Assembly (NCBI GenBank): GCA_964035545.1
Contig: OZ037772.1
Span: 12,336,818 to 12,400,817, forward strand
Direction: 5' to 3'
Source of the DNA: Bugula neritina
Lineage: Eukaryota; Animalia; Bryozoa
Length of the DNA stretch: 64,000 nt
In this document: positions 1 to 64,000 of the stretch, in pieces
How the letters are laid out: each line of letters opens with the position of its first letter
Numbering within the stretch: the stretch's first letter is position 1
Program-made: the position numbers and the translations under genes
The notes under the pieces: generated by a model
The model's input: only the letters and a program-made list of their open reading frames with translations
Told to the model about the DNA's origin: nothing
Database searches by the model: none

Positions 1-387
1 CTTTGTCCTGTTTCAAACTTCTATAGCAGAATTTTGCTTCATTATTTTAATTGCTCATGTTTTGTGTTCCACTTTGTAATATGTAGATAATGAATAAAGA
101 TATGTTGAGTAAATAATATATAAATAAAAATATTCTTGTAGCTATGACATGAAAACTGCTTTAGAAATTGTCCCCTTTGCAGCAGGCTAAGTCTGAGATA
201 TATTTTGTATTGCTTATTCTCTCTAATGAGGTTTATATGAAGTTCTTATACGATCACCAGAGTGTCAAGTTGTAAGGGGGCCCCTCCCCCTTCCTTTTTC
301 AGGGTTTATATATGCAATCACCATAGCGCAGCTACACTAGCTATAGATTGCATGGCTAGTATAGTAACTCCAGATAACACAATAGCG

Positions 388-486
388 TAGGCTGGTGGGC
401 CGGTGGGCTGGCGGGCTGGCGGGCTGGCGGGCTGGCGGGCTGGCGGGCTGGCGGGCTGGCGGGCTGGCGGGCTGGTAGGCTGGTAG
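388..486 (+). repeat. G-rich (GGCTGGCG)n octamer repeat inside a short tandem duplication
   Basis: About 9 copies of gggctggc, flanked by two copies of gtaactccagataacacaatagc (365-387, 488-510). Confidence 0.9.
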
Positions 487-574
487 GGTAACTCCAGATA
501 ACACAATAGCTTAGGCTGATAGGCTATTATTAGAAGCTCGGTTCCTAATGTGCCGTATAGCAGTCACTATCTTT

Positions 575-745
575 ATGAGAACCTCTAAGAGAAAAGGTTT
601 TAATATATAAGTACTTTATTTATATTGTGGCACAGGAACAATCATGACTGAAAACCCTTCCTAACAACACCAACAGCCTCTACTGAGACTCAACCACTGA
701 CCTTGTGTTTACCAAGTCAATACTCTAACTCCTAACTGCTTCTTA
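575..745 (-). mobile_element. tRNA-derived SINE, degenerate copy
   Basis: Aligns by eye with 39545-39730 (ggcacaggaacaatcatgactg vs ggcacaggaataattatgactg; gaccttgtgtttacc..ctctaac vs gacctcttgtttact..ctctaac). Confidence 0.55.
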
Positions 746-1610
746 TATGAGGAATGCACAAACAAAATGTTGCTCTGCAGCATAGGGAATACTATAGCTG
801 CTAGCTGCAAGCCTAATGGTGTCAGAGGTGATATTACAAACTGTTACAAAGCCGGTGTTTCAATATTATTATATTATATTATATGTATTGAATACTGACA
901 CTTTTATACTGTATTCGTTTTACTGTTACATACGTTTTTTTATTATTATTCTATATTAAAGCATGTTTATAGCTCAAAAGCTTTACTAAAGCTTTTGGTT
1001 GAAGCCTCTCAGAAAACTCCCCCAAACCTGAGATCAGAGACGCTCTAGCTTGTAGACTTGGCTACTAATACACCTACGCGTGGGTAAACTTAACCCTACA
1101 ATTCTAATTTGCAGAATTAAATTAACTATAATTCGAAATTAGAAGGGGAACACTTTACCTGCCTGATGAGAATTCAGTTATTTATTACCTGATACACTGA
1201 TATGGTGGTGTAACAGCTAGGTTGATGGCTTGAAGATGCAATACTGGCAGACATTACAGAATGCCATTGTTTAAATGTTGTTGTTAAATCTAAGTGTGTT
1301 ATCATTCTAGTGGCACCAAAGTTGAGAATACAGACAATACATAAATTCAACATTGGCCCTTGAGGGTAGTAATAACACTTAGAAGCAACTGATAAGAATA
1401 TTTGAGTAGCTAGGAAAGTCTTATATGGAGGTGATAAAACAGTATCATGTATTGATTCCATTGGTTAGTTTATTCCATAGCTATACACTTATCTCATGTT
1501 TACCGTAGCCACCAACCTAGTTATTATAATTACAGGTTGCGAGGTACTGAAAGGGCGAGAGTTAGTAAGTCTACTATAATAAACAGTCTACAGTATATGA
1601 AGTAGAGAAG

Positions 1611-4157
1611 ATGTCAGTTGAGAAGGTTTGGGAAAAGCTAAAAGACTACATTATAGAAGGTGATGTGGATAAGTTCAAAGATACACTGACTTCTCTGTCT
1701 GCTGAGGATAGATTGGAAGTACTTTGTATGCAGAATTTCATTTCCTACCAAGGTAAAACAGTCATCAGTACTACAGTAATGCATATAGCAGCAGAAGGAG
1801 GTCATACAGAGACAGTGAAATGTATTCTAGACTCTGTACCAGCAGCTGACCTGTACAAACTACTCACTATACAGGATAGAAATGATAAGTCAGCTGTACA
1901 CAGAGCAGCAGAAAGAGGTCATACAGAGACAGTGAAATGTATTCTAGACTCTGTACCAGCAGCTGACCTGTACAAACTACTCACTATACAGGATAGAAAT
2001 GATAAGTCAGCTGTACACAGAGCAGCAGAAGGAGGTCATGCAGAGACAGTGAAATGTATTCTAGACTCTGTACCAGCAACTGACTTGTACAAACTACTCA
2101 GTATACAGAAAAGGTTTGGTGATACAGCTGTACACAGTGCAGCAGAAAGAGGTCATACAGAGACAGTGAAATGTATTCTAGACTCTCTACCAGCAACTGA
2201 CTTGTACAAACTACTCAGTATACAGAAAAGGTTTGGTGATACAGCTGTACAGAGAGCAGCAGAAGGAGGTCATACAGAGACAGTGAAATGTATTCTAGAC
2301 TGTGTACCAGCAGCTGATTTGTACAAACTACTCAGTATACAGAATAGAAGTGGTGATACAGCTGTACACAGTGCAGCAGAAGTAGTTCATACAGAGACAG
2401 TGAAATGTATTCTAGACTGTGTACCAGCAACTGACTTGTACAAACTACTCAGTACACAGAATGAATATGGTAATACAGCTGTACACAGAGCAGCAGAAGG
2501 AGGTCATTCAGAGACAGTGAAATGTAGTCTAGACTCTGTACCAACAGCTGACTTGTATAAACTACTCAGTATACAGAATCACTCTGGTTATACAGCTGTA
2601 CACAGAGCAACAGAAGAAGGTCATACAGAGACAGTAAAATGTATTCTATACTCTGTACCAGCAGCTGACTTGTACAAACTACTCAATATAAAGAATAAAG
2701 ATGGTAATACAGCTGTACACAGAGCAGCAGAAGGAGGTCATACAGAGACAGTGAAATGTATTCTAGACTCTGTACCAGCAGCTGACTTGTACAATCTACT
2801 CAGTATACAGAGTAGAAGTGGTAATACAGCTGTACACATGAGTGCAGCAGAAAGAGGTCATACAGAGACAGTGAAATGTATTCTGGACTCTGTACCAGCA
2901 GCTGACTTGTATAAACTACTCAGTATACGGAATCACCCTGGTTATACAGCTGTACACAGAGCAACAGAAAGAGGTCATACAGAGACAGTGAAATGTATTC
3001 TAGACTCTGTACCAGCAGCTGACTTGTACAATCTACTCAGTATACAGAGTAGAAGTGGTAATACAGCTGTACAAAGAGCAACAGAAAGAGGTCATACAGA
3101 GACAGTGAAATGTATTCTAGACTGTGTACCAGCAGCTGACTTGTACAATCTACTCAGTATACAGAGTAGAAGTGGTAATACAGCTGTACACAGTGCAGCA
3201 GAAAGAGGTCATACAGAGACAGTGAAATGTATTCTAGACTGTGTACCAGCAACTGACTTGTACAAACTACTCAGTACACAGAATGAATATGGTTATACAG
3301 CTGTACACAGAGCAGCAGAAGGAGGTCATACAGAGACAGTGAAATGTTATATTCTGGACTCTGTACCAGCAGCTGACTTGTATAAACTACTCAGTATACA
3401 GAATCACTCTGGTTATACAGCTGTACACAGTGCAGCAGAAAGAGGTCATACAGAGACAGTGAAATATATTCTAGACTCTGTACCAGCAGCTGACTTGTAC
3501 AAACTACTCAGTATACAGGGTAGAAATGGTTATACAGCTGTACACAGTGCAGCAGAAAGAGGTCATACAGAGACAGTGAAATGTTATATTCTGGACTCTG
3601 TACCAGCAGCTGACTTGTATAAACTACTCAGTATACAGAATCACTCTGGTTATACAGCTGTACACAGTGCAGCAGAAAGAGGTCATACAGAGACAGTGAA
3701 ATGTATTCTAGACTCTGTACCAGCAACTGATTTAATTGATTTGCTCACTCTGCAGAATAATGCTGGTGAAACAGTTATACATATAATCACATTTAATGGT
3801 CATTCAAAACTAATAAAAAGCATAGTTGAAAGAATGTCAGCAGATGAAATGGGAAAGCTTTTCAGCACAAGAAAAAGTGCATCTCATCCATATGCAACCA
3901 GAGAGCTCATCCCCTTTGAAGGTAAGATAGCCATAAGTTCTAAACTAGCAGCTGTTGTTTTAGAGATAAACCTGCACTAGTGTCTGTTATTTAGTGATTT
4001 TTACACTCTATCAGGTTTTGCTTCAGTGGTATATCTAGATATCAATATTTCTTTAATATTTAAGATTTTTGACAATAGTGAAGAGGACAGGAAACAGCTT
4101 TCAAAAATATTCTTGGAATATTTTATTTTAAGCGTTACCAAACATGATAATAAAATG

Positions 4158-4250
<93 letters not shown>

Positions 4251-7200
4251 TATTGATAATTTGTATATTTTATTTGAATTTCGATGGTTGTATAAACAAA
4301 GTAATATATCACAGCAAAATGGCGGGTTATAAAGAGCTTTGTAAATTTAAAGTAAAATCTCTTTTCAAAAGATGAAAGAGTCCAAAGCTTATAGCAGCCT
4401 ACAAAAAAATATTTTCCTAAACTATGCAACATTATTATCTAATTTGAATTATAGAAATACTCGTTCATAATATGTGAAGCAATTGACTCAATTAAGGAGC
4501 TTTTTAAAAAACAGAGTAAAAGCTATTTATATTCAGTCTGAATCTGTTTTAAAGCCAAAAAATAAAAGCCTTCGGATTGGTCTTGGTCTTCCTGCAAAGC
4601 AAATAAATTAAGACAGGACTTTGCTTTCTTATAACTATAGTCTCATCTCATTGTAAAGTTGAATATCAATGGTTGCTTCTGAAAGAAATACTTTAAACTT
4701 TTTGTTCTATACTGCTTTACATGTTTTCATAAAAAACCCTTTGATTGTGTGCAGACATCAATTGCAGAGTTTGCAAAACTTGCATCAGTTACATATACAT
4801 AACTAGATATGCTAGCCAATGCAAACAAAAACATAACAATTTCTGCTTTGTGGAGTTGTTGTACCTCACACTATTCTTGAATATTAGAAGCGCAGGCCTC
4901 GAAGTTGAGGCATGATTTGGGTTTTCAAAATGCTGCCACAGCAGACAGCATTACTGGACCAAAAGAAGGACAAAGAAGTTCTGCTAAGTTTTCTAATAAA
5001 AGTATGATTTTTAACATTTCTATTTCTACTGTAGCCTAGCTATTGCTATAAGCTTAATTATTAACTTTACATGGGTGTTACTCCTCTAGCACTCGCATCC
5101 TCCACTATCTGTTGTCAAATTTTATATTTTATGTTGTGAGTATCTTTACAAAAATATAATCGCCATTCCAAGATTTTCTTACCTGACCTTACTCTCTAAC
5201 CAGAAGGACAACAAAATAACATATTTTTTACAGAGAAACCAGCTCTCAGCATAGCTGACTCTGGATTTGGAAGTCATGCCACAGCAAGCAGCATCACTGG
5301 AATAGAAGAACAAGGAAGAATAGAAGATGTTAGGGTTTCTAATGAAAGTATGATGCACCAAGTTTATATTTCAGCTGTCAGATTATCTTTACGGTTCAAC
5401 GATACTTTTGTTATTTTTATGCATGTGTGCTCCTCTCTTGTACTGACACTATCTATTATGTCATCCTTGCATATTTGATGTTTTAAATATTATTATTGTT
5501 ATAGATTGGCAAACCAACTTTAAAAAAAAGACATTTCTAAGGTCTTTTTCTAATATTTTGTTAATTTCCACAAATCAATTTTTACAGTGAAGCTGCTTAG
5601 TCTTAGCTCATCCGACTCTGAATATGAAACAACAGACTGGGAGACTTTACCAGAAATACAAGGAATAAGCATGGCATCACTTCTTGATGAAAGTATGATT
5701 TACCAAGCTTCTAATTTAATGTTTTGTTGCTATCTCCACATGCATGCAGTGTTGTTCTCTTTTGAACTGACATTGTCCAGCTATCTGTTCTCATTATTGC
5801 ATATTTAATGTTTTAAATATTGTAGTCTGCTAAATTTCCTAGCTTTTATCAAATTTTGCATTTCTAAAATTTCATTAACTAATTTTTTAGCTTTTCACAA
5901 GTTTCTTTTCAACTAGGAGGACATTATTCCCCAATGCAATATACAACTTCCTATAGTCCTTTTGCAAGCTAAAGTCTTTATATCTTATTATTCGTGGTTT
6001 TCTGTTGATTGTTTTCACTTCGTTGCATATATAGCTGTTCTGACAGTGACCGCTAAACATACACGCAGTAGTAACAACTGCAATATTTAAATGGTTTAAC
6101 TTCCTTAGATAGTATAATTGGTTTCTATTACATAAATCAGACGAAATTCCCAATGGTGTAGACAGTAAATATATATGCAAGCTTCTCCAAATTTCTTTTA
6201 ATAAAAATGATTACCAGAGCTATTATATATTATATGGCTGTTGGCTATTTTGTGGCTTTATATCAAATTTGTTTACTGAATTTTTTGGCTAAAGAGCTGT
6301 GACTAATGAACTTCGTTTTAATGCTGACACTTTCACAATTATTGCTTTTCTACTCAATCAACTCTGTTAATCATTTTTTGCACCTGTTTTTAATGCTTGA
6401 AGCAGTTTAATTTAAAAAAATTAGCAATTTTGTTGTTGTCAATGCTTACCTTCAAAAGTTCATTAAAAGTAAATACTTTATCTATTTGTAGCTAAGTTTA
6501 TATATAAGATAAAGTAGCTATATCACATACAGCTCTGATTTTATAAGTAGAACAAAATATTGAATTCTTCAGTAATAAAAATACAAAACAAAGGACAATT
6601 TACTATAATTATGTATTGTATCATGTATGAGCTTGGACTAATTCCTATTTTCTATTTCAATTTTTTATTGTAGTAAATACTAAACTAAGTGCTAATATAA
6701 TGGCAGCTATTGAAACTTAAGCTATATAATGCTAACTTTCTTACAGAATCGGATATAACTGCACCAGCTGACACTGTAACTCAGAACACTGCTGCAGCTG
6801 ATGAAATGGAAGAAAAGTCCATGAGTTTACTAGATAGCAGTGGTGAGATATACAAATCATTAAATCTTTATAATATATGTTATATTATGTTAGGTATTAC
6901 TTTCTTTCATACTGACATTCTTCAGCCATCACTTTGTGTCATCATCATATATTTTGAAAATTGCTTTTTATGTAGTTTCTATAATTATTATATAATGTAT
7001 ATGAATTTAGACAAGTTTCTATTTTCTATTTTAATTTGCTATTGAAGTAATTATTACAAGTGCTAATGTAGGAGACAGCCATTGGGAAGATTTTTGCTTG
7101 TGATGATTAAATTACTTAGACTACAACATTAACTTTCTTACAGAATTGGATATGAGTGCACCAGCTGACACTGTAACCCAGAGCACTGCTGTAGCTGATC

Positions 7201-9584
7201 AAATGGAAGAAGAGTCTATGAGTCTATCAGATAACAATGGTGAGATACAGTGTATTATAATTATTCTAGGTTTTGTTATGTAGGGGATATTTTATTTTAT
7301 ATATTACAGGCATTCTTCAACTATCACTATGTGACCTCATCATATTTTGTTTGCATAATAATTGTTACAAAGTCTAAGAGAAATATTTTAGATTTAAAGC
7401 TAAATTAGTGTTGGTAATTTTTCAATAGCCTATACCTGTTCTCAACATTTGATATGTCAGCTTAGCTGGTTCCAATAACAATTATAAGCAATACTATCAT
7501 AAATAAGGATAGTTATAGTACTAAACAAAGTACAGCAAAGCCAAAATTGCAGACTTCTTTGATTAATCTATAAAAATGAAATTGGTTACTTTTCTTGTAA
7601 ACAAATACTGTGCAGGTTCGTTTTCACTTATTGAAAATTCTTATTAAAAATAGCTTTTCTGCTTGAATCTTATAGGTCATAAATGCTGAGACATAAATCT
7701 TGATTGGGAAATGTATTTTTATTTTATTTAAATGTTTTGTTCGCCATACAAAAACTAATTGTAGAACCTGTGATACTGAACCCTGTAACTGGAGAGTTGT
7801 CTCCAGACGCACCTTATGAACCTGCACCAGAGTCTCTAATGGATGCTATTGAAAGGTGAGTTTGTTATTATTATTGCTATACATATACTACACCACAAAT
7901 TGAGTGATTTTAATAACCTATTGCTTTGACTTTATGTTTATTCTGCACTGAAAAAGTTTCTTAGCTTGTATAAATAATTATGCAACTTTTGGTAATTACT
8001 TTTCTTTTATAGTCTTCTCAATAGTCACAACATCAGCGATGTCACATTTGGACAATTTGCTGACGATTGGAGAAAGATTTTGGTACTAGGTAAAAATGTT
8101 CTAAAAATTCAGTCCGACCTCCAGAGGTACCTGCACAGTGAATCACTCACAAAGTTTGAGATAACATTGAAGAATAACAACAATCCATTTACAATGAAGT
8201 CTCTCAGCTGGGAGAAGGTCCTGACAATTAACAAAAAGAAAGTAGCAAAGAATGAAAAGCTGTGGGGAAACACAGTAAAGCAAACTGTCTGTGAAGCGTT
8301 TGTTATTGCTGAAAGGAAATGTTCTAACAACAATGAGCCATGTAAGAGAGTCTACGCAGTGGCTCCAGCACATCTGGTTTTTGCTGACAAGCAAAATGAA
8401 GAGGCAGCTGCAGCTGATAGCTTTTATATGAAGCAGACCGCTATGCAAGAAAGTATAGCTGAGCTAAACAGTCGCCAACTTGCTGGTCCACCAAAGAAAC
8501 CAGATTCAGCAAATGGCCAGACTAATCAAACTCAAAATGGGCAAGACCATGATGACGTGCCTGATGTTGACAGTGATGATGAAAATCTGTCACTAGTTTC
8601 CAAAGTAAGAACAGAGGTGGAGAGCAAATCTACCAGAAGACAATATTTCATCAGAACCGAAGATCAACACGCTGCCTCTATTGTAGAGTTACAGCATCCA
8701 GTACTGCTTGGCTATCGTCATTGGTACAAGCAAGTGGAGTCTACTTTATCCAGCAGTAACACAACACCAGAGTGTCCAGAACTAAAGTGTGACACAACCA
8801 GGGCACCACACTGTCCTCACAGGTTCATGAATGACTTGGCACTCCTTTTGATCGCCCACAAACATGCTAAGAGCTTTCAAAGTACATTGGATTCAAAGAC
8901 ACAAAAGTTTTTTGAAAAACTAACTTCAAGCAATGTAAATGGAGCTGTGAGACAAGGCACGCTAATTTCAAAAGAACTTTTACAACTCTCTACTGTTTTG
9001 GATCTGCAACAGCTGGCTGGTAGAGAAGTAATGGTTAAGGGAATGCTGGGGAGAGTTGTCAATATTCGACTCAAAGCCAAACCTGGTCAAAGACTGGGAC
9101 AACATATAAAGTTTACGCTTACATCACCAAACACAGCGAGTGCTGAGCAGTAAGTTGAGATCTCATTTTAAAAATACGTATTTTAGATCAGTTAAAGAAA
9201 TTGCTTAGTTCTCCTAGCTAAAGTTAGTAAAACTAATAAAGTACTCAGTGACTGCATTGCAGTTGCTTGTAATATAATTGAGTTTGTCCTTGACATATTA
9301 TTCTTAGGAGCCTGATAAGAGGAGACTGTGGAAGTTTGGTTTATGTCAAGTGTGCAGGTGTGCTCAGACCAGTTGGAATGCTTGTTGGTGAAGCAATCAT
9401 AGGTGATAACGCAACTCCTGCAGGTCCCATCTACCAGGCTGTGGTGCTGAGTCAAGCATTCAAGAACATGGAGTGTGACTATCCACATCAAGTAGCCAAC
9501 ATTGAGCTCTTCTCTCAAGAAAGGTATTCTCAGCTTGCTACAGACGGTCATTTTGATGACTCATCACTTTTCGATGTGTCATAA
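1611..9584 (+). CDS. Spliced gene: ankyrin-repeat array + acidic linker + C-terminal chymotrypsin-fold (PA clan) protease domain with Cys nucleophile, ~1446 aa
   Basis: Exons 1611-3921, 4888-5001, 5234-5347, 5588-5692, 6747-6842, 7144-7239, 7765-7855, 8013-9149, 9308-9584. All introns are GT-AG, phases match (1,1,1,1,1,1,2,2) and the total of 4341 nt is open to TAA at 9582-9584. In-frame TGA at 1548 upstream of ATG 1611. Motifs: VYAVAPAH (His 8371-8373), FMNDLALLLI (Asp 8833-8835), LIRGDCGSLVY (Cys 9327-9329), then PVGMLVG. Extra exons in 3922-4887 and a 24-nt microexon at 6141-6164 are possible but unresolved. Confidence 0.8.
1770..3810 (+). repeat. Coding tandem repeat: 17 near-identical 117-bp (39-aa) ankyrin repeats plus a diverged C-cap
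   Basis: Unit TAVHxAAExGHTETVKCILDSVPAADLYKLLSIQxxxGx resembles the ankyrin TPLHxAAxxGHxxxVxxLL consensus with a 6-aa extension; three 3-nt insertions preserve frame. Confidence 0.92.
4160..4246. repeat. (TA)n microsatellite
   Basis: Pure TA run in intron 1 of the ankyrin-protease gene. Confidence 0.97.
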
Positions 9585-9809
9585 GAACTGAAATGAAAGT
9601 AATGTGAAGAGGGAAATATTTTCATTTGTAAGTTAGAAACAAATTGCCTGCAACCTTATAGTATACAAACAGATGGAAATAACAGCCTGTGTTCTATATA
9701 CACGTCTGCTTTTGTTAGCTTTTGATTATTAATTACTGTTACAAAACACATTCTATACTTAATATACAACCATATCATGTAATCTATGCATATTGTCATA
9801 ATTCTATTA

Positions 9810-10440
9810 TACTAGGCTTTGTATAGTAACCGTCAAATTTATATTATTTCTATATAAGAAGTTATATATTGTATTAGAAATGTTTTAGTATATGACAGAT
9901 GCCATATTTTCTAGAACACTTATTATAGCTGATATTTTATGCATAGAACTCACACCAATTTCTGCTTTTTAACATTTGAGTGCCATGTTTTTATCATAGT
10001 ATAGAAAGACTGTGCATCAACTTTGAGCGTCACTTAATTTTCTACACACAATTAATTATCAAAATGACTGCTTTCAAACTTTATTATGATTACATTTTAT
10101 AACATTATATTCTATAATATACTTTCAATACTATAGTATCTTTATAATATTATTTTATATAATTGCGTATTAGGTACTTCTCTGTGTGATAGATGCCATA
10201 TTTTATAAAAACACTTTATTATAGCTGGTAGTACTGTTAACATATTATTATAATATACCCACTAATTATAAATAATACTTTACAATACATATAAAAATTA
10301 AAAAAGTTCTGATTTCAACATTTTAGTGCCATATTTTGTTATAATATATTCAACATTAACTTTGAACACCACTTGATTTTCTGGCACCTAATTAGCAAAA
10401 TGATTGCTTTTGAATTTTAGTAGAGTTACATTTTATACAA
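9810..10440 (+). repeat. Diverged ~295-bp tandem duplication in the 3' UTR
   Basis: gatgccatattttt..aacactttattatagctg at ~9898 and ~10192; agtgccat..ttt, actttga..cactt and caaaatga.tgcttt are also repeated. Confidence 0.7.
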
Positions 10441-10497
10441 TTCTATTAATAGATGTGGATATTTGATTATTATACATGTATTTTATACATATTGAAA

Positions 10498-10503
10498 AAT
10501 AAA
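10498..10503 (+). promoter_or_regulatory. Probable polyadenylation signal of the ankyrin-protease gene
   Basis: AATAAA followed by a GT/T-rich downstream stretch, ~0.9 kb after the stop codon. Confidence 0.5.
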
Positions 10504-11105
10504 GTGTTTGTTGCTCTTTGAATTGAGTTTTAGTTTCTCACTACATTATTCAGTATTGTAAAATCAGGTGTCTAGTAATTGTACTACAGCTACAACTCTA
10601 GTTAAACCATACAACATGCTGATTTTATTTTGACTCTCATTAGAATTTTTTTAATTGTTGTGTTGCAGCCACAATTCCAATTTATAATTCACACTATTGT
10701 ACTATGCAACTTATTTTTAGCATTTAGGGTTTGTCTCCCTTGGGTTTTGATAAGTATGTTTACGAATAATCACACCAGAAAATATTTTAAAACATAATAA
10801 TTAATTATTGTTGTTCTTTCTTTGACATAACATATATTCAGTTAAAAATAACTGCACAATATGTATTAGCTGTAATATATATTCAAATTAAATTTCTTTG
10901 GACACCTTTCTACTATGCAATAACAATTTAACTAGTTTCAACTCGAATCACTAGGATTAAATAGAGTGTGTTGTAGCTAGTTACATATTTGTAATTCCTC
11001 TAGCGATAGTTATTATAGCTGCATCGAAGCCAAGTTGCAACCAGAGTTAGAGTAATGGCACAGTTAAGATATTAGATATAGTTGCATGAAAGGTTGGAGT
11101 AAAAG

Positions 11106-11322
11106 CATGGCCTCACACTCTGAAGAATCACACAAACTTTGGTGAATATTGTTGTGAGTTATCCCCTCGGGATGACTAGTCACACACTAAGAAATGATAC
11201 AAGCAGCAGAAAATTACCAGAGGCAAAAATGAAATTGATCACTATTGCTAAAATTCTATTGACCAATCAAATGGTGCTTATCGTTAATTTCATGTGATTC
11301 TCACGAGTGTGTGGCCAGGCCT
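11106..11322. mobile_element. MITE (Harbinger/Tourist-like), copy 1
   Basis: TIRs ggcctcacact..gaatcaca / tgtgattctcacgagtgtgtggccaggcc|tta; internal aaattctattgaccaatcaaatggtgcttatcgtt is identical to the copy at 34051-34428. Confidence 0.7.
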
Positions 11323-12139
11323 TAAGTTGTTCAGGCAAAATGCTATTTCGAGTTTTCAAAGTGCTCTCGGGCTAACTTTATTATTCCTGGGCAGCCAAAC
11401 ATCAAGTGATGACATTGAATCTTATTGTGACTTTGAATGTACATCACAACTAGTCCTGCCATAGTGCTAACATATAACCTAATCAAGATAATACAATTCA
11501 ACTTGGGTGTGCTTCATAGGTTTCAAAGAAACGGCGTACAGGAACCATGTCTAGCAACAGCTGGTTGTATCAGAAACTTGTCAGACTGATTTCACTTACC
11601 TCTTAATATTTCACAGAGCATGCATTTCCCTGCTGCTAATGTCAGTCATGTATGTAAGTCTAAAAGCAGCTCCTGAACACGGATACCAGATGTGAGTTGT
11701 CCTTCCCAGCACAAAACTAAGTTAATACTATTTTATGACACTGTTGAGATTAAGAATTGTCTTGAACTTTGCCCATTCACAGCACAAACATGGTAGCTGG
11801 TTCTGCACATTCCCTCACAGTATTTGCTCTAGGTGTCAACTATAGGATTGTGTTACTATGCACATGTGAATGAGTGTTTTCTTTTCATGCGGTACACAAT
11901 GTTTTGTGATAATAATTTGATATTTTTCTTCCTCATGCAACTTTTGAGATGGTGCAGCACTTTATAATAATGAAAAGTGCAAAGTATTCAGCAAGATTGC
12001 ATAAAATTTTCAAGAGCATATACTCGTTGGTTTGAAAATATATAATTTATGTGTAGGTCTTCTATTCTACTTCTATGTTGCAAATAAAGAATATTATCTC
12101 TATATTTATTGCTACAATTTAATTTAGTTATTTTGCAGA

Positions 12140-12990
12140 GGTTGGTTTGCCAGCTTACTTTTATTGTTATCTAAGTGTATAATAAAAATATTGAAAAATT
12201 AGGGTTCATCTCCCCATACATTCATTTAAATTTTATTATATTATATTAAGAAAAATAAACATAATATACAGAAAAAACAAAATTTACAGCATTAATTAAG
12301 ATTTAAACATCTAATTATTGTTTTTTAAATTAAAATATTCCTTGAAGAGAGCGACTTTGAAATTTACACACCTGAAATTATATTTTATTGATTTGACTGA
12401 GCATCTGTGAAACCGAATAGTGACGAGAATGTGTTTATATAAGCACATGATTACGGCAATACAGCTCAACTCGTGAACCTGTTATACAGCTGCTAAGCGA
12501 ATGAACTCCCTGAATTGATCAGGGGTTCACTTCAGCAACTGAGGTGATCTGGTAGAGGTGTGTCTGCAAGCAATAACTATTGTACTTGTTGCAGGATTGC
12601 GCTCTAGGCAGTCTGAGTGCAGTAGTTTTCAGGTTTGGAGAACACAACTCCAAGCTTAAAAGCAACACTGTTGCACTCAATCACCTTTAACTGGCTGCTG
12701 CTTGTAGATGAATTCGGCATCAATGCGCCTCAGTATATACTGTGGCCATGGCAATAAATATTTCCCCTTCAGGAATATATGCAATCCAAGTTAACAAAAA
12801 ATGTAACAGAAAAAAATTCATTTTTCATTTATATTTTGCTCAGCAGCTGGAATTTTTCACAGCTGCTGCCAAGCCCCATCCAGCAGCTCATCTGTGGCAG
12901 CTTGTGGCAGTTTGCCAAAATTAAGGTGCAGAGTTGGGCCCTCGTGCAGGACAACTCTACAAAATGCTCTGAAATGTTGTTAATAAAATC
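12140..12990 (+). repeat. Diverged third copy of the foldback arm
   Basis: Collinear with ~13530-14370 (ctccccatacatt, gaaatttacaca, taagcacatgatt, ctcgtgcaggacaactctacaaaa). Confidence 0.8.
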
Positions 12991-13178
12991 AATTTAGATT
13001 GTAAGATACCTATGGTCAGTAGTCATGATACAAAGCAAATAAGTGTACAATAGTTGCTGCCGGTTGTATAAAATGGCATCGCATCACTGCTAGAAAATTG
13101 ATACATAAAGAGTTGCTTGCCCTTGTGAGAAAACAATGCATACTTCTGGTTACAGTTGTATTCAATATTATAAATAGG

Positions 13179-15929
13179 TGAAGTTTTATCATGAAACACT
13201 CAATATTTTGAGGATGTATAGATTTTTCTTTATGCTTCTACTTTTTAAATACACAATTAGACTTTTCTCTATATTGATGCTAAAATTCAATATATTTATT
13301 TTGTAAATCTGATGTTTTTACAACAGAAAAACAGTTTAGGAAATAATATTAAGAAAAATGCCTTTTTTTACAATAAAGAGATATGGAAGTTGAATCGTCT
13401 TATGTGACTACAAATGATTTCCATCTGAAAAAGAGCATTTGATTTCTCTCGTGTAGCCCACAGGATCTAAAGGTAGAACAACGAATTTGACATTTTCACT
13501 GTAGTTGATTTGTCAGCTCACTTGTATTGTTATATGAGTGCCTAACAAAAATATTGAACAATTAGGGTTTATCTCCCCATACATTTATTTAAATTTTATT
13601 ACATTATATTTAGAAATGTAAGCAAAATATACAGAAAAGACAAAGTTTACAGCATTAATTGAGGTTTAAACGTCTAATTAACGTTTTTTAAACTGAAATA
13701 TTTCTTAAAGAGAGCGATTTTGAAATTTACACACTTGAAATTATATTTTTTTGATTTGACTAGTCATCCGTGGAAAACGTAGCGCGATCAGAATGTGTTA
13801 CTATAAGCACATGATTCCTGCAGCACATATCAGCTGGTGAACCTGTAATACAGTTGCAAGAGGTAGAAATCCTTCCTAAGTTGATCAGGGATTTGCTCCA
13901 TCAACTGAGGCGATACAGTTTATACGTGTCTACAAGCATTGACCAATGTTCTTGTTGCAGGATTGCTCGGTGAGCAGTTTGAGTGCAGTAGTTTGCATTT
14001 CTCAAGGTTAGAAAACATAACTCTAAACTTGAAAATAATATGCTGTTGCACTCAGTCACTCTCATCAGGGTGCTGCTTGTAGAGCAAACCTGCAGCTATG
14101 CTTGTGAAATTCTGCACCACTGTGCTAGCTAAGTAACAATTGTAATGTTATAGTTTACTTCCTCCCTTTCCTTCATAAGCAGAAATCTCTGCGAAACCAT
14201 CTAAAATATCTTTTTCAAAAAATTTTTTGTACAGCTTTCTAAAATTTTTGTCAAGCTGCCACCAGCTGGCTCATTTTTGTGTGTGGTTCAAAATTTGCCA
14301 AAAATGAGGTGCAGAGTTGTGTCCTCGTGCAGGACAACTCTACAAAACGCTTTAAAATGTTGCCAAGTAAATAAAAAATTCTCAAGCAATTGCCAAAAAG
14401 GCACATCCTGCCATTCTAGTGCACTAGAATGGACCCGAATGCACAAAAGCAGTAAAAACCTAGATGAAATGAGAAAAATCGCATGAAATTCCAAAAAGTC
14501 GCAATAAAATAGCTTTTTGGGCCATCCAGGCTTCAGGATGACGCCTAAATAAATAGAAATCAGTGAAACCTGCATTCCACTGTGGATTAGAGCGTATTCA
14601 TACTGTAGCAGTATTGCAGGAAACAAAATGTCTGATCTAGAAACTATATCCAGCCCTACAAAATATGATTTTGCGCGTTTTTTTGCTTTTCAACATTTCA
14701 ATTTGCTGTTTTTGCAGTTTTATTGGTTGATTTCACTGATTTTTATTCATTTAGGCTTCATCCTGAAGCCTGGATGGCCCGAAAAGCCATTTTTATGCGG
14801 CATTTTGAAAATTTATTTTTGGCAAATCTTGAACTGCAAAAATGAGCCAGCTGCATAAGGCCAGCAGCAGGTTGAATAAAAATGAATGCTGAGAAAATTA
14901 TTTTTGGAAAAGGCAATAAATTTTTTTTAGATTGCAAAGCATAAATTTTTGCTTTGGAAAAGGGCAGAAATAGGCTATAAGATTACAATTGTCTCATAGC
15001 TTGCACAGTAGTGCATAACTTCGCAGGCATAGCTGCAGGATTGCATTACATGGTGCACCCTGTTTTGGATGACTGAGTGCAGCAGTTTATCACTCTCGAG
15101 TCCACAGTTGTGTTTCCGAGACTCGAGAATTGCAAACTACTGCACAGAAACTGCCTACAGTGCAATCCTGCAACTAGCAACACTTCACCAGTTCACCTTA
15201 TCTGCTGGAGTGAACCCCTGACCAACTGAGGAGTGTTATCCACCCCTAGCAACCATGTAACAGGTTCACCAGTTGAGTTGTGCTGCAGAAATTATGTGCT
15301 TATACTAACACATTCTGATCACTATAGGTGTTCACGGATCGGTAGTCAAATCAATAAAATATAATTTCAGGTGTGTAAATTTCAAAATTGCTGTATTTAT
15401 AAAAACCCTTTACATTTTAAAACATTAATTAAATTTTTGAAACATAATTGATGCATCAAACATTTCTTTTTGTATATTGAGTTTATTTTAAAAAAAATAG
15501 CATAATATAATAAAATTGAAACAAATGTATGGGGAGATAAACCCTAATTTTTCAATATTTTTATTATACATTTATATAGCAATAAAAGTAAGCTGGCAAA
15601 TCAACTACAGTGAAAATGTCAAATTCGTTGTTCTACTTTTAGATCCTGTGGGCTACACAAGAGAAATCAAATGTTCTTTTTCAGATGGAAATCATTTGTA
15701 GTCACATAAGACAATTCAACTTCCATATCTCTTTATTGTGAAAAAAGGCATTTTACTTGATACTCTTTCCTAAACTGCTTTTCTGTTGTAAAAACATCAG
15801 ATTTAAAAAATACATAAATTGAATTTTAGCATCAATATAGATAAAATCTAATTGTGTATTTAAAAACTAGAAGCATAAAGGAAAATCTATACATCCTCAA
15901 AATATTGAGTGTTTCAAGATTCAACTTCA
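13179..15929. mobile_element. ~2.75-kb foldback (long inverted repeat) element
   Basis: gaaacactcaatattttgaggatgtatagatttt (13193) is the reverse complement of 15880-15915; ccatccaggcttcaggatga (14522) pairs with tcatcctgaagcctggatgg (14758); centre near 14640. Confidence 0.85.
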
Positions 15930-17344
15930 AGACATTTTACTCAATTTTTTGTCCGTATTGTTGTGAAATATACTATTTTAACTTTAATTTGAAAAGATCC
16001 TGAACATTATTATGGCAACATAATTGCTTTTGCACATCTAATAGAAACAGAAAGACTATGCTTTGTGCATCATTACATTATACTTGATTTCACCTGTGAA
16101 GAAATATTCTCAGTTACAGCAATACCTGTACTGTAGACCGCTGTAGTTAATTTGGTGAGTTCAATAGTAACATGGAAACTTGTTTTATACTGGAAAGTGT
16201 AGATTACAGCTGATAACTGCATTGAAGAGTTATTTCTATGTTTATACAGAATTAGTGGATGAAGCATGTTCTGTATGGGCCAAGTGAGATCATGTTTTTG
16301 ATGCAAAGCATTGCGAGTCAAACTGTCACAGATTGTTTTAAAAATATATATTCAGTGTTTTATCAATAACGAAATTTAAGAGCAAATAATTGGACTCTGT
16401 GTCGCCTATTTATAATATTGAATACACCTGTAGCCAGAAGTATGAATAGTTTTCTCACAAGGGCAAGCAACTCTTCGTGTATCAAATTCCCAGCTGTAAT
16501 GCAATGTTATTCTACACAATCAGAACCAACTATTGTAATTTATTTGCTTTGTATTATGACAGTACCAGCAGTGTTCTACACTGTCTGGACCGTAGGCCTA
16601 AGGTGCGTCTTGCGACACTAAGTACGATTCTACTAGATAACCTCAGCTGCATTAGTAAGTTGACTGAACAACCCAGTCTGATATTTACCTCTTCTGCAAC
16701 TATTAATAGTTTTCTGGTTGAATCGTGTGAATGCGATTGTGCGTTTATAACACACTCTGCCTGACCCACTCTCCTATTAATTAAATCTTTACCGCTTAGT
16801 AAATGGTGTGCAACATACATTATAATTTTATATTTTATACTATGTATTTTATATTGTAATGAAAATTGATTATTCAATTTTTTTGTCTACAAAAATTATT
16901 GAGCTAAATTATTTATTTGTTTTTTTTCACATAAAAATGTGATTTAGTATGAAGATACCTAACTAATGCCAAGGGAGATAAACCCTAAATTTTAATTTGA
17001 CCGTGTTTATTTGGTAGGATTAGGTGCAAACACATAGCATCTGCATGGCCTGCTCCGTAGTTTCAAAGCAGCCAGAAGAGCGGGTTGCAGCAAGCATCCA
17101 TTTTATTTATAAATAGTTATAAAGGTCATAAAAGATTTTAGCAAATCATAAAAGCCAGAAGGTATAAACAATATATGTATTTTACGTCTTTACATTAGAG
17201 TTTTTCGACTAATCTATTTTGTTACTCGATTTTTATCACGACTACATTTGGATTTTATATAGTGTAACTATTAGTTTATTTGACAATAGTTATGTAATAA
17301 CATTGTAGACTTCACATATGCTGTGATGAAGGGGATATGGCAAT

Positions 17345-17570
17345 AATAAAGTGATGATAATAATATAATGATAGTAATAACATAGTGATAATAATAATAT
17401 AATATTAATACAGTAATAATAATATAATAATAGTAATAATATGGTGATAATAATAATATAATATTAATACAGTAATAATAATATAATAATAGTAATAATA
17501 TAGTGATAATAATAATATAATATTAATACAGTAATAATAATATAATAATAGTAATAATATGGTGATAATA
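17345..17570. repeat. AT-rich compound repeat (taataatagtaataat)
   Basis: ~61-bp higher-order unit repeated three times. Confidence 0.85.
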
Positions 17571-17799
17571 AAGTTTTATTAACCATCACACATCAGTGAG
17601 TTTGAATTAGGCTCATTCTGTCTTGCATAATTTTTAGCAATCTGATATAAATTGATAAAAACTGTGTTACCCAAATTGAAAATACAAACATGATATTTTA
17701 TGTACAGAAAATAATTTTTGTTTTATTTTATTTAGTGCCGATGTAATAAAACAATATGATGAGGATTTGAAGTAAATCCTGTGACAGTTTCCCTTCTAC

Positions 17800-22934
<5,135 letters not shown>

Positions 22935-23468
22935 GTTGTCAGAGAAGGGACTGTCAAGCAAATAAATACCAGACAGGAAATTAGACTAATATGAGAATAC
23001 ACGTGCTAACATCAGAGTTGGCAATATGCCACATGCATGGCCCAACCAGTCACGCAAAGTTGCATATATAAAGCCTTCTACAGCTTATTTAGTATAGTAT
23101 AGCCATGGTTTTTTATAATTGTTTTTTTTTTCATAAAAGTTGTAAACAATTGCACAATATTATTTACTCTGGAAATGTGAACTTTGGCATATGTAAAAGG
23201 GCCTTGCTGGAACTGTCATTATTTTATATAATATATTACATACAGTCAAGTTACATGTAGGAGTTACCTACTCAACAGAAAGCATGTTATATTACCTATG
23301 GAGTTGGAGTTGTCTCTCCAGTACTGTACTCAAAAACATATTTAAATTAAACTCGTATGCATTTCAGTTGCTAAGTCTAGATCCTAAACAGTGCTTCATA
23401 TTTGGTGGGATTTTCTAGTAAACATCCCAATACTTGTGATTTGACGCAAATGGTTTTATATTTTAAAC

Positions 23469-23808
23469 CAGGGGTGTCCAACCTTTTCAGAACTAGGACC
23501 ACTGAAATGGAATATTTTATGGCGAGGACCACATTGTAAACTTTAGCTTGTGCTGAGGGGTCACAGCATCAGTATTTTTCAAGTTACTTCATTCCAGTTT
23601 TTTATGAATCACTACACAATAAAGTCCAAATAGTTACTACAGGCTGCATGTTTTGTAGTATGTGTATAAATAAGACATTTAAAAAGGGTTTTTCAATCTA
23701 ATTCATAAAAAGTGTGAAAAATAATTTTATGTGTTATGCCTTTGAGGGCCACATTAATGTAGGCTGTGGGCCACATCCGGCCTTGGGGCCGCCTGTCGGA
23801 CAGCCCTG
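23469..23808. mobile_element. hAT-superfamily MITE
   Basis: TIRs caggggtgtccaac / gtcggacagccctg and a perfect 8-bp target site duplication ttttaaac (23461-23468, 23809-23816). Confidence 0.88.
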
Positions 23809-23953
23809 TTTTAAACAATACGCAGACATGTTAGCATTGTTACTTAAATTAGCAACTACAAGCATATGAATAAATTTTACAGAAAATAATTTTGTTTTAT
23901 TTAGTATCAATGTTTGACAGTATGATGAAGATTTAAATCAAATCAAATTAATT

Positions 23954-27807
<3,854 letters not shown>

Positions 27808-27858
27808 CTTGTCCAACAGAGAGTTCCTGAGTGTAAAACTGTCAGAAGATATCCTCTC

Positions 27859-27865
27859 TTATATA
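27859..27865 (-). promoter_or_regulatory. TATA box of protease B
   Basis: TATATAA on the minus strand 52 nt upstream of the ATG; GATA motifs just upstream (ctatca ~27874, ttatca ~27896). Confidence 0.6.
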
Positions 27866-30064
27866 GAGAGCTGCTATCAGAGAAATAGAGATGTGTTATC
27901 ACTAAGTACTGGAAACATACCATCTGGTTTTGTTTAAAGAATTTGAAAAAGGAAAAATTGGTGGAAATGCAGAAAAAGAAAAGCTGGAGATTTTGATTAG
28001 CAACAAAGTTGAAAATAAGCTGCTTGGGACATAAAAATTATAATATGCTGTCAGAAAAAAAACCGCTGCTAAATATGAGTTAAATTAAATTCTAAAAATA
28101 ATTAATTGTCAATTACCCTTTCGCTATTATTTTTCTAGAGTATGTTTTATGATTCACTTGAATTTTGTAACATCTTTGAGGAGTTGAAGTGGTCAGCCAG
28201 ATGTGAGATTCACAGATGATACTGTGGGAACACATGTATACCTAGCAGGTGTGTGCAGGTGTGTGTTTAGTAGTGTCAGCTGCCAGCAGGTGTGTGTTTA
28301 GTAAGTCAACTGTTTCACCTATAGCAGTACATATGCTAAAAGTGTCAAGCTTGGCATCAAAGCGAATGAAATTTATTAAAATATACTGGAATATATCAAC
28401 TGAAAGAAAATATGGATGTATAGATCGTAGCTCAATTCCATGATTTCAAGATGCTGTTTAATTCAAATTAAAGTACTCTAATAGTGGAGCAATTGACGTA
28501 GTGAATTGTGTAATTTCGAACAATTTTTTTACCAAATAATTTACATAATTCTGTCAGCAATGCATAACTTATATTATATACAATTAATTTTGCTACTTTT
28601 CATCACATAAACACATAAATTTGTTAAATCTAAAATAAAAATGTTTAAGTTACTAAGAGTTGTCTAACCTCTGTGAACTAAGCAGGACTTAGCACTAGGC
28701 CTACCCACACCTTTATAGCTTATAAATATTACAGGTTATATGGTATGAGAAGCAATTTTGCTGCTTAATATACATTAATTGCTTCATCACTGGACAGCTG
28801 CTGTATTTATATTAAAATATACCAAATCAATAATATATTGCTACTATAGTTATTATGTTGTCACTAAAGCTTTTGTGATTAGGCAATATTTGAGTAATAA
28901 TTCTACCAGTAGTCCAGGCCAAACTAGTGAGTTTACCTAAATTAATACTAATTGTTAATTATATTATTATTATCATGTGTGAATCTGTGTTGTTAATTTT
29001 ATATAATTGCAGTAATAGTTGCTTAATTATTGTTTATTAGCATTTGTTATTTCCATTGAGCTATAATTATTTCCATCTATTATCTGAAAGTCTGAAAGTA
29101 TTATTCAAGAAAAAAAATTCTATTTTATTATATTTTTTATTGATTGCATGAAGAGGAAAATGAAGAATTTCATTATAATTGATTATACAAGAGCTGGATT
29201 GTCATAAACATCTAAAATATTCCCACAATCTATTGTAAAGCAGAGTATTACAGTAGTCACTGTGGTATTACAATATCATTTCTAGTACAAATCACATGTT
29301 GAATGGTTACTGACTAAACTAGCTCCTTATTAGTACAGAAAAGAGTTAAAATACAGGAATGTACACGATTGCTTTGCATTAAACACATTAACTGCAGCTA
29401 TTAGACATAATATTATACTACAACACATCTCTAGATAAAATATCAAGCGTCATAATTTTACGGAATACAACAATGAAAATTTAATGTCACAATTTGCAGA
29501 AATGTGGAAGAATGAAATAAAAAAATATAGAATAAATATACCTACATGATATTTTAGAATGTCTAACGCAGAAATGGAATGATAAGAATACAACAGACTA
29601 ATGTACTCAGATGGCATGATACTAGCTGTGAACAGTTCAAAGGTCACCTCTAAAAGGGCTGATATTTACTAATTTAAGTTGAGTGTCTTAAGGTGCAGTA
29701 AGAAATTCTTACTATCATGTATGAGCAGACTTTACTCTTTTGCTGCCAACAGATACACATGTACTAAGGTTAGAGTCAGCAAATCTCAAGCTCTCTAATG
29801 ATATGAAGCTAGTGCTAGATTGTATGTGACTTTCAATTAACAGAAGATAATGTCTACTGGCATTAGTTAAACCAACTTACAACAAGTTAATTTAATCGGC
29901 AGGCTGTGTGATTGTCAATAGTATGTGTTCTAGAACGGTGATTGATACTCACATGTTATTCTATAGCTAGCTATGTCTATTTTAATGATCTCAGGCTAAC
30001 CAAAATCTTTGGGAATATCAGATTTAGTGAGTGAGTGAGCAGCCAAAATATAATATAGAGAGAG

Positions 30065-30245
30065 ACAGCTCATAGACATACAATAGACAGTTTACAGATA
30101 GACAATAGATAGCTTATAGATAGACAATAGATAGCTTATAGATAGACAATAGATAGCTTGTATAGAGACAATAGATAGCTTGTATAGAGACAATAGATAG
30201 CTTACAGATAGACAATAGATAGCTTATAGATAGATAATAGAATAG
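30065..30245. repeat. 22-bp minisatellite (atagatagcttatagatagaca)
   Basis: About 7 tandem copies downstream of the CAP gene stop. Confidence 0.85.
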
Positions 30246-30433
30246 AAAATAGACATGTACACTCTAGCATACTGTCACTACTAGATATTCTAAAGATATA
30301 CTATTAGAGTGCTGAACAGCATCAACAAATTATTTAGACAGGAAGTTTTGGAGGTTGAGCTGGAGGCGGAGCTGGAGGTGGAGTTAAAGTCTGGAGGTGG
30401 AGTTAAGGTCTGCAGGCGGTGCTGGAGGCGGAG

Positions 30434-33400
30434 TTATGGTCTGAAGACATTGTCAGCAAAGCTGCCGATGTAGTTACCGGCTGGGTAGTAGTTGGCGACG
30501 ACAAACACTCTTCCTTTGCTGTCCCCGGCCTTACCTATGCCTAACTCCTCGCTTCCCTTCCACACCACCTGTGAGAAGTGACCTGCAAGTATCCAATCAG
30601 CAGTCAGGTAACTATGACATGTAGATGATCGGCCAATCACTGATATTGTAGCACATGATCGGCCAATCACTGATGTTGTAGCACATGTTGAGTAGTTTGT
30701 TATGTTACAGCAGCACCATGTAGTAAGTTGACCAATCAGTGATGATGTAATAAAACTTAGTTCCAAGTTAGAATGTAATTTACATTAAGAGAGGGACACA
30801 AGACAAGCCTAGACTATATACGTTTTAGCTTAAGTTCTTGATGAGAGAATATAATCACAGTGTAGATAGTAGCCTATCAGTTTGCAACTCATTTACTATT
30901 GGCAACTTATTTACAATTTGTTGTTTCATGAGTAAATTTACAAAACAAGCCAATCAGCATGACCAATAGAAACTCACCCGCAGACCCCGAGTTGCTCCGC
31001 CCACTGTAGTCGTAGGTTGGTTCCTCGTCATACCATTGCTTAGTCACTTCTTCACCTGCAGGCAAATTATAACAGTATTTGTCAGTCTATCTCATGTTTT
31101 GGACAATATAACACTATATTGGCTCAAACTACGCTGATATATTGTTATGCAGGTAAAAATTCAGACTACGCAGGTAAAGATACCTACTTTGTAGGTAAAA
31201 ACTAACCAGTATAATCTGCTCCAGCAGAGCCCCATTTAGACGCGACGTTCTCGCCTAGAGGTTGACCCTTGAACTTGTTGGTGCTGTGCTTCAGTGTGGA
31301 AATGCTGGCCAGATGTTCCGCCCACTTCTGGGCTGTCTTACAGAGTTCAGAGTTCAGTTTCAGCTTACCAACTCTGTGCTTGGCTCTATAAAAATATACT
31401 AATGTATGTTCTAAAAGCTTTTTATGTTAAACATGAGGTTCAATACATCCTGCTTTTTGTAAATGTAACCCATTTTAGGAAACAACAAATCGCATTTTGT
31501 CTTTTTTTAGTAAAATAATGTAATTATTATGATGAAAAATATTACATCTAGTTTTATATATCTTCTAAAATTATATATTTTCCATAATTTTATTATATGT
31601 TTTCTATTATTATACAAATTTTACATAATTCTAATATCTTACATAATTATATATATATATATTACATAATTTTATTATATATTTTCCATAATTTTATTAT
31701 ATGTTTTCTATTATTATACACATTTTACATAATTCTAATATCTTACATAATTATATATATATTTTACATAGTTTCATTATATATTTTACATAATTTTATT
31801 ATATGTTTTCTATTATTATACATATTTTACATAATTATAATATCTTACATAATTATATATATATATTTTACATAATTTTATATAATATAGTTGCATGTTG
31901 AGACAAAGTCTCACCTCCATTTGTTGTGAGCCTCCAAAGCATCTTTTTCAAACGCACTAGCTGACTGCTTAGGTTTGTAGGGAACTGATTTACCAGACTA
32001 CAACAGTAACAACTCAGACTATAGTGCTGTTACACGCTTCCCCTAGTGACTAGTCAGTTACAGCTCTATATCTTAGTGGAAGTGAAATAAAAGCATATTA
32101 ATGTAACATTATATTCTTGTATGTAAAAGCCAAGCTGAATAAATTAAAATAAATAAAATCATAAATAGCTTAAATAGCTTTATGGTAATCTGAATAAATT
32201 ACAGTACAAAATTATATTGAAAAAACAATATCGTTATATAAACAATTTCATTGTTGGTTTTGGCAATTAATTATTTTTTATTTTTATATAATATAGTTAT
32301 ACATATTCTACATAATCATACGATCACTTTAAACATTAGCAAGGGTGCTTACATCATTGTTGTTGAAGGATGGGTTCTCTATCTTCTCCACCCTCTCTTC
32401 TGTTATGACTTCAACTGAACCATCAGGCTTGGTTATTGTCTTGGTGGTGGTTACCTAGCAATGAATAACAACATATAACTATACTTTGTACACTTTGCTG
32501 TGTGAGGTACAATAGTAATATATTCAAACTATAATTTGTACATTTTGCTGTGTGTGGTACAATAGTAATATATTCTAGATACACTTTGTATTCTTTGCTG
32601 TGTGAGGTAGAATAGTATATTATTATAGGTATTACTATCTCACCGTCCGTGTGCCGTAGCTCTTGGTAGGAGTAGCTTTGCAATCTCTGTGACCTATCAA
32701 CATGTACATAGACATATATCAACAGATACATAAACATCTATCAACAGTTACATAGACATCTATCAACAGTTATATAAACATCTATCAACAGTTACATAGA
32801 CACCTATCAACAGTTACATAGACATATATCAACAGCTACATAGACATATAGCAACAGCTACATAGACATATATCAAATGTAAGCAATCTGTAAATACTTG
32901 AAGTCCACAAAATGAAGTTATTGGAAAATGAATTGTATGAAAATTGAGCTAATTTAGGAATTTTTTGCACTTTTTTGCTTTAATGCTTAAACATAACTAT
33001 AACTCCTTTTAAAAAATTATAACTCGATCAATATACTTAATACTAAATGAAACGATACTATTCGAGTATAATCAGACCCAACAAATAAATATAGTTTGTT
33101 AACATCATTATTCATGTGACAGCGTGATGAACTCATTGGTCACATGACAGTGTGATGAACTCATTGGTCATGTGACATTGTAATGAACTCAACTATTAAA
33201 TAGGTCAAGGTTACTTACTAGATTTCGCCTCGTCATCACTAGAAGACGAGTCACTTCCTTGTTTGTCAGCCTTCCCTTTGAACAGAGCCTTGACCTTTGA
33301 CCCGACAGACTGACCAGATGCCAGAGGGAAGACGTTGTCTTGGTACATGCCGATGTAGTTACCTGCGGGTGTATAGTTGGCTACGACTATGCACTTCCCG

Positions 33401-35413
33401 CCTTTGGTTGCCATGCCGACGCCCATCTCCTTGCTGTCCTTCCACACCACCTGGCTGAAGTGACCTGCACAGTAGACATTCAACTTGTCAATAATTAGCT
33501 GGGATCACAGTTTAAAGAAGCTAAACATTTTTTTAAAAAGAAACATGGCGTATATGAGGCAATGTTCAAAATTATAAAATAATAATTCACAACTGCATGC
33601 ATGGTCTATAAAACTTCAACGGATGATAGCAAAAAACCTGCTATCTGAAATACATATAAATCAAACATAATTTGTTTGTAGCAATTTAGGAGTTATCTTT
33701 CCTCTGATACCAGGAAGTAGCCTGAACTCATCATACTATATATAGTATAGAAAGTAGAGATGCTCACCCTTATTCTACTTTGGAGTTATGTTCACTTAAC
33801 TCACCTGTTTTAAGCCCGGAAGTGTGTCCTTTGAAGTCATAGTCCTTAATCTCACTGTACCACTGCTCAACCACCTCTGAGCCTACAATATTACTAGAAG
33901 TAAGGGAGGGGCAGTAGATACCCCTAATGTATGCAAATAGTTGTGAGAAGTTCAACTAACCAAAGGTCTATATCTTATAAACACTAAGAAATTCAATAGC
34001 AAATAATTACAGCATGACATATTGCAGTATTGAGTATTGTACATCACTTAAGGCCTGGCCTCACGATCGTGAGAATCACACAAAATTGTGTGATGATTTT
34101 CGTGAGTTATCCTCTCGTTATGACTAGCCACATGCTCGTCGGACGAAACACATAATAAATAGTCAGTGAATGAGTCTTGCACGAGATACAAACAACAGAA
34201 AATTGCCAAATAGAGAAACATCGTAAAAATGAAATAATTGCTGTTGCTAAAATTCTATTGACCAATCAAATGGTGCTTATCGTTGATTGTAATTTTTTGT
34301 CCATCTTAACAGTTGTGTACACTCAACGAAGACGATTTCTTTTGAGTTTTCTCTAATTTTCTTGTACAAATGTTTTTTCGTGTCAAATAGACGATTTCGT
34401 GTGATTCCCACGATCTTGGGGCCAGGCCATTATCCATGTGTTGATACAGCGTGCATTTACTGCAGGCAATGAAAAGTTGCTATTAGAATATTGCAAGTCA
34501 ACTCTATTACAAACAAACTTCTGTAAATTTAATGAGCTCACTGGCATTGTCAAACAGAAACAACAATACAAACTATTAATAAGGGGGTCCTTTGAGTACA
34601 CCAGCTCCAACAAAGGGATAAATTTTAATTATTGCAGTACAAACCACACAAGGCTCTCTATGATAATATAATAATATGCTTTATTGTTTACTTATCAAAA
34701 CTCTACTCTTTAATATTTAAGCTCTAGTTTTATTCAAGCTAGTTTTAGTAAACTTTGAGTGAAACTAAGAGTAAACATGAATTGAATTTACTTAAATTTC
34801 TTCTCATGAAAGGAATGACAACTCCACAGTGTAATACTACGAGAAACTTTAACCTTTGACCTGGTGCACTCTGACCTCACCTGTGTATTCGGTTACAGCT
34901 CCAGTTGAAGTCTTGCCAGCTATGTTCTCTCCCAGAGGGTTTCCCTTGTACTCGTGCTTACTGTGTGCCAACTTATCGCCTCTGAAATCAAAGAGTTTCA
35001 AGATACATGAGCCTGAATAGCCAAGTTTGAAATAGTATAGCTGATATTGGTACCAACAGAATTTATATTTTAATATACAGTAAGAGAGAATAATATACTG
35101 TAAGAGAGAATAATATGCTGTAAGAGAGAATAATATGCTGTAAGAGAGAATAATATACTGTAAGAGAGAATAATATGCTGTAAGAGAGAATAATATGCTG
35201 TAAGAGAGAATAATATGCTGTAAGAATTAGTATAATATACAGCAAACAGAGTAAGTAACTCCAAATCACTCACTTGATAAGGTTGAGTGCCCAGTTCTCT
35301 GCCAGGACGCACAGTTCACTGTTCAACTTTAGCTTTGGAACACCATGCAGTTTTCTCTTCTCATTGTGGGCCTGTAGGCATTCGCTCGCAAACTTACTGC
35401 TTGTTGCAGACAT
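30434..35413 (-). CDS. Tandem CAP/SCP-domain protein, GAPR-1 (GLIPR2)-like, 401 aa
   Basis: Exons 35413-35274, 34981-34881, 33882-33805, 33464-33219, 32693-32644, 32454-32353, 31997-31915, 31385-31207, 31055-30978, 30582-30434 (1206 nt, phases consistent). Two copies of HNxxRxxH / GEN / WYxE / GHFSQVVW / VANYxPAGN; no signal peptide; in-frame stops upstream of the ATG. Confidence 0.9.
34051..34428. mobile_element. MITE (Harbinger/Tourist-like), copy 2
   Basis: tta|aggcctggcctcacgatcgtgagaatcacac ... gtgtgattcccacgatcttggggccaggcc, ~30-bp TIR; same family as 11106-11322. Confidence 0.8.
35078..35225. repeat. 20-bp minisatellite (taagagagaataatatgctg)
   Basis: 7 tandem copies in a CAP gene intron. 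Confidence 0.92.
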
Positions 35414-38400
35414 GCTCTCAGTCTATCTTTTCTCAGACTATATGTGTTCCTGAGATACAAGAAACTGCTAATTATATAGATGTGGTCCTTCAAGTTGTGT
35501 CATTGTGCAAGCACTGGACGTCCAATAATTAGCTTGTTGACAAATTAGCCATGAGAACAAGCTAATGATTGGTTAATTTACACAATGCCAATGTTAGTGC
35601 TATGGCAGTCACTATTAGATGATAACATAACACTTCTATTTATAGTCAGTATTGATACCCTTAGCTAGCTGCTATAGCATGCTGGATACAGTATTGTGTT
35701 GGTTGGTGTTAGTGTGGAGTTTGACCTCTTATGATGCAGCACCACCAGAACCTTGTCTGATCTGAGGGCTTGGTATTGGGAGAGGAAGGGGGGCCACCCT
35801 CAGAATTACAACTTCACTGAATAAGAGCTGAGGCTTGCTGAGATTGACATAGTATAGTTGTAGTGATGACACACAGCAACATGTGACCTACTTCACTAAA
35901 GCAGGTCACATGACTTCAACTCACGATTCCAGTAGAAAACATCAACACGTGACACTTAATTTCATTTTCAATGTAATCACTGAACATACTTTAGTACAGT
36001 AACAGGCACTTGATTACCACCAGTGTAAGTAAAATATTTGCACCAAGTTGCTATTTGCTATACAGTTGCAATGATTATAGCTATAAGAATGCTGCAAGGA
36101 ATCAAACCAACTTACCCAATGTTATTATTATTAGTCAAGTGTAGAGCACTTCATGAATGGCACAGAGTGTAAGCAACAATGATATTTTCTTCTGCATCAA
36201 CCCAACACAAACAATTACAATTATCACAATCTTTCACAATGTTTATTACCAACAGCCTAGTCTGAATGAGTGCTTTGTGAAGGATCAATTCGACCTTATG
36301 TAATTGCGTGTTGATTTCAACAATGAATGACTCGGCTTTATAACGCATTCAGTTTCTAAAGCCTGAATGGGTAATTTAAATATTGTATTACAATCACATC
36401 ACGTGACTCACTAGATTTCCAAACTGCTGTTTCACTATATGACTCAGTTACAATAGACAGCATGTGATAGAAAGCATGTGACAATGACACAGCTGCTATA
36501 CTAATTGTTTACTGATTATGTGCTTGTTTCAGCCATAAGATGGACAATGAGGGGTTAGTGTAGAGATGGAGTAATGTCTAATAGCAATGTGGAGGTGAAC
36601 TTTAGTTTGATTATCATGTAGACATCAGATGTTTGATGTCAACTTTAGTGCTCAATGGGAATAGAGGCCGTGCTAGTTATATTAGTCAACTGATACTTTT
36701 TACAATCTAGATTTTCAGTCATTAAAAATAAAAAAAATAAAACTCTCCCCAGAAAAGCCAACACAAATATTTTACATTGTTCAAGATGTCTAGGATGTGC
36801 CACAGTAATTATGGTTTGGCTTATAGGAGTTATGTCTCTTGATTTACAAAGGAAAGTTGACTTTAAACTGCAAATGGGCGCTGATTATAAAATAGAAAAC
36901 TCTGTAGAACAAACTTATTTAGATACTTAACCAATTTTTTCTCAAAAATAAAATGCTTCAAGTATTGTACTCTCCAAGTAAAGCTTCAGCAAGTTCTAGA
37001 ATTATGAAACCAGCACACCTCTAGTTAAGCTACAAAGTATATGATATGTAGGCCTATTTACTAGTCTTATAGAACTGTAATTGGTATTAATTCTATTACA
37101 TCATTTTGTAGCATTCACTTTTCAATACAACAACAATTATTAATTAAGATATCAAAAAACTTGAAAGCCAAAAATGACCTTTGTTGAATTTTCAACTAAA
37201 ACTGCTACCAGAGTAAAACATCAGTAAACCAAAGAACATTTCCACACACTCTTTCACCCACACGGTTACATTACAAACATGTGTTAGTCTAAATTTTTTT
37301 GATTTCTTGTAGATATCATTGGAGGTGTGAACATAAGCTAGAGGTCCTTGCACCTATTCAATAAATCACATAAAATAGACTGAGATCTTTAAACACAGGC
37401 TGGGCAGCAGGTCTAAGACCCCGTAAGAGTATAGAACAAGAGTTTGGACCAAGTCTGATTGATGACTTTGTAACTGCAGCAACACATGCAGAAGATGGTG
37501 AAAATTTGCTATGAGCTTGCTAAAGCATGTCTCAGGCTACTTCGATAGTGCAATGCTCAGAGTTTGTTCAGTCACTGTATATAATAATTATGTAGAATAC
37601 GTATATTATGGATATATTATGTGTATATGTGTATATATGCTCTATAATATATGTGTATGTCTGTTGATAAAAGGGAAACTTAAAAGTTGACCACACCATT
37701 CAACTATAGCAGCTCATGTGTGAAACAACTTTAGCTCATTGTGCCTATCGCTGCATTGTGTATTCTAACTTTTGCTCTCAGTAAATGAAAATATTGATCA
37801 TTTCAGTACAAATTTAAAAGCTTATTTGTTTTTCTATTTCAATAATTCATACAGTCAGTTCAACCACCCCAGTGCACTAGGAACAGCCTTTCAAAGGGAC
37901 GGGGGAATGTGATCATAACACTAGTCTGTAGGAAATTATTCATCTTTTGTTTTATCCCGGTTACTTGGTTACCAGTTATGAAATATTTCATATTCAATAT
38001 GAAATATGATATAAACAGCAGTATAGAACATTACTACGTCAAATTTCCAGTTATATAATAATATTAGAGTGAATATTAATAACTAGATGATATAACATTT
38101 GTAACCTTATGCTATGTATATATTAACTTGTAACAATACACCCAGCATTTTCACTTTTATCACCATTTTCAGTTATAATTGAATTATTAAAAGGAAATTT
38201 TTCACATTATTTAATAAGAGAACACGATTCTGTAATTGATCTGTCAGCTGGAGATACAAACTGCATGTAGTTCTTATAGCAGTGCCCGTAAAGTGAGACA
38301 GAATTTAGATTATAGGCAGTTACATGCAATCTATTATAATTTTTGCTTGTAGTAGTTTATTATATAGTTTGTCGTAATACTGGCTGATAATATTACAATC

Positions 38401-38949
38401 AACTATATGAATTTTAAGTAACAAAATTACACGATGAATTATTATTACTTAAAATAATTTAATAGGAAAGAGGGAGCAGCGTGCAGTGGAGTAGGTAGAG
38501 CCTGTGTCACATCATAAAAGTCTCTAGTCTACTTTTAAAATACCCTTTCTATATGGGAGGGGGAGGGGGGTCCCCATAGGGATAGCCACTATAAACTTTA
38601 GTTAGTTTTGATTTTACAACAAGATCCACTAATAAAGTCAGTAGGCAGATCAAAGTATAGTAAATAATATACTAGACTTACCTGTAAGTATGTATATCAC
38701 AGTATAGTAAATAATATGTTAGACTTACCTGTAAGTATGTAAGAGAAAGCTGCAGATTACGGCTGCCTGACTGTATTGACTCTGTTCCAAGTAGTAAATG
38801 TTGAAGGCAAGTCTTTGGTAACGCTATCTTGATACTAGCCTCAGCTCTAGTGTAAGATAAGGTGGGTACATACATGTAGACACCCGCAAACTGAGCAAGA
38901 TCAATATGTTTCTCCAGGATCTATAGATAAGCTGAGCTAGGTAATAAAA

Positions 38950-39295
38950 TACTATTAGTATGGAGGGAGGTGGTATACCTGGTGGAACAGCATAGAGTGA
39001 ACTATTAGTATGGAGGGAGGTGGTATACCTTGTGGAACAGCATAGAGTGAACTATTAGTATGGGAGGGAGGTGGTATACCTGGTAGAACAGCATAGAGTG
39101 AACTATTAGTATGGAGGGAGGTGGTACCTCATGGAACAGCATAGAGTGAACTATTAGTATGGGAGGGAGGTGGTATACCTGGTAGAACAGCATAGAGTGA
39201 ACTATTAGTATGGAGGGAGGTGATATACCTGGTGGAACAGCATAGAGTGAACTATTAGTATGGGAGGGAGGTGGTATACCTGGTGGAACAGCATA
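38950..39295. repeat. ~50-bp minisatellite
   Basis: 7 copies of actattagtatggagggaggtggtatacctggtggaacagcatagagtga. Confidence 0.93.
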
Positions 39296-39544
39296 TATTG
39301 GCTATACTTACAAGGGAGGGGAAAAGGAGGGGTTTGGAGGGAATGTTCCAACATACAGCTACAAGCTTGTTAGCTATCTGATGCTTATATACATGTCTAT
39401 ATTTTATAGTACTGAGTATCTCCAAGCCATCTAAAAGCTGCAGACCATACAGCTATAGTCTTATAAACCACACAATAGCATTCATATTATAAAGTGAAAA
39501 CCAGCAATTGAATAAAAACTCACACAAGTTTATAGTAGCTATCC

Positions 39545-39730
39545 CTGTGAGAAACCCCTGATAGAAGGAGTTTTGTTAAATAGGGCTAAGGACTTATATT
39601 AGATGAGGCACAGGAATAATTATGACTGGATGCTCTTTCTAATATTACCAATGGCCTTTGTCAGGGCTCAACCCATGACCTCTTGTTTACTAGGCAAACA
39701 CTCTAACCCCTAGACCCATGGCTGCTCCCT
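39545..39730 (-). mobile_element. tRNA-derived SINE
   Basis: Minus strand reads gggagcagccatgggtctaggggttagagtg..gaggtcatgggttgagccctg (A-box and B-box-like); second copy at 575-745. Confidence 0.6.
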
Positions 39731-40497
39731 AAAACCAGTTGAACAGATTATGAGAAAATGTACTTTGTAAAAGCTTAAAGTTGGCTTTTCTATCCCCAAA
39801 TAGTTTTAGAGTGAGTTATGTGACCTTATATTATTCTTCTTGCATGTTTCAGAACAGACATAATTTCTGCAGATAATTACAGTTTGCAAGCTGCTATAGA
39901 TATAAACCCTTTAAAACAAAAACTTATTTCTTTTATTGGAAATCCTTTGCCCAAGGTTACTTGAGAAATTTCAAGCATTTATTACAAGGCTTCCTATAGA
40001 AAGATTTTTTCAAACACTGCAACCAATTTAGATATACAATGCACTAATGCAAGCTGATTTATATTATACACTTCAAACTCTTTAAATTTAATTATATTGT
40101 CTGCATAATCTAGCAACTTGTCAGAGGTAGATAAAGCTAAAGTGTTTGGCTATGATGATAAGCCACTTAGCACTGTTTGTTTAAAGGTGAAGCAGAGCTG
40201 GCATAGAGTAACGACACCCAATCAGCAAATATGATGCATCCAACCCACACATTTTGTAGCAATAAAATGTTGCTAAAGTTGATAAGAGACTTGCAATAAA
40301 ACTGGTGCTCTTTGTAAGGAAAGAGTTCACATCATTTCCTGTCCATTTCTGAGCATGCTCATTAGTTCTGATTTCCATATGGTAGACGCTATTGGTAACC
40401 AATCAGTGATGTTCTGGTATATGTGTTGCTGATGGAAATATAACATAACTGGTATAGCCATGAGTTTGTTCATATTGAGATATTAGTTGCAGCAACA

Positions 40498-40809
40498 CAA
40501 GTAATACATGTAGTGCGTATAGTATCTTAGTGCAAGTAATGCATGTAGTGCGTACAGTATCTCAGTGCAAGTAATGCATGTAGTGTGTACAGTATCTCAG
40601 TGCAAGTAATGCATGTAGTGTGTACAGTATCTCAGTGCAAGTAATGCATGTAGTGTGTACAGTATCTGAGTGCAAGTAATGCATGTAGTGTGTACAGTAT
40701 CTGAGTGCAAGTAATGCATGTAGTGCGTACAGTATCTTAGTGCAAGTAATGCATGTGGTGCGTACAGTATCTTAGTGCAAGTAATGCATGTAGTGCGTAC
40801 AGTATCTTA
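40498..40809. repeat. 35-bp minisatellite
   Basis: 9 copies of gcaagtaatgcatgtagtgtgtacagtatctcagt. Confidence 0.95.
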
Positions 40810-42063
40810 CTTCAACACAAATATTCCATGAAACTGGTATTTCAGGGACCAAGTAAACACTGTCTGGGAGTCAGTGGTTCTCTAAGGTAGCACCATACAG
40901 CAGCACCTGAGGTGTCTATCCCAGGTGTTACAGTAGCACCTAAGGTATTTCCCAAGTGTTACAACACCTGAGGTGTCTATCCCCACTCTGAGAAAGAGAT
41001 AAAACATATCCTCATCATATTGTTTGTGGAAACAATACGCGCAGTGTTTGAAACTATGAGTAGCTGTGGAAAGCTTACCTGTTTTATCTTATATTATATT
41101 CTGTACAGATGTTATCATATATCTTATATTATATTCTATACAGATGTTATCATATATACTATATTAGCAGCGTTATCAGTACATGAGTCAGAAAGACACA
41201 CCCATAATTGTATTCTCAGACTAGCATGTGCACAATCATCAGACTATAAAATATCTCTTACATGAGTCCTAGAATAGCATTGAATAGTTTATTAAAAAAG
41301 GATTTTTGAAAATAGTTCTTTTTTATTTTATTGCTTAAAAATTAAATTATTTTAACTTTTGCCAATGGAAGATATGAACAGGATTATGCAGAATAAAGAG
41401 AATTTGAGCAGATGAATATATAAACACGTATCAAGATGACAAGGCTTAGCAAATACAATATATCAATAATTTGCATATAAAATCAACTAAAAACCACCAA
41501 ACAACTGCAGCAGTATTTGCTACAAACAAGATGGTAACATAAAATGCACCAAATCAGGATAACAAAAACATGCAATCACTGAAATGAATTCTGATATTGA
41601 TAGAAAAAATGTTGACTAACAAATTGAAGTGGGAAGCCATCTTTGTTGCAGCTAGTAGCCGTTGCGTAAAACAAAATGGCTGACCTTTTACTCTCGCCAA
41701 TAGACGTTTCGCTGTTGAATCAGACAAGGGTGAGTATTCAGCTTACACTGGAGTAACAAAACTAGTATAAATACTGAGAGACTTAAAAACAGTCGAAGAT
41801 ACAAATTAGATAAAAATGGAAGGGCAACTCCATATTAATAAATCTAAATAAATAATACCTAATTATAATGACTTCGTTTATAACAGACTATTTTGCATAT
41901 GATGACTGTAGAGGTATAGAGGAGATATATGACACAATATGTACAGAAAGCTGTCCAGGGTTCGGATTTGTCTGTCCACGAGGAGACGCACAACACTTGA
42001 AATACACAGGATGTTTATGTTACACGACTAGCACCAGGTTTGACCTTGAAGTGACCTTGGTCT

Positions 42064-45000
42064 CTACGGCTTCCTCGACTTTATTGCAGCTCGAATAACT
42101 TCCTCTATAGAAGTGGAGGGGGGATAATTCTAAAAGAAGACATTTTCACACTGTATATACTACATGTTCATACTGTATATACTACATGTTCACACTGTAT
42201 ACACTACATGTTCACACTGTATATACTACATGTTCACACTGTACACACTACATGTTCACACTGTATATACTACATGTTCACACTGTATATACTACATGTT
42301 CACACTGTATATACTACATGTTCACACTGTATATACTACATGTTCACACTGTATATACTACATGTTCATACTGTATATACTACATGTTCATACTGTATAT
42401 ACTACATGTTCACACTGTATACACTACATGTTCACACTGTATATACTACATGTTCACACTGTACACACTACATGTTCACACTGTATATACTATATGTTCA
42501 CACTGTATACACTACAGTAAACAGTTGACTCAACGTACCTGCAACAACTTCATGTTAGACGCAAAGTCATTCTTCAGGACGTTTCTCCTCACCAACCTAA
42601 AGTATATTCAAGTCTTATGAATAGCTGGAGTAAAGTACAACTAGTAGTTCTAAAACTTCATAAATAAACGCTAAGTGCGGGTCTAAATTGCAAGAAAGCC
42701 CAACCCGCGAGTGACCTGCCACACACAATGCGTGTGTTGCGAGTGCGGAAATTTATTAGCTAATGATCTTGGCACTTAACGTAACTGATCGCCTATAAAC
42801 GTTTGTTTTTAAATCTACGTCAGCAGCAAATTGATTTTAGATATTGCAAATGCAAACTATATGAAATTGTTTTAATTCAGTTCGCTAAAAGCTAAAACAT
42901 GAATTAATAAAAGTGTGCTCGATAAATGATAATGAGCCAATTAGATCAAACACGCACGAGCTTGCCGCACTTCTCGCTCAGCATGATAGACGCATGAAAT
43001 TCCGCACACAACGTCCCATTTTTGGGCTAAACGGGTTTCCCATGCGTCACGCGCGAGTAAATCGCATTGTGTGGCCCTACACTAAGACATGCTACGTGTT
43101 AACCTAGTTACAGACTGACCTAGTTACATTTGAGATATGAGTAGAAGTTGACCTACATATGGGTAAACTTTGACCTATATAAGTCAACTCACCGTATCAT
43201 AGCACAGCAGACGTCTACTAGGAAGCCGAACCTTTGAGAGTCACTAAACAAAGAGTCCCATAGCCTGAGGACATCTACAATCATAGACTGAGATTCACCA
43301 GAGACAGCACCAGGGAAAGAGAACATTGCGGGGAATTATATATGCAATGGGTGGGGAACTTCTTTTACATGAGGGCTAAGTTCAGAAATCAACAAAAACG
43401 AATATCAAACCCATAATAAATGTTATTATAATAAAGTAATTTATCACCAATCCTATACTGTGCTAATCAGAATACATATAACAGTTTTTACTCGTCTTAA
43501 GCATTAAAAGGGCCACTGAAAATTGGGCAAAGAGCCACAGGTGGCCCTGAGGCCCGCAGTTGCCCATCCTTGATATATACTAAGCAATAGATAAGTGTCC
43601 AACACCTGATTGTACCTCTACAAACTAGCTCACATGACCCACAGAGTAATAGTTATATACAACATGACTTCCAGTACTAACTAAGAGTAAAGACATATTA
43701 ACCTAGTCTACTGTATTTCTGAGTAGATTAGTATAGAGTAGAGTAGTATAGTATAAAACAGAGTAGAGTAGTATAGAGTAGTATAGTATAGAACAGAGTA
43801 GAGTAGTATAAAGTAGAGTAGTATAAAGTAGAGTAGTATATAGTATAGAGTAGAGTAGTATAGAGGAGAGTAGTATAAAGTAGAGTAGTATATAGTATAG
43901 AGTAGCATATAGTAGAGTAGAGTAGTATAGAGTAGAGAGTATAGAGTAGTACAGAGTAGTATAGAGTAGTACAGAGTAGTAGAGAGTAGAGTAGAATAGA
44001 GTAGAGTAGTATATAGTATAGAGTAGCATATAGTAGAGTAGAGTAGTATAGAGTAGAGTAGTATAGAGGAGAGTAGTATAAAGTAGAGTAGTATATAGTA
44101 TAGAGTAGCATATAGTAGAGTAGAGTAGTATAGAGTAGAGAGTATAGAGTAGTACAGAGTAGTATAGAGTAGTACAGAGTAGTAGAGAGTAGAGTAGAAT
44201 AGAGTAGAGTAGTATATAGTATAGAGTAGCATATAGTAGAGTAGAGTAGTATAGAGTAGAGTAGTATAGAGTAGAGTAGTATAGAGTAGAGTAGTATATA
44301 GTATAGAGTAGCATATAGTAGAGTAGAGTAGTATAGAGTAGAGAGTATAGAGTAGTACAGAGTAGTATAGAGTAGTACAGAGTAGTAGAGAGTAGAGTAG
44401 AATAGACACACCTGGCAGCTCAAACTCCTGAGACAGCAGCAAGGTGATCCAGCGGAAGGCAAAGAACTCTGGTTTGATGTGCTGACTCAGCAGATGCTGG
44501 TGGACAGTGGGATCCGAGTCCCGCAGTGAAGACATCAGGATATGCATGTTGCCCCCTGGTGGGAGATTACAGAACACTATTGGTACTATTGGTACTGTTG
44601 GTACTATTGTTACTGTTGGTACTAGTACTGTTGGTATTGGTGTGGAAGTTTATTACTAGAATGTTCTCAAAACAGCAGCTAACCAATGAGAATTACCCAC
44701 CTATATCCTCAACTACCCTCACCTATACCCTCAACTACCCACCTATACCCTCAACTACCCACCTATACCCTCATCTACCTACCTATGCCACAGATACTGT
44801 CATCTAGAGACTTGATGAAGTTGTCCCTCACTTCGGCCATTAAACTGGTGAAGCAGTAGAAGCTGTCTGCCTCAGCGTGCTGCGCCCACTCCAGGTTAGG
44901 ATCTGAGGCCATAGTGAAGTAGAGCGGACCGAGTAGCTCATTCATCCCCTGTCAATAGCAGACAACTCCTAGACAAGGTTAGATATATTACTCACAGAGA

Positions 45001-46224
45001 GCATAACTCCAAAGTATGCCGTCTGAATATATGTTGACAAACAGGGGTAGAGTGAGTGGATATACAGGAGTGGAGTGAGTAGACAGACAGGGGTGGAGTG
45101 AGTAGACAGACAGGGGTGGAGTGAGTAGACAGACAGGGGTGGAGTGAGTAGATAGACAGGGGTAGAGTGAGTATACAGGCCGGGGGTGGAGTGAGTATAC
45201 AGACAGGGGTGGAGTGGAGTGAGTAGACAGACGGGGTGAAGTAGGGACTCACCTGCACATACTGGATGCCCGGGTTGAGTTTAGCATATATAAAGAGCAT
45301 TCTCTCCACAACCTCCCAGTGTGCCTCCTCACTCTCCCCCAAAGTGTGAAAGGGTCTGGTGTCCCCCGTCTTGTGTCTCGTCGTGTCCATCTGGAATTCA
45401 GGTACTCAGACTATTAGCATATCACAATGTTACTCAGCCTTCAGAGTCGCCTTACCTTGTACATGCTTTCTCTGAGAGTAAATACAACCATCTGATTAGC
45501 ATGGAACTTGACTATTTGCTATGAACAAGGGGCATGCAACAGCCACCCGTCATTTAGCCCAAAACCTACTTTAGTGACTCCCAGTCTACTCCTTGAGACT
45601 GTGTGGGACTCCAGATAGCAGTTCTCTACTCTTTTCCTAAGAGCACCGATCCCGTTCTCCGTGTTGGTGAGGCGTTCGCACGGGAAACGTGTGGCTTTTT
45701 GAAAGAATTCAAGTTCCGGGTATAGACGTCTATGGAATATAGTAGATTATAGAGTATATAGTATAGTATAGCGTATATAGTAGATTATAGAGTATATAGT
45801 AGATTATAGAGTATATAATAGATTATAGAGTATATAGTAGATTATAGAGTATATAGTAGATTATAGAGTATATAGTAGATTATAGAGTATATAGTAGATT
45901 ATAGAGTATATAGTAGATTATAGAGTATATAGTATAGTATAGAGTATATAGTAGATTATAGAGTATATAGTAGATTATAGAGTATAAAGTAGAGAGTATA
46001 GAGCATACAGATGCCTATGATAGGAAAATATTACATATATAGATGATGAAGGATGAAAGAATACAAAGTACATGCAGGTGCAAGTACAAGTTCAAAGTTC
46101 AACATGTGAATACCAGAGATAGTAATCAGTGTGTTGAGATGATTAGAGGAATGTTCTATGATTGTATGAAGCAGAGTATGTTGTATAATAGATGAGATAA
46201 CAAGAGTATCATTGTGATACATGT

Positions 46225-46258
<34 letters not shown>

Positions 46259-46264
46259 CAGTAA

Positions 46265-46338
<74 letters not shown>

Positions 46339-48135
46339 CCACTACTAGTAGCAGTCACTGACCTGCAGTCCTTGTCAATCTGCAGCAGCTTCTCGTTGTC
46401 TTTAAAGTAAACACACCACTCACTGTCAGGGTTGGGATTCAGAGGCTAAAACATGGAAATAAATAAATTTATTCACACAGCCTGAGATCTGTAGAGCAAA
46501 CAGTGAATGAGGAGAAGAGGAGTTGAGGGACTCACATGATCTGAGACTGTTTCCTCGCTCTTCACCTCACTCCCAGGCTTAATTATCATCTCTTCTATGA
46601 AACTTTGATATGCTGCTCTCTGTTTGTCGAGTGTGTCTTGCCATTCAGATCTTTTAACTGGAAGGTAGTATAACAGCAGTTTCCATGCCAACGACCTTAT
46701 ACCCTTTACTTCTGGGCAACCTGTGTAAACACGACACGCTACTATTAGAGCAGATAACTCCACAAGCACAATAGAAAATCATAAACACGGTCAAGTATAC
46801 ATTATTTGTTTTCAACAAAAACCACAAGCTGAAATTTATTCCTTTTAAGCCTTCAGTAAATCAAATTTTAGTTATTAACCAAAATAGGGAATCAGTTGAA
46901 TCAACATGCAAATACAATTTAAGTATATGAAATCTCAAATCTTGAAAAGCAACTGTGAAAAGACCCTGCTGGGAGATATTTTGAGCTAAACAGAGATAAA
47001 AACTAACACACTATTCAGTTCGTGATATGACAATGCTAGCTATCTGAGTCGGCCCAGATTGCCAGATACTGACCATTTAGTACATTGAGCCAGTAACATG
47101 TTTGAGAAATTTAAAAGCTTTCCTGAGAAAATTAATGATAGGTCAACAGAGAGTAAGTTCTTGACTACTTAAAATAGTAAAACCCCCAGAATTATACTGA
47201 AATATAGGAAAGAAGAAAACTCCACCCATTACTATAATTACTATATGCATAAAGCTACCCATTACTATAGTGACTACATGCACACACCAAATGCATACAG
47301 CAGTGAGGATAATGACATATTAATAAGCTGTGTTGACTACCAACCTGAGTGGAAACATCGTTTAGAAAGTTCTTTCAAATCAATCTTTTCCTGACTGAGC
47401 AGCTGTTCAAACTCATGAACTCTAAAGAAGATAGTCAGCATATCTCAATGAAAGAATATCACCAGCAATGGAGTTGAATGTATCATTATAAATAAAATAC
47501 AAAAACTTGAATAGAAACTAGGAAGACAAGTGATTTAGATGATCAAAATGAAAGTGAAACTTATAATTATTCAAATTCTTAATCATCATTACTGTTACAA
47601 TATTTTTATAATTGTCAATAAGAACAAAAACAATATTTATTAAATTATTGATGATCATAATGAAAGTCAGATTACAATGATAATAACTCAATGAGTAAAA
47701 GGTGGACTCAAGGTAAAGAACTTAGGTGTAATTCCAATATGAATGCATATCAAAATTGATGTGAATAATCATATTGATAATCACACTTTGCATTACAATT
47801 ACTAATAATGATTATATTTATAATAATAATTATATTTACTGTATTACTAATAGTAATTAGTATTACAATATGAATAATTAGGATGTTAAACAATAGGAAT
47901 ATAATTATTATTAGCATTAATGGGTTATCAATATGAATATTATTTAATTACGATGAAAATCTAAAAATAACACTAACTATTTATATTTATAACAAATGAT
48001 TACGGTATTGAATTTGATAATGACAATCATCATGATCATAGAATTAGAAATCCCCGTGATTATGATAATCGTAAAAGGAATAATCAACTATTATTTATAA
48101 AAAAACAATAAAAACCTGAACATTTGAGAGTCCAT
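42064..48135 (-). CDS. TBC1D13: TBC1 domain family member 13 (Rab GAP), ~392 aa
   Basis: Exons 48135-48116 (tentative), 47421-47345, 46720-46536, 46445-46363, 45729-45570, 45390-45253, 44948-44783, 44555-44412, 43274-43193, 42596-42539, 42129-42064. Motifs DHPLNPNPDSEW, QIDKDCRRLYP (Arg finger), AHWEVVERMLFIYAKLNPGIQYVQGMNEL (Gln finger), FAFRWITLLLSQEF. Confidence 0.92.
42146..42516. repeat. 22-bp minisatellite (cacactgtatatactacatgtt)
   Basis: About 17 copies filling the last TBC1D13 intron. Confidence 0.95.
42673..43083. mobile_element. Possible MITE remnant
   Basis: CpG-rich island in an AT-rich intron, with gccacacacaatgcg (42718) inverted to cgcattgtgtggcc (43063); boundaries unclear. 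Confidence 0.35.
43346..43572. mobile_element. Degenerate hAT-type MITE
   Basis: Termini aatgggtggggaac / gttgcccatccttg; flanks atatatgc / atatatac (7/8 match). Confidence 0.55.
43725..44405. repeat. Compound (AGAGT/AGTAT)n satellite
   Basis: Pentamer-based array with higher-order duplication; the source of the YYSTL ORFs. Confidence 0.95.
45040..45240. repeat. ~23-bp minisatellite (gacaggggtggagtgagtagaca)
   Basis: About 8 copies next to a TBC1D13 splice donor. Confidence 0.88.
45738..45990. repeat. 20-bp minisatellite (atatagtagattatagagt)
   Basis: Tandem copies in a TBC1D13 intron. Confidence 0.92.
46225..46338. repeat. (TAG)n microsatellite
   Basis: Source of the poly-Leu ORF. Confidence 0.96.
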
Positions 48136-50264
48136 GAAAATGAAACTCAAAGTATCGCTTTAACTTTAACTGTTGCACACTATTCTTCAAGTTTATCATA
48201 ACGATAATCATATTTTTATTTGCATGCTACATCATTGGGGTTAAATAAGCCACTGGCTTTCTCCCCTTAGGCTTAGCCCACTCTTTCATGTCAGGAAGAG
48301 TGAGATACAGGTAAATAGTAATACAGCTAAATCACAACCAATGAATCATTATGATTATGATCATAATTATAATAATAATAATTATTATTATTATAAGTAT
48401 CAGTATCAGTATGAAATATCAGTATCACTATCATTATCAGTATCACTATCACTATGGCCATCACTATCTTGATCTTGATCTTGATTATTATAATACTATA
48501 ATAATGAAATATTAATAATCATAATTATAATGGCATTGACTTTGAGTTTGAGTCATACTCTAACTCATAGTCATTGAATTTCAATTTGACAGCAAATGAA
48601 ATCGACAGATATAATTATTATTATAAAAATAATCATGACAGCAAAAAACAGTTTTATTTTAATCCTTATAATAAAAATTTAAAAGTAACTATAATCAACA
48701 AAGTAATATCATAACTTTTAGATTTCTAAAATTATATTATTGTTTATTATTCTAGGAAACATAACTTATGAAGTAAACGCCCCACCTTTTTTTATGGACT
48801 TCCATTTTTTGTATGTTAACAATCTGTTTAGTCCAAAGGCTAATGACTTCATAAAAAATATTCACTTAAGCAATTCTCATAGCTTTTTTACGTGCAATGT
48901 TGCAATTCTTGGTCTTTGTGATCACTTTTTGATTTACTTTCTCTTACCTTTTTTTGAACAAATAAACACAAATAATTTTGTTTTTAATAAAAAAGCTTTT
49001 TAAAAATAACAAAATTGCAATTAAAAACACATTTTTAAAACACAGCCTAATTTGATACCACTTTAGCACTCAGTATATAGCTACTTCCGGTAGAATGAGA
49101 CAAATCTCAACATGTGTTATAGTACAAGCTATATAATACAATTATAATGATAATGCGTATTATGCATAATGATAATTATTATACTCATGTGGATGCTGTT
49201 AGAAAGTAGTGCTAGTACGACTACAAGTAAATAAATAATTGTAATAAAATTAAATAATAATATCTATTACTAATACTATTACAGACACCGTATTAGCATT
49301 ACTCATTACTGTATTACTAATCTCAATCTGTGATACTAGTATCAGCATCATGATTAGTATTGTATGACTATGAGTATGAGTATCAGTATTACTATTACTA
49401 TTAGTATCAGTATCAGTATGAGTATGGCTATCATTATCACTGTAAGCTTAAGGCTAAGCATTAGTTAAAGTTACAAGTATAAGTTGAAGTATCAGTATGA
49501 CTATGTATCAATTTCAATATGAATATCAATATGTTAGTCTCATAGTTTGTCCAACTCAAACAGTAACTGTTTTTAAAGTTAGTCTTTACTCTCTGAAAGT
49601 GAATCTATTTTTTTTCATTATCATAATGATAATTATAGTGCTGAAGTGTTTGTATCAGGTTGAGCGCCCTAATTTAAATTATTTTTATTTTTTAAAAAAC
49701 CGCTTTGATTGCATTGATAATGAATATGATTATCATAATAATAAGAACAATTTTCTATCAATTTTATTCTTTTTTAATTATTATTATACAACTATTCATT
49801 AATGATGGCTTGCTAGTATCTGTCACATGGTTTTTACTTCTAAAAGTAGTGTCAGTTTTTAACTTTGAGGCCCATTAACATATTATCAAAGCTTTGAAAA
49901 GTAATACTTGGGCTAGCTCTCAATGTCAGTTTGTTTTGTACTGGTCTTTGAAGCAGACATCTGTAAGACCCTTTCTTAGCAAACTTTAGTACTCACAAAA
50001 TTTGCTAATTCCAGAAACTAAATCCAAACTATTAGTACCTTTATATGATGGTCAATTTTTTTAGGAAGTTTTTTTCCTTAGGTAGAAATCTTTTTAGAAA
50101 ACAAGATTTAATGTGGAAAAACAGCCAGCAAATTTCCACATTGTTTATTGTAATCCAAATCTTATTAGGTAGACAAATCTGGTGTCTTTATATAATTTAT
50201 TCTGCGCATTCAGACCAAATTTAGATATGCTAAACTGTTCTATTTTCTTTTGCAGATAAATATC
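48136..50264. promoter_or_regulatory. Putative bidirectional promoter / 5' UTR region between TBC1D13 and WDR46
   Basis: Divergent start codons ~2.1 kb apart; ETS-type motif acttccgg at 49083-49090; splice acceptor at 50255 just before the WDR46 ATG. Confidence 0.45.
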
Positions 50265-53200
50265 ATGAGTGAAGTGAAAAGGAAAAGATATGCAAGGGAG
50301 AAGAAGGGACCAGGTTCCGTGAAAACAATAGTAAGTTGTTACCATCATAACATATACTGTGGAGGTTTCTTTATAGAATCGTATTCAGCTTGACATAATA
50401 TAGGCTTGTTTTTGTTAAATAATGAATTAATAGTGTATGGCACAGTTGGGTGTGTTATATAGTAGCATGCTTAATGTTTCTGACCATAGGCAGGATATAA
50501 TGAAAAATGTCAACCGATGATTGCAGTTGTATTCGGTGAAAGTGACCAATCAAATGCGGTACAAATAGGTATCCTTTAGTTTACTGTAAGAATATGATTG
50601 TGTGACCTGATTTCCTAAAACTGTAACGTTTAGACTAATGTTTATAGCAGCTTGGAACTAGGTGCTGTTCAACCTAGTAATTTATCATGTTGAGTTACCT
50701 GCATCACTATGTAGAGGATATATTTTTAAGCATGAAAATTAAAAATATAATGATTAAAGGATAAAGTTGAATACTAGGTCTACCATGTCAGAATATAAAG
50801 TTGAACAGCCTGCCCATAGCATACTGTCAATAAACTCTACTGTTTAGGCTGCCAGTATTTGGTTAGTCAACACGGCATGTCTTGTATTTATGAAGCTACA
50901 TTGTATTGTAGTGTTCTGAGAAGGTTGTCAAACGGTTGGAGAAGAAACGAATTGAGCAAAGAAAGGCTCACACGGCTGCTGGTAGAGAATTACTTACTAG
51001 TTGTATATGAAACATTTATATTGGTAACAGTATCATATTATTATATATGATATACTGTGTATATATGATATATTAGTATGTAACATACTGTATAATATAC
51101 TCGTAACAGTGACATGCAGTCGCAAGGCAGCAGAGTTTATGCTGCCGGAAGAGTCGGGGTATTTAGAAGCTGATGAAGGGGAGGCAACTGCTGACATTTC
51201 TCAAGATGACATCGTCAAACTGGTTGACATTCAGTCTGCACATAAGGTAGGCGAAGCTAGTTGCAGGAAGTAGTGATGTGGGCGGAGCTAGTTACAGGAA
51301 GTAGTGATGTAGGCGGAGCTAGTTACAGGAAGTAGTGATGTAGGCGGAGCTAGTTACAGGAAGTAGTGAAGGTGGCGCAACTTCATGCATTTACTTCAAC
51401 TTGGTTCTAATTTTCAAATAAATCTCAATTTGAATTGAGCCGTGACAAAAAAGGAAACAATTACCCGCCACCCGCGCAGGACCACGGCGGTGAAAGGTGA
51501 CAAAAAAGGAAACAATTAGTGTTGTTACCTGATATGTCTCTTCTTCAGCGTCTGACATTATTTTACAGCACTTCACACTCTCCCTGAAGGACTTTGGACC
51601 CTACACCATCGACTACTCCTCTAACGGACGTCACCTGGCTCTGGCCGGCAGCAGAGGTCACGCCGCTGTCGTAGACTGGCAGCCCAAGAAGTTGAAGTGC
51701 GAGTTTAACGTCATGGAAACTGTGCATGACGTCAAGTGAGTGAGAGTTGTCTTCTATCAGACCTCTACTAGTAACTCACTCTACTAGTAACTCACTCTCT
51801 AGTAACTCACTCTACTAGTAACTCACTCTACTAGTAACTCACTCTACTAGTAACTCACTCTACTAGTAACTCACTCTGCTAGTAACTCACTCTGCTAGTA
51901 ACTCACTCTACTAGTAACTCACTCTACTAGTAACTCACTCTCTAGTAACTCACTCTACTAGTAATCCACTCTGCTAGTAACTCACTCTACTAGTAACTCA
52001 CTCTACTAGTAACTCACTTTCTATCTGTAGGTATCTTCACAACGAGACGATGCTGGCTGTAGCTCAACGCCAGTGGGTTTACATCTACGACAACGAGGGA
52101 ATAGAGTTACATTGTCTCAAGGCTCTCGACTCGCCTCTACAGCTGCAGTTTCTCCCTCACCATTTCCTGTTAGCTTGCTCAGTAAGTATGCAGTTATCAT
52201 TTCTTAGTATATGCTGATGTGTTTTCTATACATACACTCCTTATATTAGTAATATATTTTGAAATATTAATTTTATATTATTTACTTTACTGAATCTTGA
52301 AATTTACTATTCAGAAACTTGAGAATTCCAGTTTTCTAATTATTGTGTTCAATTAAATTTTTTGTTCTTGTGCAATGAATTGGAGCTAACCGATGGGCAG
52401 TTGGATTGCTTTTCCAAGCAGTATCCTTCATGCTGATTGGCTGATTCTATGACTGTAGAATGCCAAAGGCTACCTAAGTTGGTTAGACGTGAGTATTGGA
52501 GAGAAGGTGGCAGGGTTCCAGACCCACCGAGGTAGACTAAACATGATGGTGCAGAACCCAGGCAATGCCATCGTACATCTGGGCCACTCTCGCGGCTCAG
52601 TCACTCTCTGGAGTCCCAACGTCAAGGAGCCGCTGGTAGAGGTGTTGGCTCACCAGACAGCCGTACGGAGTCTGTGTGTTGATAAAACTGGCAGGTGAGC
52701 GATCTCTTCAGATACTCAGTGATGTCTTCAAATAGTATTTACTGATCTCTTCAGACAGTATTCACTGATCTCTTCAGATAGTATTCACTGATGTCTTCAG
52801 ATAGTATTCACTGATGTCTCTCTCTCCAGGTACATGGCCACGTCTGGTGCGGACAGGAAGGTGAAGATCTGGGACTTGAGGAAATACCAGTGTCTCCATG
52901 AGTTCAAAGTGCCAGCCGGTCCCGGCAGCATGCACTTCTCCAGTCAGGGTCTGTTGGCTGCCGGAGTTGGGAACTCAGTCTTGGTGTACAAGGTTAGTCC
53001 TCCACTCAGATGGTTGTGTGTCGGGCTATGTGTGTCTGTGTGATGTAATCAGTTGGTGTGTATTATGTCATCGGTTCGTATGTACTGGATTTAATCTGCG
53101 TGGTATTTGATGTCACAATCTGGTAAAGCCTCAGTTTCCCTGCTATGTTTAGGATACGCTAGTCAAACCCCCCACACAGGCGTACATGTCTCACGTAGCC

Positions 53201-54158
53201 CTGGGTCCTGTGAAGAAGGTGCAGTTCTGTCCGTATGAAGATATTCTGGGTGTCGGATCTTCTCTTGGCTTTGAGAGTCTCCTTATTCCTGGTAGGCGGG
53301 TCATCTTCGGGTGTATTACTTGAGTACAGTACTTGACTACTTGAGTACAGTACTTGAGTACAGTACTTGACTACTTGAGTACAGTGTTGACTACTTAGGA
53401 TAACTAGAATGGAGAGTGAGTCTCTCAATATACTGACAGCTCATAGTTCTGCTCCCTTGCAAGGTGCTGGTGAACCCAACTTTGACTCAATGGAGGCGAA
53501 TCCTTTCCAGAACAAGAAGCAGAGACAGACGATGGAGGTGAAGCAGCTGCTGGATAAAATACCTCACCACCTCATCACCCTCGAGCATGGTACGCCATCT
53601 TGGATACTATCTCTCTATCTATGTGTACGACTCTGTGTGTTCTAAGGCCACTGCAGTTAGCTGGTTGTGTGTTGTGTGAGAACATTGTCCACTAGTAACT
53701 GACCGTGAAGCTAAGCTGACAGTGCCCTGGTTACCCTCTGCTATACTCCTCTCTGTAGAGTCCATCAAGAAGGTCAGACCAGAAGACGCTGTGATTGAGG
53801 AGAAAAACCGAATTCCCAAGAAGTGGTTGAAGATGCACTATAAGCCAAGTAAATCCAGCATGGAGTCCAAACGTAGATGGGTACGTGATACAACTTTTAT
53901 CAGTGCTAGTAGTAGTAGTAGTAGTAGCAGTAATAGTAGTACTAGTTGTAGTAGTAGTAGTAGTACTAGTAGTATTAGTATTAATAATCTTAATAGTGAT
54001 ATTCTCAAATATCTGCATTCCTTCACTTGTATTTTCACTCACAGGAACTCAGAGGTAAACTCGCTAAGGAGAAGAAAGAGAGAACTAAGAAGTACGAAGA
54101 GGCCAAGAAGAACCCCGCTCCATACGACCCCCTGGCTAGGTTCAAGTTCGGGGGCTGA
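50265..54158 (+). CDS. WDR46: WD repeat-containing protein 46 (UTP7/BING4), ~496 aa
   Basis: Exons 50265-50330, 50912-50981, 51110-51246, 51569-51735, 52031-52181, 52459-52694, 52830-52992, 53153-53291, 53464-53589, 53759-53880, 54045-54158. Motifs [72 protein letters not shown] (BING4CT). The first two exons are less certain. Confidence 0.92.
51762..52020. repeat. 16-bp minisatellite (ctctactagtaactca)
   Basis: About 16 copies ending at a WDR46 acceptor. Confidence 0.95.
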
Positions 54159-54491
54159 GTCCCGCGCCCCTCCTTCTAGCTATATTTATATAATAATGTA
54201 GACACACAGTGTACATAGTCATGTGACTCGGGCTGCTTTGGCAGCTGTAAGACTCTAACACCATCCTATATGCCATGGCCTACGTTTACTCATGGAGTGT
54301 ATATATGTGTATATATGACAATACATGTAATATTAATATACATGTGATATATATATTTTTCATGTGTTATGATTACTCTGCAATAATAGTCCTGCATTTG
54401 TACAATGATTGTGTTGAGTTTTGCATTGCGCCGCAACATAAAGGCTTTGAAATTACATATTTTTCTCAATACAATAGAATACTGAAATAGC

Positions 54492-63753
<9,262 letters not shown>

Positions 63754-64000
63754 GTTGGAGTTATGTTCTTTTTAAAAAGAAACTTTAATAAAGATTCGTG
63801 TGCTGTTAATTTTAATATTTTATTTCAGTGTTTATCTGTTATACTATTAGAAAAATTCAAAAATTAACTTCAAAATGTAGTTTGATTCATTGAGTTTTTA
63901 TACTGCTGTAAAGTTTCTTGACAATGGCTGTAAACAATTTTTTAAAATGAAAAATCAGAATTGTAAATTTGTGCAAAGAATTTGCTGAAGTTTTTAATTC

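Follow-up and report, generated by a model that had tools for sequence, protein, structure and literature searches.

The question raised by this locus in the bryozoan Bugula neritina is whether an ankyrin array and a trypsin-like domain with a cysteine nucleophile belong to one gene and, if so, what the protein might do. An initial annotation of the window (the whole 64,000-nucleotide stretch of DNA analyzed) had proposed a sensor-effector system.

One spliced gene spans the ankyrin array and the protease

Joined in silico, nine exons with GT-AG ends throughout gave the single stop-free frame of 1,446 amino acids that had been annotated (Table 1). The motifs APAH, NDLALL, and GDCGS fell at residues 1093, 1249, and 1360, in the trypsin order claimed. 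At the first acceptor, TAG and AAG stand in tandem, and exon 2 starts at 4888 (1,446 residues) or 4891 (1,445 residues). RNA from related copies and a GenBank model favored 4891. For the junction first proposed, 3921/4888, a splice from the ankyrin exon to the linker was found in contigs of close copies in three of four RNA runs, with 4891 as the better-fitting acceptor. Contigs from the RNA runs carried joints equivalent to 3921/4891, 5001/5234, 7239/7765, 7855/8013, and 9149/9308; 5347/5588 and 5692/6747 were absent from the joints displayed, and the donor end of exon 4 was supported. These contigs are from close copies and mostly 90 to 99% alike, which implies that they derive from alleles or paralogs and not provably from the exact window copy. 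In related transcripts, the 96-nt linker exons were skipped or multiplied.

The acidity ascribed to the linker was confined to exons 4 to 7 (21 to 24% D+E); exons 2 and 3 are not acidic. The N terminus is charged and the highest Kyte-Doolittle (KD) value of any 19-residue window is 1.41, so that by hydropathy no signal peptide or transmembrane segment was seen, as the annotation had stated. The genes around the locus are ordinary, with no neighboring gasdermin gene. Gasdermin matches in this genome (C2, 2.0 and 4.3 Mb) lie far from the loci of the protease family.

Table 1. Features of the ankyrin-protease gene (window coordinates)
Feature	Position	Strand	Support
Exon 1: start codon, N-cap, ankyrin array, C-cap (aa 1-770)	1611..3921	+	Frame; RNA joint from 3922, 3 runs
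17 ankyrin repeats, period 117 nt (120 nt in three); variable columns lie within the beta-hairpin loop and inner helix	1787..3730	+	
Exon 2: linker, phase 1-1, tandem acceptor	4888..5001 (or from 4891)	+	Frame, RNA contigs, GenBank model
Exon 3: linker, phase 1-1, duplicate of exon 2 (65% nt, z 8.3)	5234..5347	+	Frame, RNA contigs
Exon 4: acidic Ser/Thr-rich linker, phase 1-1, related to exon 3	5588..5692	+	Frame; donor end RNA-supported
Exon 5: acidic linker, phase 1-1, sharing 85% identity with exon 6	6747..6842	+	Frame, RNA contigs
Exon 6: acidic linker, phase 1-1	7144..7239	+	Frame, RNA contigs
Exon 7: linker end and first helix of pre-protease module	7765..7855	+	Frame, RNA contigs
Alpha-beta-beta-alpha-beta module (~65 aa) before protease, family-conserved, spans intron 7	7825..8175 (approximate)	+	
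Exon 8: bulk of chymotrypsin-fold domain, two large insertions	8013..9149	+	Alignment, fold model
Predicted catalytic His (APAH), invariant in 19 paralogs	8371..8373	+	
C-P-x3-C-x7-C-x-H insert, in most B. neritina paralogs	8773..8820	+	
Predicted catalytic Asp (NDLAL), invariant	8833..8835	+	
Exon 9: loop with the nucleophile, final strands, C-terminal helix, stop	9308..9584	+	Frame, RNA contigs, fold model
Predicted nucleophile Cys (TGT) in GDCGS	9327..9329	+	

The array varies at its binding face

The 17 near-identical repeats described initially were recovered as 17 anchors spaced 39 to 40 residues apart, with a mean identity of 90% in nucleotides and 79% in amino acids. Amino acid variation was concentrated at binding-face positions (p = 5e-5), and the window array alone carried 18 nonsynonymous changes versus 1 synonymous change at six columns. 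When five arrays were pooled, however, we counted 2.0 changes per nonsynonymous site versus 3.8 per synonymous site, and dN/dS above 1 did not hold. Since synonymous change was also raised at the same columns, positive selection is not proven. "Hypervariable" is thus apt for where the amino acid changes fall but not as a statement about dN/dS.

A second B. neritina assembly provides an independent GenBank model, P0163, for the syntenic locus; it is full length and carries this fusion with 8 repeats versus 17, in a comparison of two assemblies of which the second is error-prone. With that caveat, the expected difference in repeat number was found and, together with the variable binding face, gives the array features of the highly conserved repeats of NLR/HET-type proteins.

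The C-terminal domain models as a PA-clan protease

Folding was performed on the database proteins P0003 and P0031 as stand-ins, and sequence searches were run exon by exon. The AlphaFold2 model of P0003 (91% identical; pLDDT of 85.5) showed a chymotrypsin fold. The initial annotation had named in advance two outcomes that would speak against it, an ankyrin exon ending solely at 3980 and a C-terminal region that is no double beta-barrel; we found RNA contigs of close copies that splice onward and a modeled double beta-barrel. In the model, the His follows a strand, the Asp sits at a strand start, and G-D-C-G-S precedes a strand, the canonical placement in the order His-Asp-nucleophile. The top 50 Foldseek and VIA matches were all PA-clan proteases, and the domain models as a member of that clan. 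Its best structural match was rice NAL1 (Z of 14.7, 242 aligned residues, rmsd of 4.3; Foldseek E of 5e-7, TM of 0.36), and its language-model neighbors were Nal1_C, S64, and Trypsin_2. Pfam and PDB sequence searches with exons 8 and 9 and with family profiles gave no match (0 of 14 members had a Pfam match). A search of the genome for Nal1_C (PF25819) found nothing, as did its control, which had no match anywhere.

Judged from its residue pattern, the C-P-x3-C-x7-C-x-H insert is possibly a zinc site. The module in front of the protease gave weak KH-like and ring-motif matches (best Z of 6.1), NAL1 not among them, and we rejected a KH-like or ring-motif identity as common topology. The signal peptide, IVGG activation site, and Pfam Trypsin match of secreted S1A trypsins were all not found. 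Taken together, these data show one spliced gene that combines a concertedly evolving ankyrin array, a flexible exon-built linker, and a NAL1-like His-Asp-Cys domain.

The nucleophile switches between Cys and Ser in a modular family

The domain belongs to an undescribed bryozoan protease family with about 27 loci in this genome, confirming the paralog expansion that had been suspected. We found no description of it in the literature searched, and word-based searches reached no homologs outside bryozoans. Among 20 scored copies, the nucleophile was Cys in 13 (TGY) and Ser in 6 (all AGY), the position was only ever Cys or Ser, and one copy lacked the GDC codons. Ser and Cys members interleave on the family tree, with at least two switches, and the sister enzymes P0143 and P0146, one Ser and one Cys, are one base apart. 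His and Asp are invariant among paralogs, Cys is kept in 13 paralogs only 20 to 70% identical, and the family is under purifying selection (dN/dS of 0.19 to 0.36). Copy number differs between assemblies.

Among the minority of paralogs whose upstream regions were read, the ankyrin-type fusion was found in a three-copy clade and one truncated copy. In Watersipora relatives, the same protease is fused to GBP or LRR, the alternative partners that had been anticipated, and a mollusc cluster of structural look-alikes carries HEPN_DZIP3. No B-box lay near any protease locus among the matches listed (150 of 312 candidates scored). Since Cys alternates with Ser as a trait of the family, and ankyrin is one partner among several, we regard this as a modular protease family. 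Of the proposed sensor-effector system, then, the fusion, fold, and His-Asp-Cys order stood, but not the idea of a single dedicated system.

A possible sensor-protease and its alternatives

The Bugula fusion is probably a one-piece intracellular sensor-protease. That it is a cytosolic, one-chain receptor of innate immunity or allorecognition, with the catalysis, ligand, and gating that we infer below, seems to us evenly balanced. The concave face of the array would bind a foreign or non-self protein. Binding would then cluster the chains or lift a restraint, for which the small alpha/beta module preceding the protease is one possibility. Once active, the Cys enzyme would cleave its own linker and/or a downstream substrate, with gasdermin or pro-caspase as candidates, leading to defense or cell death. 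Its Cys may have arisen from Ser within a cellular family through AGY/TGY changes of one base, in convergence with viral 3C proteases. This reading draws on the in-frame model with its RNA joints and the P0163 fusion with 8 versus 17 repeats; on the fold, the invariant His and Asp, the dN/dS values, the binding-face enrichment, and the number of loci; on the Watersipora fusions and the mollusc cluster; and on the gasdermin genes in the genome and fungal parallels (PMC4986451, PMC8851545). Counting against it are the missing NOD/STAND switch, the ordinary neighbors with no gasdermin among them, and the raised synonymous change in the pooled arrays; conserved single-exon ankyrin arrays without this protease are also common in the genome.

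The array could instead serve to dock a NAL1-like protease, either constitutively active or gated by oligomerization, onto an endogenous substrate in development, metamorphosis, or protein turnover, with no sensing of non-self. NAL1, the closest solved relative, degrades transcription regulators within a hexameric cage, and transcripts occur in several unrelated RNA runs. We nevertheless consider such a regulatory role unlikely, as a fixed endogenous partner would not favor the repeat-number difference at the syntenic locus, the assembly-variable copy number, or the concentration of change at the binding face. Trypsins in which Ser has been replaced by Cys through engineering have far lower activity, which speaks against the sensor-protease and for a weak or dead enzyme (a pseudo-protease, covalent trap, or decoy) that binds without substrate turnover. 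Motif residues are also lost in some relatives, such as the copy without GDC codons. Given the invariant His and Asp and a position held solely by Cys or Ser across such divergent paralogs, a weak or dead enzyme is rather improbable.

Under neutral exon shuffling, an ankyrin exon that was mobile and had a phase-1 donor would have inserted ahead of a protease gene, making a recent, short-lived, non-adaptive fusion, or the copy might mostly end at the read-through stop at 3980. The confinement of the fusion to one small clade and a truncated copy, linker exons that are all phase 1-1, a minor unspliced contig over 3952-4085, and a closest Watersipora ankyrin homolog without the protease would all fit. 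However, the three ankyrin-fused copies, at a dS of 0.75 to 0.9 from each other, retain the array, the donor (at 3922, kept in paralogs), and open protease frames with a dN/dS of 0.19 to 0.30, and in run X3 the spliced contig had a depth of 36.8 versus 3.9 for the unspliced one. We hold this reading to be quite improbable. A domesticated viral 3C-like cysteine protease is largely refuted and very improbable indeed. His-Asp-Cys with GDCG is the 3C signature, and 43 viral structural matches reached an E of 0.001 or less, but NAL1 outscored the best viral model (E of 2.5e-5, TM of 0.22; hepatitis A virus [HAV] 3C Z of 10.5), introns are conserved, and Ser and Cys members interleave one base apart.

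Significance

Trypsin-shaped proteases with a Cys nucleophile have so far been catalogued solely in RNA viruses. We tentatively suggest, while thinking it somewhat doubtful, that this is the first cellular family whose members are active cysteine proteases with a chymotrypsin fold: an animal lineage would repeatedly have turned a NAL1-like serine protease into a 3C-like thiol protease and made it the effector of single-chain receptors, for immunity or allorecognition, whose sensors (ankyrin, LRR, and GBP) are interchangeable, the ankyrin array being a natural DARPin library. If the Cys members are active, they would be natural cellular counterparts of viral 3C proteases, and the P0143/P0146 pair would open the old question of how a trypsin fold changes its nucleophile to a direct test. 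Were the enzyme gated by the array, the protein would be a candidate bryozoan receptor for immunity or colony self/non-self recognition, for which we found no molecular description in the literature searched. It would also parallel, in an animal, the repeat-protease death switches of fungi.

Comparison with known systems

Fungal HET-Q2-like fusions also join an ANK, TPR, or WD array to a protease in one chain, and the gasdermins of fungi are under the control of such fusions (PMC8851545). Those fungal NLRs whose ANK repeats are highly conserved share the conserved repeats, repeat-number polymorphism, and variable concave face, and repeats of this kind are rare outside immune receptors (PMC4986451). 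The fungal systems adjoin gasdermin genes and rely on a subtilisin (S8) protease, a CHAT protease, or a NOD switch, whereas the Bugula protein has a trypsin fold and no adjacent gasdermin. No exon encodes a NACHT, NB-ARC, or other NTPase domain, and there is thus no NOD/STAND switch. FAM111A/B, an autocleaving antiviral restriction factor (PMC9798293), is likewise an animal intracellular trypsin-fold protease without a signal peptide. It matches more weakly than NAL1 (Z of 11.7) and differs in its Ser nucleophile, UBL domains, PIP box, and lack of a repeat array.

Rice NAL1 (Nal1_C, PF25819; PDB 8PN2 and 7Y77) and Ssy5/S64-like proteases share the intracellular trypsin fold and the His-Asp-nucleophile order, and NAL1 also has a small domain in front of the protease. 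NAL1 and the Bugula protein are only ~12% identical, with no Pfam match. The NAL1 nucleophile is Ser, while that of the window copy is Cys (Ser in six paralogs). Between His and Asp, the Bugula domain is longer by about 100 residues; the Bugula protein also has an ankyrin array, and its front module gave no match to the NAL1 ATP-binding domain. NAL1 is a developmental regulator (PMC12012508), which we count against the sensor-protease reading. Viral PA-clan cysteine proteases (picornavirus 3C, MEROPS C3) share the chymotrypsin fold, His-Asp-Cys, and the GDCG loop, and all nine PA-clan cysteine families were viral as of PMC6524800. In contrast, the Bugula gene is cellular, intron-containing, and spliced, without viral polyprotein context; it is structurally nearer NAL1, and its Cys appears to derive from an AGY Ser within its own family.

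Splicing in close copies supports the array-protease fusion

The nine exons of the window gene have GT-AG at every intron and, by frame check, join into a single open frame of 1446 aa, as the initial annotation had proposed in linking unrelated-looking ORFs. The motifs APAH (aa 1093), NDLALL (1249), and GDCGS (1360) follow in trypsin order, and hydropathy gave no TM-strength stretch in the protein, in agreement with the expected absence of a membrane segment.

For four probable RNA runs, contigs were aligned to window positions 3740 to 9700. Three of the four runs contain the joint from 3922 into exon 2, showing the array exon spliced to the linker in close copies. At this joint the contig letters fit 4891 as acceptor, 3 bases beyond the 4888 first assigned; in the window, both AGs are in frame. 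Joints equivalent to 5001/5234, 7239/7765, 7855/8013, and 9149/9308 were also found, with coverage mostly on exons. Because most contigs are 90 to 99% alike, they report alleles or close paralogs of the window gene, as single joints rather than one full-length transcript. Independently of RNA, the array-linker-protease fusion is backed by a GenBank model of a second B. neritina assembly, EB796_005942 (P0163; 944 aa), which carries array, linker, and a whole protease with GDCGS. The flanks of this locus match the window's out to 23 kb, and exons 8 and 9 are 92 to 93% identical. Database protein P0011 links array, linker, and exon 8; in P0003, exon 8 meets exon 9 just where it does in the window gene. 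All three are predicted models.

The linker consists of symmetric phase-1 exons. Exons 2, 3, and 4 are mutually related and exons 5 and 6 are 85% identical, so the linker arose by exon duplication; related RNA contigs skip or multiply these exons.

Exons of the window gene (derived via ORF links) and other features; C, chromosomes of the B. neritina genome; L042 and L043, loci in the GenBank assembly
Feature	Position	Strand	Remark
Exon 1	1611-3921	+	array
Exon 2	4888-5001	+	linker
Exon 3	5234-5347	+	linker
Exon 4	5588-5692	+	linker
Exon 5	6747-6842	+	linker
Exon 6	7144-7239	+	linker
Exon 7	7765-7855	+	end of linker, first helix of the pre-protease module
Exon 8	8013-9149	+	protease
Exon 9	9308-9584	+	protease
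S1A protease exon	19279-19557	-	ordinary trypsin type (Pfam Trypsin, E 2e-10), not of the fusion-protease family
Two CAP exons	30437-30766, 33214-33483	-	similar, GAPR-1-like; probably of a multi-CAP gene
TBC-like exons	43708-46769	-	presumably a TBC1D13-like TBC/Rab-GAP gene, recognised from sequence; exon pieces without Pfam match
Truncated copy (L038)	C3:6705634-6707721
Tandem protease copies (L005-L008, L023-L025)	C8:8.80-8.86 Mb		three; one without nucleophile codons, its exon 9 ~9 kb after exon 8
Exon-9 copy (L026)	C1:14042006-14042203		no exon-8 match nearby
Tandem genes	L042:10001-23300, L043:10001-21545		~10.7 kb apart, against one copy in the window (assemblies differ in copy number); frameshifts in L042 exon 8 (pseudogene or long-read error)
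Insertion, ~6 kb	L043:3800-9960		intron before exon 8; 173-aa open frame (minus strand); probably a mobile element
Large clusters of single-exon arrays	C2:30.5 Mb, C3:4.5/15.4/17.3 Mb, C9:9.3 Mb		long open frames, at most about 1000 aa; no such protease in the vicinity
Gasdermin-family matches	C2:2048552, 4286293, 4310959-4312395		above Pfam cut-off; about three genes

Variation in the array is focused

Exon 1 (Pfam Ank_2, E 4e-85) does encode the 17 near-identical ankyrin repeats first described, with a 117-nt period and mean identity of 90% (nucleotide) and 79% (amino acid). Variation is concentrated in the first helix and the loop that precedes it. DARPin libraries randomise six ankyrin-repeat positions, which we took as an a priori test set. 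These columns hold 18 of the 41 distinct amino acid changes in the window array (enriched, P = 5e-5), and changes are likewise enriched there across five pooled arrays (P = 7e-6). The window array has 18 replacement changes and 1 silent change at the six columns. The claim of hypervariability holds for focused change; since silent change is also high there in the pooled arrays, positive selection is suggested rather than demonstrated. Repeat number differs as well, with 8 at the P0163 locus against 17 in the window, a count to be read with care given frameshift-like spacings in that assembly.

A family of predicted chymotrypsin fold with switching nucleophiles

Pfam and PDB sequence searches gave no recognisable match for exons 8 and 9. 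Structure was predicted for P0003 (91% identical, 107-row alignment) in place of the joined window model (pLDDT 85.5, pTM 0.80). The predicted fold is chymotrypsin-like, as had been anticipated for the C-terminal region, with rice NAL1 the best structural match. All of the first 25 Foldseek matches were to NAL1 (E 5e-7); complement factor B, thrombin, and a 3C protease came next. VIA-align gave Z 14.7 for NAL1 (242 residues, rmsd 4.3), 12 for DegS/HtrA, 11.7 for FAM111A, and 10.5 for hepatitis A 3C. Language-model neighbours fell in the clusters Nal1_C, Trypsin_2, and Peptidase_S64. As in trypsins, His follows a strand, Asp opens one, and Cys lies in a loop preceding one. The protein belongs to the PA clan, outside S1A, viral 3C families, and NLRs, and is a possible member of Nal1_C.

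Between His and Asp lie two insertions, one helical and acidic, the other a C-P-x3-C-x7-C-x-H motif that could bind zinc. A conserved 65-aa alpha-beta-beta-alpha-beta module, without a clear fold match (Z ≤ 6.1), precedes the protease in all family members. The Ssy5 protease has a pro-domain. NAL1 carries a domain in front of its protease (PMC12012508), and by analogy with both our guess is that the module may be regulatory or a pro-domain.

The search for paralogs revealed an expanded family, with 29 exon-8 and 30 exon-9 profile matches at about 27 loci spread over seven or more chromosomes. The predicted catalytic His and Asp are invariant in all 19 aligned copies. Pairwise dN/dS of exon 8, 0.19 to 0.36, indicates purifying selection. 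The nucleophile codon, scored in 20 copies, is Cys (TGT/TGC) in 13 and Ser, always AGT/AGC, in 6; one lacks the motif. Cys and Ser members interleave in a tree of exon 8 built with Watersipora subatra proteins included. Its well-supported branches require two or more switches, one of them between the sisters P0143 (Ser) and P0146 (Cys); as the tree has no established root, the direction of switching is judged from the Ser outgroups NAL1/HtrA. The window gene clusters with copies at C2:12.84 Mb and C1:13.63 Mb (support 99/98), each of which is preceded, in the same orientation, by ankyrin sequence of the type found in the window gene. A fourth copy is truncated: it lacks linker and exon 8, and its array leads with hardly a gap into what is left of exon 9, which contains a stop.

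Watersipora RefSeq models have the protease domain alone, after a GBP-type GTPase (P0065, nucleophile loop GESGS), or before LRRs (P0146, P0143), in line with the suspected alternative sensor domains. The LRR models are less certain because they span 205 and 372 kb, yet a homologous junction is common to both. A caspase gene is nested within the 372-kb P0143 model. Named sequence matches to the protease are bryozoan only. An Atlas structure search with database protein P0031 returned proteins resembling the whole unit in ascomycetes (TM 0.59) and in molluscs (TM 0.56), so the wider clade is, on modelled structure, probably older; a further mollusc cluster carries HEPN_DZIP3.

A proposed sensor-protease

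We think there is an even chance that the window protein acts as a one-chain cytosolic sensor-protease. The array would bind a non-self protein; binding would cluster chains or release a restraint, activating the Cys protease, which would cut itself or a death or defence substrate. B. neritina gasdermins are candidate substrates; their genes are present in the genome, but none adjoins protease-family loci.

It is unlikely that the array instead targets the protease to an endogenous substrate, a reading to be weighed against the focused variation of the array. Slightly less likely still is a weak or dead Cys enzyme, and a non-adaptive shuffle is improbable. Viral models fit the P0003 model less well than NAL1 does (best E 2.5e-5, TM 0.22), and we regard viral capture as very improbable.

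For the sensor-protease that we favor, no description of the family or of the ankyrin-protease architecture was found in the literature searched, which left out most subscription papers. Repeat-plus-protease receptors are already known as a kind; the surprising part is a cellular Cys nucleophile with natural Ser/Cys switching. The PA-clan cysteine families listed in a 2019 survey all come from positive-strand RNA viruses (PMC6524800). Fungal ANK/TPR/WD-protease fusions process gasdermins (PMC8851545), and we propose a likeness in working mode, with repeat array and protease in one chain. Conserved repeats of this kind make up 0.8% of metazoan ANK/TPR/WD repeats and are rare outside immune receptors (PMC4986451). 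Many conserved ankyrin arrays in B. neritina, each in a single exon, nevertheless lack such a protease in their vicinity. The ankyrin arrays of fungal NLRs show the same variation pattern and repeat-number differences (PMC4986451), and the window array resembles them in both its focused variation and its differing repeat number between assemblies.

What the first reader, a model, noticed from the sequence alone, without database searches (positions are those of the whole stretch)
8013..9584. His-Asp-Cys triad: 3C-like GDCGS nucleophile motif hidden just after a splice junction
Seen: splicing 9149 to 9308 gives ...TASAEQSLIRGDCGSLVYVKCAGVLRPVGMLVGEA; the ORF track starts at 9336 and misses the motif. 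His is at 8371, Asp at 8833 and Cys (TGT) at 9327. Known: PA-clan proteases with Cys in place of the GDSG serine are characteristic of RNA viruses (picornavirus 3C, potyvirus NIa), whereas cellular ones such as S1, Nal1-like and Ssy5-like use Ser. The GDxGSLV...PVGM pattern resembles Nal1/Ssy5-type cellular proteases. Inference: either an independent Ser-to-Cys switch (TGT is one change from AGT or TCT) or a domesticated viral-type enzyme. The S1-pocket His of 3C proteases (GxH) is replaced by GML, so Gln specificity is not expected.
Basis: partly seen in the sequence, partly recalled or inferred. Interest (0 to 1): 0.85.

Follow-up and report, generated by a model that had tools for sequence, protein, structure and literature searches.

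The report
Animal trypsin-fold protease using cysteine
The last two exons of this bryozoan gene encode a trypsin-shaped protease domain with cysteine where cellular enzymes of this fold are described as having serine; sister genes in the same genome still have serine, so the switch happened inside one animal gene family, not by capture of a virus gene.

Summary
Exon 8013-9149 joins exon 9308-9584 across a 158-nt GT..AG intron, giving AEQ|SLIRGDCGS. His (8371), Asp (8833) and Cys (9327) are in frame. Spliced contigs from three other studies and two Bugula neritina gene models show the same junction.

The domain belongs to a family with no Pfam match. It has at least 19 copies in this 216-Mb bryozoan genome. 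Every named public relative is a cheilostome bryozoan.

His and Asp are invariant across about 43 sequences. The nucleophile is Cys (TGY) in 14 own-genome copies and Ser (AGY) in 5. A tree separates an all-Ser clade from a nearly all-Cys clade, and both clades include Watersipora proteins. One conserved intron lies just upstream of the motif in both clades.

AlphaFold models of a Cys-type and a Ser-type member both hit rice NAL1 first (Z about 14.3-14.8). HtrA/DegS and FAM111A follow at 11.3-12.7, and hepatitis A virus 3C scores 10.4. Likeness to viral 3C is limited to the nucleophile motif.

Best reading: a cellular NAL1-like protease family with a Ser/Cys switch that is probably catalytically active. 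Activity and triad geometry were not tested. The scan had already found paralogs of this family elsewhere in this genome.

The parts
7767..7855 (+). Upstream coding exon (…EPVILNPVTGELSPDAPYEPAPESLMDAIE) that splices to 8013.
   Evidence: Read joints 7240->7767 and 7852->8013. It matches the linker of P0040. The donor GTGAGT lies at 7856.
8013..9149 (+). Exon A. It encodes a small N-terminal alpha/beta subdomain, the first beta-barrel with His and Asp, and the start of the second barrel.
   Evidence: It is 94% identical to B. neritina P0040 over 301 columns. Ka/Ks against paralogues is 0.20-0.30.
8371..8373 (+). CAT, the putative catalytic His (PAHL motif; model residue 121).
   Evidence: Invariant in 42 of 42 rows. 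It sits at the start of a short helix after strand 111-118, in 10-residue blocks of mean pLDDT 96 and 87.
8482..8571 (+). Low-complexity acidic insert between His and Asp, modelled as disordered.
   Evidence: The 10-residue blocks covering model residues 151-190 have mean pLDDT 49-61. Many paralogues have this region as a gap in the alignment.
8773..8820 (+). C-x4-C-x7-C-x-H motif (codons 8773, 8788, 8812, 8818), a candidate structural metal site.
   Evidence: The four residues are conserved in 41/43, 40/43, 43/43 and 42/43 rows. The function is untested.
8833..8835 (+). GAC, the putative catalytic Asp (NDLALL motif; model residue 275).
   Evidence: Invariant in 43 of 43 rows. It lies at the start of strand 274-281, in a block of mean pLDDT 96.
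9150..9307 (+). 158-nt GT..AG intron placed 6 codons upstream of the nucleophile Cys.
   Evidence: Contigs of X4, X14 and X9 lack it. An acceptor at the same relative position is present in Cys-type and Ser-type paralogues.
9308..9584 (+). Exon B. It encodes the rest of the second barrel, the C-terminal helix and tail, and the stop codon.
   Evidence: There are 25 own-genome matches. Ka/Ks is 0.11-0.58.
9321..9335 (+). GDCGS nucleophile motif; the Cys codon TGT is at 9327-9329 (model residue 387).
   Evidence: It lies in the loop before strand 390-395, in a block of mean pLDDT 89.

Best explanation
Positions 8013-9584 are the last two exons of a transcribed bryozoan gene. An N-terminal ankyrin-repeat array is joined by a linker to a C-terminal chymotrypsin-fold (PA-clan) protease domain. 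This domain belongs to an unnamed, bryozoan-restricted multigene family whose nearest solved structure is the plant serine protease NAL1. In one large clade of the family, which includes this gene, the nucleophile codon is TGY (Cys) rather than the AGY (Ser) kept by the other clade. This is a single A/T change, and it happened before Bugula and Watersipora diverged. The proposed mechanism is inferred, not shown. The Cys thiol would be activated by His (8371), which is oriented by Asp (8833). It would attack the scissile bond as in viral 3C and TEV proteases, with the oxyanion hole formed by the backbone of G-D-C-G. There is no S1 His, so P1-Gln specificity is not expected. The ankyrin array would select the substrate or ligand.
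For: The gene is real and spliced. It is under purifying selection, with Ka/Ks 0.11-0.58. His, Asp and the neighbouring NDxAL and PAH motifs are invariant. Cys is kept in 14 own-genome copies, in Watersipora P0031 and in all 10 public fragments spanning the site, while GDSG is kept in 5 own-genome copies and in P0019 and P0034. All Ser codons are AGY and all Cys codons are TGY, and the upstream intron is shared. The tree separates a clade with only Ser among known states from a clade with 15 Cys and 1 Ser, on a branch with 99/96 support. The Cys-type model has pLDDT 83.3 and pTM 0.77, and the Ser-type model has 85.8 and 0.83. NAL1 is the top hit by Foldseek (E 3e-6). It is also top by the exhaustive VIA search: Z 14.3-14.8 with 237-271 residues aligned, against at most 11.9-12.7 for HtrA/DegS and FAM111A and 10.4 for HAV 3C. 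The top shape match in the Atlas is a Nal1_C cluster. The ankyrin fusion is seen in P0040 and P0043.
Against: No activity data exist. Model coordinates are not exposed, so the His-Asp-Cys distances could not be measured; only secondary-structure context and offsets relative to NAL1's H234/D291/S385 agree. No sequence method links the family to NAL1: the PF25819 HMM and other Pfam models find nothing, PDB profile searches find nothing, and a profile search of 5.8 billion proteins returns only family members. NAL1's margin over other PA proteases is only 1.6-3 Z units. The tree is unrooted, so Ser-to-Cys is inferred from Ser in all structural neighbours. One copy has GHCG and one has GQSG, so some members may be inactive.
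Confidence: 0.72

Rival explanations
1. The domain is a pseudoprotease. It keeps the fold and works as a binding or scaffolding module, and the Cys has no catalytic role.
For: Inactive PA-fold paralogues are common; haptoglobin, HGF and the scabies-mite SMIPPs are among the structural hits. Some family copies have altered motifs, GHCG and GQSG. No Pfam protease model matches.
Against: His, Asp and the G-D-x-G frame are invariant or nearly so over about 43 divergent rows. Only Ser or Cys, the two competent nucleophiles, ever occupies the nucleophile position. Pseudoproteases usually lose triad residues unevenly.
Confidence: 0.15
2. The domain is a single-turnover self-processing domain. It cuts its own chain, for example to release the ankyrin array, rather than acting on other proteins.
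For: The domain sits at the C-terminus after a long flexible linker, and it contains a disordered acidic insert. This rests on the architecture alone.
Against: No conserved cleavage motif was looked for or found. NAL1, the nearest structure, cleaves other proteins (PMC12012508).
Confidence: 0.08
3. The domain is a domesticated 3C-like protease captured from a picorna-like RNA virus.
For: It has a Cys nucleophile in GDCGS. A picorna-like IMG/VR contig carries the identical 10-mer GDCGSLVYVK. Foldseek finds picorna-like polyproteins in BFVD at E 7e-5 and weaker.
Against: The viral hit was found by searching for that peptide. Profile alignment then extends over only 15 columns and BLASTP over 54 residues. 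The 3C GxH His is absent. NAL1 and cellular Ser proteases score higher. Ser-type paralogues share the same intron position. The gene has several exons and an ankyrin array.
Confidence: 0.04

Closest known systems
Rice NARROW LEAF 1 (NAL1), PDB 7Y77/8PMG/8PN2; Pfam Nal1_C PF25819
   Same: NAL1 is the best structural match for both the Cys-type and the Ser-type family models: Z 14.3-14.8, 237-271 residues aligned, 12-17% identity. For the Ser-type model, and for one NAL1 chain with the Cys-type model, the match extends into the small domain ahead of the protease. Both are intracellular-type proteins with a His-Asp-nucleophile order, and the spacing from the nucleophile to the C-terminal end of the alignment is similar.
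   Different: No sequence method detects the relationship. This gene has Cys, whereas NAL1 has Ser385 (PMC12012508). It also carries an insert of about 100 residues between His and Asp, a C-x4-C-x7-C-x-H motif and an ankyrin array. Whether it forms a hexameric cage was not examined.
Picornavirus 3C, potyvirus NIa and norovirus 3C-like cysteine proteases (MEROPS subclan PA(C))
   Same: They share the chymotrypsin fold with a Cys nucleophile in a G-x-C-G motif. One picorna-like contig has the identical GDCGSLVYVK.
   Different: They score lower structurally (HAV 3C Z 10.4; SVV 3C Foldseek E 2e-3). This gene has no GxH S1 His, matches no Pfam C3/C4/C24/C30/C37 model, is not part of a polyprotein, and is a spliced cellular gene with Ser-type paralogues.
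HtrA/DegS/Deg and FAM111A cellular serine proteases
   Same: They share the PA-clan fold at Z 11.3-12.7 and are intracellular or periplasmic regulatory proteases.
   Different: They have a Ser nucleophile and PDZ or other accessory domains. Fewer residues align (160-200), and no sequence match was found.

Membership tests
PA clan (chymotrypsin-fold) peptidases | Two six-stranded beta-barrels. | tested here: met
   The models have pLDDT 83.3 and 85.8. More than 100 PA-clan chains score Z 8 or above, and they make up all the top hits.
PA clan (chymotrypsin-fold) peptidases | Triad in the order His, Asp, nucleophile, each in its canonical structural context. | tested here: met
   His121 lies at the start of a helix after a strand (PAH). 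Asp275 lies at the start of a strand (NDLALL). Cys387 lies in the G-D-C-G loop before a strand.
PA clan (chymotrypsin-fold) peptidases | Side chains of the triad juxtaposed in three dimensions. | not testable with these tools
   Structure prediction returns no coordinates and fold search returns only ranges. The offsets to NAL1's H234/D291/S385 are compatible, but this is indirect.
PA clan (chymotrypsin-fold) peptidases | Peptidase activity. | not testable with these tools
   This needs a biochemical assay.
NAL1-like (Pfam Nal1_C, PF25819) | Match to the family HMM above its cut-off. | tested here: not met
   There is no Pfam hit on either exon or on P0040, P0019, P0031 or P0034 at E up to 10. 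PF25819 finds nothing in the whole genome, though its control genomes were silent too.
NAL1-like (Pfam Nal1_C, PF25819) | Closest structure, including the domain ahead of the protease. | tested here: met
   NAL1 is the top hit in four searches with two models. The Ser-type model aligns 1-377 to NAL1 114-447. The top shape match in the Atlas is a Nal1_C cluster.
NAL1-like (Pfam Nal1_C, PF25819) | Serine nucleophile. | tested here: not met
   This gene has TGT (Cys). Ser is kept in 5 own-genome paralogues and in P0019 and P0034.
Viral 3C / 3C-like cysteine proteases | Cys nucleophile in G-x-C-G. | tested here: met
   GDCGS lies at 9321-9335.
Viral 3C / 3C-like cysteine proteases | GxH motif supplying the S1 His. 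| tested here: not met
   The window has PVGMLVGEA where the viral contig has LVGMHVAG. Neither register gives a His.
Viral 3C / 3C-like cysteine proteases | Part of a viral polyprotein beside helicase or RdRp, with a match to the family HMM. | tested here: not met
   It is a spliced animal gene with an ankyrin array, a conserved intron and at least 19 paralogues. No Peptidase_C3/C4/C24/C30/C37 model hits it.
S1 trypsin (PF00089), Ssy5 (S64) | Match to the family HMM. | tested here: not met
   There is no Pfam hit at E up to 10.

The most novel reading that the evidence does not exclude
This is an active cellular (animal) cysteine protease family with the chymotrypsin fold. Ser-type and Cys-type paralogues are both kept under selection in the same genome and differ by an AGY/TGY change. 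Published accounts describe this chemistry only in viruses. It would be a natural system for studying how a catalytic nucleophile is exchanged. Fused to variable ankyrin arrays, the family may also be a bryozoan-specific intracellular sensor-effector system.
Probability: 0.5. Interest if true: 0.78.

Novelty: new variant of a known kind. Interest (0 to 1): 0.66.

Why it matters
Published overviews state that cellular PA-clan proteases use serine and that cysteine versions occur in viruses (PMC4576821). This family offers living Ser-type and Cys-type sisters with the same fold, the same intron and the same genome, separated by one base at the nucleophile codon. That makes the old question of how a catalytic nucleophile can be exchanged without passing through a dead enzyme directly testable. 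From my own knowledge, Brenner argued in 1988 that Cys (TGY) could bridge the AGY and TCN serine codons. The family also extends NAL1-like architecture to animals and defines an unnamed family that Pfam does not cover.

Tried and rejected
- **Pfam:** no protease family matched either exon or four full-length relatives.
- **PDB sequence profiles:** the whole domain and exon B gave only chance hits.
- **PF25819 (Nal1_C) over the whole genome:** nothing matched, and the control genomes were silent too, so this is uninformative.
- **Atlas search by features on exon A:** no usable hit. The search on the public orthologue gave a mixed list of PA-clan clusters, including a mostly molluscan cluster partly annotated Nal1_C. 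This is a lead only.
- **Viral origin:** considered and rejected.
- **Single versus double switch:** the best tree needs two changes, but the AU test does not reject a single Cys clade (p 0.347), so the number of switches stays open.
- **Metagenome contigs for P0012 and P0008:** both end inside the intron, so their nucleophile is unknown.
- **Literature:** searches for a described cellular PA-clan cysteine protease, for animal NAL1 homologues and for this bryozoan family found nothing relevant.
- **Joining the exons:** the window's two exons were never joined. Folding therefore used the public orthologue, not the window's own product.

Full report
**Observation**

The sequence shows an acceptor AG at 8011-8012 and exon A at 8013-9149. 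The donor GTAAGT follows at 9150, and an acceptor AG lies at 9306-9307. Exon B runs from 9308 to the TAA stop at 9582-9584. I translated the exons separately. They give ...TSPNTASAE and SLIRGDCGSLVYVKCAGVLRPVGMLVGEA..., and the split codon CA|G supplies Gln. CAT 8371 (His), GAC 8833 (Asp) and TGT 9327 (Cys) are all in frame. The mechanical ORF list starts at 9336 and does miss the motif.

**The gene is real, spliced and transcribed**

- A scan of 1.84 billion representative proteins with exon A gave only 39 hits.
- The best hits are Bugula neritina KAF6034933.1 (462 aa, 91% identical) and its cluster mate KAF6034931.1 (1071 aa). Both read ...SAEQSLIRGDCGS across the junction.
- The 1071-aa protein is an ankyrin array, then a linker, then this domain (Pfam ANK hits). 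Its linker matches the window's small exons.
- Contigs of four public runs were laid on 5400-9800. X4 and X14, from two studies, skip exactly the 158-nt intron. Two contigs of the RNA-Seq run X9 begin at 9308 and are preceded by the exon-A end of the B. neritina orthologue. The upstream joint 7852->8013 is also seen.
- The DNA contig of X1 covers 8409-9452 without a difference, but it is probably the assembly's own source.
- Only contigs, not raw reads, were available, so rare variants cannot be excluded.

**A multigene family**

- The window's own genome is 216 Mb in 321 contigs. It has 25 exon-B matches and 18 exon-A matches.
- I paired the exons at 19 loci without joining them.
- His (PAH) and Asp (NDxAL) are invariant in 42 and 43 rows.
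- The nucleophile is Cys in 14 own-genome copies. One of these has GHCG.
- It is Ser in 5 copies, on contigs C2 (31.27 Mb), C6 (8.745 and 8.740 Mb), C7 (11.98 Mb) and C3 (21.65 Mb). The C3 copy reads GQSG.
- All ten public fragments that span the site have GDCG.
- Watersipora subatra has both states: XP_067947559.1 has GDSG and XP_067949544.1 has GDCG.
- Every Ser codon is AGY and every Cys codon is TGY. A polypyrimidine-AG acceptor lies 4-6 codons upstream of the motif in Cys-type and Ser-type copies alike.
- Ka/Ks between paralogues is 0.20-0.30 in exon A and 0.11-0.58 in exon B.

**Phylogeny**

A maximum-likelihood tree of 52 exon-A rows has a branch with 99/96 support. On one side is a 9-row clade in which all 5 known states are Ser. 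On the other is a 43-row clade with 15 Cys and 1 Ser. Both clades contain Watersipora and Bugula-type sequences. The switch therefore predates the split of two cheilostome superfamilies. The best tree needs two changes. An AU test does not reject a single Cys clade (p 0.347). The tree is unrooted, so Ser as the ancestral state is inferred from Ser in all structural neighbours.

**Fold**

- Neither Pfam nor PDB sequence profiles recognise the domain.
- An AlphaFold2 model of P0040 residues 601-1071 was built on a 58-row alignment. This segment is 94% identical to the window's exon A. The model has mean pLDDT 83.3 and pTM 0.77.
- Foldseek against the PDB ranks rice NAL1 first (E 3e-6). Seneca Valley virus 3C follows at 2e-3, with factor IXa, thrombin and norovirus protease at about 1e-2 or better.
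- VIA-align gives NAL1 Z 14.8 (237 aligned, rmsd 3.9 A, 15% identity). DegS/HtrA/Deg score about 11.9 and FAM111A scores 11.3.
- The exhaustive search of 48,161 chains agrees: NAL1 14.3 and 14.0, HtrA3 11.7, HAV 3C 10.4.
- A second model, of the Ser-type member P0034, has pLDDT 85.8 and pTM 0.83. It also hits NAL1 first: Z 14.3 with 271 residues aligned, model 1-377 to NAL1 114-447. That alignment includes the small N-terminal subdomain. FAM111A and DegS follow at 12.7.
- The top shape match in the ESM Atlas is a bacterial Nal1_C cluster.
- In the model, His121 starts a short helix after a strand, Asp275 starts a strand, and Cys387 lies in the loop before a strand. These are the canonical PA-clan positions, and local pLDDT is 87-96.
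- Coordinates are not exposed, so triad distances were not measured.

**Relation to viruses**

BFVD hits to picorna-like polyproteins are weaker, at E 7e-5 and above. A peptide-pattern scan of IMG/VR found one picorna-like contig whose 3C region carries the identical GDCGSLVYVK, followed by GMH. Profile alignment covers only 15 columns and BLASTP only 54 residues. The 3C likeness is therefore real at motif level but does not extend to the domain.

**Relation to NAL1**

The relation is structural only. The Nal1_C HMM finds nothing in this genome, though its control genomes were also silent. A profile search of 5.8 billion proteins returns only family members. I therefore describe the family as NAL1-like in architecture. 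I do not file it as a member of Pfam Nal1_C.

**Mechanism**

The shown parts are the gene, the splice, the fold class, the conserved triad residues, the Ser/Cys distribution and purifying selection. The inferred part is thiol catalysis by Cys, activated by His and Asp. The invariance of His and Asp supports it. So does the fact that only the two competent nucleophiles ever occupy the site. A pseudoprotease, a self-processing domain and viral capture are the rivals.

**Comparison with what is known**

A published overview states that cellular PA-clan proteases use serine and that both types occur in viruses (PMC4576821). NAL1's triad is H234/D291/S385 (PMC12012508). My literature searches found no description of this family. 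The scan's earlier notes describe paralogues of the same family elsewhere on this contig and reached the same reading. I confirmed those loci independently as the C8 paralogues at 5.205, 8.85 and 12.80 Mb.

Noticed in passing
window 8773-8820: A nearly invariant C-x4-C-x7-C-x-H motif lies immediately upstream of the catalytic Asp (40-43 of 43 rows). It may be a structural zinc site, as some viral PA-clan proteases have one elsewhere in the fold.
   Followed up: partly
L041:10-2886 (IMGVR_UViG_3300006378_000180): A picorna-like polyprotein (3C plus RdRp) whose protease carries the identical 10-mer GDCGSLVYVK. The likeness ends outside the motif.
   Followed up: yes
L042:945-2078, L043, L044: The Ser-type relative P0034 (377 aa) is one uninterrupted ORF on metagenome scaffolds, so the intron upstream of the nucleophile is absent there. 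The source organism was not identified.
   Followed up: partly
window 19276-19557 (minus strand): An exon of a classical S1 trypsin-type serine protease (…[12 protein letters not shown]…CWVTGWGDS) lies about 10 kb downstream. It is an ordinary family member and unrelated to this gene.
   Followed up: no
window 1611-3980: A single 789-codon open frame of ankyrin repeats with an unusually long unit of about 42 residues (…GHTETVKCILDSVPAADLYKLLSIQ…). By homology to P0040 it is the N-terminal part of the same gene.
   Followed up: partly
window 17916-18347 and 19718-20400: A 39-bp tandem repeat, read as [13 protein letters not shown] units on the minus strand, and a long (GA/CT)n microsatellite.
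   Followed up: no
L029 / L012 (G000:C6:10.83 Mb) and L034 (G000:C3:21.65 Mb): These paralogues have an altered residue before the nucleophile (GHCG and GQSG in place of GD[CS]G). They may be diverged or inactive members.
   Followed up: no
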